Shown piece by piece: positions 1 to 64,000 of a stretch of DNA of 64,000 nucleotides. This DNA comes from Octopus sinensis. Its lineage: Eukaryota. Both the position numbers and the translations under genes were made by a program. A model generated the notes under the pieces. That model worked only from the letters and a program-made list of their open reading frames with translations. It was not told where the DNA came from and did no database searches. Within the stretch, counting starts at the first letter, position 1. The number at the start of each line of letters is the position of its first letter. The stretch is taken from NCBI RefSeq assembly GCF_006345805.1, contig NC_042997.1, positions 114,948,001 through 115,012,000 on the forward strand. The letters run 5' to 3'.

Positions 1-1544
1 CACACACACACACACACATGGCTGTATGATTAAGTGTACTTTGCAACTATATAGTTTCAGATTCAGTCTCACTGTGGAACTTACGGCAAATAGCTTTTAT
101 TACGACCTTGGGTCAGCCTGTACATTCTGAGTGAAATTTTGTAAATGGAAACTGTACAGAAGCTTGTAGTATGTATTTGTGTTTATATTTATATCCTGTA
201 ACTTGCAGATATGCAAGTTATGGGATACAAACATAGGAAGGAAAAATCAATAAGTGCATGATTTAAATATGAACTAGGCTCAATATAATCTAAAGCATTG
301 AAGGAAATTGATTTTATATTGATCATTATCATTTAATGTCTGTTTTCCATGCTGGCATGGGTTGGTTGGTTTGACAGGAGCTAATAAAGCTGGGAGTTGC
401 ACAAGGCTCCATTGTCTATTCTGACATGGTTTTCATGCCTGGGTGCCCTTCCTAACAGCTATCACTTTGCAGAGTCTACTGGATGCTTTCTATGTGGCAC
501 TAGTACCAGTGCTTTTTGACTAATATTGGGACTAAAGACCCTGACAGTATTAAGTCTTTTTGAAGCTACCTAAAATGCCTAAGCATTTTAGAGAATAAGG
601 CAAAAACATCTTCTAGCTCACAAACCTCTGCTCTATCATAAATGCCCATAAATGCTTCTTCATCCTTGATGAGCTATTATTCTATAAAGGTAAAGTGATG
701 GTTTGTATAATTTTTAAATGAATGATCCTAAAATAAATTAACAATTTTTTACCATTTCCAATTTTTGTAGGGTTAATTAGCTTATATATGGGATAAGCTA
801 AAATATTTATCCATATGGTATGTGAAGGTTATGCAAGAGTTGCCACTTAAACATTCAACACTCATCTGTCTTAAGGTGGGCTGCTGGTATATGTGTTTCT
901 ACATTGATGTCATATGTCACAATATGTATTTTTTTTATATATATAACTTTTTTGTTACATTATTTGAAAGACATTAATGTATTAGGAATGTCAATTTTAC
1001 ACATCCACATCCTGGGGCTGAAACCATTTGGAATTTAATATATTTGGTGCTAACGGCTGAGTGCAAACATGTTTTTATTAAAATTGTGAGTCTGACAAGA
1101 TGTTTTGTTGATCTTAGCTTTAATAAAAGTGTGTGTGTGTGTGTATCTGTGTGGACTCCACATGCTACAATACAGACAACTCATCTTGGTAGGCGAGTAA
1201 CACTGTATAAGAACTGCAGAGAACCTTCTGTAATGCTGGTGGTGCAATAAAATGCACCCAGTCCATGCTGTAAGCCATACACAAGAACAATATTGGCTGG
1301 TTTTCTGTGGTGCTTTGTCTGCCAAATGTCAATGACTGCAATCAGTGATGGGATTCTGTGAGATCTGTCCAACCTATACTAGCATGAAAGAAAAGTGTAA
1401 AATATTGATAACAGGTGCAGGTGTGGCTGTGTGGTGAGAAGCTTGCTTCCCTGCCATATGATTCTGGGTTCAGTCTCATTGCATAGCACCTTGGGAAAAT
1501 GTCTTTACTATAGCCTCATGCCAACCAGAGCCTTGTGAGTGAAT

Positions 1545-1576
<32 letters not shown>

Positions 1577-1667
1577 GGGAGAGTTCACGAAAAACACAAA
1601 AGACGAAGACAGGTGGTGTAGAAAACAAACAGATGTATTAGTATAATGCTCAGGAATTGAAAAAGGT

Positions 1668-1703
1668 CATTTACGTTTCAAGCCTACGCTCTTCTACAGA
1701 AAG
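1668..1703 (-). ncRNA. Variant minimal hammerhead-like motif (CUGUAGA core) in a (TA)n-embedded element (~1575-1750)
   Basis: CTTT-CTGTAGA-A-GAGC GTAG GCTT-GAAA-CG-TA-AATG. Confidence 0.5.
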
Positions 1704-2129
1704 GGACACAGAAAGAAACAAGGAGAGAAAAAAAAATGTGTGTAGTGGCTACCGAGTGTTTGTGCTTGTTTTTGTCCCCTACCACCGCTTGACAACTGAT
1801 GTTGGTGTGTTTACGTCCTCTTGGCAATTTGCAAAAGAGACTGATTGATTAAGTACCAGGCTTTAAAGAAAAAGAAAAAAGAAGGTACTGGGGTCAATTT
1901 ATTTGACTAAAAGATTCCTCAAGGTGCTGCCCCAGCATGGCCGCAGTCGAATGACTGAAACAAAGGTTAAAAGATTTTAAAAAAAAGTAAGTGATATGTC
2001 TATAATTTTTGATGCCATTAACCAGTTAAATGCTAAATCAAAATCTCGACTGCAGATAATATCAATGAAATCCAATGCAGCTTGCAGACCATGTATGCAT
2101 ACACGCGCACACATACTTACTCATCCCCT

Positions 2130-2240
2130 CCCCCCAGTTTTTTCTCTTGTCTTTCTATTTCCCTAGTTTTGTTTTTTTTCCCCCCCTACCTTTAATGTTT
2201 TTCTCTCCTTTCTCAATTTTTTCTTTGTCCCTCACCTTTC

Positions 2241-2277
<37 letters not shown>

Positions 2278-2762
2278 GTTCTCTTCTGTCTTTCTCTTTT
2301 CTGTCTCTTTCTTTCCTCCTCTCTCTCCCTCCTTCTATCCTTTCCCTTTCCATCTTTACTTTTTCTCTTATTTTCCTCTTTAATTTCTCTGTCTCTTCTA
2401 TCTCTTTTCTTGTTTCTCTCCCTCCCTCTTTATTTTCCTCTTGTCTTTTCTCTCTTCATCCCTTTCTGTTATTTTCTCTTTCTCTGTCCTTGTTCTCTTC
2501 TGCCTTTCTCATTTCTGTTTCTTTCTTTCCTTTTCTCTCCCCCTCCATCTTTTCTCTTTCCATCTCTACTTTTTTCCCTTATTTTCCCCCTTTTCTGTAA
2601 TTTCTGTCTCCCCTTCTTCTATCTCTCCCTCCTTCTATCTTTATCTCTCTCTTCTCTTTTCTCTCTTCATCCCTTTCTGTCATTTTCTTTTTCTTCCTTC
2701 CTCTCTCTCATTCCTTTTTTTTTTCATCCATTTCTATAGACATTGTGTCTTTTCTCTTTCCA
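2130..2762. repeat. Low-complexity polypyrimidine (CT-rich) tract with internal duplication
   Basis: (CT)n plus repeated blocks such as CTTTTCTCTCTTCATCCCTTTCTGT. Confidence 0.9.
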
Positions 2763-5700
2763 ATATAAATACTTAACCATAAAACTATAAATAGCCACAG
2801 AAATCTGCTTGCTGCCTCAGTTAATTTGATTGACAATAGGTTCCAAATTGTCTTAGTTGAATGGTTACTGGTAGGAAAAGCCATCTAGGTGTGAAAACAG
2901 TCTCTCGAACAATAAGCAAATTTCCATATTCTTAAAACTATCCCACCTTGAATGGGAGGAAAAAAATGAATAAATAAATATGAATAAATGTACAAAAAGG
3001 AAACAAGATACAATCAAAATTTTTATTAGAGAGTTTATCTGTGATTAAGACTGCTTACCAACCATATGGTTCCATGTTCAGTCCCACTATGTGGCACCTT
3101 GGGCAAGTGTCTTCTACTATAGCTTCAGGCCGACTAAAGCTTTGTGAGTGGATTTGGTAGACGGAAACTGAAAGAAGCCTGTGTGTGTGTCTTTTTACCT
3201 TTTTACTTGTTTGTCATTAGACTGTGGCCATGCTGGGGCACCACCTTGGGGGATCTTTAGTCAAATGAATCAATCCTAGTATCTATTTATTATGTTTTTT
3301 TAAGTTTGGTACTTATTGGTCTTTTTTGCTGAACTGCTAAGTTATGGGGATGTAAACACTCCAACACTGGTTGTCAAGCAGTGTTGTGTGACAAACACAG
3401 GCACACACACACGATGGGCTTCAATCAGTTTCCATCTACCAAATCCACTGACAAAGCTTTGGTTGGCCTGAGACTATTGTAGAAGCCACTTGACCATGAT
3501 GCTGTATGACTGAACCCAAAACCATGTGTTGGTAAGCAAGCTTCTTACCTCAGACTGTGGATCTTGAAGCAGATAAAGCTACAAGTAATAGCATGTAAAT
3601 GGGTTAAGACCATACTGAGTTTCTTTTGAGTGTTGGGCCTCACAGAGGCAATGACCGAGACCTTTGGCATTATGTCGTGCTTGAGAAGACCCATCAAGCC
3701 AAGTAAAATCGCAGACATGGCAGATACTGGTGTTACACAAATTGGCACGTAAAAGCACCCATTATACTCTTGGAGTGGTTAATGTTAGGAAGGGCATCCT
3801 GCTGTAGAAATCACGCCAAATAAGACTGGAATCTGGTGCAGCTTTCTAGTGTGCCAGCCCAGTCAAACCAACCAACCCATGCTAGCATGGATAATGAACG
3901 TTAAATGGTGATGATATGCAAATATGTGTATGTCTGTGTCTCTTTGTTGTGGCATTGCATGAGTGTCACTACCATACTAGCAGTGTAATTCATTTCTGAG
4001 TTCTTTTTGAGCTTTGGGCTTCATGGGGGCAAAGTGGCTGAGCTCCCTTCGAGTGTTGGGCCTCATGGAGGCAATGACCAAGACCTTTGGCATTATGTCA
4101 TGCTTAAGAAGAAGACCCATTGAGCTGAGCAAAATTACAGTTGTGGCAGATATCAGTGTCACACAAATGGCACTCATGCTGGTGGCACGTAAAAGCACCC
4201 ATTACAGAGTGGTTGGCGTTAGGAAGGACATCCAGCCATAGAAAACCATGCCAAATCTGACTGGATCCTGGCACAGCCTTCCAGCATGCCAGCCTAGTCA
4301 AATCATCCAACCCATGCTGGCATGGACAATGGACATTAAAAGATGATGATGTGAGAAAATGTTTGGGTATGAGGAAATATTAACTTGCTTGGAAACCAGG
4401 AAGGGCTTCTGGTCGTAGAAAATCTGCCTAAATGAATTCTTTCTGACCCATGTAAGCATGGAAAAGTGGACATTAAAGGATGATAATGGTGAGTCTGGGT
4501 GACCATAATATTTACCCTGCTTGATTTTTGGGGTTCCATCTGATTGTAACTTCTTGGCAGGCTTTTGATGACCTTTGTCAGAAGTCACTTGGTATACTTT
4601 CCTCCTGAATGTCTTCTTTGCTGCAGCTGGGCTCGCTTTGAGGGAAACTTGGCTGCTATATCTGGCTGTTGAAGAACCATGTAGAGACTCTCTGGTTGGC
4701 TATAAGGGATTTATACATAACTTTGGAGTAAAACAGCTGAAATATAGACAGGGTATAGAAAGATCTTGAATGAAGCTTTCATCAGATATTGCCAGTTAAT
4801 ATCAATAATTTACCCTATAAATATCTGTCTTTATCTTGCTTGATTTAGAGATATCCAGTTAATGGTTTATGATCTATTTATTGGGAAAGAAGATTGATTT
4901 TCAAATATCAGATAGTGTCCTTGCTTATTGAACAGTTTCATGTTTAGTTTAAACATTATACATATCTTTGTATCAACACCCATTACATGATGCTTAGCTC
5001 TCCCCCCACCTCTCTCTCGTATCTTTTTGCATGTATTAGTATATTGTATTTGTTTAACATCTGCTTCTCCATACTTCCATATATTAAACAGTTATTTGAG
5101 TCAGGGTTTTATAGCTTGGTGCTCTGCCTGCTGCCAAATATTTAATCACCATCATCATCATTGTAGATGCAGTATGACTAAATGGTTACGAATTACACTT
5201 TGCAACCACAATGTCCCTGGTTCAATCCCACTGCATGGCATCTTGGCCAAATGTCGTTTTCTACAGTCTTGAGTTGACCCACATCCTATGAATGAAACTG
5301 GGTAGACGGAAACTGTAAAGAATCTCATAAGATTGATTGTACTTAGAATTCAAAAGGTGCCTGGCTGATTCTACCTGAAAATTACATCCAGGTTATATGT
5401 GTCTGTGGAATACTCTGCCTGTTACAAGCTAATTCAGAAGCAGGTAACTTAGTTGATCAAACAACTGAATCCTTTGTTAAATGATGGAGACCCATTTGTG
5501 TCATCATCATTGTTCTGTTTGCCCTTCCATGTTGACATGGGTCAGATGGGTCATGACTGATTGAGTTGCATTTTATTCAGAGTTCCTGTTCTGGAGAGGT
5601 CAGAGGTCAGCATTTCACTTGTATGTTTCATTTTGACTTACTTTCTATGGTTGGATGCCCTTCCTAATAATTAACCCTCAACAGATTTTGGACAGAGTGT

Positions 5701-6564
5701 CTTCATCATCATCATTAGATGTCATCTACTCCTAGTGTCTGCCACAGCTGCGATTTTGCTCAGCTTGATGGGTCTTCTTTTCTAATACGGTATAATGCTA
5801 AAGGTCTTGGCCATTGCCTCCACTAGGCCTAACACTTGAAAGGAACTCAGCCACTTTGCCTCCGTGAGGCCCAATGCTTATCATCACTTAAAATCTGTTG
5901 ACATGGGTTGGACAGTTTGACAGGAACTGACAACCAGGGGATTAGATCAAACCTCTGTGCCTGCTTTACTGTGTGTAAAGGTTGTTTTTTTTTCTCTACT
6001 GGTACACTCTGTAATGTGGTTGGTATTAGGAAGGGATCCAGCTGTAGAGAGCATATCAAAATAGACAATTGGAGCCTAGTGCAACTCTCCAGCTTGCCAG
6101 CTCCTGTTAAACTGCCTGGCTTATGCCAACATGGAATGGGGAAGAAGGTGGGGAAAAAGTAAAAATGAGGGAGTGGATAGTTCTTCCCAATATTTTCTAT
6201 ATTCAACAACCTCTTGTAGCATTTTCAGTCTTTATTCTCAGTCCATTGCATTGGAGTTTTTTCATGATTTGGGCCTTTTTTCTTTCCATTTTTGTTTTGT
6301 TGCCTGAATGTCCTTCTTGTTACCAACTACTTTAAGGTTTCGAGCTGAGTGTACAAGCGTAAATATATAGTCCAGTAGTAAATAAATAAATAAATTTAAA
6401 ATTGTGCCCTATATAGCCTCACAATTATAAATACTACTCTCATAAATATGGGGGTAATAAATTAAAAAGTCTAAGACTACTAACCCTTTTCCAGGATGTA
6501 CTTAAGTACATTTTATCAAGGTTCCAGCATTAAAGGTTATTAATGTCCTCTGAAAGATGTATCA

Positions 6565-7050
6565 TCATAATCATCCACTTTCCATGCTGGCATGGGTTGG
6601 ACAGTTCAACTGGAGTCTGGAAACCCAGGAGGCTGCACCAGGCACCAGTCTGATCTGGCAATTTTTCTACAGCTGGATGCCCTTCCTAACGCCAACCACT
6701 CCGAGAGTGTAGTAGGTGCTTTTTATGTGCTACTGGCACAGGAGCTAGTCAGGCGGGCCTGGCATCAGTCACTTTTGGATGGTGCTTTTTACATGCCACC
6801 GACACAGGAGCCAGTCAAGGCAGTGCTGGCATTGGCCACGTTTGGATAGTGCTTTTTATATGCCACCGGCACAGAAGCCAGTTAGGGTGGTGCTAGCATC
6901 AGCCACGTTCAGATGGTGCCTTTTACATGCTGCCAGCCCGGGCGAGGGGGCTGGCATTGACCATGTTCGGATGGTACTTTTTACATGCCACCGGCACGGA
7001 CCACAACTACAATTTCCATTTGATTGTGATTTGATTTCATTTTGATGTTG
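6565..7050 (-). repeat. RTE 3'UTR-only fragment with ~5 internal hairpin units. Represents many similar copies (e.g. ~28060-28400, 43225-43660, 44895-45430, 57795-58410, 59495-59815)
   Basis: Shares the CCATGCTGGCATGGGTTGGA...CTGGATGCCCTTCCTAACGCCAACCAC block and GGTGCTTTTTAYRTGCCAC units with the 3'UTR at 62531-63061. Confidence 0.85.
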
Positions 7051-9057
7051 ATGTATAGTCTTCTATTGTAAGCATGGCCACTGTCCAATGACTGAAATAA
7101 TATATTATAAGCAACATAAAGTGACACCAGTAACACGTTCTTTGTGTTATTATTTTATCACAAACAAAAGTAAATGTTAAAATCAAATAGCGATGATTGT
7201 TTTTCTAGAATAATCTTATTTTCATTTATTTATGTTCAAATTAACTTTTTTTTTTATTATATATTTGTTGCTGTTGAGAAACATTCAACTGGCAAATTAA
7301 AGATTTAATGAATTCCAGCTGTGGCCATCCGATTTAAAAAAAAAAAAATTTATTTGGACACAACCAACATCAAGGGCTGCAATATTCAATGTGTCCTTCC
7401 AGCTGGGTGTGATATGAGTGAAATTTGGCTGCTATTTTTAATAGATTGTGCAACCACAAAGGGTACTTTGCTGATCGTTTTGTTTCCTTTTTAATTGCCA
7501 TCCTTGCTGTCAAGTAATGTCATTGTTTTAGCTCTCTTAATGTTTAATTACATGTAATTAAGACAAATTTTACAATAACTAGGAAGTTATTTCCTCATTG
7601 TTGTTAAATTGCATGTGCACGCACACAAACACACACACACACACACGTGTGTGTGTGTTAGCTGGTTGGTTATTGCCATTCTCAGTTGGTGAGATTTATG
7701 TACATTATGTTGTGTGTGAACATGTGTGGCCTAGCTTTATCTTTTACTTGTTTTGTCCATTGGACTGTGGCCATGCTGGGGCACCACCTTGAAGTATTTT
7801 AGCGAAATAAATTGATCCTAGTACTAAGATTTTTTTAAAACCTGATACTTGACTCATTTCTCTCTCCCTTTTGCCAAACAGCTAAGTTACAGGGACATAA
7901 ACACACCTACACCAGTTATCAAGTGATGGTGACACACACACAGAGGTTGATGTTGATATATATCTATATGACAGGCTTCTTTCAGTTTCAGTCTACCAAA
8001 TCCACTTGCAAGACTTTGGTCAGTCTGGGGCTATAGTAGAAGACACTTGTCCAAGGTGGGACTGAACCAAGAGCCATGCGATTGGGAAGCAAACTTATCA
8101 CCACACAGCCACACGTGTGTGCCTTATTAATCACAAGCATTAAGATTCTTAGTTTATTGGTGCTCACTTATAAAACTCATTTAAGTCATTGACTGTCAAG
8201 AATTGCAACTATCTGTTTGAGACTCCTGGTTATAACAAACTGCCTTAGTAAATAAAATAAAGTAAATTTTGGCTGCAAAACAGCTAAAACAAAGCAAAAC
8301 TAAACAAAAGAAGGAAAGTTCGTTCTCTCAAATTCCAATTGGAACTTAAATAGAAATTATAAACATTTGTTTTTGTTACAAGAATTACAATTAGTAATCC
8401 AGGCACACATGCCCTAAACCGTCTCTTCTTTTCTCTCTCTCGGTGCTTGTTAACTGATTTGCGTTGGCTTGCAATGACTCTAAACTTTGCTACTCGAGAA
8501 TTGTACAACAATGAAGACATTTATTGATTGGTTAAAAAGAATGAATCTAAGAAGAAGCTTTTGTTTCAACCTAGTTTCTGACCTGTCTACTTAACAGCCA
8601 TTTTTATCAACAAGATAAAGAATTTGTAACAAACCAGAAAAATAATTTTCAATTTTAGGAACGCTGAAATACTTGACTGGAATTACAGAAATAGAATTGT
8701 TTAGAATTAACTTAGTAATTCCATTATTTGTCCCCATATTTCTGTTGAAATATACTGACTTTGTTTCAGTTAATTTTTAAAATTCTGAAAAATTTAGTAA
8801 ACTTTGTCATTATTAAGCTGATGTTTGGGATGTAGACTAACTTGCAATTTTGGTGGAAAGTCTTAATTTTGATTATTTTAACCCTCTCAGACTTGGTGCC
8901 CCCCTGTGTCTAACTTTACCCTCACAGACCTGGGTTCCTGAGCAAAAAAAAATTAATATTTGCATATACAGCTCAAGAATAGCAATTGCAGGCAGACTAA
9001 TGGACAGAATCCCCCCCAAAAATTCAGGAAAATGACAATAATAGGCTTATCTCTTAA

Positions 9058-9278
9058 CCCTTTCGTTACTGTTTTTATTTTGAGATGCTCTGTGTTTCTT
9101 TCAATTACTTTAAATATAACAAAGAATTTAGCAAAATAACTTCGTTATCATTCAGCTAGTGTTAGGAACATAAATTGTGACTAAGGTTTGGTGGAAGATT
9201 TTAATTCAAAACTTATGAAAACAAGACATTTGTACCACAGAGCCAGAAGGGGTTTCAACTGGGTTGGTAATGAAAGGG
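9058..9278. mobile_element. piggyBac-type MITE (~220 bp)
   Basis: TTAA|CCCTTTCGTTAC...GTAATGAAAGGG|TTAA. Confidence 0.88.
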
Positions 9279-9588
9279 TTAATGACCATGTCCGTTTAAC
9301 TGAATTGCTACTTTCTTCATCACTTTCACCAGTTTCATTTTGTGAGTGTAAACTTTTCCTAAAGCATATCATCAATAATTTCCTCAACTGCGAAGAGCCT
9401 AAACCTTGCTTGTTTACAAGATGAAGTTCTTGGTTCATCACATGTTCCTTTCATTGCAAACTCAACCATAGAACCAGGTGTAGTCCTAGTAACAAAAGGA
9501 TCAGAATTGTATTGTAAGTTACTAGGAATATACCAGTTGTAAAACTTGATTATATAAAAGTGTTAACCCACATTTTTTTCCCTTTATA

Positions 9589-9626
<38 letters not shown>

Positions 9627-10429
9627 AATGAATTTAACTGTATTTCATTCACAGGGTGTTAAGTTTTACTACAAATACTTTTTGTTCATTTTCTTTTATA
9701 TAAAAATCTCCCAATTTTCTGTCAAATGTCTTGTCCCCACCCCACTCTGTGAAGCTAATATATCAAAAGAACAAAGACATTATTTTTGTTTTTCTAGTTA
9801 TTGAATTTTAGACATTCTGATATTTCTCTTCATATCTTCCACAGAAACCTAGTTATGAGGTTGGTTGGTTGGTATATATAGAATGTATTCATGACTTGGG
9901 TTTTCAAAAATTTGTTGCCATTGTGGATATCATGGCTCTGGGTGTGACATGTTATACTTTGCTTGGCTAATTTTATAGAGAAACTGTCCTACTTCTCACT
10001 TTTGAAGTGAAATAGTTGCTTCAACACTGTTGCAAAATACTCCAAACCCATCATGGCTGTACAATTGACTAGTGATAGAAACCATTCTAAGGCAGACAGT
10101 GGAGCAAGGTGTAGTTCTGTGGTTCACCAACCCCTATTGAAGGCAGCGAGCTGGCAGAAATGTTAGCACGCCGGGCGAAATGCTTTTCTGAGTTCAAAAT
10201 CACCAAAGTTGACTTTGCCTTTCATCCTTCCAGGGTCGATAAATTAAGTACCAGTTGCACACTGGGGTCAATCTAATCGACTGGTCCCCTCCCCAAACAT
10301 TTCGGGCCTTGTGCCTAGAGTAGAAAAGAACTGTTGAATTATCCAACCCATGCCAGCATGGAAATCAGTTTGATGATTGTGGTGATGATGTATCTACCTA
10401 CCTACCTACCTTTCATGCCACACTCCAAG

Positions 10430-10791
10430 CAGGCACATGCCATCAGTAATTACTCAGGGTAGGCAGTTGGTGATGTTTGTGTAGTAAAACACACAAAACA
10501 GTAAGTAAAATGCAGGCATGTGACTGAGTTGTAGACAGATTTACTTCTGCCTTTATAGCGCATAAAGAAAACGCTGTAGGAATGTACACAGCACACTGTA
10601 CTACACCATTACTATGCCTAGCTTTAATACTGAGATTGAAGAGCAGGGACGAATTATACCTACTTAATCTGTAAAGAAATAAAATATTTTGTATTTTATG
10701 CAGAGTAACCTTCATAATTTTATTGAATTAGGTGCATATTTTATTTGGGGTAGGCACTGCCTACCTTGCCTACCCAGGTGGCATGTCTCTG
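10430..10791. mobile_element. Old hAT-like MITE
   Basis: CAGGCACATGCCA...GGTAGGCAG vs CTGCCTACC...TGGCATGTCTCTG. The 8-bp flanks ACTCCAAG/AATTGAAG match at 5 of 8. Confidence 0.5.
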
Positions 10792-11996
10792 AATTGAAGG
10801 CATTCAATTTACAATAATGAAATCAGAGGAAATGTAATAGCGACTCAACACTTATAACATGTTTATTATTTGTAACACTGGTAAATATTTAAAAATTGTG
10901 GGATATGTATGTTTTTCATTCATTTAAGCTTTTGCAGATTGTTGGATTGTGACCATGCAGGGGCAGCACATTGATCCCATTAATTGCTTTTGTAGCTGAT
11001 GCCATTGGCACCTGTGCTGGTAGCATGTAAAAAGCACCATTTGAGCATGGCTAATGCCAGTGTTGCCTGACTGGCTCCTGTGCCAGTGGCACATAAAAAG
11101 CACTGACTACACTCTTGGAGCCTGTTGCAGCCTCCCAGCTTACTATTTCTCGGTCAAACCATCCAACCCATGCCAGGGAAAGCGGACATTAAACAACGAT
11201 GAATGTGTGTTTGTTAAACCACTATGTTATGGTACATCAACAACATCACTGGTTTTAAGTGGCATAACCATAAACACAGATTCACCTGGATCTCTCTCTC
11301 ACACACACACACAATGGACTTCCATAGTATTTCTTTCTAACAAATTTCACTTTGGACATTAGCCATCTCGGTATTATAGAAGACAACAGTTGTCCAAGGT
11401 GCTATATAGTGGGGAGAATCCAGAATGGCAGAGTTAGAAAGCAAATTGCTTAACCATACAGCTATATCTGTACCTATATTACTAATATTTTTATTTAGAA
11501 TCAACAGCTCAATGGAGCTGCTATTATATTTCATACACTGAGAATGTGAGTTCAAGTCTAGTCATGAACTTTTCTCTGATGTGTAAAAAGTAAAGTCTTA
11601 GCATGCTGAAATGTTGTATATTAAGATTTGTGAAAGCTTTGGCCATGTAGTTGCAGAAAATTATAGCTTATGTCTTTGGTTTTATTCCCTAGATTATTTC
11701 TTGATATAAATAACTTACTCTGAAGATGGAAGACGTGTTGAGTGTATAACAAGGAAGATTGCTTTCAGAAATGTTATCTCCCTAAGACTGCACATTCAGT
11801 TCTTCTTATATGGATTTTTATGCCATCTAAAGAATCTACCATTTCAAAAGAAATGATATATTTCTTGGTCCTCTGTTAACTTCCAACTACCATACTGTTT
11901 TCAAAATAATCCTGGAATTTCTATAGGATTGCTTGGTGTTGTTTGTTCCTTCTCAAGCCATGCATGGTTCATAAGGGCTGGTTTCATTGGCATATA

Positions 11997-12404
11997 TATT
12001 TCTTTATTGCCCACAGGGGCTAATCACAGAGGGGACAAACAAAGGGATTAAGTTGATTACATCGATCTCAGTGCATAACTGGTACTTATTTAATTGACCC
12101 TGAAAAGATGAAAGGCAAAGTCGGCCTCGGCGGAATTTGAACTCAGAGTGTAACGGCAGACAAAATACCTATTTCTTTACTGCCCACAAGGGGCTACACA
12201 CAGAGGGGACAAACAAGGACAGACAAACGGATTAAGTCGATTATATCGACCCCAGTGCGTAATTGGTACTTAGTTAATTGACCCCGAAAGGATGAAAGGC
12301 AAAGTTGACCTCAGCGGAATTTGAACTCAGAATGTAGCAGCAGACGAAATACCGCTAAGCATTTTGCCCGGCGTGCTAACATTTCTGCCAGCTCGCCACC
12401 TTTT
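11997..12404 (-). mobile_element. Dimeric family-B SINE nested in a family-C SINE (~11945-12643)
   Basis: One head and two bodies/tails. TSD ATTGGCATATA at 11986-11996 and 12405-12415. Confidence 0.85.
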
Positions 12405-14109
12405 ATTGGCATATAGGTTCCCCACCTGGATGGGACACCGGTCCATCGCAGGTGAGCTGCTAGATGCAGGGGGAAAGAGTGAAAGAAAGTTGTGGCAAAA
12501 GAGTCAGCAGAAGTTGGCCATTACCTTCTGCCGGAGCCAGGAGGATCTTAGGTGTTTCACTTGTAAACACACGCATTGCTCGGTCTGAGATTCGAACCCA
12601 ACCGTGAGTCCGCTGCTTTAACCACTAGGCCACATGCCTCCACTGGGATTGCTAGTAATGTATGTTATCAGTAACTTCCAAGGAAAGGTGACAATGGTTA
12701 TGGATCATTGCAGGTCCTTCTTGTGGGGTTCAATACTGTTGATGTTTCACCACGAGTTTCAGTATTTGTAATGAAAATATGAATAGGGGAGAAGGAAACT
12801 TTATCAAGACTATACTCAATCCCTGGACATTACTGTCCCAAGTCCTACAATTTGTAGGGCTGGCTACCCAGTTTCCTTGTATTTTTTAAGTGATTGAAAT
12901 AACACCATTCTCCCTGAATGGGATGCCAGTCTGTTGCAGGGTTTACTCACTTGCAGCCGAGTGGACTGGGGCAATGTAAAGTATAGTGTTTTTGCTCAAG
13001 ACCACAATGCATCAGTCAGTCTGGGAATTGAAACTACAATCTTGCAGTCATGAGTGCAACACCCTAACCACTAGGCTAAGCCTTCGCAAAATGGTTTTGA
13101 GGAGAATGTTTTGTTCTGGGTCTTGGAGGTAATGTCTATGGGAAAGGGACAGGCTGAAGCATCATTTGGATCACAGCCTACTAAACAGAGCAGGAACCAT
13201 TGATGTACTTTCTAGAAGAAAGAAATGGTGAGAGGAGGAGGAGAATATAGTAAGATAGTGGTTGTAGTTTGTTTAGTAAAGGTTTGTGAGAATCAGTCTG
13301 TTGACCTTTTTTTATATTATTTATTTTAGTGTTGTCTAGAATGTGTGTGTGTGTGCGTGTGTGTGGCAACTACATTATCCTAAACTTATGAGCTGTGTTC
13401 AGACATGTTGGTATATGTTTATTTTGTAAACAATCAACAACTGTGCAGAGCTGAAGTATTTTCTGGTCCTACTGAAGGAAGCTTGGATGTTGGGGTGCAA
13501 TCTGTGATATATTTTAGATGCATGGTTCGCCTTGAAAGGTCATCAAGGTTCATGAAGTCTGGCTAAATTTTATTTTATTTATTTATTTATTTATTGGTTT
13601 GCATTTTATAAATAAGACAGGTCATTATCGTTATTCTCTATTTTTGCTATATGTTATAGTGCTTATGACTTGGTTATCATCATCATCTTTGTTTTAACAC
13701 CCAATTTTCAATGTTTGCATGTGTTGGATGGAGTTTATCGAGGTAGACTTTCTTTGGCTGGATGACCTTACTGTCACCAACCCTCGCCTGTTTCCTAGTA
13801 AGGTAATATCTCCCTGTGGCCAAACATATTTTTGAAAACCACTAGAAATGACTGACACTGCTCGATCGTGGCACTCATTCACAACTATTATGCATTATAA
13901 TTATTAAGACACACACACACACAATGATTTTCTTTGTTTCCACCTACCAAATCCACTCACAAGGCTTTGGTCAGTCCATCGTGCCATGTAGTGGAACTGA
14001 TTCCAAAACTATATTGTTGAGAAACAAACCTCTTAACAGCACTGCTTCACTTACATCTATCATCATCATCAACATCATTATTTACTGTCTATTTTCCATG
14101 CTGAGTGCT

Positions 14110-14620
14110 ACCTGACTGGCTCCCCAGGCCAGTGGCACCGACGATTGAAGGGTACTCATAAATGGGCTGGTTATGCAACACTGGCATAGGCCATGGCTAT
14201 GATCTCATTTAGCTTTCTGGGTCTTCTCAAGTACAGTATATCTCCAAAAGTCTTTGTCATTTGCCATTACCTCTGTGAAGTCCAATGTTTGAAGGTTGTG
14301 CTTCACCACCTCATCCCAGGTCTTCCTGGGTCTACCTCTTCCACAGCTTCCCTCCACTGTTAGGGTGTGACACTTCTTCACACAGCTGTCTTCATCTGTA
14401 TGCAACACAAATGTCCATACCAGCACAGTTGTCTCTCTTGCACACCACATCTGATGCTTCTTATGTCCAGTTTTTCTCTCAGGGCACTTACTCTGTCGTA
14501 TATGCACACTGACATTACACATCCAGCAATGCATACTAGCTTCATTTTTTTCAAGCCTACGCATGTCCTCTGCAGTCACAGTTCATATTTCACTGCTGTG
14601 TAGCATGGCTGTTCACACAC
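14110..14620 (-). mobile_element. RTE LINE fragment, same family as 61790-63061
   Basis: ORF 14205-14579 contains MTAEDMRRL...GRGRPRKTWDEVVKH, nearly identical to the 62 kb copy. Confidence 0.88.
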
Positions 14621-14964
14621 ATGAGGGAGGGAAAGCCTGGTGTCACCTTCATTGAAATGGGTGGACTTTAAATCGGCCGTATCAGGTTCAAGTATTCTGC
14701 GACTTGTATGTTCAAGCCAGCCAGATCCAACCTCTCACACCTACCCTACAATGTCATTCTAAAAGTACACAGTCACATCATTGAAATGTCAAAGCTATGA
14801 GATAATGCATGATTAATTCTAAACAAAGCAAATAGACAGACATTACATTTGACTGAGTAGTTGGAATGCTAAAGGGTCAGAATGCACTCCTTACAGTGGC
14901 AGACATAATCAAACCTGGAAAAGCAACAGATTTTATACAATTTTTTGTTTTTATATTATGTATT

Positions 14965-15570
14965 TAACTCACTGGATCAGAATGAAGGGGTAGTGCTCCT
15001 GGCCATCGCAAATCTTTCATGACCACTGTGAATGCTGCCGTTAAGGTTCTCCTTGAACCATTGAATGTTAACACTTGTAAAGAAATCTTGAGCAGAGATT
15101 GAGTCCTGGGAAATAACTGAGTGTAGTGATTGAGGCCTGGGTTGGGGCACAACAAGGGTGATGGGAGTAGGAGAGATGAATACCTGAGCCCAGCCAGCTT
15201 TGAGAAGGAGAGGTCATTACAGTAGTGGTAGAAAGAAAAACAAAGGAGACGGCACTCTTGTGGCCTAGAAGCTGGAGAGCACAACTGAGAGGTTTACATG
15301 AAAAGCAAAGCACCTCGTACACTCTATAAAATGATTGGCATTAGAAAGGGCTACCAACTGTAGAAATCATGCAAAGGCATGCAAGCATTGGAAAACGCGT
15401 GTTAAATGATGATGATGACTTGGGTGAACCGTTTCTGTATGTGATTGCAAATGTCTGTGAGTGTTACTACTGCAGTGCTGTTTCAGATGTGAGAGCAATA
15501 CTCCATTGTGGACCTCACCTGAGCTTTGTAGAGTGTAAGTAATTGCTGGAGTGTCCTGTTAACATCATCT
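14965..15570 (-). mobile_element. Degenerate L2/Crack-like LINE ORF2 remnants
   Basis: QLLTLYKAQVRSTMEYCSHI (15483-15550) and NHYTQLFPRT (~15100) resemble post-RT motifs of CR1/L2-group LINEs. Confidence 0.55.
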
Positions 15571-17106
15571 TGCGATGGAGCAGGCAAACAAAAAAAACAG
15601 AATGTAAAAGATGAGAAATGGGTGGTACCCATCGATGGGAAAATTTTGGGGGTTGCTCTTCTGCTGGACAAGGTGGAAGACTTTGTTAATGTTGAGGACA
15701 TTACTTTCTCAATTTTCCATGAATGAAGGACCTCTTGTTTGGATCTGGCTCTGCTTAAACATTATTGGATGTCACTAAACTTGGAAAGAAACTGCTATAA
15801 GTTGGGGTAGAGTTGTAGATAATGAAAGATTGAAGGGTTTTTTGTTTTTTGCGGTGCAGTTAGGGACCACTTAAGAAGTGAGATAATAGCAACAGTAATA
15901 ATTGATCACCTTGGGTTGAACTTATCCACAGGCATATCTGTGTGGTAAGAAGCTTGCTTCCCAACCACATGGTTCTAGGTTCAATCCCATTGTGTGATGC
16001 CTTGGACAAGTGTCTACTATAGCCTCAAGCCAACCAAAGTCTTCTGAGTGAATTTAGCAGACAGAAAGTGAAAGAAGCTCTGTGTGTGTATGTTGGTTTG
16101 TTTATGTCCCCATCATTAGTTTGATAGAGTAAGTACCAGGCCTTAAAGAAAAAAAGTACTGGGGCTGATTCATTTGACTAAAAATTCTTCAAGGCTGTGC
16201 TCCAGCATGGCCAAAGTAAAAGATATGCTTTTCTATGCATGCCTTTGTCATTTCCTTTCTGAGGTTCATCCTACTGAAATCAGCTTTAAAATGTTAGTTA
16301 ATCCTTTTTACTATAGGCACAAGGCCTGAAATTTGATAGGGTGGGGGTGTTGGGGTAGTTGATTACAATGACCTCAGTACTTGACTGGTACTTTATTTCA
16401 TTGACGCTGAAAGGACGAAAGGCAAAAATCGACCTCGGGATTTGAACTCAGAATGTGAAGAAAGATGGAATACCATGAAGCATATTGTCTGGCATGCTAA
16501 TGATACCACCATTTTGCTGCCTTAATAATGGTGGTAATAATAATAATAATAATGATGAGTGACGTATTATAGCTGTCATATAACTAACATTTATCACTCA
16601 TTGATGTAATGTGAACGTAAACTTCTTTTGGAAGCATGCAGATTTTCTTTCCCATTCATACAACACACACTGTCACATGTGCACCCTAACACTCACTCAC
16701 CTCGGCATACCTAGGCATGCATACTCATCTTTGTATTTTCATGTGCAGGCACACACACACACACACACTCACTCTCTCTCTCTCTCTCTCTTATATTCTA
16801 TCAGACCACATTTCCATATACACCCACTCAATACACATATGACGTACATGCTTCTGAATGAAGCTATGCATAATTTTCTCACACAGAATGTAAGTAGCAG
16901 CCACATCCCATCCTAGAGTATAAACTTAGATCTGTTGGCCAACAATTTCCCATGTGACTGAGAGATAGTCTTCAGCTTTATGTAACTATAGCAAGACTGC
17001 TAAATCTACTCTGTTTGATCTTAACAAAAATCTTTGGCAAAATGTAGAAGAGCAATCTGGTCAAACTTGTTTTCTGTGAGTTATGGCTGTAATTTATTTC
17101 GATTAA

Positions 17107-17147
<41 letters not shown>

Positions 17148-17261
17148 CATGTGACAGCTGTACCTTTCTCAGTCTCTACCTCCCCGTCTTCCCCCAATTC
17201 CACACTATCTCTCTTATATTCGATGATCTTCTCTCGCTTTCCTATTTAACTAACAGAACCC

Positions 17262-17292
<31 letters not shown>

Positions 17293-17775
17293 CTTTATTC
17301 CCTTAAATCCAATAATTTGTGCCTTACTAAAGGCTGTAGCAGTTGTAAACACATCTACTCTTTTCAATCTGTGACGATCTTCACCGTTTTCTCCAATGGC
17401 AATTCAGCAATTTGGTTATGTCTAAAAGCATTGAAAGTGTTTCTTGTTACAAATATCCATTCTGTGTAGGCACAAGAAATTTTGGGGAAGGGGGCCAGCC
17501 ACTACCTTTGATCCTAGTTTGCAACTGGGTACTTTATTTTATCAACCCCAAAAGAATTCGAGGCTTGGTGACATTTGAAAACAGAATGTAAACTTGGACA
17601 AAAATTCTTCTGTTTCATGTGCTAACATTTCAGCCAGCTCACCACCTTATCTACTATAATAATAATAATACTCTTGTGTTTTTCTCCGTCACAGCATATG
17701 AATGAGAAAGGAAGGGGGTGATTGCAAACTTGGTAGTGGGATGATGGAACTTCTGTGGTGAAGGGAAAAATAATA

Positions 17776-17968
17776 AAACAGCGTTTCAACTGTGTGAGTA
17801 TATGTGTGTGTATGTAAAAGGGAGGCGTGTGAATGTTTGTGTGTGTATGCAATGGAAGTGGGATGGTGAATATTCAACACTGAAAAGAAAAATCAAACAG
17901 CGTTTCAACTTTGTGTGCGTATATGTGTGTATGTGTACAAGGGAAGTATGTGAATGTTTGTATCTGTG
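17776..17968. repeat. Local tandem duplication (~120-bp period)
   Basis: AAACAGCGTTTCAACT...GTGAATGTTTGT occurs twice. Confidence 0.8.
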
Positions 17969-19062
17969 AACTAGCATTCTTTCAATAACAAAAGCTGATC
18001 AATGTCACATCTCAAAAGACAACCACTAGATAACATTGACAAGTGTATTAATTTGAATTACCATCCATATTCTATCTCATCCTTATTTATATATTATAAA
18101 ATACTACAATTAGCCATCATTTTTGACAGCATGGGACACCAAAGAAGCACATCAAATTGGAGAATAGTTTTCTATCATAAGCTTTTGTCCTTGTTTTTAA
18201 TTTATCTATCTATCTACCTACCTACACACCCACCCTCTGATGGATTCTGTTTTACAGAACAGCTCTAATTTCTGCTATCATCTTTTTATAGATCTACGTA
18301 AACTGTTGCGTAAATTTTATATATATATATATATATATAATCATCATCATTTAACATCTGTTTTCCATGCTGGCATGAGTTGGACAGTTTGACAGGCTTT
18401 AGCAAGGCCAGGAACCATACCAGGTTCATTGTCTATTTTAGCATGGGTTCTACAGTTAGGTGCCCTTTCTAATCCCAACCACTTTACCATGTATTGGGTG
18501 CTTTTTATGTAGCACCAGCACCAATGCTTTATATGTATATATATGACATCTTGACTCTCTGCTTCTCTCTTTTTCCCAACTGGGGTTGCCATGTATCTGC
18601 TCTACTTCCTCTATGGCAAAACCCCTGTTCCTGTCTCTCTGTCATACTTTAATCTCTCATCACCTGGCACAAAGCCACCTCCCTTGATGCTACTCCCTTT
18701 CTCAGTTGAGCAGTACCATGTAAAAAGCACATTCTGTAAAGTGGTTGGGTGTTAGGAAGGGCATCCAGCCACATCCAAATAAACAATGGAGCCTTGTGCA
18801 GTCCTCTAGCCCACCAGCTCTTTTCAAAGTGTTTTACTCATGCCAGTACGGAAAGCAGCATTAAAAGGTGAAGATGATGTCGATGTTATGTGTAATCTGC
18901 TGTCCTTCATTCTGAGGATGGCTGCTTTGTAGGGTTGTCTCCATTTTCATTTTGATCTTGTAGAGACAAAGCTTGCAATTTCTGCTACACTAAATATGTC
19001 AGCTATTTTTATGAGATTGATAAAGAATATCTATACTACGTTTATAGTAGAATATATTTACA

Positions 19063-19533
19063 TTAACCCTTTTGTTACCAACCTGGCTGAAACCAGTTCT
19101 GGCTCTGTAATACAAATGTCTTGTTTTCATAAGTTTCGAATGAAAGTTTTTCATCAAACCTTAGTCACAATTTATGTTCCTGACACTAGCTGAATGATAG
19201 CTAAGTTATTTTACTAAATTCTTTGTTATATTCAAAATTAATTGAAAGAAACACAGAGCATCTCAACAGAAATACGGTAACAAAAGAGTTTAAATATATT
19301 ATTGAGAAACAATTCTTAACCCTTTCATTAGCAACCTAGCTAAAACTGCCTCTGGCTCTGTAGTACAAATGTCTTGTTTTCATGTTTTGAATTAAAATCT
19401 TCCACCAAGCCTTAGTCACAATTTATGTTCCTAACACTAGCTGAATGATTACTAAATTATTTTACTAAATTCTTTGTTGAATTTAAAGTAATTGAAAGAA
19501 ACACAGAGCATCTCAAAATAATGAAAGGGTTAA
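19063..19533. mobile_element. Two adjacent copies of the same piggyBac-type MITE (19063-19292 and 19316-19533)
   Basis: TTAA-CCCTTT termini. The internal sequence is the reverse complement of 9058-9278. Confidence 0.85.
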
Positions 19534-19798
19534 GATACATTGGAGAATATTTGATAATTAAAAGAAAAAGAGGTAAAGTAACTGAAAGTGTTTTTTGAAT
19601 AGAACAGCTTTTTTTTTTTTTCTTTCTTGCTCAAAATTAACAGCCTGACAGTTCTACCCTCTTGACCCCTAATGGTTATACTTCGATTCTGAAAGATGTT
19701 GTTTTATTATCTAACAAGTATATAAAGTAATTGCCATTAGTTTTGTTTAAAATATGTAATTATATTTATTTGCTTTTGTTTGTCTGTTTTTTTATCAG

Positions 19799-19856
19799 GT
19801 GCATTGATAGGTGGTTTGAAGTGAATCGTTCCTGCCCAGAGCACCCCTCTGATTGA
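19799..19856 (+). CDS. ZNRF2: Last coding exon of a ZNRF1/ZNRF2-family RING-H2 E3 ubiquitin ligase (CIDRWFEVNRSCPEHPSD*)
   Basis: Polypyrimidine tract and tttatcAG acceptor (AG at 19797-19798). One base completes a split codon, then TGC...GAT TGA. The peptide matches the recalled vertebrate ZNRF1/2 C-terminus (CIDxWFEVNRSCPEHPxD). No upstream RING exon was found in 1-19798, so the intron probably exceeds 19.8 kb. ZNRF1 vs ZNRF2 cannot be resolved. Confidence 0.92.
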
Positions 19857-22830
19857 GAACTTTATTGGAGACTGTATGGACATTTTTTACTGAAGCCATG
19901 ATGTTCTTGGGTAAAGAAAAGAAATGGGGGCAAGGGTTGTGGGTTTTGATGTAATGGGTTGGTTAAGAAAGAAGAGAAAAATTGATTGCTGGACTGCCAA
20001 ACAGGACATCTGCCATGGGGCTTTCTGCAGTAGTGATATGTGCTTGATTGAAATATTGGTAGAAGCAGATTATTACAACTATGAGAATTTGTAAACATTT
20101 TTGAATATAAATAACTGCATCTACTGAAATATGCAAAAAAAAAAAAAAAAAAAGAAAAAAAGGGAAAAAAAATAGAGAAAAATGTATTTTTTTTTCTTCT
20201 GTTCAACCAACTGATGGTTGTGAACTATGTGTGTTCACTCAAACTTTTTTTTTTTAAAGATGGGTGAACTTTGGGCTGTGAGGAAGAAGTTGAAATGGAA
20301 GACGGCTAAAGGCTACCATGGCAGAGCAAACATTGGTGGCCTTTCAGCTGAATTCTGTGTCTGGTGATCCAGTAGATCATCATATTGCTGTATTTATGGA
20401 CAATTATTTCAAATATCAATAAAACTTTTCTATGAATATAATGCTTGCAAACGGGAGATTGTCGTCAAAATATTTGCTGAAATAAGTGCTATTTTTGTAT
20501 GTGAATATATATGCTGACTATGACCATGGAATGTAAAAGTGTTCTTTGTTACTTATTGAATTTTTCTGTGAGCTGTGTCATTCTATGGTCGATCTGCAGT
20601 CCAGCTCCGAAACAGCTGGTTTTTCTTATGTCACTTCTAATGATTGGTTTTACATGTTCGCACACTGATGAATCTCATCAGTTGGATCATGTAAATTTAG
20701 AAAGAAATTGATGTTCTCTCTGCCCAGCCTTTTATTAATATTATTATTATTATCATTATTATTATTACTATCATCAGCATTATAATTATTATTATTATTT
20801 TTTGTTTTGTTTTGCAGGACTTGTATGCATTCAGATATATCCTTTATATGTTTGTAGATAACTATGCCAATGGTTCTTACGAAGTTAAAAAGTCTATTGT
20901 GATGTTGATTCTTATATTGGCAGGGCTTCATAACGTTTTGGATTCTGTTAGTGCAAAAGAAGAAAAAAAAAAAACCAACAAAAAACAAAAAAAACTAAAG
21001 CATATTTTAACCAATAGTTCAGATGAATGTTAAACAATATTTATAGATAGAAGAAACTTAGACTAGTTAAATATTGTACTTAATTAATTTGCCTTGTTAA
21101 GTATAAAAAAAAATGCAAAACGAAAACACAAAAAGTCTTATACTTGCAAACGTTCAGTATAAAGATATCTCTCGACTAAGGGCTTAGTGTTATGATTTCT
21201 CTCTCCATGCATTAAATGAAATGAAATATCTTCAGTTTTAGAATCCGTTAATGTAACTTAATGAATGATGTCTAGTGCTTCGACAAAACGTCCCTCTTTT
21301 TCGAGATATTTAGAGGCGATCCTTGCAAACCAGCAGCATCAAAGTTGGATTTGTGAAGGACTTAAATTGTTGCTTTTCACATCCAACTTTGATTTCTTTT
21401 AGCTTTAACTTCATCATTTTTTGGGGGATTTTTTCCTTTATTTTTTTTTTAAAGATTTCCCCAAATCAAATTAAAACTCAAATACCTGAATGATCACCTA
21501 ATTAATGATTATTATTATTATTATTTATTTATCTATTTATTTTAATTTCTGTATCAGACTAATGAGTTCCTCGTAGGAATACTTACATACGCTTAAGTAT
21601 TTCCGTAAAGCACTTTGATGTTTTTGTACTTTTTCAAAGATTGTGTGTTATTGATGATGATGATGGTGTTGGTGGTGGTGAGTTGTTCTAGTCAATTCAG
21701 ACTACGACCCATGACAGTAAGTAATCTATCAGTGATAACCCACAAAGTAGGCACGCATGGCTCAGTGAGAAATTGACTATGTAGCCGTAGCTGTCCTGTG
21801 TGTGTAATATGTATGCATAATTATATATATACATATATATATAAGTTCAGATGAATATGGTACTTAAGTTAAAGGCACTTAAGTTAAAGGCACCAGAATT
21901 TTGTATGGTATTATCCATATAAATCAAATGGGGTGATTATAATCAAAATAAGCAACAAGGATATCCAAGGCAGTGTAGTACAATTGTTTCATGCTACTTC
22001 ATTTTATTAAACACTGTAAGTATTAGATCATTTTTAAAATGTCGAGCAATCTTCAGCTACATACAGAATTTTTTAATTAAACGGACAATTGTCCGTTTAT
22101 TTAAAAAAGATTGCTCGACATTTTAAAACTGATGTAATACTTACAGTGTTTAATAAAATGAAGTAGCATGAAACAATTGTACTACACTACCTTGGATATC
22201 CTTGTTGCTTATTTTGATGCATACATACATATATATATGTGTGTGTGTGAAGGATGGTTCCCTGAAATATATGTGTTCACACACACAAACACACAACGAT
22301 ATGTTGAAAATATCACATTTTAACCTTAGGTTATAACTGCAAATTCTCCTGTCATAATATTCTAGCTGAAATTTAGTTAAAACTTTATTTATTTGTTATA
22401 TATTCTTCTACTTCCACAAAAGCTGAGCATTGTGAAGTTTCCTACACATTGTTGTAAACAAGTTGCTTGCTGCTGCTGCTGAAGTTGGATAGAATGGCTA
22501 AGTTCTATTCCAGACCAAATGTTCATATAGGTTCATTTAATTTGATATGTATTTGTTAGATACTTTTGGTTCTTAGGACCACTCAATCTCTCCTTTTTTT
22601 TTCCCTATTTTTCTTTCTTTTTTTTTAAACTTTCTTTTCCTTCTTCTTTCAATCTGCATATTGCAGATATATAAGAAAAAAAAAATTAAATTGGCACTTT
22701 GGGTATTGGAAACCGATTCTTGTCTAACCATTTTCTGTCCACATATTGTAGAACAGAAGTTCTGGCTAAGAATGGCACCAGAGCTATTGTAAAGGTTTCA
22801 TAACAAATAAACATAACTATTTTACTATTT
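19857..22830 (+). other. Probable long 3'UTR of the ZNRF gene, with candidate polyA signals at 20418-20423 and 22806-22811
   Basis: Nearly SINE-free, U-rich stretch after the stop codon. The distal AATAAA is followed by T/GT-rich sequence, and SINEs resume at ~22880. Confidence 0.6.
21974..22061 (-). ncRNA. Hammerhead-like motif with a long stem-II insertion, inside a fold-back element (21942-22218)
   Basis: TGTAG-CTGAAGA-TTGCT...AGCAT-GAAA-CAATTG-TA-CTACA, with palindromic stem III ACAATTGT. Confidence 0.62.
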
Positions 22831-23074
22831 GTCTAGTTGTCTTTCCCCTGCCCCTGACCTTTTGAAGATTCCTCCCAGGTTACGTTTTATTTTGTTTCAG
22901 TCATTAGACTGTGGTCATGCTGGGGCACTGCCTTGAGGGATTTTAGTCAAATGAATCGGGGCCCCTTTTTTAAGCCTGGTATGTACTCTATTGGTTTCTT
23001 TTGCAAAACCGCTAAGTTATGGGGATGTAAACACACCAGCACTGGTTGTCAAGCAGTAGTGGGGGGCACAGACA

Positions 23075-23105
<31 letters not shown>

Positions 23106-23206
23106 ATGTATGTATGTATAGTTAATCCAAACAAGAAAGCACAAAAAACACAACAACGCGAGGACGTGAAACAAATATAGTATTATTGGACGCTCAGGAA
23201 AGGAGG

Positions 23207-23241
23207 GTTTAACGTTTTGAGCGGAGCTCTTCATCGGAAAC
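23207..23241 (-). ncRNA. Decayed minimal hammerhead motif, with a second copy at 43090-43124
   Basis: GTTT-CCGATGA-A-GAGC TCC GCTC-AAAA-CG-TT-AAAC. The 43 kb copy has CTGACAA in the core. Confidence 0.55.
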
Positions 23242-23391
23242 ATAGGAGAAGGAAAGATCCAGAGAAGGGAAGACAGGGGGAAAAAAATCGCCAACGGTAC
23301 ACACGCAGTCACATTTACACACACACACACATATATATTTTGTTTTGGGATTCGGTTTGCAAGATTCTTTATGTGAGTTCGTTTTGAAGCA

Positions 23392-23737
23392 TATTCTGTT
23401 GTGTCTGGAAGGGGGGAGTCATTCTCTTTTGGTGCCTTATAATTTAAACACACTCACCGGTAAAATTTCCACTTATTTCATCAACATCATCGTTTAACGT
23501 CCGCTTTCCATGCTAGCATGGGTTGGACGATTTGACTGAGGACTGGTGAACCAGATGGCTGCACCAGGCTCCAATCTTGATCTGGCAGAGTTTCTACAGC
23601 TGGATGCCCTTCCTAACACCAACCACTTCGAAAGTTATTTTATATAAAAAAATAAGAAATAAGTGGAAATTTTCCTGGTGAGTATTAAATTATAAGGCTC
23701 CAAAAGAGAATGACTCTCCCCAGACACAACAGTATAT
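23392..23737. repeat. Fold-back element (arms ~23392-23479 and ~23657-23737) with an RTE 3' fragment in the middle. Relative at ~56180-56330
   Basis: GAGTCATTCTCTTTTGGTGCCTTATAATTTAA...AAAATTTCCACTTATTTC is mirrored downstream. Confidence 0.75.
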
Positions 23738-24099
23738 ATATATATATGAACGGCAAAATGTCTGCGTGCGTGTCCTTTATACAAATCCACAATTTTTCAG
23801 TTAGAGGGCTCGCACTTTCTATGGTCTTTCAAAACCGTCCAAGGGTAGTCGTGCACATCTTTACATTTCCCCAGTCAGCCCGTAAAGCCATTAAGAAAAT
23901 CAATAGAAGTGACTTTTTTGTGAATTTTCTATCCAAAACCCAATCAAAATGCCCAAAACTTGATACGCCAATTGAATGCCAACTAGCTGTATGTGATTGG
24001 TTGGAGATTTGGACAGTACTCGCATGTATGTGTGCACGCACGCAACTCTATATGCATGCACTAGCACTATGACTCGGCAACGCTGGGTCATAGTGGTAG
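23733..24099 (+). mobile_element. Non-autonomous Helitron-like element
   Basis: Terminal hairpin CTAGCACTATGACTCGGC-AAC-GCTGGGTCATAGTGGTAG followed by T. The 5' end is buried in (TA)n. Confidence 0.68.
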
Positions 24100-24130
<31 letters not shown>

Positions 24131-25904
24131 GAAGCAGAAAATGGAGAAGTGCTGATTAACAACAGTTGACTTACATCAATTATTTGTTAATTTAATACAA
24201 ATAGACTTCATCCTATCTAACAGGCCCATTGTGCAACACTTTGGGAATGTGTCTTCTACAAAGCCCCTAGGCCAGCTGAACCTTGAATTTGGTAGGCAGA
24301 AAGTGTGTGAAAGCCTGTCGTGCATGTGTTGGAATGCATGCATGCATAGATGTTTGTGTTGTCTTTCCCTACCACCGCTTGACACCAGTACTGGTAACTT
24401 AACAGTTTGGCAAAAGAGATTGATAGAAGTACTGCGGTTCATTGGTTGATCTAAACCCTTCAGGGTAGTACCCCAGCATGGCCATAGTCCAATGACTGAA
24501 ATTAGTCAAGATTTGTTATTGTGATACATTGTATTTAACATTGAGGTGATTCACTTATAAATTAGAACTTCCTGTATTTATGTTCAAAGCCACTATTATT
24601 GACTTCAAATTTTCACAGAAGGCCAGCAATTTCAGGGAAAGGATTCAGTTGATCGCATCAATGCCATTGCTCAGCTGGTATTTATTCTATTGAAGGCAGT
24701 GAGCTGGTAGAAACGTTAGCACGCCGGGCGAAATGCTTAGTGGTATTTCGTCTGCAGTTACGTTCTGAGTTCAAATTTCACCAAGGTTGACTTTGCCTTT
24801 CATCCTTTCGGGGTCGATTAAATAAGTACCAATTACGCACTGGGGTTAAAGTAATCGACTTAATCCCTTTGTCTGTCCTTGTTTGTCCCCTCTACGTTTA
24901 GCCCTTTGTGGGTAGTTTATTCTATCAACCCTGAGAGGACAAAAGGCTAAGTCGACCTTGGCAGAATTTGAACTCCAGATTGTAGAGATTGATGAAATAC
25001 CACTAAGCATTTTTCCTGGTATGTTAACGATTCTGCCAGCTCGTTGCCTTAATAACAGACAATGTATTGATAAGCTTGTGCCATAGATGGTCTCCAATGA
25101 AATTGGTTCAGCTTTACCATGATGCGGTAGTAATTATAATGATTAATTAAATCTTGTATATTATTGTTTTTTACACAGCAACACTTATCATCCCTCGTTT
25201 GTAGCACCAAACATCCTGCATCTTTTTTTGTTCTTTTTAAACCAGTTTCTATTGTTTCTCCAGCATGGCATATCTCTATTCATTTCAGCTTAGCACCATT
25301 TTCTTCTCTGTGAGTCTTGGTATTGTTAGGTCTGGCCTCAATACTGCTTCCCAAGTCTTTGTAGGCCTGACTTTAACCCGAGGCATATCCCCTGTCAACA
25401 ACCAGTAAGTACTTCATCAAAACGGCATGGTTGCCTCTAGCTGGTTGCTAGATACAGCAGCCAAGTTGCTTGCAAATCATATCTTAATGCTTTTTAATTA
25501 AGGACAGGAAACATTAGTGTAGTCCAATGTCCCCTGAAATAAATGGAATGGTTGGTGCTCTTTTACTTGTTTCAGTCATTTGACTGGAGCACCGCATTTA
25601 GTCGAACAATTCGACCCCAGGAATTATTCTTTGTAAGCCTAGTACTTATTCTATCAGTCTCTTTTGCTGAACCGCTAAGTTACAGGGACATAAACACACC
25701 ACCATCTGTTGCCAAGCGATGTTGGTGGGGACAAACATATTCACACACACACATACATATATACAATGGGCTTCTTTCAGTTTCTGTCGACCAAATCCAC
25801 TCACAAGGCTTTGGTCAGCCTGAGGCTATAGTAGAAGACATTTGCCCAAGGTGCCACGCAGTAGGACTGAACCCGGAATCATGTGGTTGGTAAGCAATCT
25901 ACTT

Positions 25905-27783
25905 TATTTCAATGAATTGGCCATACAGGTCTTACATAGAAGCAACTGCAGGCTGGACAAAACACAAGATGAATGAATGACAAAGCAAATAATGAAATTG
26001 GTGAAGGAAGGCAAGCAATGCCTTGCTGTTTCCCAAAAGCATTGTCCTTTTCTTTTCTAACAAATTGAAGTTATAAACCTCTTACTTTAATTCAATTGGA
26101 CTCAAGATCCTTACAAATGAGGCACTAAGCCTCTTGACTTTTTTCATTATTTTCCACCCCACTGGTGCCCGACTAAGCCTCACTCAAGCATATCGATGGT
26201 GCTAAGTCAGGGTGATTCAGCAGGAAGTGGATGGAATGTGTCTTTGGGGAAGGAGTTCATCACCTTGCACAAATCTGTTCCCCACATGACCTCCACAGCT
26301 ACCTGCGGAGGCCAATCAGGGTCCTTTGTACAGGTTAGAACCCCTCCCCTCCAACCTTCTTTGGTAAACTTTTTCATAAACTCTTGAATTGCCCCTTCCT
26401 TGTGGAATAGGATTACAAATTCCTCCTCCATATAGGGCGAGGCCCGTTTCCACTGTCGGTGACACAATTCCCACTAACAGGGTTTCGGGAAAAGCCGGCA
26501 GTGTATTAGTAACTACCAGCAATGCCTTATTTTTATTTTTCTTCTCTTTTACCATGGGAGGGTGCAGTTCTGTTTTGTCTGGAAGATTTTCCTTCCCTCC
26601 CACAGCCTTAGGATCACTCAGTGGGCAACCTTCTTCCTTTTTTGGCTCTTTTTCGAGGAGGTGGAAGCCTCCTTGACCGTCATCTCTCCCTCTGAATGAG
26701 GAATGGGGAGTGTTTCTGCCACTAACTGCTCCAAGACCCTACTCTGATCCTAGGGACAGTTCTTTTTTATGTGACCTAGTTCCAGTCACAGGTGACACTT
26801 GGGAGGAGGCATCCCTCAAGTATCACCAGATACCTGTTACCAGCCATGGTCAGAAAATCTGGGAAGACCAGATTTCTTGTGGCTGATTGGGTCCACAGGG
26901 TCAAAACAGCTTTTGACCCAACCCAATCAGCCACTGGCAACAACTTTACATTTAGCAGCTTGGATCTGCTGCCACCCAGACCCTGGCGGAGAGTGTCTTC
27001 TAACCACTCGGGCTCCATCACAGGTGGCAACCCACAGACCCAAGCTCTTGTCAACTTTTTCCCACAATATGTGGGAAGAAACAGGATTTCCTGGCCCTCC
27101 AAGGGCTGGTTCACAAACCTGCGAGCCTCCTCAGGGGTGTCTAACAGCAACCACACCATTGCATATTTGGCACCCCTGAAAATAAATTTTATGGTTGGCA
27201 GATACTCTGCCAACTCTTTCTCTATCTCAATTTTCTTGAAGACGGTGATGGTGTCGAGCGACTTTGAGTATGTCCTCAACACCACTGTCCTCTCTTCAGA
27301 GTCTTTCACCCACTCTTTGGGTGGGACAATCTCCCACTCAAACACAGTGTCTAGTTTCTTCGCCATGTTCTTTAGAAGAAAAAAAATTCCAAAGAAAGTC
27401 GGAAAAGGAGACGAAGGAAGAAGGAAAGAAAACAGTTCAAGAACACAGTGACCACAATTTTCCGGCCAACTGGTACTCCAAATAGCAACAGGAACACAGC
27501 TCCACAATTTTTGGAGGTGGGATACACCCCCTAAACAACACACTTCTCACTACTAAGTGAGACAGTAAGCGCAACTACAGGCAGACAAATGCCTGGAATC
27601 CAGTAGAGATTACTTGTTTGAAAAAAAATAAACACAAACAACAAAACCCCACTGAATCCCCAAAAAACAAATGCCTTACCTTGTAGTTGTGCCTCACTAG
27701 TTCAATAATTCATGATGCTGGTGTGCAGCATGATGCACGCCAGCATCATGACTCCTCCCAGTGTGAAGGAAACACTGACACAT
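25905..27783 (-). mobile_element. ORF1/gag-only retroelement (HAL1-like), frameshifted, inserted into a family-A SINE
   Basis: TSD GCAA(T/G)CTACTT at 25894-25904 and 27784-27794 splits the SINE head. AATAAA lies at the 3' end. ORF runs from ATG 27366 (MAKKLDTV) through a decayed zinc knuckle (~26750-26790) to stop 26207. No RT. Confidence 0.78.
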
Positions 27784-28642
27784 GCAAGCTACTTACCACA
27801 CAGCCACTCCTGTGAAACAAAAAGCACCCATGTTGGCACCATGTAAAACACACCCTGTACATTCTGTATAGTAGTTGGCATTAAGGGCATCCTCCGATGC
27901 CAAAACATGACTGGAGCCTGGTGGGCTTGCCAGCATGGAAAACAGATATTAACTGATTGATGTCACAGCTGTAATGTCTTTGAGCATAAAGTCAGCTTGA
28001 CCAAAGAACACGTTATCACCTCTCTGGTTAATTGCCTTTGATATGACATCAAAATAAAAATCAATTGGAAATTGTAGTTAAGATACCTGTGCCGGTGACA
28101 CGTAAAAAGCACCGTCCAAACGTGGCAGATGCCAGCGCTGCCTGACTGGCGTCTGTGTTGGTGACACGTAAAAGCACCAACCGATCGTGGCCGTTTGCCA
28201 GCTTCCTCTGGCCCCTGTGCCGGTGGCACGCAAAAAACCCCCACTACATTCACGGAGTGGTTGGCGTTAGGAAGGGCATCCAGCTGCAGAAACACTGCCA
28301 AATCAGACTGGAGGCTTGTGCAGCCTCCTGGCTTCCCAGACCCCGGTCAAACCGTCCGATCCATGAAAAACGAACGTTAAACGATGATGATGATGATGAT
28401 AATGCAACCACTTTCTCAAGTTGCTCAAGTCATTCATTGTCAGCCCTAAAGAAATTTGTGATACATTACCAATATCTCACAACCATGTAGCATCTCACAT
28501 CTGATACTCCATGCTGAGGAGGAGAAACACTTTGTTGGGAACACAGATAACTCTTTAACCCTTTTTTTATGCTGATCCATCAAAGACTACTCTTGGTTTT
28601 ATGATACACACTTTTCTTGAAGTTATCTAAATTCAAACCATC

Positions 28643-29044
28643 TCTTTTACTTGTTTCAGTCGTTTGACTGTGACCATGCTGGAGCACTGCCTTTAGTCGA
28701 GCAAATCAACCCCAGGACTTATTCTTTGAAGGCCTAGTACTTATTCTATCAGTTTCTTTTGCCGAACCGCTAAGTTACGGGGACATAAACACACCAGCAT
28801 CAGTTGTCAAGCGATGCTGGGGGGACAAATACAGACACGCAAACATATACACACACATACGTACACATATATATATATATATACGATGGGCTTCTTTTAG
28901 TTTCTGTCTACCAAATCCACTCACAAGGCTTTGGTCGGCCCAAGGCTATAGTATAAGACATTTGCTCAAGGTGCCACACAGTGAGACTGAACCCAGAACC
29001 ATGTGGTTGGTAAGCAAGCTACTTACCACACAGCCACTCCTGCG
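28643..29044 (-). mobile_element. tRNA-derived SINE family A, full length. Other copies: ~1415-1975, 3050-3550, 7740-8112, 15935-16225, 38177-38570, 57262-57570
   Basis: Head with A-box-like TGGCTGTGTGGT and B-box GGTTCAGTCCC, a conserved GCCTTGTGAGTGGATTTGGTAGACGGAAAC centre, an internal (TG)/(TA) tract, and a GACTGAAACAAGTAAAAGA tail. Confidence 0.9.
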
Positions 29045-29410
29045 CATCTGCTAAAATTACTCAGTAAATACTAGCTTAACCCTCTTCTATACCCAACCAA
29101 TTTGGTTGTATGGTATAACATTCCTATTTTAAACATTTGATCAAAATTTCATGTCGGTCTAGAAATCAGCTTAGACAATTATTTTAATTAATTCATTATT
29201 TTCAAAATTAATTGAAACAAAGACTGTAATTACAACAGAAATAAGGCAACAAATGGGTTAAACTGCTTCCATCTGTTTTTACAACAGGCACCATGTTTTC
29301 GCTCCAGTCACTCTGCTGTTGTAACTCATCTTAGCAGAACTTAATGACATGCATCTTGCAGTCTATGCTATCCTTTTTTTGTGGGGGGTTTTCTATAGAT
29401 AACAAATATA

Positions 29411-29826
29411 TATTTCTGTACTACCCACAAGGAGCTAAACATAGAGGGGACAAACAAGGACAGACAAAGGGATTAAGTCAATTACATCGACTCCAGTGTG
29501 AAACTGGTACTTTATTTATCGACCCCGAAAGGATGAAAGGCAAAGTTGACCTCAGCGGAATTTGAACTCAGAACGTAATGGCAGACGAAATACCTATTTC
29601 TTTACTACCCACAAGGGGCTGAACACAGAGAGGACAAACAAAGACAGACAAACTGATTAAATCGATTATATCGACCCCAGTGCGCAACTGGTACTTAATT
29701 TATCGACCCCAAAAGGATGAAAGGCAAAGTCGACCTCGGCGGAATTTGAACTCAGAACGTAGCACCAAAAGAAATACCGCTAAGCATTTTGCCCGGCGCG
29801 CTAACGTTTCTGCCAGCTTGCCGCCT
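29411..29826 (-). mobile_element. Dimeric family-B SINE
   Basis: TSD TATAGATAACAAATATA on both flanks, with the same internal junction as the 12 kb copy. Confidence 0.88.
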
Positions 29827-29881
29827 TATAGATAACAAATATATGTATATCAAATACTATAGAACATAAATTCCTGATTTA

Positions 29882-30477
29882 TTAACCCTGTCACACTGCA
29901 CCCACTCTAGCAGAAATAGCTTAAATGTCATCTCTGTCAGATTCCTTGTACACTGGAAATGAACAACACGTGTTAAAAAAAAATGTTTTAAAGTAGATAG
30001 AATACTAAAATTAGACCCCTGATCATATTGCAGTTTTGTAGTCAAAGTGTGTTTACGACTCACTGTTAATGGCTCCCCCCTTATCAAAACTGTTGTTTAC
30101 TTCTTTTAATGGAAAAAGAAAAAACGATTTTGTTTGTGATATAAACCCAGCTCTTCATCTTGTAAACAAGCAAGGCTGAGGCTCTTTGCTGCTGAGGAGA
30201 TTATTGATGATATTTATTCTTTGTTTGAAGAGTTTACTCTTACACCAGTAATGAGTGATTCGAACCATCAAACTGGTAAAAGTAATGAGGAAAATAACAA
30301 TTTGGATGAGTAAATATGGTAGTTAAGAGATGGGCCTATTACTGTTATTCTGTCCTTTAGTTTGCCTGCAGTTGTTACTCTTCAGCTGTATCTGCAACTA
30401 CTTATTTTTTTTTGCTCAGGAGCCCAGGCGGAAGATAAAGTTAGACTCAGAGGGGCCCAAGTGTATTTGGAGGTTAA
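29882..30477 (+). mobile_element. Longer TTAA-bounded non-autonomous piggyBac-like element, with an inverted homolog at ~8878-9566
   Basis: TTAACCCT...GAGGTTAA ends. 30150-30215 and 30400-30477 match the reverse complement of 9365-9430 and 8878-8955. Confidence 0.6.
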
Positions 30478-30757
30478 AACCATCCCTGCCTCTAGAGGAT
30501 GTGTCCTACTTGACACCAGCTCCAGGGGAGATAATCACTAGAATCAAATTCCTCTTAAGTTGACTTATTAAAAAAAAGGGACAGGTTTATTTCCTCTTTT
30601 AGTTTTATTGTCTGGAGATAAGAGAAGAGTACTGGACACATGTTTCTGACTGAATAACTGTCATTAGTGTAACACTTGTCCAATTTTATTTCCAATAGCC
30701 ATAGGATAATGGCTTTACAGGTCAAAACTTCAAAGTCACTGTCAATGGTATTCTTGT

Positions 30758-30973
30758 TTAACCCTTTCGTTATCAACCCGGCTGAAACTAGCTCTGGCTC
30801 TCAGTACAAATGTCTTGTTTTCATAAGTTTTGAATTCAAATCTTCCACCAATTTATGTGCCTAACACTAGTTTAATTATAACTGAGTTATTTTACTAAAT
30901 TCTTTGTTATATTTAAAATTAATTGAAAAAAACACAGAGCATCTCAAAATAAATAGAGTAACAAAAGGGTTAA
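30758..30973. mobile_element. piggyBac-type MITE, same family
   Basis: TTAACCCTTTCGTTA...TAACAAAAGGGTTAA. Confidence 0.88.
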
Positions 30974-32327
30974 GAATAAATTTGTCCTCTACAAAAGTAC
31001 AGAGTAACCTCTCAGATTCATGTAAAATTGTTTTTATTATAACTATATAAAAACAAACGAGTGTGTGTGTAGTGTAATATATGTATTCATAGAAGCACAG
31101 GTGCCAGTAAGGCATGATCGTTACCAACGTCGCCTTACTGGCACCTGTGCCGGTGGCATTTGTAAAAAGATTTGAGTGAGGTCATTGCTAGTACCACCTA
31201 ACTGGCCCTGTGCCGGTGACATGTAAAAGGCACCCACTACACTCTTGGAGTGGTTGGCGTTAGGAAGGGCATCCATCTTTAGAAACTCTGCCAGATCAAG
31301 ATTGGGGCCTGGTGCGGGCGTCTGGTTCACCAGCCCTCAGTCAAAATTGTCCAACCCATGCTACCATGGAAAGTGGACGTTAAACGATGATGATGATGAT
31401 AGAAGTGTGTGGTGATTGAAGAAAGCTCCTCTGGCAGATGGCATAGTAATCCGAAAGGTAGGAGTACAATACAGAGTTTCTATGCGACTGAAACTCAGAT
31501 TCAATCAATGAGATTATTTCATGAGGAAATGGCTATAATCCTAAGGATAGCAAGTGGTTAAGTAAATATATTCACTTCTCATACCTCCTGACTTTTTATT
31601 GTTTATATAGACACACACACACACATTGGTGTTTGTATCTGCAATCAATTGCATGTCAGCCACAGTGAGTGGTATTGTGGTCAGGTCTCCTTTCAACAAA
31701 TAATCAGGTCACTTTGAACATTCAAAGCTATGAGAATATGTGATCCCTTATTTGTGAGACAGGTAAAGGTTAGGGATAGAAAGGGCATCCAACTGTAAAA
31801 CAATGCTTCATCGTCATTAACATCCATTTTCCATGCTGGCATGGGTTGGACCTTTTGACAAGAACTGGCAAGCTGGAGAGCTGCACCAGGCTCTAGTTGT
31901 TTGTTTTGGCAAGGTCTCTACTACTGGATGCCCTTCCTAATGCCAACCACTGGATGATTTTCACATGGCAGCAACACCAGGGCTTTTTACATGGCAGCAG
32001 CATGAGTGCTTTTTATGTGGCACCAACACCATGAGGGTTGCCAAGTGGCTTGCAAGACAAAGACCTCTCAACTGAGAGAGGGAATGGAACCAAGGGAAGT
32101 CTCTGTGTGCCTAATGAGGGCTGTGATGGAGAGACAGAGATAGCTGGCTTACTAAGAGGAGATATTTGGCCACCCGAGAAGGATGAGGAAGGAAGGAAAG
32201 AGTTGTTCAACCCATGCAAGCACAGGGAAAGTGAATGTGAAATGAATGATCAAATGTATTCATTGGTGATGTAGCCATTTACATTATTTACATTTGATGG
32301 ATATTTGTCCTCATTTTCTTTGTTGTT

Positions 32328-32373
32328 AACACAATGTTTTGGCTGATATACCCTCCAGCCTTCATCAGGTGTC
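32328..32373 (-). ncRNA. Decayed minimal hammerhead motif. Same family at 54579-54623 (+) and, partially, ~54390-54415 (-)
   Basis: GACAC-CTGATGA-A-GGCTG...CAGCC-AAAA-CA-TT-GTGTT. Both deviations are CpG-type transitions from GAAA-CG. Confidence 0.65.
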
Positions 32374-32439
32374 TTGAGGAAATTTTGAACCTGGGTTCTC
32401 ATTCCTAAGTATTTTTAGATATTATTATTATTATTCAGT

Positions 32440-32876
32440 AGTTTTATTTTTATAGCGTGCTTTCACTTCACTACCGAGCGCAGCTCTGTGTGCCTTGGGT
32501 ATGTGCTGTGATTTGTTGTGATGCTCTGATGGTTATTGTATGGAAAGTGTTCTGCGTAGGATGTGTGCAGTGCCTAGTAGTGCAATTTTCTGTATGTTAT
32601 ATGTGTTTGTAAGTCCTGGTGTTTTTGTTATGTATTTGTCTGAATATTTTTTTATCATGCCTAATGCACCTACTATGATAGGAATTGTTTCTGTTTTCAG
32701 GTTCCACATTCTAGTTACCTCTATTTCCAGGTCTTTGTATTTTGAGAGTTTCTCCATTTCTTTTAGAGACACGTTGTCATCTGCCGGTATTGATACATCA
32801 ATTAGAAAGCATTTTTTTTCTTCATGATCTCTGACAACTATATCTGGTCTGTTGGCCTTAATTTCTCTATCTGTGT

Positions 32877-32880
<4 letters not shown>
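32440..32880 (-). mobile_element. 3' fragment of an R4/Dong-type non-LTR retrotransposon (restriction-like endonuclease domain)
   Basis: Open frame IHTDREIKANRPDIVVRDHEEKKCFLIDVSIP...KLSKYKDL...IIVGALG (PD..D..K..KY motif), stop at 32533. Flanked by (ATT)n on both sides. Confidence 0.88.
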
Positions 32881-32923
<43 letters not shown>

Positions 32924-33509
32924 CAGGTCACTGCCTGGAATCAAACTCGAAATCTTGGGGTTAGTAGCCTGCCACTATGCCATATATCCTTCAAATGTAA
33001 ATAACGTACATAATTCCTCATCTCTTAAATATAGAACTGTATGTAGCCATTTGTTGAAGTTATATAGATGTATGGTTAAGCAGTTTTCTTTACAAATGTA
33101 TGATTCTGGGTTCAATCTCATTGCACAGCTAACAAGGTGTGTCTTCTACTATAGCCTGAGCTGACCAATGCCTTGCAGGTGAATTTTGTAGACAAATACT
33201 GTGAAAGCTTGTCACGTGTATGTATGTGTATGTATATATCATCATCATTGAATGTCCATTGTCCATGCTGGCATGGGTTGGACGGTTTCACTGAAAACTG
33301 GTAAGCTGAGGAACAGCACCAGGTTCCATCCGATTTGGCATCATTTCTACAGCTGGATGCCAGCCGCTCCAATAGTGTAGTGGGTACTTTTTATGTGCCA
33401 CCAACACATGTGCCATTTACGAAACACCAGCATTCGGCCATGACTGTAATCTCACTTGGTTTAACAGGTCTTCTCATGCACGGTGTTATATATATATTTA
33501 TGTGTGTGT

Positions 33510-33842
33510 GAAGGTGCATGGCTCAGTGATTAGAGTGCCGAGCTTACGATTATGATGTTGTGAGTTCAATTCCCAGACTGGGCTGCGTGTTGTGTTCTTG
33601 AGCAAGACACTTTATTTCATGTTGCTTCAATTCACTCAGCTGTAGAAATGAGTTGCAATGTTGTTGGTGTCACGCTGTATTGGCCTTTGCCTTTCCCTTG
33701 GATAACATCGGTGGCACGTAGAGGGGAGGCTGGTTAGCATGGGTGACTGCTGGTCTTCCATAAACAACCTTGCCCGGCCTTGTGCCTCGGAGGGTGACTT
33801 TGTAGGTGCAATCACATGGTCATTCATGACCGAAAGGGTCTC
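33510..33842 (+). mobile_element. tRNA-derived SINE family D
   Basis: TGGCTCAGTGATTAGAG A box, GAGTTCAATTCC B box, and TGTGTTCTTGAGCAAGACACTT body. Partial relatives at ~35905, 45440 and 12900-13080. Confidence 0.72.
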
Positions 33843-34102
33843 TTATGTGTATGTGTGTTAGGAAGGGCAGCCATCTGTGGAAACCAAGCCAAAACAGACA
33901 ATGGGACTTGGTGTGACTCTTGGCTTACCAGCTCCAGTCAAACCGTTCAGCCCATGCCAGTATGGAAAATTGATGTGAAATGATGATGTGTGTGTGCATG
34001 GTGTATATGTTCCCTCATTACCTGATGTCTGATGTTGGTTTGTTTATGTTCCTGTAAGTTAGTAATGGGGCAAGAAAAAAAGAAACTGGTAGAATAAGTA
34101 CC

Positions 34103-34336
34103 TATTTCTTTACTACCCACAAGGGGCTAAACACAGAGGGGACAAACAAGGACAGACACACGGATTAAGTTGATTACATCGACCCCAGTGCATAACTGGT
34201 ACTTAATTTATCCACCCCGAAAGGATGAAAGGCAAAGTCGACCTCGGCGGAATTTGAACTCAGAACGTAACGGCAAACGAAATACTGCTAAGCATTTCGC
34301 CTGGCCTGCTAACGTTTCTGCCAGCTCGCTGCCTTC
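34103..34336 (-). mobile_element. tRNA-derived SINE family B monomer inserted in a family-A tail
   Basis: 14-bp TSD GTAGAATAAGTACC at 34089-34102 and 34337-34350. B-box GAGTTCAAATTCC. Central GTCGACTTTGCCTTTCATCC domain resembling the Meta-type SINE domain. Confidence 0.9.
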
Positions 34337-34686
34337 GTAGAATAAGTACCAAACTGAGTTAATTTGTTTGACTAAATCCTTCAAGACAAGATCTGAAATA
34401 AGTTATATATAAAAAACCGGTATACAATAAGTAGTCTATTTTGAGGGGCCAACCACAATAGAGGCGATTGCATGTAAGAAAAAGTAGGAAAGCAAGTCTT
34501 ACGGCCCATTTGAAGAGTTTCGGTGGAGGTTGGGGGTGACCGCTGTTAACACATGCTGTGATGCAGTGACTGGACAGGTTTTTCATATCAGACACTCTTG
34601 AAAGCTGTAAGGTTGTTAAACAGCAGCAACATTCCTCTCTTACTTGTTCTCCCTTCTTCTTACACACACACACACACACGCATGCT

Positions 34687-34717
<31 letters not shown>

Positions 34718-34784
34718 CTGTTGTGTACATCTGTGCAATATCACTATTCTATCTTCCACCTACGATCTTGACAAGTCATATCTT

Positions 34785-34789
34785 TATTA

Positions 34790-34838
<49 letters not shown>

Positions 34839-34878
34839 TACTACTACTACTACTACTACTATTATTATTATTATTATC
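34785..34878. repeat. (ATT)n/(ACT)n microsatellite. Representative of many (CA)n, (TA)n, (ATC)n, (AAT)n and (TATG)n tracts
   Basis: Directly visible. Confidence 0.95.
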
Positions 34879-36237
34879 AGAATTTGGCTGATTTATACAA
34901 GTTTAGACAGGTGTGTTCTGTAGTCTGCAACATGTTGCTAATTAAGAGCATTAATATCAATTAGTTTTCCTTGTAATAGAGTAAAAGTAGTGAGTGAGGG
35001 GGATAATAATGATAATAATGATAATAATAATAATAATAATAATAATAACTTTCCATTGATTTGTTTCAGTTTGTTTCATAATTTTCTTGTGGCCAATCTT
35101 GTTAGGCTCTCTTTGTCAATAGTTAATATACAAAGGATGCGCAAGGCTCGTGTGTAAACTGGGTTACATGAAAGTTCCTTGTTAAAAAATAATGATATTG
35201 CTTTTAATTTTGTATAGGTCTGTGTGTGTATGTGGTGTGGTGGGGAGCAGGGGGAAGGGGTTCCAGTTGGGAAATTCTTATTGCAAAGCTGAATTCAATG
35301 ATGATATAGTAATTTGTTAATTAAACATGCAGCTCGTTTTGTTTTTGTTTTTTTTTTTTCAGCACCGGAAAAAAAAACAGTTTAATCTGAATGCACCAGA
35401 GAATTACTGCAGTGTAAAAAACAAACCATAAAGCATATATTTACCATTTACGGCTTGACCAGAGGAAGAAGAAAAGTGTCCAGAATATTTGAGAATGATT
35501 TGAAGACAGTTTCTTCCTCCAAAGATTGCAACAAACATTACATGTATCTGTAATTTCCTGGGGTGTCAAGACTCCTGTCATCATTATCTTTTGAGGCTGT
35601 TGAGGCTGTAATGATCACCCACTCCCAGTTCCACTGCCGAAGTGTACTTCCACCTGTGTCTGTAATGTCACTAGCCCTATTTTCAGTTGTCCTCCAACAT
35701 GGGAAGGGAGGTAGGTTGACCACCTTTCAGATGAGTTCCCCTCGGATAGTCCAGCCACCTTAGATGTCTTGTGAGTAGAGTTTGTTGCACAGAGTTTGAC
35801 TCAGAAGACATCTTAGGACGGTCTAGATGCGTGCTCAGAAAATACATCTTTTCCAAGCTTCCTAATAATAGTAATTAATTATTGGGCATTAATGTTATAT
35901 GATGGAAGCATGTGGTCCACTGGTTAGAGTGTTGGTCTCATGATTATAGGTTCAATTCCTAGGCTTGGCAGTTAGTCATGTTCTTAAGCAAAGTACTTCA
36001 TTTCATGTTGTTCCTGTTTACTCAGCTGAAAATAATTACAATCCCAGTGTTTGTGCAGCCCTCTCTCTCCTCCAGCTGTCACATCCTTGATGTTCCACTG
36101 GGTGATGAGGGGGAAGGCTGAGAGGATATCTTTGTTCTTGGCTCTATAGAAACATGAAACAATTAGCAAAAATATGGTAGACGCTTCCAAGTCCTACTTG
36201 TGAGTGATGGTCAGCTGTTTTGTTTTTCTTAAATATT

Positions 36238-37146
36238 CTTTTCTGCTCTAGGCACAAGACCTGAAATTTTTGGGGAGGTGGGGGCAGTTGATTAGATTGA
36301 CCCCAGTACACAACTGGTACTTAATTTATCGACCCTGAAAGGATGAAAGACAAAGTTGACCTCGATGGAATTTGAACTCAGAACGTAAAGACAGACGAAT
36401 ACCACTGAGCATTTCACCCGGTGTGCTAACATTTCTGCCAGCTCACCACCTTACCACTAAATATAATAATCTGTTTTACTAAAGGCACAAGGCCTGAAAT
36501 TTAGGGAGAGGGGACCAGTCGATTACATTGAATCCAGTGTTTCACTGGTTCTTAATTTATCAAGCCCAAGAGGATGAGAGGCAAAGCCAACTTTTGCAGA
36601 ATTTGAACTCAGAATGTAAAGACAGATGAAATACCGCTAAGCATTTCCCCTGGCGTGCTAACGTTTCTGCTAGCTCACCGCTTTAGTACGTATGTTAATA
36701 TTCTTTTCTGCTCTAGGCACAAGGCCTGAAATTTTTGAGGAGAGGGCTAGTCGATTAGATTGACCCCAGTATGCAACTGGTACTTAATTTATCGACTCTG
36801 AAAGGATGAGAGGCAAAGTTGACCTCAGCTGAATTTGAACTCAGAATGTAAAGACAGACGAAATACCGCTGATCATTTCACCTGGTGTGCTAATGCTTCT
36901 GCCAGCTCACTGCCTTGCCACTAAATATAATAATCTGTTTTACTAAAGGCATAAGGCCTGAAATTTAGACAAAGGGGACCAGTTGATAACATTGAATCCA
37001 GTGTTTCACTGGTTCTTAATTTATCAATCCCGAAAGGATGAAAGGCAAAGCCGATATCGGCGGAATTTGAACTCAGAATATAAAGACAGATGAAATACTG
37101 CTTAGCATTTTGCCTGGTGTGCTAACATTTCTGCCAGCTCGCTGTC
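36238..37146 (-). repeat. Head-to-tail array of four family-B SINEs (ABAB, ~464-bp period)
   Basis: The linker CCACTAAATATAATAATCTGTTTTACTAAAGGCA recurs at ~36454 and ~36918. A single flanking direct repeat TTGTTTTTCTTAAATATT encloses the array. Confidence 0.85.
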
Positions 37147-37494
37147 TTGTTTTTCTTAAATATTATATGATGTTAAGGATGTGATCCAACTAGGAGTGAA
37201 CATGTTTTTGGTGTGATCATCATAATCATCATCATCATCATTTAACGTCTGTCATCCATGGGTTGGATGGTTTGGCTTGAGGTGGGATGCTGCACTAGAC
37301 TCCAGTCTGATGTGGCATGGTTCGCACAGCTGGATGCCCTTCCTAACATCAACCGCTTTACAGAGTGTGCTGGGTGCTTTTTACATGGCACCACATGAGC
37401 GTTTTTATACATGGTGCTGCATAGGTCCTTTTATGCAGCACTGCCACATGTGCTTTTCCCCACTAGAAGGACCGATCTTAACACCTCTGCTGTA

Positions 37495-38062
37495 GAGTAC
37501 AGGTCTTCTTGAGTACAGCAAGGCCCAGGCATCTTGGTCTTTTGTCATCTCGCCTGAAAGGCTCAATGTCTATTTCTTTACTACCCACAAGGGGCTAAAC
37601 ATAGAGTGGACAAACAAGGACAGACAAACGGATTAAGTCGATTATATTGACCCCATTGCGTAACTGGTACTTAATTTATCGACCCTGAAAGGATGAAAGG
37701 CAAAGTCGACCTTGGAGGAATTTGAACTCAGAACGTAACGGCAGATGAAATACTGCTAAGCATTTCACCCAGCGTTCTAGCATTTCTGCCAGCTCGCCTC
37801 AGTATACTGAGGTCATTCTTCAGTACCCCATTCCATGTCTTCCTGGGTCTCCCACTTCCACATGTTCCTTCTACTTTGAGAGATTGGCACTTCTTTATGG
37901 AACTGTTGGCAACCTTCCACATCACACGACCAAACCAGCACAGTCTTCTCTTTCGTACACTGAATCTAATTCCTCTCATTATTAATTTCCCTCTCAGAAT
38001 ACATCAGCATTCTGTCGAACATGTACACTTACATTACACACCCAGCGGAGCATGCCAGCCTC
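37495..38062 (-). mobile_element. Degenerate RTE LINE fragment interrupted by a family-B SINE (~37571-37798)
   Basis: RRLCWFGRV and GSGRPRKTW motifs. Confidence 0.78.
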
Positions 38063-38572
38063 GTTTCTTTCTAACCCATTAAACAATTACTATGGTGATT
38101 CCAGAAATGGTTTAAAACTTGAATCAATCAAAGTTGAATTGCATAAAGCAGTGTTGAATAAAATATACACATATATAGGTGCAGGTGTAACTGTGGTAAG
38201 AAGCTTGCTTCCCATCCACATAGTTCTAGGTTCAGTCCCACTGCACTGTGTGGCACCTTGGGCAAATGTCTTCTGCTATAGCCTCGGACTGACCAAAGCC
38301 TTGAGAGTGGATTTGGTAGACGCAAACTGAAAGAAGCCCATTGTGTGTATATCTAAGTATGAGTGTCTGTCCCTTCCCCTCAACACACATCACTACCACC
38401 ACCACAACCGTTTGATAACTGGTGTTGATGTGTTTGCATCCCTGTAACTTAGCAGTTCAACAAAAGAGACTGATAGAATACAGGTTTGAAAAGAAAGAAG
38501 AAAAAGTACTGGGGTTAACTCCTTTCACTAAAAATTCTTTAAGGCAGAGTGCCAGCATGGCAACAGTCTAAT

Positions 38573-38960
38573 TATTTCTTTATTGCCCACAAGGGGTTAA
38601 ACATAGAGGGGACAAACAAGGACAGACAAAGGGATTAAATCGATTACATTGACCCCAGTGCATAACTGGTACTTATTTAATTGACCCCCAAAAAATGAAA
38701 GGTAAAGTTGACCTCGGCAGACAAAATACCTATTTCTTTACTACCCACAAGGGGCTAAACACAGAGGGGGACAAACAAGGACAGACAACTGGATTAAGGC
38801 GATTATATCCACCCCAGTGCGTAACTGGTACTTAATTTATCGACCCTGAAAGGATGAAAGGCAAAGTCGACCTTGGTGGAATTTGAACTCAGAATGTAGT
38901 GGCAGACAAAATACCGTTAAGCATTTCACTGGTGTGTGAATGATTCTGCCAGCTTGATTC
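38573..38960 (-). mobile_element. Dimeric family-B SINE with a small internal deletion
   Basis: TSD TGGC(A/C)ACAGTCTAAT, and the same junction AAATACC|TATTTCTTTAC. Confidence 0.8.
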
Positions 38961-40445
38961 TGGCCACAGTCTAATAAACCAAGTAAAAGATAACAGATTA
39001 CAGCCATGTTTAACATGTTTTGGTACATTTGGAAGTGAGAAGAACTTTCACTGAGGAAATAGCCTCTGGAGAAATGTCTCGTCTTAGACAATATATATGG
39101 AAACACATTGGGCTATGAATGATGTTGAATCATAGGACATCTATATTTCTGTACTGTTGCACATTGTCAGCTAGGGATACTGAATCCATGACATAGGGCA
39201 TATCCTAGGTACTTCTAGACCTGGTGGAGCCCATCTGTTTCCAGGTCTGACTATAATCAGTTTCTTCCAGAAAGAGAAAAACCAATACTTTTATGGGAAT
39301 AGTATTTTATTGATCAGCTAAACAAAATGATGGAAGCAAAGTTGGTCTTGGTGAGATTTGAACCCAGATTGCAGAGAATAAGAATGATTACCGCAAAGCA
39401 AGCTATCAGATACTCTAATGATGCTACCAATTGGCTACCTTAGGAAGGAATTACAACTGTGTTTCGTTGTCTGCTACCACAACAGCTCCTTTATAGGATC
39501 CAGTTAGCTCAAGACATCAGGAGGAACCACGTCTGGTTTTGGCCCCTACTCCTCTACCGTTCTGACATGGCGGGGCCCCGCCTTTCGGAGGTGTCTTCAG
39601 CTCTGGTGTTGGGTGCATGTCTTCTTTCTTCTGTTCCCTGGCCTCTTCGATGTAGCGTCAACGAGTGTCAGCTGGCGACTGACTGACTAGTAAAAGTATG
39701 AGGAAAAGAATCCATGTTTTGTGAGGATGGACGAAAACCAATTTTTTTTTTAAGGGATTTGCATTCTACTTTTGCATCAATGACATTTGTTTAATTAAGA
39801 AATTATGGTGCTAATATCGTATGATATCTACCATCCATTTTCTACTACATCTACCAACTCTCAGTAGTATGAAGCATGCGTGCCCCATGGTTCTTATTTA
39901 TAAGCTCTGCATCAGAGTCCTCTGAGTTTGGAGGTTGATCACCAGTCAACATTTACCACAGTTCATCATCATCATCATCTTCTAACGTCCGCTTTCCATG
40001 CTAGCATGGGTTGGACGATTTGACAGAGGGCTGGCAAACCAGATGGCTGCACCAGGCTCCAATCTTGATCTGGCAGAGTTTCTACAGCTGGATGCCCTTC
40101 CTAACGCCAACCACTTCGAGAGTGTAGTGGGCGCTTTTACAAAAAAGGCTCTGGTCAGCATGATGCTTGTGTGAACAACTAAATGAGCTAGAATTAATTG
40201 CTGAAGGTCATAAGTGGGTTGTTTGGTAGAGTAGATTGTTGTTTACAGTAGGTTGCAAACAGCAAAGTAAATATAATATAGTAACACCGAAATTATTTAC
40301 ACTTTCTAAATGATGTCATTTGTTTCTTTGAGATTATAAATTATTTTGAGTAATAAAGTTAAAATTTTTTATATTTTTAGGCAAAATAAAAAATTTACAT
40401 CATCGTCACCATTTTTGCTTTCCATGCTGGCATAGATTGGATGGT

Positions 40446-41123
<678 letters not shown>

Positions 41124-41129
41124 AGAGAT

Positions 41130-41665
41130 TAGAACATTGACCTCCTGGAAACTGTTCAGAGATGTGCAACCAAGCAAATACTCTCCATCAGGCATCTACC
41201 ATACTCTAAACGCCTTGCTTTTCTGGGCATAAATACATTGAAGCTCCAACATTTGGCAACTGACTTGGTAAACACCCACAAAATTATTAACCATTGTACC
41301 AACAACCACCTTGAACACCTTTTTGAGCTCCATGTGTCTAACACATGTGGGCATGCCTACAAAGTCAGAAAACAGCACAGCTCCCATGACATTCAGAAAC
41401 ATTTTTTCACACTCAGAGTTGCTGAAGCATGGAACAAACAATCTGCATCAGTTGTTAGTTGTGAAGACGTTGCTTCCTTTAAAACCTCCATGCTTCCTGA
41501 AATTCGCTAACACTACACCTGATACCCTCCTCTCCATACGCATGCACACATGTATATTATGACTCATACACTGTTCACTTTCCTGTCTTTTGTACATAAT
41601 TCTATGTATTACAAATGCACCTTTGATGAGTTGTAGTGCACCTGAGCACTATACACAATAATTTC
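41130..41665 (+). mobile_element. CR1-clade LINE 3' fragment
   Basis: IDLLETVQRCATK...LPYSKRL...NTCGHAYKV...FFTLRVAEAWN...SFK motif set, followed by an (ATT)n tail. A near-identical shorter copy lies at ~45620-45825. Confidence 0.82.
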
Positions 41666-41683
41666 ATTATTAGTATTATTATA

Positions 41684-41724
<41 letters not shown>

Positions 41725-41725
41725 A

Positions 41726-42121
41726 CTAGCAGTATTGCCCGGCGTTGCTCGGGTTTGTAAGGGAAATAACTATATAAGCATTTTTAGAGATGTAAAGTAT
41801 AATAGCCATCTCAATATGGTTAACCACAAAGGGGGGTGTTACTGTAGCTTTTTACGTTCTGAGATTTAATAATACTATTTTAGAGAGTTACTTCCCTTAT
41901 ATAAACCGAGCAAAAATGCATTAAAAATGCGGAAAAATTATGTTAAATTTTTTTTAAAATCGTAGACTCATCGTAGACGCGCGCTAATACCCAGAAGGGC
42001 TCAATAGGAATCACGACTATATGATACCCGCTTTTGGTTACACTGCACCGCAAAATGTGGGAGTAGTTAGGAATCTAAATCGTAGGAGACAGACACACAA
42101 CTTCACTTTTATATATAAAGA
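41726..42121 (-). mobile_element. Non-autonomous Helitron (396 bp)
   Basis: On the minus strand: A|TCTTTATATATA start, CCCGAGC-AAC-GCCGGG subterminal hairpin, CTAG|T end, no TSD. Confidence 0.85.
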
Positions 42122-42678
42122 TATGATAGAGAGACAGGTATTAGTTTCTTGCTGTTGGGTTCCACACTGGTAATGCAAATTAACTTCTTATCGCCTGGCA
42201 TATGACTACCTCCCTTGTTGACTCATGTGTTTCTGCATAGTTGCCCATCATCAGCTAGGAATACTGAATTGATGCTCTTGTGACATAGGCCATATCTTGG
42301 GCACTTTTAGAACTGGTGGAGCTTATCTGTTTCTTCAAAAAAAGATAATAAATGAAAAATAAAAGGTTTGGAATAAGAGTTAACTTGAGTAAAAACTGAA
42401 ACATGTCAAAAAATGTTTCTTATTCTGGCACTTGGCCCAAAACAAATCGCCATGGAAATTAATACTTATTATTGGCTAATGGTAAGTGATTACAATCTGT
42501 TACCACAAACTATTTAGTCATTTGGTACATTGCAATCTGATTGGTCATACCTGGAAACACATTTTGATTAACAGAGAATATTTCAGATGCAGGCATGGCT
42601 GTGCGGTTAAGAAGTTGGCTATATAACCATGTTGTTTCAGATTCTGTCCCCCTCCATGCCTGAAACACGTAAAAGAGT

Positions 42679-42958
42679 AAACAGAAAATAGAGAAATATC
42701 AATGAACAGCAATTGACTTACACCAATTATTATTTATTGATTCAAAACAAATAGACTGCATACCATCTAACAGCTGTTTCTGCTTCCAATGTTGTATGGT
42801 ACTGCCATTGATGTGCTAAAAATATCAGTGGTAATACCCTACAACATTGGAAGCAGAAACAGCTGTTAGATGAGATGCAGTCTATTTGTATTGAATTAAT
42901 AAAGGATAAATGATGTAAGTCAATTGCCGTTCATGGATATTTCTCCATTTTCTGTTTT
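42679..42958. repeat. Fold-back element with ~130-bp arms and a partial hammerhead (AGCA-GAAA-CAGCTG-TT-AGATG)
   Basis: The arms are reverse complements around a short spacer at ~42813-42823. A related half-copy lies at ~24130-24220. Confidence 0.8.
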
Positions 42959-43669
42959 CTTCAAATTTCAAATATATATATATAAAGTTAATCCAAACAT
43001 GAAAACACAAAGGGAAAACACAAAGAGAAAACACAACAATGCGAGGACATAGAACAAGTATAGTGTTATTGGACGCTCAGGAAAGGAGGGTTTAATGTTT
43101 TGAGCAGAGCTCTTTGTCAGAAACATAAGAAAAGGAAAGATACAAAGAAGGGAAGACAGAGGAAAAAAATCGCCAAACGGTATACACGTGGTCACATTTT
43201 GATATATATATATATATATATATCATCATCATCATCATCATCATCATTTAACGTCCATTCTCCATGTTAGCATGGGTTGGACGGTTCGACCGGGGATCTG
43301 GGAAGCCAGAAGGCTGCACCAGGCTCCGGTCTTATCTGGCAACGTTTCTACAGCTGGATGCCCTTCCTAACGCCAACCACTCCGTGAGTGTAGTGGGTGC
43401 TTTTTACGTGCCACCTGCACTGGTGCCAGGCGAGGCTGGCATCGGCCACGGTCGGATTGGTGCATTTTATGGAAGCCAGTCGAGGCTGCACTGGCATCTG
43501 CCGGGTGCTAGTCATAGGATTGGTTCAATTTCGATTTCAATTTCGATTTCACTTGCCCCAACAGGTCTTCGCAAGCAAGGGGGGTTGCCATAGGTGCCTG
43601 TCGTCGGATGAGGTTCAATATCGACTTCGCTTGCCTCAACAGGTCTTTGTGTGTCCAAGGGGGGAAAGG

Positions 43670-43719
<50 letters not shown>

Positions 43720-44628
43720 TATATATATAAATATGTGGTGTATATGTGTCTTCTTGTCTTGACTTTTTATGATTGTTGTAAAAGGATGTCATTCATTATC
43801 ATCATCATCATCATCATCATCATTTAAAGTCTGTTTTCCATGCTGGCATGGGTTAGATGGTTTGACAGGAGCTGGCTAGCCAGAGAGCTGAACCAGGCCC
43901 TAATTGTCTGTCCGCTTTGGCATGGCTTCTGTGGCTGGATACCCTTCCTAATGCCAATCATTTTACTGAGCATAATTATCAGCTCAGCAAAAACATGTCT
44001 GGCCATGGGGAAATATTATCTTGCTTGGAAAATGATAAGGGTTGGCACCAAGAAAGGCATCCAGCTGTAGAAAATCTGCTTCAACAGATTCCATGTGACC
44101 CATGCAAACATGAAAAAGTGGACACTTAATAATGACGACAGCGATGATGATGATGACTTGAAGCAAAGTTTGATTAAAATATCAATGTGTATAACATTCA
44201 TAATTACGTAAGTACTTATTCATGAACGAATTATTAATTTAGACAATTAAGCTTACGTCCAGTCAGTAATTTTACTGGAAATGAGCAATGGGACAAGAGC
44301 AGAGATAGTTTCTATTGTATGGTTGTCTTGCAGTGAAAAACCTCCGTTGTTTGCTGGCTGTGGAAGTGTGTTGCTGTTGTTTAAGTTCTCGTACAGTCAT
44401 CCAGTTGAATGACATTGAGTGACAGAGAATCAATTCTTGTCAATATTCAATAGAAGAGAAATCAATAAATAATAGATCTGACACACATTCACGATGAAGG
44501 AGTGAAAAGTTGCTCTGTTTATTAGAACAAAAGACACAGACACAGACACACACACACACACAAGTAGAGAGAGCAAGTGATATATATATATATGTGTATG
44601 TGTATGTGTGTGGAGCGTGTGTATGTGT

Positions 44629-44660
<32 letters not shown>

Positions 44661-44751
44661 CATATATATATACCGGAATAAGCACATAAATGTGAAACAA
44701 GGTGGAAAAAAGAGTAATCAAATACCAGAAGCAGAGTAATATGCTTTATTA

Positions 44752-44857
44752 AAATATCACAAAAACTGTTACTCAGAGTTTCATGTTCCAGTTCGTCGGA
44801 CAGTTTTGTCTGACGAACAGCAACATGAAACTCTGAGAAACAGTTTTTGTGATATTT
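44752..44857. ncRNA. Fold-back pair of hammerhead motifs, same family as 61290
   Basis: Minus strand: AAAACTGT-CCGACGA-ACTGGAACAT-GAAA-CTCTGAG-TA-ACAGTTTT. Plus strand: a degenerate copy. Confidence 0.7.
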
Positions 44858-46089
44858 CTGCTGCTTTTAACAAAGTATATATACATATATATCATTATCA
44901 TCATCATCATCACCATCGTTTAACATCTGCTTTCCATGATAGCATGGGTTGGACGATTTGACTGGAGACTGGCAAACCAGATGGCTGCACCAGGCTCCAA
45001 TCTGATCTGGCAGAGTTTCTACAGCTGGATGCCCTTCTTAATGCCAACCACTCCAAGAGTGAAGTGGGTGCTTTTACGTGCCACCGGCATGAGGGCCAGT
45101 CAGGTGGTACTGGCAACGGCCATGCTCAAGTGGTGTTTTTATGTACCACTTGCACAGGAGCCAGTCCAGCGGCACTGGCAACGACTTCGATCGAATGTTT
45201 TTCATGTGCCACTGGCACAAGTGCCAGTAAGGCGATGCTGGTAATGTTCATGTTTGAATGGTGCTTTATATGTACCACCAACATGGAAGCCAGTCAGCTG
45301 CTCTGGCAGTGATCATGCTCGGATGGTGCTCATAGTGCCCCACTGGCACTGGTGCCAGTCATCGAATTTGTGAATTTGATTCAATATCAATTTCACTTGC
45401 CTCAGCATGTCTTCACAAGCAGAGTTTAGTGTCCAGGGATGTGGCCTAGTGGTTAAGGGTGTTGCACTCATGATTCTTAGATTGTAGGTTTGATTCCCAG
45501 ACCAGGCAGTGCATTGTGTTCTTGAGCAAAACACTTGATTTCACATTGCTCTGGTCCTCTCAGCTGTAAATGGCTCACCCTGCAACAGAATAGCCTGCAG
45601 ATCAGGGGAAATATTGACCAGCATGCCTACAAAGTCAGAAAACAGCACAGCTCCCATGACTTTCAGAAACATTTTTTCACACTCAGAGTTGCTGAAGCAT
45701 GGAACGAAATACCTGCATCAGTTGTTAGCTGTCAAGACATTGCATCCTTTAAAACCTCCATGCTTCCTGAAATTCACCAACACTACAAGCAAATATACCC
45801 CACCCCACTTCATACGCATGCACAGGAGTTAAACCTTAACTGTGGAAGTGAAAAATAGAGAGAGCGAGAGGTGTTTAGTTCAAACTAATTCCAATAACTC
45901 TGTTTTAATTCATAGAAATACAGGGATTGATTGATCCTGTTAACTAATTAATGGAATAATCATGTAGCTATAAATAATGTATCATCATCATCTGAATGAA
46001 TTACTAATGCAGCTGGTGTGATATATTCTAGCATTACTGACATGTAGAGTTATGCTAAACAGCTGTTGCTGTGTGTAGAATGGATCTGG

Positions 46090-46320
46090 CTGTTGGATGA
46101 GTTTGTCGTGAAGATCATCAAGTCAACCTTCCTTTAAAAAGGGAGGGAAAGCTTCGCTTTTTGGTGGCCTTGGTGAAACAGATTGTGTAGGGGTCAAAGC
46201 TGAAAGGATTGAGAGCAGACATTTTTCTCTTCAGTCAAGCCTCTATTGAATTTTTGAAGCTCCACCTGAAAAGAAAAGGGAGGATGGAGTGGGAAGTATT
46301 CTTCAACTGTGAATTCATCT
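46090..46320 (+). mobile_element. Possible degenerate L1/Tx1-type ORF2 C-terminal fragment
   Basis: FLVALVKQIV*GSKLKGLRADIFL...EFLKLHLKRK resembles the [LI]xxxK.xIW.xR region that follows the Tx1 ORF2 zinc finger. Recognised by eye only. Confidence 0.4.
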
Positions 46321-47352
46321 AATAATAATTATTTCAAATTTTTGCTCCAAGGGCAGCCTAGGGGTGGTGGGGATGAGTTGATTACATCGAACCCCTCCCC
46401 CCAGTGTTCAACTGGTCCTTGAAAGGACAAAAGGCAAAGTTGACTTTAGCGGAATTTGAACTCAGAACGTAGCAATGGGCATAATACTGCTAAACATTTT
46501 TTCCAGCATGCTAACCATTCTGACAGCTCGCTGCCTTAATTTGTCTAATAATAATGACATCAGTAAAAGATCAAAGAACTGACCGAAAGGTAGCTTTAGT
46601 TGGTACAACATGATGGCCTCTACTTTGAAGAGTGATAAATAGATCTGAAGAGTTGGGTCAGAAGTGGAGGAGGTGAACTGGAGCAGAGAAACTAAGAAGC
46701 TTACGCCTGATTTGAATGGCCAGCCTAATGTTTTGCCCAATTTAGCATCACCATTTTGTCTTTGGGGGATTATAGCAAAGGTCATCCTTCAGCAGGTGTT
46801 TTAACCAGACCCTGGTTATTTTTCAGGTGGTCTTATTATTTACTCAGATAGGTGTGGGTCAATCAGACATATAACACTTAGGTAATCATCATCATCATCA
46901 TCATCATCGTTTAACGTCCGTTTTCCGCGCTAGCACGGGTTGGACGGTTTCGACCGGGGTCTGGGGAGCTCGGGACTGCCCCAGGCTCCAGTCTAGTCTG
47001 GCAGTGTTTCTACAGCTGGATGCCCTTCCTAACGCCAACCACTCCGCGAGTGTAGTGGGTGTTTTTTACATGCCACCTGCACAGGTGCCAGAGGGGTCTG
47101 GCATTGGCCACGTTCGGATGGTGCTTTTTATGTGGGGGGGGGGCGTGCAGAAATATAGGGGAGCACCAGTGGGGAGGGGTGGTTCAGAGAAATGATGACA
47201 GGTTCTAGGCAAGTAGAACGTAGGATATCGAGAGAAGGGTAATGCATGGTGAAATAGCGTATTGAAGAGGGGGGGGGTTCGAAGAGTAGACACCTATAAT
47301 GGTGGTGGGAGAAGCGACATCCGGTATAGATGGAGCAAAAATATAGATATCC

Positions 47353-47428
47353 GGTATTGGTGGTGGGGGTGGGTATTGGCGGTGGGGGTGGGTATTGGCG
47401 GTGGGGGGGTGGGTATTGGCGGTGGGGA
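47353..47428 (+). repeat. G-rich minisatellite (GGTATTGGCGGTGGGGGTG) x4
   Basis: Four 19-20 bp units directly visible, followed by (AAT)n. Confidence 0.9.
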
Positions 47429-47451
47429 TAATAATAATAATTAATAATAAC

Positions 47452-47524
<73 letters not shown>

Positions 47525-47534
47525 ATAATAATCA

Positions 47535-48001
47535 TGCCTCCTCATTGATATGACTGTCCCAATCGATATAAACGTATCTGTCAAGACCTACCAAAAACTG
47601 AGCAAGTATAAAGATCTTGAAACAGAAATTAGCAAAATGTGGAACCTCAAGACTAAAACAACACCTGTTGTCATAGGTGCACTGGGAATGATAGCAAAAA
47701 AGGCTTATTGCTACCTAGCTCAGATACTAGGAAATCTAGAAATGGCAAAAATTCAAAAGATAGTGTTCATGGGAACTGCCCATATTCTACATAAAATAAT
47801 ATCTATGTAATCTCAAATTTTAAAACAAACACAATTTTCTTATGGTTTTTTAAACATTCTCTAGAACAACAATATGTACAGAACCAAATATATGGCACTC
47901 TACGCATAACACCAACATGAACTTCTACCTTGTTGTCTCTTAAGATCTCTGGGTGAGACTTGGAGCCAAATTGTACAAATGCAAAGCAATGGTCAAACAT
48001 A
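47535..48001 (+). mobile_element. Second R4/Dong-type RLE fragment with 3'UTR
   Basis: CLLIDMTVP...KLSKYKDLE...VVIGALG...GTAHIL, embedded in (AAT)n on both sides. Confidence 0.85.
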
Positions 48002-48018
48002 AAATAATAATAATGATG

Positions 48019-48059
<41 letters not shown>

Positions 48060-48448
48060 TGATGATGTTAATAATAATAACATTTAAATTATTGAAGCTA
48101 CAAGGACAGGTCTTTACATTAATTGAGAGAGGCCATTTCGAATTGCAGTGGCCATCAAGCAAGGGAGATTACTCTTGTTGCCTTAGCAGAAAATCTTTTT
48201 TCGCTTGAATCCATCACCATTTCATGCAGTGAATATTACTAATAGCGAGGAAGATAGAAATTAACGCAAACATGTGGTAAATGATGGCGCCTGGATTTAC
48301 ACATAGAGTCAGTTAAATTATAATTTAAACGAAAGTAAATTCGGCAATCTGAGAAGAGTAGCGATAACCTACTTCGGCAACAATTCGAGAAAGTTCGAAA
48401 AAAAAAGCTAGCATTTTGGAGCTTCTCCAATGTGTGTGTGTGTTTGAG

Positions 48449-48480
<32 letters not shown>

Positions 48481-49478
48481 AAGGGCAAGAGAAAAAGAAG
48501 AAAGGGAGAGAGAAAGAAAGAAAGAAAAAGAGAGAGAGAAAGAAAGAAAGAAAGAAAGGGAGAGAGACTGTGTGAGTATGTGGTGGTCACTTTGGTTGAG
48601 GGCTACTCAAACTGGCATGAAATAAATCGTTGATAAAATAAGATCAAAAACTGAAACAACAATATTAAATATTATTAAAAGGGAAAACATTTTACTCCGA
48701 GTATTTTTCCTACATCCACCTAAGGTGGTATTCCGACAGTAATCCTTCGTTAGTAACGTTTTTTTCCCCCTTTTCCTTTTTTTTTTTTTTAGCTGTAGGC
48801 GACTTAGGAAAATAAAGCTACATTTCAAAATTTTTATTATCGAATATTCTTGTAAGAGGTAAAATTCTAATTAATTAAAGACCGAAAATGAGTTGATAAT
48901 TAAATTACATGTAAGAAAATGCTTCCTTTTTCTAGACAGGCTGATTTTTTTGATTTTTTAATTGCAGCCTTTCAAATATTATTTTTCTGCACAAGGATTG
49001 ATTAAATGCTTAACATGGTCCCTTTCGAATGATAAGTATATCCCTATATTACATTATCCTGACCGTAATTGTTATACAGAATTGGTAAAGAAGAATCCCT
49101 GTAAGTTAGTGACGAGCTAAAGGGAAATAACTGCTATAATTTTTTTAACTGTAAATACTATCCGTCATTTTATGATGTTCTTGGGGAAAAAAAAATCTTT
49201 TTGACAATTCTCTTAGAATCTTACGTTCCAAATTTGTATGAAATCCTATTGTAACTGCATTTAAAACCGAAGTTCCCAATTATTATAAACCCAAACTGGA
49301 ATACCAACTTTACGAGGTTTTAATCGACTAAAAATACAGCAGTCTACAATACAAACAAAGATTGCTAAATTGTAAGCAAAACCAAACTTCAACGCAATAA
49401 CGATTTTATGTAACGAGTTGCTAGTCTCGACTAACTAAAACCAACACTGAACACGTCATGCCACAAACAGAACAGAAC

Positions 49479-51116
49479 GATTTTTTTATTACCCATAAAT
49501 GGCCCACAAAGAGGGACATATATCACATTGGGGACATACAACAATTGCAAAAAATAAAATAAAATGAAACGGATGATATAATGAAAGATGGAAAGATGTA
49601 AAAATGAAAATGGTGTTACTTGCCCCCTCAAGTAACATCACTTGCTTCCTTTCCTCTGTTTTCCACTATGTTTAAGCCATACCTCTTTTTCAGTTCTTTA
49701 AATTCGATAACCTGTGGAAGCATTTCCTTGTCAAAGTCAATCTTCCACAGTTCATACTCCCCCTTGTGCCTCTCTACTTCCATCCTTTGCTGTTCCGTTA
49801 ATAACAGCACCACACCTTCCACTCCATCCTCTGCCTCTACATCAACATCAACCGTGTTCTCCCATTCAATTGCCTTTTCAAACAGGCCCTCATCGTATAT
49901 TATACAAGCAAAACAGCTAATGGGAGGGGAAATTTGTGAGTCATTGTGTGAATCTGATCTTTTCTTTTGTTTTTGTGATGGAGGGGAATGGGAAGGCTTA
50001 GTGTCTGCAGGGCGAGGGTGGGACAAAGAAGGTATGGGTGGGCTTTGGGTAGTTGTTGGTGGAAGTTCTGTGTGTATCAGACTTGTCTTTTCCTCTTCCT
50101 TCTCTTTCTTTTTCTGGTATTTTCCCATTCTTCCCCTTTTTCTGGAACCATTTCTTCCTCTTCTTGTCCTTCCTGGGGTTCTCTTGTGTCTTCTCCTTAT
50201 GGTCTTCTTGTATTTCCTCCACTCTTTTATCTCGTGGAGGGCATTTCGCTCTTATGTGGCCCTTCTGGCCACATTTAAAACAGTGAGTTATTCTGCCCTC
50301 CACCCTTACATTCATTATGGTTTCGTTTACAGTCACCATTTCCACCATTTCTTCTATTGCCTCATTGGAACCTTGAATTATCCTGTTCAAAATTTGGCCT
50401 TTCCCAATTCATGCTTTCCGTCTTTGTGGCCTGGTGCACCGCTATTTTGTCCTCGGTTTCAGCTAAGACAACAGCCGCTATCCAGGCCACATCTATCTCT
50501 GGTGGAATTCCTTCTACCCTTATCTGAGATGTTCTCTGTCCCAGGTACGTAGGTAGAAGTACTAACTCACTTAGTGGTGTTGCCGCGTGCTTTTCCACCA
50601 TGTTTTCATTTATGAATATATCTTCAACTTCTCCAAATATCGACCCTCTGCCAAGATATGTTATTTCTTGCCAAATTGGCCTCAGCACCTTCTTTATTTG
50701 CTCTGTTGTCATGTGGTCAATTTTTCCCTTCTTAATCAAGTAGGTCTTGTATGTCACCGTTCTTCCTTTCATTATTTTTGTCGTTTCATGTGGTGGTGGT
50801 GATGGGGGGGGGGTTACTTGCATGTTGTAACCATCCCAACTTAATAATTTCTTGAATTTATCTATTTCGTTCTCCACATTGTCATCTGATTCTCCGGCGA
50901 CATCTGCGAACTTCCTCTTTCTTCCTTCCAATTCCTTGCCCGTAACATCAATAGACCTTAACAGTTCTTCAGATGTTGACATCTCTGACCCGCTTAGGTC
51001 TGAGTAAAATAAATTCCTTTTGCTAGCCATCACTAACTCTGGAAGAGAGAAAACATGACCAAATTGCTGCAAAACAGCACACAGCAATCAAAACTTCACA
51101 AAAGCAATTCAACAGG
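49479..51116 (-). mobile_element. Second ORF1/gag-only retroelement, with CCHC zinc knuckle CFKCGQKGHIRAKC and two frameshifts
   Basis: ATG at 51030 (MASKRN), ORF pieces 51030-50362, 50390-49998 and 50128-49628. AATAAA ~140 nt after the stop. A 15-bp direct repeat CAAACAGAACAGAAC lies at 49464-49478 and 51117-51131. The protein aligns with the 26-27 kb element. Confidence 0.8.
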
Positions 51117-51294
51117 CAAACAGAACAGAACTCCGTGCATATAACAACAATCAAGACAATCAAAATCACGTAATCAAAACTAAAATCACAAAACCAATTT
51201 GAAACTGAAATCCCCATTTGAAATATCAAGACACTGACATTATTTAAAAAGAACTTCATAGTTTCAAAAGGTAAATAACAACAACAACAACAAT

Positions 51295-51855
51295 AAATGC
51301 CCTGATGCAGTACCAGGCAGTGGCTCTCGTGGCTTCTGATCTTTACTGATTGGAAGTGTTATTATGTACATTGTTCTGTCTTGGTATAAAAGATGAAATA
51401 CAGCAAATATTCTGCTCAATGCCACAGATTTGCTTGTCACTTGTTTGACCTTAACCAGTTGAACATGTCCCTTAGTGGCTGGTGATATGTGAATCTCTGA
51501 TCACAAGCAGAAGTAGTGGGGGAGCATCATAGCCATGTGTTGAGAGGGATTCTTTGGGGTTTGAATGATTCACCTCTGGAAACATGGATGTTTCGTTCAA
51601 CATTCTTAAACAACCCTTATTCAAGGACCTTTTGAATGGGATGGGTTACTCGACCAGAAAAAAATTCTAACTGGGCCCCACCTGCAAGGTCATATGCTGT
51701 TTATCTTGATATGAGATCACCATGTCACCCACATTTGGTTGTGATGCATGTGCCTGGTGTACCCTTATCAGACAGGTAGTCATGATGGGTATACTGGGCT
51801 TCGTATATTTTACCCCAGTGTCACTTTGATGGCATGCACTGCTCTCTCATTCAAT
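51295..51855 (+). repeat. Probable 3'UTR remnant of a (TAA)n-associated retroelement
   Basis: GC-richer non-coding block bounded by (CAA)n/(AAT)n and ending ...CTCTCATTC(AAT)n. No ORF. Confidence 0.4.
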
Positions 51856-53839
51856 AATAATAATAATAATAATAATGATTCTTCAATTTTAACACAAGAC
51901 AGCAATTTTGAGGGAAGGGATTAGTCAGTTACATCTATTCTGGTACATGACTAGTAATTTATTTTATTACCCTCTCCCCTTGTAGGATGAAAGGCAAAGT
52001 TGAACTTAGCAAGATTTGAACTCAGAACACAAAGGGCTGAAAGAAATGCTGCTAAGTACTTTGTTTGGTGTGAAGGTGCTCCTGCTATGTGATGCCATAA
52101 ATGGTTTCAAATTTCAAATGAAGGCTGGCAGTTTTGGCATGGTTTCTATAGCTAGATGCCATTCTTAACACCAGCCACTTGGTACCCTTTTTATCATAGT
52201 AGCAACACTATTGAGATCAGTAAGTAACTAACAAGATAAGACCCCTCAACTGGGTGAGGGTGTAGTATTAAGGCAGGCAGCTTTGTTGCAGGTGATGAAA
52301 GGGGGTTAAAGTATGACAGAGGGACAGGAATAGGTGTCTTGCTGTAGAGGAGATAAAAGGTAACCCCAGCTGGAAAGGGAGAAAAGAAGTGGCAGTGATG
52401 AAATGTCAGGATATTCCTTCAAGGTACAAGAAGGTGAGTATAAAAGAGAATTGGGATCTATTCTATCTCAATCACAGAGTTTTTAATTAATTTTTTTAAC
52501 TAAACAGTTTGAAACTTCAAATACTGATAGAATTTCTCACATAGAACACGGTTTACTCTGAACGTTTTTGGCAAAAATTTCCTATTTTAGAAGTCATTTC
52601 ATGTTAAAGGCATGATTTTATCTTACAATAATCAACAACAAACACATTTCGTCAATATAAAAGTCTTTATTAGATAAAAAATAACATTATCAAAACATGA
52701 AGGTAAAACAAAACAAATAGCAGCTTATATACCAGAAAATACGGTAATTGTAGTGGCAGTGACAAGTTTGCTTGCTGGTTGCTAGTGTATAAGAGAGGGA
52801 AAGAGTAAGGCATGCATGGTGCTGACTAGAATAGAACAGAGTGGCGACATTTAGTAGAGGTGACCCGGAAATTGTTCCTCTTCGATTACTATCGCAAACA
52901 GCAGTAGCTTTCTTCAACCGAATACACGTCGATTGGTTAAAATTACCCAAATATGACAACTTTAACACGAAATAACTTCTATAATAGGAAGATTGCGGTT
53001 TCGATTCCAAGACCGGGCGTTGTGTGTGTTTATTGAACGAAAACACCTAAAGCTCCACGAGGCTCCGGCAGGGGGTGGTGGCAACCCCTGTTGTATCTTT
53101 CGCTCCAACTTCCTCTCACTCTTTCTTCCTGTTTCTTGTACCCGACTTCCTATACAACCACTGAGCCTGGATGCGCATTCATTCATCTGTCGATGCTCTT
53201 GGTGTCGGGGGTTGACCTGCTTTCTCTTCCGCAGGTCTTACAAATAGCAAAGGACCTCATTGCGGACTTCTCCCACTACAGGAGACGCGATCTGGCGAGC
53301 TCTGGGATGAAGACCACTTCGCTCAACAAACAAACAAACTGCAGCAAGTATATGATGCTTTGAAAGCCTGTTACTTGGCATTGATCAATTGAAGATGTAC
53401 ACTCCTACAACATGACAATGACCCAGCACACACTTCCAATGTCACTGAGTGTAAACTTGAGGGGCCGAATGGGCTGCCCCCCACTGCCTGTAGTCCATCA
53501 GATTACCACCTTTTCCAAGTCATGGCTTCATTTTCTGCATGGACAGAGGTTCGACAGTGTGAAAGAGGTTGAAAACTATGACTGGTTGTGCTCTTCAGCA
53601 GCTTGCTGTAAATAAAATACAGGATGACGGCAGGGATATCTATAAAGTGATAGATATATCACTAAGTGACATAAAGTGATATGTATAAATGGGTTGGCAT
53701 TAGGAAGGGCATCCAGATGTAGAAACCATGCCAAAGCAGTCATTAGAGTATGACACAGCTCCTTCACTCATCAGACTCTATTGAACCATCCAACCCATCC
53801 CAAGCTGGATGGTATTGATATGTACCACTACAGTCATCA

Positions 53840-54218
53840 TGGAGGCACAATGGCCCAGTGATTAGGGCAGCGGACTTGCAATCGTAGGATCAAAGTTTCG
53901 ATTCCCAGATCGGGTAGTGTGAGTGTTTATTGAGTGAAAACACTTGAAGCTCCACGAGGCTCCGGCAGAGGGTGGTGGTGAACCCTGTAGTACTCTTTCA
54001 CCACAGCTTTCTCTCACTCTTTCTTCTTGTTTCTGTTGTACTTGTATTTCAAAGGGCCAGCCTTGTTGCACTCTGTGTCACGCTGAATCTCCCTGAGAAC
54101 TATGCTAAGGGTACATGGGTCTATGGAGTGCTCAGCCACTTGCATGTTAATTTCATGAGCAGGCTGTTCCGTTGATCGGATCAACTGGAACCCTCATCAT
54201 TGTAACCAACAGAGTGCC
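53840..54218 (+). mobile_element. tRNA-derived SINE family C. Related heads at ~52985-53340 (+) and ~11945-12643 (-)
   Basis: TGGCCCAGTGATTAGGGCAGCGGACT...TTTCGATTCCC Pol III boxes and a shared AAAACACYTRAAGCTCCACGAGGCTCCGGCAG body. Confidence 0.8.
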
Positions 54219-54969
54219 ACGACTACAGTCATAACTCAAAAGCAAGTATGTCTTGGTAGCATGTATCATGTTTTTGCTAATCGTTTCTGTGCCAGCAACA
54301 TATAAAAACACTTGTCCTGATGCCACATAAAAACACCAATGAACATTATTTACATTTGACAGATATTTGTCCTCATATTGTTTGTTGCTAACCCTCCAGC
54401 CTTCATCAGGTGTCTTGGGGAAATTTCAAACCTGGGTTCTCATTCCTAAGGTATCTTTCAATGTTATTAATTATTATTATTATTACTATTATTATTATTC
54501 AGGTCACCTGAACACTAACACTAACAATAATAATAATTAATATCATTGAAAAATACCATAGGTTTGAAATTTGCCCAAGACACCTGATGAAGGTTGGAGG
54601 GTATATCAGCCAAAACATGTTAACAACAAACAAGATGAGGACAAATATCCGTCAAATGTAAATAATGTAAATAATGTACATAATTCCTCATCTCTTAAAT
54701 ATAGATCTGTAAAAACACCCATGGTGGTGGGATGTAAAAACACCCATGCCACTGCCATGTAAAATACACCCATACTAGTATTACATATATATATACATAT
54801 ATATAGATGTGAGTGAGTGATGGCTGTTGTAGTACATACCACCATCATTTAACATCCAGCTTCAAAACTAATATGACAAGAATTTGGAGTGCTTAAGTCT
54901 GGGGTCAGCATCTGCTCTTGGATTATATTATATCTTTGACTTCCTTTGGAGTACACCAATACTTTGCCA

Positions 54970-55330
54970 TCGATTTTATATATATATATGTTTGAGATGA
55001 GATGTTTGAGGGGTATGGTTGGTGTGACACGGATGGACAGGATGAGGAATGAGGAGGTGCGAAGGCGAGCAGGAATGAGAAAAAAACTAACAACCAAAAT
55101 GGATACACATATGTTGAAGTGGCTTGGCCACATGAAAAGGATAGATGAGGAGTGGATGGTAAGGAGGGTGAGGAAGGCAGAAGTGGTAGGTAGCAGAACC
55201 AGGGGCAGACCTCAGTCTGTGTGGATGGATGGAGTGAGGAAAGCTTTGGTGGTTAGAGGTGTTGGAGTGAGAGAGGCAAGAGACTTTGTAAATGATATGA
55301 AAGCTTGGAGAGTGTGGACGGATGAGTGAA
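54970..55330 (+). mobile_element. RTE-clade LINE C-terminal fragment from a second family
   Basis: FEMRCLRGMVGVTRMDRMRNEEVR...LKWLGHMKR...RGRP motifs. Confidence 0.85.
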
Positions 55331-56299
55331 TTTGATGATGCTCAAAGGGAACCAGTATGATGCGGTGGGGGTGAACCAGCTTATGCTGTCAGGCCCTGTT
55401 GCTGATATCAGTGGTTGCTTTCTGTACATAGAGCAGGGCTTGCCTCTTTGAGGTGGGAAATGAATTGAACACCTTGTGTGTGTCTTGTGGCTACACTCCT
55501 ATATTGAATTAGGCCTTGGTAAATAATATATATATCATCATCATCATCATCATCGTTTAACGTCTGTTTTCCATGCTAGCATGGGTTGGATGGTTCGACC
55601 GGGGTCTGGGAAGCCAGGAGGCTGCACCAGGCTCCAGTCTGATCTGGCAGTGTTTCTACAGCTGGATACCCTTCGTAATGCCAACCACTCCGTGATTGTA
55701 GTGGATGCTTTTTACGTGCCACTGGCACAAGTGCCAGGGGGGCATACACACACACACAATGTAGATAGGTTAAAATCCAAGCTGTGTCTCCTTGAAGCAC
55801 CTTTGCTTATTTCAGTATTCCAAATCTGTATGTAGATGTTATATATGTGTGAGGCATGAGTGAAAGCTGAAAATAACAGGAAATATTTCTTTTCTGCAGA
55901 GCAATAATATCCTTTTCTACTCTAGGCACAAAGCCCGAAATTTTTGGGGAGGGTGCTAGTCGATTAGATCGACCCCAGTATGCAAGAACAGAATACTTTA
56001 ATCTTTAATGTTTAAAATAACATTTTTGTCAGAAATGGATACTCTTATATTTATTCACGAAATCAATAATTACATGTTTAAAAACTATTCCCAAATAACA
56101 GAGAAAGAAATATATAAATTAACGCTATTGATTTGTTACATAAAACCACAAGTCATCTATTTCTAAGAATTCGCAAAAATTTCTGTTTTGTCTGGAGAGA
56201 GTCATTTTCTTTTTGTGCCTTATTATGTAACACACTCAGTAAAATTTCCACTTATTTCTTATTTTTATTTTCCTAAAATTTGAAATTTCCACTTTTTTT

Positions 56300-56950
56300 C
56301 TTATTTTTATTGTCACAAAAATTTGAAATAAAAAAAAAATGTGTAGAGTTCAAGGGAGATAACTGGATTTAAAGTCTCAAGCAATATGGCTACCACGGGT
56401 GAGTGTTTGTTCGATCAACCGTTTTTAATATTTTTATATTTATTATAAAAGTCATTTTACACTGGTTTTCGGTTCAATTATTTTACCGTGATTCCTTATT
56501 CCCAAATTTATATCACGCTTTTACATCTTTTATTAAGAATTCAATTAAATTTTTTTAAAAATTGAAACTATTTCTTCGCAGTTAAAATGTCTTGAAATGT
56601 TGAGATTCCACCAAGATTGCTTTCGATGGCTTATTCCACATTGTTCCATTCTTTTCCTTCCTGATTTCCAACAGTCAAGCTATGAAGAATCACCCAAATT
56701 TGTTTTGATAAAATAAATTCGAAACAAAATAATTTTTTTACGAAATATCTGGATGGGGAGGAGTAGTTTAAGGCTACTTGCGGGAAACGAACCTGCATCT
56801 TTCTTAAACTAATATTTATTTCCGTTCCTTTCTTAGTTCAAATCTCGCCGAAATCAGCTTTAGCTTTCATCCTTCCAAGGGTCTATTTAATAACTACTGG
56901 TCAACTATTAAGTCTGTGTAATCGATAATTCCCGCTCCTTTATATATAGA
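56300..56950 (+). promoter_or_regulatory. Putative PTPA promoter / first-exon region
   Basis: Largely repeat-free and CpG-retaining relative to the flanks. Contains the ATG micro-exon and AAGGGAGATAAC at 56352-56363. Confidence 0.5.
56386..56398 (+). CDS. PTPA: PTPA (PP2A activator, PPP2R4) coding exon 1: ATG GCT ACC ACG G (MATT + phase 1)
   Basis: aatATGG start and a consensus G|GTGAGT donor in a CpG-retaining island. Its phase 1 joins the exon at 63445 in frame (G+GG = Gly). Confidence 0.7.
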
Positions 56951-59900
56951 AATCCTCTGCCAAAGTTAAGAATAACCGTTTTAAATTATTACGCTTTCAC
57001 TTTCACTGTAAACTTGTCTCTTTATGTGTTCACAGAATAAAGACCCATCATATCCTGTTATATTAAGTTAATAAACTATGTTGTCTCTACTTATATATTT
57101 CTGCTATAAACAAGAAATATGAATATTTCTTACTGTCAAAAAGAATAAATCTCGAAAAGAAATCTTTGAGCCGATGTATCTGGCTTCTGTAAATCACTGC
57201 ACTTCACAACATACATCTTTAAACTGCTTCTTAGAATATATTACTGCTATTTCTAGTCATTGCAAGGAGTGGCTTTGTAGTAAGTAGCTCGCTTACCAAC
57301 CACATGGTTCTGGGTTCAGTCCCGCTGCGTGGCACCTTGGGCAAGTGTCTTCTTCTATAGTCTCGGGCCGACCAAAAGCCTTGTGAGTGGATTTGGTAGA
57401 CGGAAACTGAAAGAAGAAGCTCGTCGTATATATATGTATTTATGTTGGTGTGTCCGTGTTTGTCCCCCTCCCCCAACATTACTTGACAACCAATGATGGC
57501 GTGTTTACGTCCTCGTGACTTAGCGGTGCTCTGGCATGGCCGCAGTGAAATGACTGAAACAGGTAAATAAAATAATAATTTCTTTAGATTGTTAGATATT
57601 TCTTTGCCTCACTAAATATTGGTTTCAAATTTTGGTACAAGGCCAGCAACTTGTACGTATTTTATCAACCCCCAAAAGGATAAAGGTCAAACTCGACACT
57701 GGCAGCATTTGAACTCACGTAGGATAGAAGGACAAAATGTCAATTCTTCTAGCTCGCCGCCTTTGTCACACTAAATATTAACGAAATTAAATCATGATCA
57801 TCATCATCGTCCATTTTCTATGTTGGATTGGGTTGGATGGTTTGATTGAAGCCTGGAGAGCCAGTGGCTGCCCCAGTCTCCAATCTGATCTGGCAGTGTT
57901 TCTACAGTTGGATGCCCTTCCTAATGCCAACCACTCTGAGAATGTAGCAGGCGCTTTTTATGTGCCAGTGGCACAGGAGCCGGTCAGGTTGGCCTGGCAT
58001 CGATCATGTTTGGATAGTGCTTTTTATGTGCCACTGGTACAGGGGCCAGTCAGAGGGTACTGGCATCAGCCATATTCGGATGGTGCTTTTTATGTGCCAC
58101 TGGTACTGGTGGCATGTAAGAAGCACCATTCAAGTGTGATTGTTGCCAGTGCTGCCTGACTGGTTCCTATGCCATTGGTACGTAAAAAGTATCATTCGAA
58201 CATGGTTGATGCCAGTGTCACCTGACTGGCCCTCATGCTGGTGGCACGTAAAAAGCACCCATTACACTCTCGGAGTGGTTGGTGTTAGGAAGGGCATCCA
58301 GCTGTAGAAACTTTGCCAGATCGGATTGGAGCCTGGTGCAGTCATCTAGCTCTCAAACCATCCAACCCATGCTAGCATGGAAAGCGGACGTTAAACTATG
58401 ATAATGATGATGATAATATAGGCATGTTACATAAGAAAAGGTAAAGAGGTTAGAGAGACCAGTTTGTTGCAACGAGTTCCAGAAACTCTGCTGGACGGCT
58501 TAGTGACTCTCTGGTCTGAGGTTGAATTTCCCAGCTTCTAGAATCTTTAGCTAAATTGGTGTTATTTTTTTGGTGTTATTTTGTTTGTTTATTCATTTTT
58601 TTGCCATGCCCTTACTGTTTTTTTTAGTAAATTACATTGTAGTGAGGCTCATGCTGAGTATTGAACTATAGCTCTCAGATTTTCCCAGTCTAGAGCCACA
58701 TCATAATGTATCTCCATAAATGAAATCAATGCCTACATGACTATGGCTTCACCAATCAGAATTGGTTCACTTATTGTGGTGGAGGCAGCAGACTCATCAT
58801 CATCATCATCATCGTTTGACATCCACTTTCCATGCTGGCATGGGTTGGACGGTTTGACTGAGGACCGGCAAGCAAGGGGTCTGCACCAGGCTCCAATCTA
58901 ATCCGGCAAGGTTTCTACAGCTGGATGCCCTTCCTAATGCCAACCACTCCGAGAGTGTAGTAGGTGCTTTTTATGTGCCACTGGTACGGGTGCTGGGTGC
59001 TGTCTGTCAGGTGGCATTGGCATCGACCACACTCGAATGGTGCTTTTTATGTGCCAGTCAGGTAGCACTGGCATCAGTCATGCTTGAATGATGCTTTTTA
59101 TGTGCCACCGGCATGGCTGCCAGTGAGGCGGCACTGGCAAATGTTGAAGAATATTAAGCTAAAAACATTCTTGAAATTAAAGCATTGCTTTTTTTATTTT
59201 ATCTGTTTATCTGTTTTTCAAGTTCTTTGCCTGTCAGTACTCGTCACTCAACCTAAATGACTTGGCAAATAACATCAAAGTAGCATATCTACCGCCAAAC
59301 ACAACCGGCTTGATTTAACATATGGGGCATGTGGCCTCTTGCTATATTCAAGGCCTACTTTTTGCAGTTGCACTTCTTATGAACTTAGCAACAACATTAA
59401 GCCAATGCTACTGGGAGTACTTCTTGGAAGCCTTATGAGTATTTGAGAGAATCTGTTTCCTTCTAAGCTTTTAGTGCTTATTGTCCCTGTACACATCATC
59501 ATCGTTTAACGTCCGTTTTCCGAGCTAGCATGGGTTGGATGGTTCGACCGGGGTCTGGGAAGCCAGGAGGCTGCACCAGGCTCCAGTCTGATCTGGCAGT
59601 GTTTCTACAGCTGGATGCCCTTCCTAACGCCAACCACTCCATGAGTGTAGTGGGTACTTTTTATGTGCCACAGGCACAGGTGCCAGGGAGGCTGGCATCA
59701 TCCACAATCGGTTGGTGCTTTTTATGTGCCACCAACACAGAAGCCAGTCAAAGCGGCGCTGGCATCAGCCACGTTCGGATGGTGCTTCTTACATGCCACC
59801 GGCACAGTTATCACAACTACACCTGCTATATATAAAATCTACATTCTCTGTTAGCCTACCTATCATCCAATGCACCACTTGTGGACCCTCTATATCAGTT

Positions 59901-60466
59901 ACATCTTATGGAATATGACTTGTGTTTCCCTGATAACTGTAGATTCTGTTTTCAACTTTGAAGCTTCTCGATTCTAAGTTTCTGTTTCCATGTTTATAAT
60001 CTCACACCACTTCTTTCTTCTCTCTTTAATTCCTTTGACTCCATTTTGAGTATTTGGCCCAGTAAAAGATCTCTCATTTGTCTCGATCCTTGTTGTTTTT
60101 GGTCTGCCATGCTTTCATCTCCCTTGAGATAACCCTGGGCAGATTCAAAATTAGTTTAATGGATACACATTTGAAAATGGTTTCGTTTCATTGCTCCTTT
60201 CAACTAACGGCCTTAAGCATGCAATGAACAAAATTGATCTTATTATAAAATCGAAGGAAACCTTAAATCAAAGGACAGAGTTTGAATACACAGGGTAAAT
60301 AATTATATGCAAAATATAAATCAATTAATACATTAAAAGTTCTATCCATTTAGAAATTAAAAATGTTCACACTGGATTACATATACATTGAGCAGCATAT
60401 TCACATACTAAACCATCTATAATTTACACATATATACTAAAATGTACAGACGCATATACATAGTTA

Positions 60467-60830
60467 TCTATTATATAAAATCCGTTCTGTCTGTGTGTGT
60501 GTCTTCTAGGATCTTGAACATCCGCCATCTGATTGCACCCAAATTTGATTTGTAGATTGCGACAGTATCAGGGCGTGTATAAGTCTTGAAAAAAATGACA
60601 AAAATTGATTCCAGGTGAGAATGCGATTGATAAAGCTGTGGGAACATGCATTTGTACATGCAAGTACATCAGCTGTTACGATCGAAACTATGCGTATGTG
60701 AGAAAAATGCACGGTGTCTCAAATTTAGGTTAAATCAGTGTTTCTCAAAGGGGAGGCCTATGGGACAGTTGGACAAGTTGTTTTGAGAAAATTTGGTTTA
60801 AATGCTTGACAACTCAGTACCATCCATTAT
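60467..60830 (+). mobile_element. Helitron-like 5' portion
   Basis: A|TCTATTATATAAAA start followed by a (CTGT)/(GT) microsatellite. No 3' hairpin or CTAG seen. Confidence 0.5.
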
Positions 60831-60893
60831 ACAGGGGGCGTTTTGCTCGTATACATATATATAGATGAGACATAAATATATATATACAAATAC

Positions 60894-60953
<60 letters not shown>

Positions 60954-61289
60954 CATACATACACATGCACAAAATCTCCTGGTGTATGCAGGTCAGTTGT
61001 TACAGATGAAAGAAAGGGAAAGTATACATTAAGCATAGGGAGGAGGAAGAGAAAAAGAAAAAGAAAGAGAAGCAGAAAATTAGCAAGAGAGAGAAAAGTG
61101 CAAGGACATAAAAACGCTAGCAAGTAACGAGCAGGAAAAGATACTTCATAAATTTTGCAAAACGAACACACATATAAAATTACATATATATATATATACA
61201 TTAGTATAGATATACATACAAATAAACACATATAAGTATTTATACAAATATGTGTTTGCTTATAACCTTATTTCTGTTCCATTCTAAAC

Positions 61290-61335
61290 AAAACTGTCTG
61301 ACGAATGGGAACGTGAAACTCTGAGTAATAGTTTT
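61290..61335 (+). ncRNA. Minimal type-I hammerhead ribozyme motif (GUA triplet, predicted cut after 61327)
   Basis: AAAACTGT-CTGACGA-ATG GGAA CGT-GAAA-CTCTGAG-TA-ATAGTTTT. All core bases are present. Stem I is 8 bp, stem II is 3 bp, and stem III is quasi-palindromic. Confidence 0.8.
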
Positions 61336-61789
61336 TGTGATATTTCTGCTGTTTTTCAAAAAATCATATTACTCTACCTCTGGTATTCGAGTTCTATTTT
61401 TCCCACCTTGTTTCACATTTATGTGCTTACGGTACACACACACATGCGCACATACACACACACACACACATGCATAAGATCCAGGTATCAAAGTGTAGGA
61501 AGTTTGTAAGGTTCAAGCAGTCCATGGCTGGTTTGGAAAACAAAAAGTGGATAGTGTACAATCAAGAACAATAACAATTTATTGCCATTGAAGGTTACAC
61601 CCTTTTCCCCATATGCATATATGTATGTATTTATGTAATATATGTATGTATGTATGTATGTATATATGTATGTATATCTATGTATGTAAGTATATGTATG
61701 TATGTATATCTATGTATGTAAGTATATGTATGTATGTATATCTGTATGTAAGTATATGTATGTATGCTTGTACATATACGTATGTAGGT

Positions 61790-63061
61790 AGAAACTGTAT
61801 AAGCTATGGACACATAAGAGGTGCAGCAATGTCAAAAGAAGGCTAACTGGGAAGATAGTTTTTGTATGTGGCAGATGCTCAGGAACAATAAACACTGGAA
61901 ATGCTCTGAGACCAACTTCTGTCACTTTCCAGGGAGAAAAACTAGAAATAGTTGATAGCTTCCGTTACCTGGGTGACCAAGTCAGTAGCGGGGGTGGGTA
62001 TGCTGAAAGTGTAACTCCTAGAGTAAGAATAGCTTGGGCAAAGTTCAGAGAGCTCTTACCTCTGCTGGTGACAAAAGGCCTCTCGCTCAGAGCAAAAGGC
62101 AGACTGTATGACGCGTGTGTACGAACAGCCATGCTACATGGCAGTGAAACATGGGCCATGACTGCTGAGGATATGCGTAAGCTCGCAAGAAATGAAGCCA
62201 GTATGCTCCGATGGATGTGTAATGTCTGTTCATACTCGACAGAGTGTAAGTACCTTGAGAGAAAAGCTGGACTTAAGAAGCATCAGATGTGGTGTGCAAG
62301 AGAGACGTTTGCGCTGGTATGGTCATGTGGCGAGAATGGATGAAGATAGTTGTGTGAAAAAGTGCCACACCCTAGCGGCTGAGGGAACCTGTGGAAGAGG
62401 CAGACCCAGGAAAACCTGGGACGAGGTGGTGAAGCACAACCTTCGAACTTTAGGTCTCACTGAGGAAATGACTAGAGACCGAGACCTCTGGAAGTATGCT
62501 GTGTGTGAGAAGACCCGGCAGGACAAGTGAGACCATAACCCGTGGCTTTCTACACGGGATGTAGCCAGTCCACTTATGCATACCTTCCCTTCTTGGGACA
62601 CAAAACTCTACTTGTGAAGACCTGTTGAGGCAAGTGAGAATCAGCATCAAAATCGATCAATGGAAATTGCAGCTGAGATACCAGTGCCGGTGGCACGTAG
62701 AGAACCATCTGAACGTGGTCGTTGCCAGCGCCGCCCCGACTGCCCTCCGTGCTGGTGGCACGTAAAAAGCACCATCCGTTCGTGGCCGTTGCCAGCCCTG
62801 CCTAGCACCCGTGCCGGTGGCACATAAAAGGCACCATCTGATTGTGGCCGTTTGCCAGACTCGTCTGGCACCAGTGCCGGTGGCACGTAAAAAGCACCCA
62901 CTACACTCAAGGAGTGGTTGGCATTAGGAAGGGCATCCAGCCGTAGAAACATTGCCAGATCAGACTGGGCCTGGTGCAGCCTTCTGGCTTCCCAGACCCC
63001 AGTTGAACCGTCCAACCCATGCTAGCATGGAAAGCAGACGTTAAACGATGATGATGATGAT
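61790..63061 (+). mobile_element. 5'-truncated RTE-clade LINE: ORF C-terminus (one frameshift near 62226) plus 3'UTR ending in (GAT)n
   Basis: Encodes EIVDSFRYLG, AMLHGSETW, RRLRWYGHVARM and GRGRPRKTW, with stop at 62530. The 3'UTR ends GCATGGAAAGCAGACGTTAAAC(GAT)n, the terminus of the window's most abundant repeat. Confidence 0.92.
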
Positions 63062-63444
63062 ATTATATATATGTAAGTCTGAGCGTTAAACTAATACATC
63101 TGTTGTTTACACACCTGTCTTCATCTTTTGTTTTTTTGTAAATTCTCACTATATATGTATAGATATATGTATGCATGTGTGTCTTTGTGTTTGTCCTCCT
63201 GCTACCATTTGACAACCAGTCTTGGTTTGTTTGCATCCTCGGTAACTCTTCAGATTGGCAAAATGAACCTATAGAATGAGAGTCAGGTTTTAAAAAATAA
63301 GTACTGGGGTTGATTTGTTTAGTTGTACCCTTCATGCTGGTGCCCAGCATGGCCACAATCTAATGACTGAAACAAGTAAAAATATAAGAGTATTTTAACA
63401 ATGGAAAAGGATGTGAATTAACACGTTTCCTTCTTGAATTTTAG

Positions 63445-63557
63445 GGGCTGTTGAACCTTCAGTAATGAATCCCATTAATGTAGAAACACATGACTTCAGA
63501 ATTCCTGTCAGGGAAATCCTTAAACCTGATGATATGGACAAGTGGAGAAAATCTAAG
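63445..63557 (+). CDS. PTPA: PTPA coding exon 2 (G)AVEPSVMNPINVETHDFRIPVREILKPDDMDKWRKSK
   Basis: ttttAG acceptor and AAG|GTAAAC donor, phase 1 to phase 0. HDFRIPVREILKPDDMDKWRKSK aligns with the recalled human PTPA NFIIPKKEIHTVPDMGKWKRSQ, ending at the equivalent position. Confidence 0.88.
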
Positions 63558-64000
63558 GTAAACTATTTGTTTCTTCAAAATTGTTGGTTGATTTTCCTGA
63601 GCACAAAAAAAGCAAAAAGAAAAACCCTCCCAAAAAACCATTCCTGTGCTTGACATCCTTCAGCGCCTTTTAATGGTATTTATTGTTCTGTCTTGATTTA
63701 TTAAATTTGTTCTCAAACAATCCAGAAGCAGAAAAAGTCATTTCATTGTTTTATTCTTCTTTATTCTTAGACATGGCAAGTGAAATCATCATCGTGGATG
63801 ATGACAGTACCGCCTGATTGGCATCTGTGTTGGTGGCATGTAAAAAGCACCATTTGAGCATGGTCGATGCCAGTGCTGCCTGACTGGTCCTGTGCCGGTG
63901 GAACATAAAAAGCACCATTTGAGTGTTGTCGATGCCAGTACCAGCTGACTGGTCCCATGCTGGTGGCATGTAAAATGCACCATTCAAGCATGGTTGATGC

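What the first reader, a model, noticed from the sequence alone, without database searches (positions are those of the whole stretch)
25894..27794. Complete ~1.9 kb ORF1/gag-only retroelement with TSD and no reverse transcriptase
Seen: an 11-bp TSD splits a SINE head and defines both ends. Inside are a 5' leader, one frameshifted ORF, and a short 3'UTR ending at AATAAA, with no room for EN/RT. Known: ordinary LINE truncation loses the 5' end and ORF1, and ORF1-only non-autonomous elements exist (HAL1). Inference: a HAL1-like family mobilised in trans, which I do not know to be described in this lineage.
Basis: partly seen in the sequence, partly recalled or inferred. Interest (0 to 1): 0.75.

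Follow-up and report, generated by a model that had tools for sequence, protein, structure and literature searches.

The report
ORF1-only retroelement targeting an octopus SINE
This is an old, broken copy of a 2-kb jumping gene that keeps only the RNA-binding gene of a LINE, sits at one fixed spot inside a very common short repeat (SINE) of an octopus genome, and is likely copied by the enzyme of a full-length LINE that lands at the same spot.

Summary
Window 25905-27783 (minus strand) is a 1,879-bp insert that splits a SINE head. It is flanked by an 11-bp duplication (10 of 11 identical) and carries one decayed ORF and no endonuclease or reverse transcriptase. It belongs to a large family: 2,234 and 9,097 first-look candidates in two searches. 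Copies share both ends and measure 1.6-2.25 kb. Young copies have intact 414-aa ORFs, and dN/dS between subfamilies is 0.13-0.46. The protein is a LINE ORF1 homologue with two RRM-like domains, a CCHC knuckle and a C-terminal domain. Nor did it see that a 5.4-kb L1/Tx1-like LINE with intact ORF1 and ORF2 (APE endonuclease, RT, zf-RVT) uses the same site, shares the last ~45 nt including a covarying stem-loop, and often lies in tandem with the ORF1-only element. Two off-target copies with their own duplications carry 19-23 nt of SINE head, so the copied RNA starts inside the target. Mobilisation in trans by that LINE is inferred, not shown. This is a HAL1-like, target-specific variant. I found no description in print, and Repbase and Dfam could not be checked.

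The parts
25558..25893 (-). 3' part (body and tail) of the split SINE, continuing from the insertion point
   Evidence: Matches SINE copies in other loci over tail-query positions 1-348 at 70-92% identity. The sequence was read.
25894..25904 (-). 3' copy of the 11-bp target-site duplication (AAGTAGATTGC)
   Evidence: It agrees with the 5' copy at 10 of 11 positions, and the 11-mer is present once in uninterrupted SINEs.
25905..27783 (-). ORF1-only non-autonomous retroelement, 1,879 bp, an old decayed copy (65-83% identical to the matches scored)
25919..25931 (-). 3' stem-loop (NGCC-TTTAT-GGCN type, here GACC-TGTAT-GGCC with one mismatched pair), 15-27 nt from the 3' end; shared with the LINE
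   Evidence: In 30 sequences 95% of cells are paired; the closing pair is UA 16, GC 9, AU 5; 0 of 500 shuffles reach the covariation score.
26285..26437 (-). Remnant of the C-terminal domain (..EEEFVILFHKEGAIQEF..DPDWPPQVAVE..), now in another frame
   Evidence: tblastn of the intact 414-aa relative against the element.
26750..26806 (-). Remnant of the CCHC zinc knuckle, frameshifted relative to the N-terminal part and holding two in-frame stops
   Evidence: Intact relatives read CHRCLESGHIKKNC; Pfam zf-CCHC hits all 9 of 9 aligned members, best E=2e-5.
26812..27366 (-). N-terminal part of the ORF (two RRM-like domains), still one open frame from ATG 27366-27364; 71% aa identity to an intact young copy
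27367..27783 (-). 5' leader (417 nt). It lacks the first ~9 nt that most old copies have, and holds an extended hairpin at 27710-27751.
27784..27794 (-). 5' copy of the 11-bp target-site duplication (AAGTAGCTTGC)
27795..27815 (-). SINE head upstream of the insertion point (..GGAGTGGCTGTGTGGT)
   Evidence: The same head flanks 18 of 20 young copies.

Best explanation
Window 25905-27783 (minus strand) is a decayed copy of a multi-copy, roughly 2-kb retroelement family that encodes only a LINE ORF1-type protein and no endonuclease or reverse transcriptase, and it is inserted with an 11-bp target duplication at one fixed position in the head of a SINE; it is likely mobilised in trans by an L1/Tx1-like LINE of the same genome that uses the same site and shares its 3' end. 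SHOWN: (1) Family copies share both termini and have no room for ORF2. (2) Almost all copies sit between ..GTGTGGT and AAG(A/T)AGCTTGC.. of the SINE, in the SINE's orientation. (3) A 5.4-kb LINE with ORF1 (RRM-like plus CCHC) and ORF2 (APE endonuclease, RT, zf-RVT) occupies exactly the same site. It shares the last ~45 nt and a covarying 4-bp stem-loop, and it is found in tandem with ORF1-only copies inside one SINE. (4) The ORF1-only protein is homologous to the LINE ORF1 (about 27% identity). It is intact in many young copies and has evolved under purifying selection. (5) Two off-target copies with their own duplications carry 19-23 nt of SINE head at their 5' end. INFERRED: The element RNA starts inside the SINE head of its donor locus and ends at ..GAAATA (plus perhaps a few target bases). 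Its own ORF1-type protein would coat it. The LINE's ORF2 protein would recognise the shared 3' stem-loop, nick the bottom strand of a SINE at 5'-..CTT^ACC..-3', and prime reverse transcription there. The second nick would fall 11 nt downstream on the top strand. The SINE-head sequence carried at the RNA 5' end would help join the cDNA to the target head. Each insertion rebuilds the target, which allows head-to-tail stacking.
For: Family and ends. The DNA search gave 2,234 first-look candidates, of which 40 were scored, yielding 80 matches at 65-83% identity. Fifteen spans of 1,608-2,225 bp reach both ends. The protein search gave 9,097 first-look candidates, of which 150 were scored, with many open frames of 416-477 aa at 94-98% aa identity. 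No ORF2: of 115 ORFs of 100 aa or more outside the matched parts of L001-L060, only one matches RVT_1, and it lies beyond the SINE tail.

Site. At the 3' junctions, 25 of 36 distinct old copies run into the SINE at the same base; 3 of 36 have only the target-like 15-19 nt and 8 of 36 have neither. Among young copies, 18 of 19 loci show the 3' junction, and 18 of 20 show each junction.

Partner LINE. In L103 the order is SINE head, then ORF1 of 488 aa, then ORF2 of 1,137 aa. ORF2 matches Exo_endo_phos (3e-11), RVT_1 (5e-27) and zf-RVT (7e-9). The best solved relative is human L1 ORF2p at E=2.5e-65. The LINE lies between SINE head and tail in L085, L102 and L105. Tandem arrangements occur: LINE followed by ORF1-only in L103, and ORF1-only mini followed by LINE in L064/L061.

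Shared 3' end. ORF1 homology. Selection: dN/dS is 0.13-0.46 for 20 of 21 pairs among 7 intact ORFs; the one near-identical pair gives 1.14. Fold: AF2 residues 20-100 have pLDDT 72-85 with beta-alpha-beta-beta-alpha-beta order, repeated at 106-181. All 13 Foldseek PDB hits at E<=1e-3 that were listed are tandem-RRM proteins.

RNA start in the SINE head. L041 has a 15-bp duplication (14 of 15 identical) around 23 nt of SINE head plus a mini element. L043 has a 10-bp duplication (9 of 10) around 19 nt of SINE head plus a full element. The 4 nt after the 5' 11-mer read TAAC in 16 of 18 young copies but in only 9 of 18 at the 3' side. Uninterrupted SINE heads in held loci split TAAC 6 to TTAC 6.
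Against: No transposition or RNA evidence was obtained, so trans-mobilisation rests on shared site, shared 3' end and co-location. The two ORF1 proteins are only about 27% identical. Apart from the last ~45 nt, young copies of the two families share no BLASTN-detectable nucleotide similarity. The identified LINE is therefore a partner by shared machinery signals, not the recent parent, and a closer parent LINE was not looked for exhaustively. The LINE's membership of the Tx1 clade was not tested by an RT phylogeny. The structure model is poor overall (mean pLDDT 46.9). Pfam sees only the zinc knuckle. Eight of 36 old copies do not abut a SINE; two of these are explained as off-target insertions and six are not. 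The copies used for dN/dS were chosen because their ORFs are intact.
Confidence: 0.8

Rival explanations
1. Composite unit: a single ancestral SINE copy acquired the 1.9-kb insert, and the whole SINE-insert-SINE unit was then amplified through the SINE's own tail. The 'site specificity' and the internal 'TSD' would then be inherited, not made anew.
For: All copies lie in the SINE's orientation. SINE variants next to the junction (GAAG/TTCC against GTAG/TTAC) go with element subfamilies. The 4 nt beside the 5' junction travel with the element.
Against: Unrelated inserts use the same base: the 5.4-kb LINE, ORF1-only subfamilies with different 5' leaders, and minis. Tandem stacks occur inside one SINE. 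The 3' flank samples the SINE population (TAAC 9, TTAC-type 9 of 18), as do uninterrupted SINEs (6 to 6). Off-target copies with their own duplications end at ..GAAATA and have no SINE tail, so reverse transcription starts at the element's own 3' end.
Confidence: 0.03
2. The family is real and ORF1-only, but it is mobilised by a different LINE: a closer, perhaps extinct or unsampled parent lineage, or several Tx1-like lineages. The LINE identified here would not be the partner.
For: The ORF1 proteins are only about 27% identical, and there is no nucleotide similarity outside the 3' end. The RT search shows many related LINE groups: 20,078 first-look candidates, with hits at 70-85% identity, some of them (L104) not in the SINE.
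Against: The identified LINE group is the only RT-bearing element seen at this site in the loci examined. It shares the 3' stem-loop and terminal motif, is young with intact ORFs, and sits in tandem with young ORF1-only copies.
Confidence: 0.12
3. The 2-kb units are dead by-products: independent internal deletions of full-length LINEs, as in ordinary LINE decay, with no propagation of their own.
For: Internal-deletion derivatives do occur: L041, L048, L057, and LINE deletions in L065 and L087.
Against: Thousands of candidates share the same structure. Subfamilies show 94-98% aa identity and intact 414-aa ORFs. dN/dS is 0.13-0.46 across dS up to about 1-2. There is no ORF2 remnant in the 300-nt 3' UTR.
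Confidence: 0.02
4. The ORF is a host gene family, a domesticated ORF1-like RNA-binding protein, as the database label 'uncharacterized protein LOC115225585' might suggest.
For: One copy's ORF is annotated as a protein in a public record. The protein language-model search found neighbours that include ZCCHC3-type RNA-binding proteins (score 0.91).
Against: The evidence points to a mobile element: thousands of copies, target duplications, a fixed SINE site, a shared LINE 3' end, and decay of old copies such as the one in the window.
Confidence: 0.02

Closest known systems
HAL1 (half-L1) of mammals
   Same: It is a non-autonomous LINE derivative that encodes only ORF1p and lacks ORF2 (definition read in a passage of PMC5753468; Bao and Jurka 2010 is cited there but was not read). 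Here too the family is ORF1-only, multi-copy, and propagated for a long time.
   Different: The ORF1 here is the RRM-plus-CCHC kind ('Type I', linked with Tx1 in passages of PMC5203782), not Transposase_22. There is no poly(A) tail. Insertion is strictly target-specific. The ORF is under measurable purifying selection. The lineage is a cephalopod, not a mammal.
Target-specific Tx1-clade LINEs (Tx1L in Tx1D, Keno in U2 genes, Tx1-Mar in Mariner-N4_AMi of crocodilians)
   Same: These are L1-related LINEs with a preference for one sequence, often another transposon (passages of PMC4494074). The partner LINE here has APE endonuclease, RT and zf-RVT, a CCHC-bearing ORF1, and a fixed target inside another mobile element.
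   Different: The target here is the head of a SINE. The window element itself has no ORF2. Clade membership was not tested by phylogeny. L1-Tx1 families are listed for octopus genomes (PMC13282606 Table 1 and PMC8967140, passages), but neither a target nor an ORF1-only form is mentioned in the passages seen.
HeT-A / TART of Drosophila telomeres (recalled, no call)
   Same: A gag-only non-LTR element without RT propagates at a fixed kind of site together with RT-bearing relatives and forms head-to-tail arrays.
   Different: HeT-A sits at chromosome ends and belongs to the Jockey clade. Here the site is an interspersed SINE and the partner is L1-like.
R2 SIDEs and other internally deleted site-specific LINE derivatives (recalled; co-transcription with the target is cited in PMC4494074)
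   Same: These are non-autonomous derivatives that keep both ends of a site-specific LINE. Their RNA carries target sequence from the donor locus.
   Different: SIDEs are short and non-coding. This family keeps a full, selected ORF1. No ribozyme was found.

Membership tests
ORF1-only non-autonomous LINE derivative (HAL1 kind) | Encodes a homologue of a LINE ORF1 protein | tested here: met
   tblastn of P0002 against LINE loci gives E=3.6e-21 at 27% identity over 194 aa. The alignment is collinear through the CCHC knuckle.
ORF1-only non-autonomous LINE derivative (HAL1 kind) | No ORF2 (EN/RT) in full-length copies | tested here: met
   Spans are 1.6-2.25 kb. Only 1 of 115 flanking ORFs matches RVT_1, and it lies outside the SINE.
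ORF1-only non-autonomous LINE derivative (HAL1 kind) | Propagates as a family with fixed 5' and 3' ends | tested here: met
ORF1-only non-autonomous LINE derivative (HAL1 kind) | Mobilised in trans by the ORF2 protein of an autonomous LINE | not testable with these tools
   Only indirect evidence is available: same site, shared 3' stem-loop, and tandem co-occupancy.
HAL1 proper (mammalian L1-derived) | Transposase_22-type ORF1p and a poly(A) tail | tested here: not met
   Pfam finds only zf-CCHC. The fold is tandem RRM-like. The 3' end is ..GAAATA with no A-run.
L1/Tx1-type LINE (the partner) | ORF2 with APE endonuclease, RT and a C-terminal zinc-binding domain | tested here: met
   Exo_endo_phos 3e-11, RVT_1 5e-27, zf-RVT 7e-9. 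Human L1 ORF2p matches at E=2.5e-65.
L1/Tx1-type LINE (the partner) | ORF1 with RRM and CCHC (Type I) | tested here: inconclusive
   zf-CCHC gives E=2e-5 in the LINE ORF1. RRM is inferred only from homology to the ORF1-only protein, whose model shows RRM-like topology. There is no Pfam RRM hit.
L1/Tx1-type LINE (the partner) | Target-specific insertion | tested here: met
   The target-like sequence lies directly upstream in 5 of 6 copies that start at LINE position 1-4. L085, L102, L103 and L105 are flanked by SINE head and by SINE tail or a tandem element.
L1/Tx1-type LINE (the partner) | RT groups within the Tx1 clade in a phylogeny | not tested
   No reference Tx1 sequences are available in the tools.
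tRNA-derived SINE (the target) | tRNA-like head with A and B boxes | tested here: inconclusive
   Box-like motifs are seen by eye in the read sequence. ARAGORN finds no tRNA and Rfam gives no match at E<=5. Octopus SINEs are called tRNA-Core/tRNA-Deu in PMC8967140 (passage).

The most novel reading that the evidence does not exclude
The ORF1-only family is not a mere parasite but one half of a two-part homing system, as HeT-A is for TART. Its selected ORF1-type protein, and an RNA that begins inside the SINE head and ends beside target-like bases, would steer both itself and the ORF2-bearing LINE to one nucleotide of the SINE. Target choice would then be partly RNA- or ORF1p-guided rather than set by the endonuclease alone.
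Probability: 0.12. Interest if true: 0.8.

Novelty: new variant of a known kind. Interest (0 to 1): 0.6.

Why it matters
The system stacks three layers of genomic parasitism: a SINE, a LINE that uses that SINE as its landing pad, and an ORF1-only element that likely borrows the LINE's enzyme. It is also a rare natural case where an ORF1-type protein has been kept by selection for a long time (dS up to about 1-2) without its ORF2. That makes two questions testable: what ORF1p does for its own RNA, and how strict cis-preference is. It also matters for annotation of octopus genomes. These inserts split SINEs, stack into arrays, and are called as protein-coding genes (one copy is labelled as an uncharacterised protein). 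The off-target copies give a sequence-level handle on where the RNA starts.

Tried and rejected
- **Ribozyme or known RNA in the element.** Rfam at E<=1 on window 25400-28300 gave only two chance-level miRNA-like hits (E about 0.9).
- **tRNA origin of the SINE head.** ARAGORN and Rfam found nothing.
- **Pfam on the window ORF and older copies.** Nothing except a weak zinc knuckle. No RRM or ZCCHC3-RBD families appeared even at E<=10.
- **Protein database.** The only hit was the identical octopus protein, and there were none among longer proteins.
- **Exhaustive representative search.** It was still queued at the last poll, so there is no result.
- **ORF2 in the flanks of 60 loci.** None between the SINE halves.
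- **Composite SINE-plus-insert hypothesis.** Considered seriously and rejected (see rivals).
- **Apparent 5'-truncated copies in BLAST.** Several were only diverged, for example L046, so truncation counts were not used.
- **15-16 bp duplication.** My first reading was revised to 11 bp.
- **Correlation of GAAG/GTAG target variants with element subfamilies.** It cannot be separated from age: 14 of 15 well-preserved uninterrupted SINE heads read T.
- **RNA evidence.** No RNA holder is listed. Contigs of four runs whose RNA label is only a guess cover a young copy in pieces. This says nothing about expression.
- **RNAalifold on the 5' leader.** It predicted no pairs. A hand-drawn two-hairpin structure is 81% paired with weak covariation: 6 of 500 shuffles reach the score.
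- **Structure.** The model is low-confidence outside residues 20-180.
- **Earlier notes of this scan.** They were consulted after my reading was formed.
Full report
**What is in the window**

On the minus strand the sequence reads SINE head (27815-27795), then an 11-mer AAGTAGCTTGC (27794-27784), then a 1,879-bp insert (27783-25905). It continues with the 11-mer again as AAGTAGATTGC (25904-25894) and the rest of the SINE (25893 to about 25558). An uninterrupted copy of the same SINE lies at about 28642-29042, and there the 11-mer occurs once.

The insert has a 417-nt leader and an ATG at 27366-27364. The frame is open for about 187 codons. After that come at least three frameshifts and two stops inside a CCHC knuckle, then a C-terminal domain remnant. 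It ends ..CATTGAAATA. The AATAAA hexamer is completed by the first two bases of the duplicated target, and there is no poly(A) tail. Nothing in it resembles an endonuclease or a reverse transcriptase.

**It is a family, and the family has no ORF2**

A search of the window's own genome with the 1,901-bp stretch gave 2,234 first-look candidates. Forty were scored, and all matched at 65-83% identity. Mapping six natural full-length copies onto 60 fetched loci gave 15 spans of 1,608-2,225 bp that reach both ends, plus minis that keep only the two ends (L041 at 255 bp, L048 at 583 bp). Of 115 ORFs of 100 aa or more outside the matched parts of those loci, one matched RVT_1, and it lies beyond the SINE tail. 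None matched an endonuclease.

A protein search with the C-terminal half of a better-preserved copy gave 9,097 first-look candidates. Among the 150 scored, many copies are 94-98% identical at the protein level and have open frames of 416-477 aa. So the family is also young elsewhere in the genome, and the window copy is simply an old member. Young copies are 2,200-2,250 bp.

**What the ORF is**

The intact protein is 414 aa. Pfam sees only the zinc knuckle, in 9 of 9 aligned members with best E=2e-5.

An AlphaFold2 model built on nine natural sequences is poor overall (mean pLDDT 46.9). Residues 20-100, however, have pLDDT 72-85 and a beta-alpha-beta-beta-alpha-beta order of elements, and this order is repeated at 106-181 with pLDDT 50-61. 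The Foldseek PDB hits at E<=1e-3 that were listed are all tandem-RRM proteins such as SFPQ/NONO, Hrp1, raver1 and hnRNP A1. RRM plus CCHC is the 'Type I' ORF1p layout that the literature links with Tx1-type L1 relatives (passages of PMC5203782).

Nei-Gojobori dN/dS among seven intact ORFs from different subfamilies is 0.13-0.46 for 20 of 21 pairs, with dS up to about 1-2. The one nearly identical pair gives 1.14. The N-terminal domains give 0.11-0.27. These copies were chosen for intact ORFs, which is a bias, but post-insertion decay would push the ratio towards 1, not away from it. The protein has therefore mattered for the family's propagation.

The 3' end ..ATGAAATA runs into AAG(A/T)AGCTTGC.. 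of the same SINE at the same base in 25 of 36 distinct older copies. Three of 36 have only 15-19 target-like bases, and 8 of 36 have neither. Among young copies the 3' junction is present in 18 of 19 loci. In 20 further loci picked by rank, each junction is present in 18 of 20. The insert always has the SINE's orientation.

I first read the duplication as 15-16 bp, but the young copies correct this. The 4 nt after the 5' 11-mer read TAAC in 16 of 18 copies, whereas the same place at the 3' side reads TAAC in only 9 of 18. The two sides disagree in 7 of 16 copies that have both. Well-preserved uninterrupted SINE heads in the held loci split TAAC 6 to TTAC 6. The 3' flank thus samples the target population, while those 4 nt at the 5' side travel with the element.

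**The autonomous partner**

Behind one mini copy the target-like bases are followed not by the SINE but by the 5' end of a LINE. That LINE has its own family: 232 first-look candidates, of which 40 were scored. Copies that start at its first bases have the target-like sequence directly upstream in 5 of 6 cases. Complete copies lie between SINE head and SINE tail: L085 at 5,048 bp, and L102 and L105 at about 5.45 kb.

L103 holds a copy in which both ORFs are open. ORF1 is 488 aa with a zf-CCHC match (E=2e-5). ORF2 is 1,137 aa with Exo_endo_phos (3e-11), RVT_1 (5e-27) and zf-RVT (7e-9). The best solved relative of ORF2 is human L1 ORF2p (E=2.5e-65, against 6e-20 for R2). In the same SINE, right behind this LINE, sits a nearly intact ORF1-only copy, and only then the SINE tail. 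Such stacks are common, because each insertion rebuilds the target.

The two families share the last ~45 nt. This stretch includes a 4-bp stem with a TTTAT-like loop 15-28 nt from the end. In 30 sequences of both families 95% of cells pair, the closing pair is UA 16, GC 9, AU 5 with none broken, and 0 of 500 shuffles reach the covariation score, while slid controls fall to 14-46% paired. Because the sequences are related, this reflects a few events, not 14.

The ORF1 proteins of the two families are homologous through the knuckle (E=3.6e-21) but only about 27% identical. Outside the 3' end, young copies share no BLASTN-detectable similarity. The LINE is thus a partner by shared signals, not the recent parent.

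An RT search found 20,078 first-look candidates, many with open frames of 1,030-1,181 aa. This set mixes related LINE groups. One of them (L104) lies in tandem in another repeat, not in the SINE.

**Where the RNA starts**

Two of the eight old copies without a SINE at the 3' side are off-target insertions with duplications of their own. L041 has a 15-bp duplication (14 of 15 identical) around a unit that begins with 23 nt of SINE head followed by a mini element. L043 has a 10-bp duplication (9 of 10) around 19 nt of SINE head followed by a full-length element. Both end at ..GAAATA without a SINE tail, and both sites begin with AAG.

This shows two things directly. The copied RNA begins inside the SINE head of the donor locus, and reverse transcription starts at the element's own 3' end. 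It also explains the element-borne bases at the 5' junction. It is a further argument against the idea that SINE plus insert moves as one unit through the SINE's tail.

**Mechanism, with the steps marked**

Shown:
- the structure of the family
- the fixed site and the 11-bp duplication
- the LINE at the same site
- the shared 3' stem-loop
- purifying selection on the ORF
- an RNA 5' end in the SINE head

Inferred:
- The LINE's ORF2 protein binds the shared 3' stem-loop of the ORF1-only RNA.
- It nicks the bottom strand of a SINE between the complement of GGT and AAG, and primes there.
- The top strand is cut 11 nt downstream.
- The SINE-head bases at the RNA 5' end help to join the cDNA to the target head, as proposed for other site-specific LINEs that are co-transcribed with their targets (cited in PMC4494074, passage).
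- The element's own protein acts on its own RNA.

It is open whether the endonuclease alone, or base pairing of RNA ends, sets the site.

**Comparison with what is known**

HAL1 is defined as a non-autonomous L1 derivative encoding only ORF1p (PMC5753468, passage). The present family works like that. It fails two features of HAL1 proper, namely the Transposase_22 ORF1p and the poly(A) tail, and it adds strict target specificity.

Tx1-clade LINEs are known for targets that include other transposons (PMC4494074, passages). L1-Tx1 families are listed as recently active in an octopus genome (PMC13282606, Table 1, passage) and among ancient coleoid repeats (PMC8967140, passages). A study of octopus LINEs reports an RTE element only (PMC9115989, passages). 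In none of the passages seen is a SINE target or an ORF1-only form mentioned. Supplements and repeat libraries were not seen, and Repbase and Dfam are not available here. HeT-A and R2 SIDEs are analogies recalled from memory.

**Earlier notes of this scan**

Notes found after my reading was formed describe the same system in other windows of this and of other octopus genomes. They agree with my reading but are not independent evidence.

**Verdict**

The fuller picture is a target-specific, ORF1-only, HAL1-like family paired with an L1/Tx1-like LINE at one nucleotide of a SINE. I rate it a new variant of a known kind with interest 0.6. The main uncertainty is the untested trans-mobilisation and whether curated repeat libraries already hold it.

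Noticed in passing
window 26874-26939 (also el108 892-938 in young copies): There is an inverted repeat of about 25 bp per arm inside the N-terminal coding region. It is kept in old and young copies (self-inverted BLAST hits). Rfam gives only a chance-level miRNA-like hit (E=0.89).
   Followed up: partly
window 27710-27751 and the 5' leaders of L002, L005, L012, L025 and others: Two hairpins lie near the 5' end of the older subfamilies' leader and are followed by a conserved ATGAATTATTGAAC. Pairing is 81%, and covariation is weak (6 of 500 shuffles reach the score). The window copy has an expanded loop.
   Followed up: partly
about 100 nt into the 5' leader: window about 27675-27685; L108, L107; LINE L103: A splice-donor-like AGGTAAG is conserved about 100 nt from the 5' end in ORF1-only subfamilies and in the LINE. 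Many old copies differ or have a gap between element positions about 292 and 400. A leader intron is possible.
   Followed up: no
L107 against L108, first 320-360 nt: Young ORF1-only subfamilies are 97.7% identical from nt about 363 onward but have unrelated first 320-360 nt. One type resembles the 5' end of older LINE copies, so 5' leader modules have been swapped.
   Followed up: partly
L125, L126, L127 (young copies); the KGKKKKKRKK coding A-run: In many young copies the C-terminal domain is out of frame after the A-rich lysine run. In one search, dozens of the 150 scored hits start near query residue 96 and hold one TGA. This is either a slippage hot spot or a subfamily that spreads without the C-terminal domain in frame.
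   Followed up: partly
L104 (G000:C17:42783000-42792999): A related LINE (about 67% nt identity; ORF1 481 aa, ORF2 1,181 aa, both open) lies head to tail with another copy inside a different repeated sequence, not the SINE. It may be a sister lineage with another target.
   Followed up: partly
L062:7180-8670 (minus strand): An uninterrupted 497-aa open frame matches the whole Tmemb_161AB family (E=6e-176). This is either an intronless gene or a retrocopy.
   Followed up: no
L030:1557-2429: One ORF1-only copy's ORF is present in public protein collections as 'uncharacterized protein LOC115225585 [Octopus sinensis]' (100% identity). That is a transposon ORF annotated as a gene.
   Followed up: yes
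L033:1296-1770: A 5'-truncated copy (from element position about 1523) lies further inside a SINE, behind ..GCGTGGTAC, a sequence that resembles the canonical ..GTGTGGTAAG context. It is followed by an inverted SINE. It may be an off-target hit at a look-alike site.
   Followed up: partly
window 28060-28350: Repeated ..GCCGGTGACACGTAAAA(A)GCACC.. units lie next to the split SINE, and the same kind of repeat is seen in L012 (long antisense frames). It is another abundant repeat of this genome.
   Followed up: no

What the first reader, a model, noticed from the sequence alone, without database searches (positions are those of the whole stretch)
49464..51131. Second, divergent gag-only element defines a family
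Seen: RTVTYKTY...YLGRG...LLPTYLGQRTSQIRVEGIPPEIDVAW aligns with RTVVLRTY...FIFRG...FLPTYCGKKLTRAWVCGLPPVMEPEW of the 26 kb element. Both then have a zinc knuckle, a K/P-rich linker, a small C-terminal domain and AATAAA, with no ORF2. A 15-bp direct repeat starts 6 nt after AATAAA. It may be a TSD or an element-internal terminal repeat, since similar T-rich sequence continues to ~51250. Inference: two highly diverged elements with the same ORF1-only plan imply an old, selected lineage.
Basis: partly seen in the sequence, partly recalled or inferred. Interest (0 to 1): 0.75.

Follow-up and report, generated by a model that had tools for sequence, protein, structure and literature searches.

The report
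Dead ORF1-only half-LINE retroposon copy
This is a frameshifted, dead copy of a 1.64-kb retroposon that carries only the RNA-binding first gene and the 3' tail of a two-gene LINE, lies between a 15-bp target-site duplication, and likely spread by borrowing the reverse transcriptase of related LINEs, much as mammalian HAL1 elements do.

Summary
On the minus strand, 49479-51116 is a 1,638-bp element. It is flanked by a true 15-bp target-site duplication: five empty copies of the host repeat carry the 15-mer once.

It encodes one LINE ORF1-type protein, now split over three frames. The protein has predicted tandem RRM-like domains, a CCHC knuckle, a basic linker and a C-terminal region. Its core is homologous to the 26-kb element (E 3e-10). 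It is closer (38-45%) to ORF1 of two-ORF LINEs (endonuclease + RT + zf-RVT) in the same genome.

In 28 of 29 loci its 3' tail follows directly behind ORF1, and none has ORF2 there. Many copies are 5'-truncated, and four independent insertions have 13-17-bp duplications. This is a discrete HAL1-like "half-LINE" family. Its terminal motif matches the autonomous LINEs' 3' ends.

In an ORF1 tree it sits in a 44-row clade with no confirmed ORF2-linked member. Intact younger members show dN/dS of 0.21-0.28.

So an old, selected ORF1-only lineage is supported, with limits:
- This copy is a fossil.
- The two window elements use different tails and targets.
- Their C-terminal regions are not detectably homologous.
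- A single origin is neither shown nor rejected (AU p 0.60).

It is a new variant of a known kind.

The parts
51117..51131 (.). 5' copy of the 15-bp target-site duplication (GTTCTGTTCTGTTTG on the minus strand)
   Evidence: Read from the sequence. Single in 5 of 5 empty copies of host repeat Y.
49464..49478 (.). 3' copy of the target-site duplication
   Evidence: The flank scan gave 0 of 100 shuffles as good for the sister copy L024.
49479..51116 (-). ORF1-only retroposon copy, 1,638 bp. It lacks about 30 nt at the 5' end relative to the longest copies.
   Evidence: blastn ends shared with other copies.
51031..51116 (-). 5' untranslated leader
   Evidence: Alignment of 5' ends with six other copies.
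50365..51030 (-). Frame A: Met, an acidic N-terminal part (YSDLS..STSEE motif shared with younger ORF1-only families), and the first RRM-like region
   Evidence: A structure model of an intact relative (36% identical to this window stretch) supports the RRM-like fold.
50238..50763 (-). Conserved ORF1 core (RTVxYKxY ... VEGR..C..C....H....C), split by a frameshift near 50405
   Evidence: Profile hits at 50763-50401 (E 1e-37) and 50417-50238 (E 2e-16). A +1 base at ~50405 relative to L012.
50238..50282 (-). CCHC zinc knuckle (CFKCGQKGHIRAKC)
   Evidence: Pfam PF00098, E 2.8e-4.
49961..50237 (-). Lys/Arg/Glu/Pro-rich linker holding the second frame change (1-base gaps at ~50179 and ~50091 relative to L012)
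49631..49960 (-). C-terminal region in frame C; stop codon at 49628-49630
   Evidence: Conserved within the family (75-82% with L012 and L026). Not significantly similar to LINE ORF1 or to the 26-kb family.
49479..49627 (-). 3' untranslated region ending in the conserved tail ...TGTCCCTCTTTGTGGGCCATTTATGGGTAATAAAAAAATC, with AATAAA at 49485-49490 and no poly(A) tail
   Evidence: Tail alignment with LINE 3' ends. Genome search with the tail.
49280..49463 (-). 3' part of host repeat Y, into which the element inserted
51132..51191 (-). 5' part of host repeat Y
25893..27810 (-). The comparison element at 26 kb. It is a decayed copy of a different, very abundant ORF1-only family. It is bracketed by the head (27783-27810) and the remainder (from ~25883) of a SINE-like repeat. 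Its tail is TGAAATAAAGTAGATTGCT at 25893-25911.

Best explanation
The stretch is a dead, frameshifted copy of a non-autonomous LINE derivative that keeps ORF1 and the LINE 3' tail but has no ORF2, and it was likely inserted by target-primed reverse transcription with endonuclease and reverse transcriptase supplied in trans by a related two-ORF LINE.

Shown:
- The element is 1,638 bp and is flanked by a true 15-bp target-site duplication inside another repeat.
- Its single former ORF is homologous to ORF1 of two-ORF LINEs in the same genome.
- Other copies share exactly its 3' end, lack ORF2, are often 5'-truncated, and have their own 13-17-bp duplications.
- Its terminal ~45 nt match the terminal motif of the autonomous LINEs.

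Inferred:
- An ancestor LINE lost ORF2 by internal deletion but kept the 3' tail that the LINE's ORF2 protein recognises.
- The RNA is translated into ORF1p, predicted to be two RRM-like domains plus a CCHC knuckle, that is, an RNA-coating protein. ORF1p probably binds its own RNA in cis. That would explain purifying selection on the ORF in the younger, intact families of the same clade.
- ORF2p from a partner LINE nicks the target and copies the RNA from the tail.

After insertion this copy decayed, with at least two frame changes. The composite 'repeat Y + element' was copied once more, to contig C15.
For: Family and ends:
- blastn of the element against 11 related loci gives 5' ends at 51118-51133 in 5 loci and 3' ends at 49479-49485 in 6.
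- The last 160 bp has 44 matches among 88 candidates in the genome.
- In 28 of 29 fetched loci the tail is contiguous with ORF1's C-terminal coding part. In 0 of 29 is ORF2 upstream of it. The two ORF2 matches (L033, L038) lie more than 880 nt downstream of the tail.
- About 19 of 29 copies begin more than 300 nt inside the unit.

TSDs:
- The window TSD is proven by empty sites.
- Clear flanking repeats (0 of 100 shuffles as good) occur in 6 of 23 copies: L024, L025, L026, L032, L038, L044. L024 is the sister copy of the window's own insertion.

LINE kinship:
- 10 of 10 homologs picked for long open frames have, directly after ORF1, an ORF2 of about 1,131 aa with Exo_endo_phos, RVT_1 and zf-RVT.
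- Identity to the window ORF is 38-45%.
- The tail motif lies 576-790 nt after the knuckle in ORF1-only elements and ~4,330-4,395 nt after it in LINEs.
- Tail alignment A1 shows the shared GTCCC(C)TCT.TGT..CC.T.TGG..AATAAA(G/A)AAA.

Protein:
- Pfam zf-CCHC matches 18 of 22 family members.
- The AlphaFold model of an intact relative has pLDDT 82-95 over residues ~40-255.
- Foldseek's best matches are tandem-RRM proteins: 59 with E <= 0.001, best 3.4e-5, TM up to 0.50 on Sxl and HuR RRM1-2.

Lineage: tree and dN/dS.
Against: - No copy of this particular family with an intact full-length ORF was found among about 40 loci, so activity and ORF1p function are inferred from sister families.
- Trans-mobilisation by a specific LINE was not shown. 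The match between tails is a ~45-nt motif (a 16-nt blastn hit, E 0.1). No conserved RNA structure was predicted for it (on a partly mis-cut alignment).
- The 'no ORF2' label for the 20 mid-identity relatives rests on tblastn over 5.4 kb. Two of the 20 have weak RT-only matches (25-27% identity) about 2 kb downstream.
- The RRM fold comes from a model of a relative only 36% identical to this window stretch. Pfam gives only sub-threshold RRM_3 hits, in 2 of 22 members.
- The loci were sampled from ranked hit lists, not from a genome-wide census.
Confidence: 0.85

Rival explanations
1. The two window elements come from independent losses of ORF2 in different LINE lineages, as reported for mammalian HAL1, and not from one ancient ORF1-only ancestor.
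For: - The free ORF1 tree places the 49-kb clade with the L013- and L014-type LINE ORF1s (SH-aLRT 88), apart from the long-branch 26-kb clade.
- The 26-kb family shares its tail and its SINE-like target with a third two-ORF LINE lineage (L140/L141), whereas the 49-kb family has the GGGTAATAAA tail of L013-type LINEs.
- The C-terminal regions are not alignable.
- HAL1 'originated independently several times' (passage in PMC5753468).
Against: - The AU test does not reject all 74 ORF1-only rows as one group against 15 ORF2-linked rows. The constrained tree is 4.35 log-likelihood units better, p 0.60.
- Younger families inside the 49-kb clade (L105 and L109 types) carry the same SINE-site tail as the 26-kb family. 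Tails are therefore exchangeable and do not track ORF1 ancestry.
- Only four two-ORF lineages were sampled.
Confidence: 0.45
2. It is a one-off LINE copy that lost ORF2 by a deletion at this locus.
For: Internal deletions in LINE copies are common (general knowledge). The closest copy, L002/L024, shares even the flanks.
Against: At least 26 further loci with unrelated flanks share the same ORF1-to-tail junction. Several have their own TSDs.
Confidence: 0.02
3. It is a processed pseudogene of a host gene that descends from a LINE ORF1 (a ZCCHC3-like RNA-binding protein), copied by LINE machinery.
For: - The protein-atlas search lists ZCCHC3-like clusters among its leads, but the score of 0.83 is below the tool's trust level.
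- A fish LINE-like protein with ZCCHC3-type RNA-binding domains fused to EN/RT is a relative of the partner ORF2 (P0010).
- Several copies are annotated as 'uncharacterized protein' or 'CCHC-type domain-containing protein' in Octopus species.
Against: - There is no poly(A) tail. The 3' end is the LINE terminal motif itself.
- There are thousands of first-look candidates and many diverged subfamilies, each with defined ends.
- PF23057 and PF23058 were not matched by any of 22 members at E <= 0.1.
- No parent gene with introns was seen, although it was not specifically searched for.
Confidence: 0.04
4. It is the gag remnant of an LTR retrotransposon or retrovirus-like element.
For: The CCHC knuckle matches retroviral nucleocapsid knuckles in the PDB profile search (E about 1e-3).
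Against: - Only the 18-residue knuckle matches. No capsid or Retrotrans_gag family is hit.
- There are no LTRs.
- Homologs are ORF1 of APE-type LINEs.
- TSDs of 13-17 bp and 5' truncation are LINE hallmarks (established knowledge).
Confidence: 0.01

Closest known systems
HAL1 ('half-L1') of mammals
   Same: A non-autonomous LINE derivative that encodes only ORF1p and depends on a LINE's ORF2p. It forms families of its own and has arisen more than once (passage read in PMC5753468, citing Smit 1999 and Bao & Jurka 2010, which I did not read).
   Different: - The host is a cephalopod-type genome: 7 of 10 top library hits looked up carry names, all from Octopus species.
- ORF1p is of the RRM plus CCHC-knuckle kind, not L1's coiled-coil/RRM/CTD kind (the latter recalled).
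- There is no poly(A) tail; a conserved terminal motif takes its place.
- Partner LINEs look target-specific.
- The clade is diversified and has intact members under purifying selection.
Tx1-clade (L1-Tx1) target-specific LINEs such as Kibi, Koshi, Keno, Tx1L
   Same: - The two-ORF relatives have APE endonuclease, RT and a C-terminal zinc-binding domain.
- They insert at fixed sequences. The L014 type is followed by a long (CT)n in 4 of 5 copies and by a short degenerate CT run in the fifth, like Kibi at (TC)n (passage in PMC4494074).
- Another lineage always ends in the same site of a SINE-like repeat.
- L1-Tx1 families are listed as recently active in Octopus vulgaris (table seen in PMC13282606).
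   Different: Clade membership was not tested with reference RT sequences. The window element has no ORF2 at all, and this copy sits at a non-canonical site.
HeT-A of Drosophila telomeres (recalled, not looked up)
   Same: A non-LTR retrotransposon that encodes only a Gag/ORF1-like protein and relies on another element's RT.
   Different: HeT-A is telomere-specific, belongs to the Jockey clade and has a host function. Nothing telomeric is seen here.
SINE-LINE pairs that share a 3' tail
   Same: The non-autonomous partner carries the LINE's terminal sequence, the presumed recognition site for the RT (passage in PMC4494074 citing Kajikawa and Okada 2002; abstract of PMC5786205).
   Different: This partner is 1.6 kb long and protein-coding, not a short pol III transcript.

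Membership tests
ORF1-only non-autonomous LINE derivative (HAL1-like class) | The coding region is homologous to ORF1 of autonomous two-ORF LINEs | tested here: met
   38-45% identity to ORF1s that are followed by EN/RT ORF2 in 10 of 10 loci. The profile alignment covers 179 columns.
ORF1-only non-autonomous LINE derivative (HAL1-like class) | No ORF2; a fixed junction from ORF1 to the LINE 3' end, shared by many dispersed copies | tested here: met
   28 of 29 tail-bearing loci, 0 with ORF2 upstream of the tail. The window itself has no same-strand ORF2 match.
ORF1-only non-autonomous LINE derivative (HAL1-like class) | Marks of target-primed reverse transcription: TSDs and 5' truncation | tested here: met
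   Empty-site proof for the window copy. Clear flanking repeats in 6 of 23 copies. Variable 5' starts.
ORF1-only non-autonomous LINE derivative (HAL1-like class) | Mobilised in trans by a LINE ORF2 protein | not testable with these tools
   Only the shared terminal motif supports it. A retrotransposition assay is needed.
HAL1 proper (mammalian L1 derivative) | Derived from the mammalian L1 lineage, with L1-type ORF1p and a poly(A) tail | tested here: not met
   The protein is of the CCHC-knuckle type. There is no poly(A) run beyond AATAAAAAAA. All named relatives are from Octopus.
LINE ORF1p of the RRM + CCHC kind | CCHC zinc knuckle after the RNA-binding domain | tested here: met
   PF00098 in the window and in 18 of 22 aligned members.
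LINE ORF1p of the RRM + CCHC kind | RRM fold | tested here: inconclusive
   For a relative 36% identical to this window stretch, the model has pLDDT 82-95 and Foldseek matches tandem RRMs (best E 3.4e-5, TM <= 0.50). Pfam RRM_3 is only sub-threshold, in 2 of 22. The window copy itself was not modelled.
Tx1 clade (for the partner LINEs) | RT groups with Tx1 reference elements | not tested
The domain order and target specificity fit.
ZCCHC3-like proteins | Pfam RBD_ZCCHC3_1st and RBD_ZCCHC3_2nd domains | tested here: not met
   No match at E <= 0.1 in 22 members. There is only a weak atlas lead, 0.83.
LTR-retrotransposon Gag | Capsid-type gag domain and flanking LTRs | tested here: not met
   No gag family in Pfam. 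The flanks are a TSD inside repeat Y.

The most novel reading that the evidence does not exclude
Octopus genomes harbour an ancient, diversified and still intact lineage of protein-coding non-autonomous LINEs. The lineage has kept only ORF1 under purifying selection. It has swapped 3' tails, and with them partner LINEs and target sites, over time. Its younger branches home, together with their autonomous partner, to one fixed site in an abundant SINE-like repeat, building head-to-tail arrays. This would be a standing 'ORF1 specialist' parasite of LINEs, not a sporadic deletion product.
Probability: 0.45. Interest if true: 0.65.

Novelty: new variant of a known kind. Interest (0 to 1): 0.5.

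Why it matters
ORF1-only LINE derivatives are documented mainly as HAL1 in mammals, and they are usually treated as occasional by-products.

Here the same design appears with a different ORF1 architecture in a mollusc-type genome. It is not a single family. It is a deep clade with thousands of candidate copies, intact young members and dN/dS well below 1.

This makes one question testable: is ORF1p needed in cis even when the reverse transcriptase is borrowed? It also offers a natural system of tail and target swapping between non-autonomous and autonomous LINEs.

On the practical side, such copies are annotated as 'uncharacterized' or 'CCHC-type domain-containing' genes in Octopus protein sets. 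They should be masked as repeats.

The window copy itself is only a fossil and has no likely function.

Tried and rejected
- Expression: the look-up of sequencing runs with a young relative (L108 unit) listed no holder on record as RNA. Contigs of four runs whose RNA nature is only guessed cover that unit. I draw no conclusion on transcription from this.
- Conserved RNA structure in the tail: fold_alignment on 10 tails predicted no pairs, but two of my ten stretches were mis-cut, so the test is weak.
- tRNA origin of the SINE-like target: by eye its head has box A/B-like motifs. ARAGORN found no tRNA in the window, and Rfam gave no tRNA match on an intact copy at 57200-57700. I therefore do not call it tRNA-derived, nor the target an anticodon loop.
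- Homology of the C-terminal regions: BLASTP of the window's last 110 aa against a LINE ORF1 gave E 51, and against the 26-kb family E 3.0. The whole third frame (207 aa) against the O. bimaculoides relative P0046 gave E 0.18. None is significant.
- Word-index protein search with an intact relative found only 2 proteins. The exhaustive profile search found 1,652 at E <= 0.001. These are mostly short fragments, and some are spurious multi-knuckle proteins.
- PDB sequence profile search hit only CCHC knuckles.
- The search of earlier findings returned nothing.
- blastn between the element's 3' UTR and the LINE 3' UTRs gave only a 16-nt hit at E 0.1. The tail kinship rests on position and motif.
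- Literature: searches for 'ORF1-only' + non-autonomous + LINE, HAL1, octopus + LINE + ORF1 and cephalopod + TE + Tx1 turned up no description of ORF1-only LINE derivatives in cephalopods. Term searches inside the two octopus repeat papers I opened (PMC9115989, PMC13282606) found no use of 'non-autonomous' in either, and ORF1 only as general L1 background in PMC9115989. Repbase and Dfam could not be consulted, and the supplements of those papers were not read.
Full report
THE OBJECT

The feature lies on the minus strand. Stop-to-stop frames and the sequence show three overlapping frames.
- Frame 50362-51087 has a Met at 51030 and then MASKRNLFYSDLSGSEMSTSEE...RTVTYKTY...LLPTYLGQRTSQIRVEGIPPEIDVAW.
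- Frame 49998-50408 carries CFKCGQKGHIRAKC. This is a Pfam zf-CCHC match, E 2.8e-4.
- Frame 49628-50251 holds a basic, proline-rich stretch and a C-terminal region.

In related copies one open frame of 313 aa runs through the ends of all three pieces (L012). The window copy therefore has frameshifts in one former ORF. Against L012 it has an extra base near 50405 and single-base gaps near 50179 and 50091.

AATAAA is at 49485-49490. The 15-mer GTTCTGTTCTGTTTG follows six bases later (49464-49478) and recurs at 51117-51131.

HOMOLOGY WITH THE 26-KB ELEMENT

BLASTP of the two window ORFs gives E 3e-10, 28% identity over 108 aa. A profile of the 179-column core, built from intact relatives, hits exactly these two places in the window.

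The C-terminal regions are not shown to be related (E 3.0).

A DISCRETE FAMILY WITH LINE-TYPE INSERTION MARKS

A six-frame search of the window's own 2.72-Gb genome with the first frame gave 11,226 first-look candidates. The 151 that were scored all had E <= 3e-24. The closest were 77% identical and carried stop codons.

blastn against the 11 best loci showed shared ends: the 5' end at 51118-51133 in five loci and the 3' end at 49479-49485 in six.

The last 160 bp alone has 44 matches among 88 candidates. Of the 29 loci fetched:
- 28 have the tail contiguous with the ORF's C-terminal coding part. L051 gave only a 59-bp match.
- None has an ORF2 match upstream of the tail. Two have one more than 880 nt downstream, from neighbouring insertions.
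- About 19 start more than 300 nt inside the unit. blastn may under-reach in diverged copies.
- Some loci are not independent: L029 and L030 overlap, and L036 and L039 share flanks.

A scan for flanking repeats found clear ones (0 of 100 shuffles as good) in 6 of 23 copies. L024 is the sister of the window's own insertion (same 15-mer). L025 has about 15 bp, L032 17 bp and L038 13-15 bp. Two more lie inside another repeat.

THE TSD QUESTION

The window's flanks are themselves a repeat ('Y', 141 candidates). Five uninterrupted Y copies read ...GCGCGGA-GTTCTGTTCTGTTTG-CGGCACGACGTGTTCAG..., with the 15-mer once. One of them has a 3-base deletion. The window has the 15-mer on both sides of the insertion. 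It is a target-site duplication, not an internal terminal repeat.

Y has its own ends. Contig C15 (L002/L024) holds the same insertion, with the same 5' start and the same TSD, inside a complete Y with different outer flanks. The composite was therefore copied once as a unit.

Many other family copies sit in a second abundant retroposon ('X', 3,228 candidates). In these, a 26-bp X sequence is duplicated on both sides of the element, while empty X copies have it once. L028 is a 5'-truncated copy of that composite, so X::element was itself mobilised through X's tail.

Two off-target copies (L025, L032) carry CAGATCT between the tail and the TSD. This matches the first bases of X. It suggests that the source RNA read a few bases into its flank (inference).

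WHAT THE ORF IS

More distant homologs (38-45%) with long open frames are ORF1s of two-ORF LINEs. In 10 of 10 such loci an ORF2 starts within about 25 nt of the ORF1 stop. It carries Exo_endo_phos, RVT_1 and zf-RVT. Two more lineages turned up later (L106b/L107b and L080b).

So 'gag' here means LINE ORF1p.

A structure model was made for an intact relative (L108 ORF, 36% identical to this window stretch, 22-row alignment A2). It is confident over residues ~40-255 and disordered after the knuckle. Foldseek's best PDB matches are tandem-RRM proteins: SFPQ/NONO, IMP3 RRM12, Sxl and HuR. There are 59 with E <= 0.001, and TM reaches 0.50.

By sequence only the knuckle is recognised.

THE TAIL LINKS IT TO THE LINES

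The LINE 3' UTRs end ...CCCCTAGTGGGTAATAAAGAAAT (L013 type) and ...CTTATGGTGAATAAAGAAAT (L014 type), exactly where copies stop being alike. The window element ends ...CATTTATGGGTAATAAAAAAATC.

An alignment of 12 termini shows the shared block GTCCC(C)TCT.TGT..CC.T.TGG..AATAAA(G/A)AAA.

The motif lies 576-790 nt after the knuckle in ORF1-only elements and about 4,330-4,395 nt after it in LINEs. The difference is the length of ORF2.

No copy has a poly(A) tail. I infer that an ancestral LINE lost ORF2 but kept the end that its reverse transcriptase recognises.

IS THERE AN OLD, SELECTED ORF1-ONLY LINEAGE?

I fetched 6 kb at 20 homologs ranked roughly 10-35 (39-52% identity). Of these, 17 have no ORF2 match within 5.4 kb, two have weak RT-only matches (25-27%) about 2 kb away, and one has a match on the other strand.

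Ten further loci revealed young families.
- The L105 type is a 1.56-kb unit, 90-98% alike, with an intact ORF of 412-420 aa in four of its six fetched copies and open frames of 362 and 315 aa in the other two (L110, L111).
- The L109 type has ORFs of 386 and 444 aa.
- Both have defined ends and no ORF2.
- Both share the window's N-terminal YSDLS..STSEE motif.

In a tree of 93 core sequences (179 columns; quick IQ-TREE, LG+G4), the window copy falls in its family (SH-aLRT 96-99). That family lies in a 44-row clade (SH-aLRT 99) with 42 rows lacking ORF2, one ambiguous row and one with too little flank. The clade excludes all 15 ORF2-linked ORF1s. One row without ORF2 (L098) groups with the L014-type LINEs.

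Between the L105 and L109 families dN/dS is 0.21-0.28 at dS 0.87-1.1. Within the 26-kb family it is 0.33-0.50. The ORFs were chosen because they are intact, which biases this somewhat.

A profile search of 1.84 billion representatives found 1,652 proteins at E <= 0.001. Of the ten top hits looked up, seven carry names, all from three Octopus species. One O. bimaculoides protein is 69% identical to the 49-kb family core.

Pairwise JC distances between the window copy and its family are 0.14-0.27. A calibration printed for O. vulgaris puts JC 0.09 at about 25 My and JC 0.2 at about 56 My (passage in PMC13282606). If that applies here, the family was active very roughly 20-40 My ago (inference).

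THE TWO WINDOW ELEMENTS COMPARED

The 26-kb family is far larger: 9,631 candidates, and the 150 scored were 62-82% identical. In 8 of 8 loci with intact ORFs of 420-477 aa there is no contiguous ORF2.

It is bracketed by the head and the remainder of an abundant SINE-like repeat. The head was found in 7 of 8 loci, the tail motif in 7 of 8, and the remainder right after the tail in 6 of 8. The window copy has all three.

The L105 and L109 families end in the same ...TGAAATAAAGTAGCTTGCT and start after the same head. So does a two-ORF LINE lineage, whose 3' end I fetched (L140, L141). In L105-L111 these elements stand head to tail, joined by the 15-mer AAGTAGCTTGCTAAC. This fits repeated insertion at one target site (inference).

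Thus the 26-kb element and the 49-kb element have different tails, and probably different partners. Within the 49-kb clade both tail types occur, so tails have been exchanged.

The free tree separates the two clades. Even so, an AU test does not reject uniting all 74 ORF1-only rows (p 0.60; the constrained tree is 4.35 log-likelihood units better). One origin or several remains open.

COMPARISON WITH KNOWN ELEMENTS

[quoted passage not shown] The present elements work like HAL1 but are not HAL1.

The partner LINEs resemble the target-specific Tx1 clade: Kibi at (TC)n, Tx1 in a DNA transposon (passage in PMC4494074). The L014 type is followed by a long (CT)n in 4 of 5 copies and by a short CT run in the fifth. 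L1-Tx1 families are listed as recently active in O. vulgaris (table in PMC13282606).

I found no description of ORF1-only LINE derivatives in cephalopods in four literature searches. Term searches inside the two octopus papers I opened also found none. Repbase, Dfam and the supplements were not seen.

VERDICT

The element is a fossil copy of a HAL1-like, ORF1-only derivative of Tx1-like LINEs. It is not supported for this copy, and it is not established for a common origin with the 26-kb element.

Noticed in passing
window 25883-27810 (-); loci L077-L084: The 26-kb element belongs to a very abundant ORF1-only family (9,631 first-look candidates). Many copies have intact ORFs of 420-477 aa. Copies are regularly bracketed by the head and the remainder of one SINE-like repeat, always at the same 15-mer (AAGTAGCTTGCTTAC).
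   Followed up: partly
L105-L111, L140, L141 (contigs C8, C3, C5, C12161, C7 of G000): Head-to-tail arrays run in the order: SINE-like head, L105-type ORF1-only unit, one to three 26-kb-type units or a complete two-ORF LINE, then the SINE-like remainder. Each junction is the same 15-mer. The two-ORF LINE shares the tail ...TGGCAAAT..TGAAATAAAGTAGCTTGCT, so it is the likely autonomous partner and site-specific.
   Followed up: partly
L014, L017, L020, L021, L022: A young two-ORF LINE (L014 type) ends ...GGTGAATAAAGAAAT. It is followed at once by a long (CT)n in 4 of 5 copies and by a short CT run in the fifth. The upstream side also reads as CT repeats in L020 and L113. This looks like a microsatellite-specific LINE of the kind known from Tx1-clade Kibi.
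   Followed up: partly
L013, L018, L019 versus L015, L016: The other young LINE (L013 type) is followed by the same flank (TGGCATGGTTTGTCCGATG...) in 3 of 5 copies and by a second shared flank in the other 2. This suggests preferred targets in repeats.
   Followed up: no
L013, L015, L016, L018, L019: All five L013-type LINE copies carry a conserved antisense open frame of 179-225 aa (IIVLFSVSSLIVCGRAAIALF...) opposite the 5' part of ORF1.
   Followed up: no
L003, L005, L012, L026-L048; empty copies L116-L132: Repeat 'X' (3,228 candidates) ends in a hairpin-like CTCCGCCTTCGCTAAGGCGGAGGTAATAA, often followed by (TAA)n. It carried a 49-kb-family unit as a passenger, with a 26-bp duplication, and the composite produced 5'-truncated copies. 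L011 and L012 hold tandem units joined by the X 26-mer.
   Followed up: partly
window 49280-49463 and 51132-51191; L054-L062: Repeat 'Y' (~265 bp, TGTGATTTTAGTTTTGATCACG...GTTTGGGTTTATAACA, 141 candidates) is unclassified. A Y copy carrying the 1.64-kb insertion was copied to contig C15.
   Followed up: partly
window 46134-46289 (+): A 54-aa match to the C-terminal end of a LINE ORF2 (37% identity, E 2e-4). It is probably a 5'-truncated LINE remnant unrelated to the finding.
   Followed up: no
P0002, P0041, P0044, P0046 (library proteins): Copies of these retroposons are annotated as genes in Octopus protein sets. Names given include 'uncharacterized protein', 'CCHC-type domain-containing protein' and 'EPM2A-interacting 1-like'. 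One model fuses such a copy to C2H2 zinc fingers. P0041 is 99% identical over the 178-aa conserved core to a 26-kb-family copy (L064).
   Followed up: partly
P0010: A fish protein model joins ZCCHC3-type RNA-binding domains (PF23057, PF23058) to EN, RT and zf-RVT. It is 29% identical to the partner ORF2 over 99% of its length. This hints that ZCCHC3-like domains are the ORF1 of this LINE group in vertebrates.
   Followed up: no

What the first reader, a model, noticed from the sequence alone, without database searches (positions are those of the whole stretch)
49479..49525. The gag-only element and SINE family B share a 3' end: possible three-part retrotransposition system
Seen: the element ends (minus strand) TGTCCCTCTTTGTGGGCCATTTATGGGTAATAAAAAAAT, and SINE-B ends TGTCCCCTCTGTGTTTAGCCCCTTGTGGG(TAG/CAA)TAAAGAAAT. 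Both types show 11-18 bp flanking direct repeats and no real polyA tail. Known: SINEs borrow the 3' tail recognised by their partner LINE RT. Inference: one autonomous LINE (the Tx1-like scrap at ~46.2 kb is only a candidate) mobilises both a protein-coding half-element and a SINE through a shared tail.
Basis: partly seen in the sequence, partly recalled or inferred. Interest (0 to 1): 0.78.

Follow-up and report, generated by a model that had tools for sequence, protein, structure and literature searches.

The report
Three-part octopus retrotransposon sharing one tail
In a genome that is likely an octopus, complete jumping genes, half-size relatives that carry only the packaging protein and a short repeat with over 40,000 copies all end in the same ~45-base tail and share insertion sites, so the two incomplete kinds likely borrow the copying enzyme of the complete ones.

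Summary
Confirmed and extended. The element at 51116-49479 (minus) is a 1,638-bp non-LTR element that carries only ORF1, with a 15-bp target duplication. Its tail matches SINE-B beyond chance (0 of 5,000 shuffles). The missing partner exists: ~5.1-kb L1/Tx1-type LINEs (ORF1, endonuclease, RT, zf-RVT) end in the same tail (26 of 30 loci), without poly(A). The SINE tail has 40,837 exact hits. The ORF1-only elements are not fresh deletions. Their ORF1 is 31-45% identical to LINE ORF1, groups apart in trees, shows purifying selection (dN/dS 0.21-0.45; neutral control 0.68-0.81) and has its own C-terminal domain. All three classes insert at the same site in the SINE's head. There, a sister ORF1-only family builds head-to-tail arrays, one with a LINE end plus nine ORF1-only units, resembling HeT-A/TART. 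Corrections: the partner is a radiation of subfamilies, not one LINE; the 46.2-kb scrap is a distant tail-less relic; stem-loop covariation is not significant. Trans-mobilisation is inferred, not assayed. It is a new variant of a known kind (HAL1, HeT-A, SINEU/Tx1-Mar). Repbase and Dfam could not be searched.

The parts
49479..51116 (-). ORF1-only non-LTR element, 1,638 bp; about 35 nt shorter at the 5' end than copies in another target
   Evidence: related copies 66-90% identical
49479..49525 (-). Shared 3' tail (also ends the LINEs and SINE-B); no poly(A)
49479..49627 (-). 3' UTR, about 150 nt, T-rich
50365..51030 (-). ORF1, N-terminal piece, broken by frameshift
   Evidence: 31-34% identical to LINE ORF1
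50001..50408 (-). ORF1, middle piece with the CCHC zinc knuckle (50238-50282)
   Evidence: Pfam PF00098, 21.3 bits, cut-off 20.8
49631..49942 (-). ORF1 C-terminal domain typical of this ORF1-only lineage; predicted beta-alpha-beta-beta-alpha-beta fold
   Evidence: no match in the LINE ORF1 tested
49464..49478 (-). Target-site duplication, 3' copy
51117..51131 (-). Target-site duplication, 5' copy
49278..49478 (-). Right part of the interrupted target, a ~280-bp repeat with short inverted ends (MITE-like)
   Evidence: 40 of 40 scored candidates match at 85-100%
51117..51191 (-). Left part of the interrupted target repeat
11998..12400 (-). SINE-B, one full unit plus a unit starting near position 51
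24695..24916 (+). SINE-B, last bases of the tail missing
29412..29825 (-). SINE-B, one full unit plus a unit starting near position 51; 18-bp duplication
34104..34333 (-). SINE-B, full unit; 16-bp duplication
37572..37798 (-). SINE-B, full unit; no duplication found
38574..38954 (-). SINE-B, two units
46134..46316 (+). Relic of a distant L1/Tx1-type ORF2 C-terminus; not the partner copy
   Evidence: 32% over 63 aa, E 0.001
26779..27546 (-). Second, more distant ORF1 relic
   Evidence: 24-31% to both ORF1 types

Best explanation
The window element belongs to an old lineage of ORF1-only non-LTR elements that ends in the same ~45-nt tail as this genome's L1/Tx1-type LINEs and its SINE-B, and both it and the SINE are likely copied in trans by LINE ORF2 proteins that likely recognise this tail. 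SHOWN: shared tail in all three classes, no poly(A), target duplications, complete LINEs with endonuclease-RT-zf-RVT, separate ORF1 clades, purifying selection on the ORF1-only protein, identical insertion sites, mixed head-to-tail arrays. INFERRED: (1) ORF2p primes reverse transcription on the tail (stringent-type recognition, by analogy with eel UnaL2/UnaSINE). (2) The endonuclease of whichever subfamily is borrowed sets the target, so ORF1-only and SINE copies land where that subfamily lands. (3) Each insertion duplicates the target and so leaves a site for the next, which builds arrays. (4) The ORF1-only element keeps its ORF1p because it coats its own RNA and helps it join ORF2p particles, as proposed for HeT-A and HAL1.
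For: Tail: 26 of 30 ORF2-bearing loci carry it 216-266 nt after ORF2; 29 of 32 ORF1-only loci and 29 of 39 more carry their own tail; null 95th percentile 31 vs observed 42-124. Of 12 exact hits of a 31-nt ORF1-only-type tail pattern (control 0), 8 are ORF1-only, 3 ORF2-bearing, 1 a LINE-type UTR. SINE tail: 40,837 exact hits, control 0. Partner: L098 ORF2 has RVT_1, Exo_endo_phos and zf-RVT above cut-off; nearest solved structure is human L1 ORF2p (E 2.5e-68 vs R2 2e-24); five copies span 5.07-5.23 kb between duplications. Shared targets: one MITE-like site holds 9 ORF1-only tails at 8 places and LINEs at 3 places (overlapping loci merged). The SINE-head site holds 16 ORF1-only, 13 SINE and 1 unclassified among 30 of 56 hits, plus a LINE end (L293) and an internally deleted LINE (L290). 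Arrays; the head-to-tail joint also appears in two DNA runs of different studies. Selection. Trees.
Against: No transposition assay. The hairpin in the tail is 89% paired but covariation does not beat shuffles (score 295/500, both-side cells 18/500); RNAalifold predicts no structure; my permutation gave 1,031/5,000. The tail holds AATAAA, so part of its conservation may serve 3'-end processing. No LINE was among the first 30 SINE-head-site hits; the LINE examples came from loci I picked afterwards. No LINE was seen in the window copy's own target (2 ORF1-only copies only). Only 9 of 30 genomic SINE copies show a clear duplication. DNA searches scored only 40 of 720 and 40 of 4,225 candidates.
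Confidence: 0.85

Rival explanations
1. The tail is shared by descent and serves mainly as a 3'-end or polyadenylation signal; RT recognition is relaxed, as for mammalian L1.
For: AATAAA sits in the tail; hairpin covariation is not significant; the RT is in the L1 group.
Against: No poly(A) in 180 tails. A tRNA-type SINE, which should not need a Pol II signal, keeps about 45 nt of the tail, and many SINE copies read AGTAAA. Similarity runs about 30 nt upstream of AATAAA.
Confidence: 0.12
2. The ORF1-only elements are recent, dead internal deletions of a LINE; their ORF1 has no role.
For: One internally deleted LINE exists (L290). A few ORF1-only or unlabelled elements group on the LINE side of the tree (L081 x2, L083, L292, one L291 unit). 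Every copy of the window's family that I read has frameshifts or stops.
Against: ORF1 identity to LINEs is 31-45%. dN/dS falls to 0.21-0.36 at dS above 0.35, against 0.68-0.81 in the neutral control. No ORF2-followed ORF1 falls inside the main ORF1-only clade. The C-terminal domain has 94 hits at 26-85% identity.
Confidence: 0.05
3. An unsampled or extinct autonomous LINE carried this ORF1 type in front of an ORF2, so the selection on ORF1 happened in that LINE.
For: Searches scored only part of the candidates; 72 loci were read for 94 C-terminal-domain hits.
Against: In none of the loci read does ORF2 lie between the domain and the tail. Many separate deletions, all leaving a similar 100-210-nt UTR, would be needed across subfamilies with dS above 1.
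Confidence: 0.08
4. The arrays arose by DNA-level tandem duplication or assembly error, not by serial insertion.
For: Units of the young family differ by only 0.3-4%, which sequencing error could partly explain.
Against: Arrays mix different families and LINEs (C1, C2, C8600). Mismatch within arrays (median 1.2%) is like that between arrays (1.4%). The joint is in two independent DNA runs.
Confidence: 0.15

Closest known systems
HAL1 (half-L1) of mammals
   Same: Non-autonomous, encodes only ORF1p, derived from the L1 group (PMC5753468 and PMC5786205, passages read).
   Different: Here ORF1 has a CCHC knuckle and an extra C-terminal domain, is 31-45% identical to the partner's, has no poly(A), shares a sequence tail and is target-specific. 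The HAL1 paper itself (PMC2923044) was not held.
HeT-A with TART/TAHRE (Drosophila)
   Same: ORF1-only element beside autonomous partners; Kojima 2018 lists HeT-A as ORF1-present non-autonomous (passage read). Mixed head-to-tail arrays and the names TART/TAHRE are recalled, not from a call.
   Different: HeT-A is Jockey clade and telomeric (the latter recalled). These arrays are interstitial, seeded in SINE heads or other repeats, and no host function is shown.
SINEU and Tx1-Mar (crocodilians; PMC4494074, passages read)
   Same: A SINE tied to Tx1 elements by shared target preference for a DNA transposon; tandem insertions around a duplication.
   Different: SINEU has an snRNA head and poly(A); the passages read link it to Tx1 by target, not by tail. 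No ORF1-only partner appears in them.
Stringent SINE/LINE pairs, incl. maize ZmSINE2/3 with LINE1-1_ZM (PMC3747384, section 7 and passages read)
   Same: Shared 3' tail between SINE and LINE.
   Different: That review found only 3 SINEs with L1-clade tails among 58 pairs (plants and a green alga); the word Tx1 does not occur in its table. The maize hairpin has compensatory changes; here covariation is not significant.
Ag-Sponge (CR1 clade)
   Same: ORF1-present non-autonomous LINE (named in PMC5786205).
   Different: Different clade; I read only that mention.

Membership tests
ORF1-present non-autonomous LINE (HAL1/HeT-A/Sponge class) | Encodes ORF1p only, no RT between ORF1 and the 3' end | tested here: met
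ORF1-present non-autonomous LINE (HAL1/HeT-A/Sponge class) | ORF1 and 3' end homologous to an autonomous LINE | tested here: met
   E 1e-45 for the ORF1 core; tail
ORF1-present non-autonomous LINE (HAL1/HeT-A/Sponge class) | Amplified as a unit with target duplications | tested here: met
ORF1-present non-autonomous LINE (HAL1/HeT-A/Sponge class) | Mobilised in trans by the partner's ORF2p | not testable with these tools
   inferred from shared tail and shared sites
HAL1 in the strict sense (mammalian L1-derived) | Mammalian L1-type ORF1 and poly(A) end (features recalled) | tested here: not met
   CCHC knuckle; no L1 transposase_22 family among Pfam hits; no poly(A)
L1 group of non-LTR retrotransposons (partner LINE) | APE endonuclease followed by an RT closest to L1 | tested here: met
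Tx1 clade (partner LINE) | RT groups with reference Tx1 elements | not testable with these tools
   no named Tx1 reference among homologs; only L1 and R2 in the PDB search
Tx1 clade (partner LINE) | Target-sequence preference, often for DNA transposons or repeats (PMC4494074) | tested here: met
   flank clusters; 16 of 33 LINE tails were singletons
Tx1 clade (partner LINE) | CCHC-knuckle ORF1 and zf-RVT in ORF2 (typical features, recalled) | tested here: met
tRNA-derived SINE (SINE-B) | Pol III A and B boxes in the head | tested here: inconclusive
   B-box-like GTTCAAATTC read by eye; ARAGORN found no tRNA in the window; Rfam gave no tRNA match
tRNA-derived SINE (SINE-B) | Short, non-coding, high copy, LINE-like tail, duplications | tested here: met
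MetaSINE / octopus OK, OR1, OR2 | Match to the published consensus | not testable with these tools
   consensus only in figures; supplement searches found nothing and file 1 of each paper was not searched. The resemblance to the Meta domain is recalled.
Stringent-type 3' recognition | Conserved stem-loop with compensatory changes | tested here: inconclusive
   89% paired, variable loop, covariation not significant

The most novel reading that the evidence does not exclude
A closed three-way system. The LINE amplifies the SINE; the SINE's head is the landing pad for LINE, ORF1-only elements and further SINEs; and the ORF1-only lineage is a lasting co-factor whose distinct ORF1p, with an extra RRM-like domain, assembles with Tx1 ORF2p. 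The resulting interstitial arrays would be transcribed by read-through from the upstream unit or the SINE promoter: a non-telomeric counterpart of HeT-A/TART, in effect a LINE whose two genes travel on separate RNAs.
Probability: 0.2. Interest if true: 0.85.

Novelty: new variant of a known kind. Interest (0 to 1): 0.63.

Why it matters
SINEs are reported as about 11.6% of the Octopus vulgaris genome and most recently active SINE families are unclassified (PMC13282606); this points to a likely engine for one very large family. Tail-sharing SINE partners are rare in the L1 group (3 of 58 pairs in PMC3747384), and the list of ORF1-only LINEs that I read names only the Jockey, L1 and CR1 clades. 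One genome holding all three tiers, with several target sites and young copies, makes three open questions testable: what an ORF1-only element gains from its protein, whether L1-group RTs in animals can be tail-specific, and how HeT-A-like arrays arise away from telomeres.

Tried and rejected
Stem-loop covariation: not significant; several short-loop rows are one column out of register in the alignment. The 46.2-kb scrap as partner: rejected. LINE or ORF1-only tails at the second SINE-head site by pattern: 1 hit, classed as SINE. C-terminal domain: Pfam gave nothing above E 0.0028 (PIN-like DDX60 in 3 of 32 members); the Atlas gave 5'-3' exonuclease N-terminal clusters at 0.84-0.86 with low recognition, not taken up; the fold search gave only ferredoxin-like folds at Z up to 4.8, which shows neither a relative nor a new fold; the Foldseek libraries were busy and not searched. 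No profile match between this domain and the C-termini of a LINE ORF1 or of the array family. ORF1 homologs outside the genome: none at E 1e-5, so the trees have no outgroup and are midpoint-rooted. Expression: no RNA holder listed; two runs guessed to be RNA hold contigs of the array family, which is no evidence of transcription. Naming SINE-B: not possible. Earlier findings of the scan: none. Paper searches returned no description of this system; subscription papers, Repbase, Dfam, SINEBase entries and the Zenodo library of PMC13282606 were not seen. Dropped rows: the tail alignment left out 10 of 92 loci (tail missing, interrupted or duplicate) and near-duplicates, leaving 58; the second tree kept 62 of 76 rows after removing those over 93% identical; one LINE row in it (L144_m170) was mislabelled 'only' by my script; 9 of the 30 hits were LINEs, 15 SINEs, 4 ORF1-only, 2 other.

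Full report
1. Observation. The quoted tail lies at 49479-49525 (minus). A local-alignment scan of the window ranks SINE-B tails next after the self-match. Against 5,000 dinucleotide shuffles the pair scores 38 (mean 15.8, none as high). The element runs 51116 to 49479, 1,638 bp, between 15-bp direct repeats. It interrupts a ~280-bp repeat whose other copies carry the 15-mer once, so the duplication is real. Five of six window SINE-B units tested have 10-18-bp duplications. No poly(A) was found in 180 tails.

2. Host. The genome is 2.72 Gb. The best RT homolog is from Argonauta hians (61%) and the named homolog of the C-terminal domain is from Octopus vulgaris. An octopus host is inferred from this.

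3. The partner. Upstream of one ORF1-only copy (L016/L031) sits a 5'-truncated ORF2 fragment that ends in the same tail at the same target. Searching with it gave 41 matches among 40 scored of 4,225 candidates. In 26 of 30 loci the tail follows ORF2 by 216-266 nt; the rest are interrupted, partly deleted or mis-anchored. LINE tail vs window tail scores 51 and LINE vs SINE 64, each 0 of 5,000. A 31-nt pattern of the ORF1-only tail has 12 exact hits: 8 ORF1-only, 3 ORF2-bearing, 1 LINE-type UTR. Near-complete LINEs exist: L098 has an open 1,128-aa frame with endonuclease, RT and zf-RVT, and L090 and L091 have an ORF1 with a CCHC knuckle. Five copies measure 5.07-5.23 kb between duplications; 11 of 14 loci printed (18 tried) have duplications of 11 bp or more. 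The RT is nearest human L1 among solved structures. Tx1 membership rests on architecture and target preference, not on a tree with references. The 46.2-kb scrap is a distant relic.

4. The SINE. A 35-nt tail pattern has 40,837 exact hits, control 0. The unit is about 230 nt with a B-box-like motif seen by eye; ARAGORN and Rfam did not confirm a tRNA head. It may be a described octopus SINE; I could not test that.

5. The ORF1-only lineage. Its ORF1 is 31-45% identical to LINE ORF1. Its C-terminal ~100-aa domain has 94 genomic hits at 26-85% apart from the self-match. In 72 loci fetched for these hits, none has ORF2 between domain and tail; 29 of 32 and 29 of 39 have their own tail. Across 27 copies, dN/dS of the core is 0.64 for the closest pairs, then 0.45, 0.36, 0.29 and 0.21 as dS rises; the C-terminal domain goes from 0.89 to 0.27 (pairs are not independent). 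Neutral simulation through the same pipeline gives 0.68-0.81. So single copies decay, but the source elements were under selection. In two unrooted trees the ORF2-followed ORF1s stay together and outside the main ORF1-only clade (UFBoot 96; SH-aLRT about 93). A few other ORF1-only elements lie on the LINE side, which suggests further origins. The domain folds confidently (pLDDT 85) with a beta-alpha-beta-beta-alpha-beta order, the order of RRM and ferredoxin folds (recalled); the best structural match is weak (Z 4.8). Only 2 of 1.84 billion representatives match it.

6. Shared targets. Clustering 3' flanks shows many small target groups. One MITE-like site holds ORF1-only copies at 8 places and LINEs at 3, sometimes adjacent (L294, L295). 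A site near position 19 of the SINE-B head has 56 pattern hits; of 30 read, 16 are ORF1-only, 13 SINE, 1 other, 0 LINE. A LINE end and an internally deleted LINE were then found there among loci I picked. Identical sites for three classes are best explained by one endonuclease per site; this is inference.

7. Arrays. Six arrays were chosen from hit spacing, so this is not a random sample. C2: a LINE end plus 9 ORF1-only units. C1 (another target): LINE, 3 ORF1-only, LINE. C24: 8 units. C8600: 7 units plus a deleted LINE. C5: 6. C3: 4. Thirteen young units differ by 0.3-3.4% within and 0.6-4.0% between arrays. Two DNA runs from different studies show the head-to-tail joint and the run-on into the SINE head. 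The array family is a sister family nested in the main ORF1-only clade, not the window's family; the window's family forms shorter tandems.

8. Against. The 4-bp hairpin is 89% paired with a variable loop, but covariation does not beat controls and RNAalifold predicts nothing. No mobilisation or expression is shown. Sampling was partial. No LINE was seen in the window copy's own target.

9. Mechanism. Most likely (0.85): LINE ORF2p recognises the tail and copies three kinds of RNA; the borrowed endonuclease sets the site; duplication of the target permits serial insertion; the ORF1-only element keeps ORF1p to package its own RNA. All four steps are inferred.

10. Literature. Kojima 2018 (PMC5786205, passages) lists HeT-A, HAL1 and Ag-Sponge as ORF1-present non-autonomous LINEs. 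Kojima 2015 (PMC4494074, passages) ties SINEU to Tx1-Mar by target. Ohshima 2013 (PMC3747384, section 7 and passages) counts 3 L1-tail SINEs among 58 pairs. Bonar 2026 (PMC13282606, parts 1 and 2 of 3) lists 13 recently active L1-Tx1 families and 893 unclassified SINE families in O. vulgaris without partner analysis. Nishihara 2016 (section 9, passages), Matetovici 2016, Marino 2022 and Kojima 2018 Mob DNA (passages) add context; other papers were seen only as search listings. Ten searches found no description of this system, but repeat databases and some supplements were not seen.

11. Verdict. Real and well supported; a new variant of a known kind. Interest 0.63.

Noticed in passing
window 36286-37142 (-), 10142-10282 (+), 16357-16502 (-): A sister SINE with the same head and body as SINE-B (positions 1-166) but a different tail; four units are in tandem at a 232-bp period. 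It looks like a tail swap to another LINE partner.
   Followed up: partly
SINE-B tails in fetched loci; window 11998-12400, 29412-29825: SINE-B tails often continue with AGGTA (34 of 73), ATATA (9) or AAGAA (6); 26 of 73 run on into another SINE-B at two fixed head positions. Read-through from source copies nested in SINE heads, or microhomology-guided insertion, could explain it.
   Followed up: partly
L050 / L096 (G000:C9:31.00 Mb): A LINE copy is inserted just upstream of what reads as a histone H3 coding start (recognised by eye).
   Followed up: no
L120, L189, L197, L208, L219: Five ORF1-only copies target a second site in the same MITE-like repeat, in the opposite orientation.
   Followed up: partly
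window 26779-27546 (-): A second, more distant ORF1 relic with a broken zinc knuckle; no shared tail was found near it.
   Followed up: partly
L290 (G000:C8600), L291 last unit, L292: An internally deleted LINE and a ~2-kb ORF1-only family whose ORF1 groups on the LINE side, which suggests independent, younger origins of half-elements.
   Followed up: partly
L179, L178: Longer versions of the window copy's target repeat; L179 has a transposase-like frame nearby that I read by eye as hAT-like. Not tested with Pfam.
   Followed up: no
window 61792-62530 (+), 14205-14582 (-), 32533-32922 (-), 41133-41510 (+): Relics of other retroelement C-termini, read by eye; no Pfam family at cut-off.
   Followed up: no
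L289:1250-3100: The young array family draws thousands of contigs in two DNA runs (3,838 and 8,163 laid), which hints at many more copies than the pattern search found; this is not a copy number.
   Followed up: no
L031 1-3016, L035, L099 264-2530: Unrelated retroelements beside the loci: long RT-like frames that look Penelope-like and a pol-like frame that looks Ty3/Gypsy-like, by eye.
   Followed up: no
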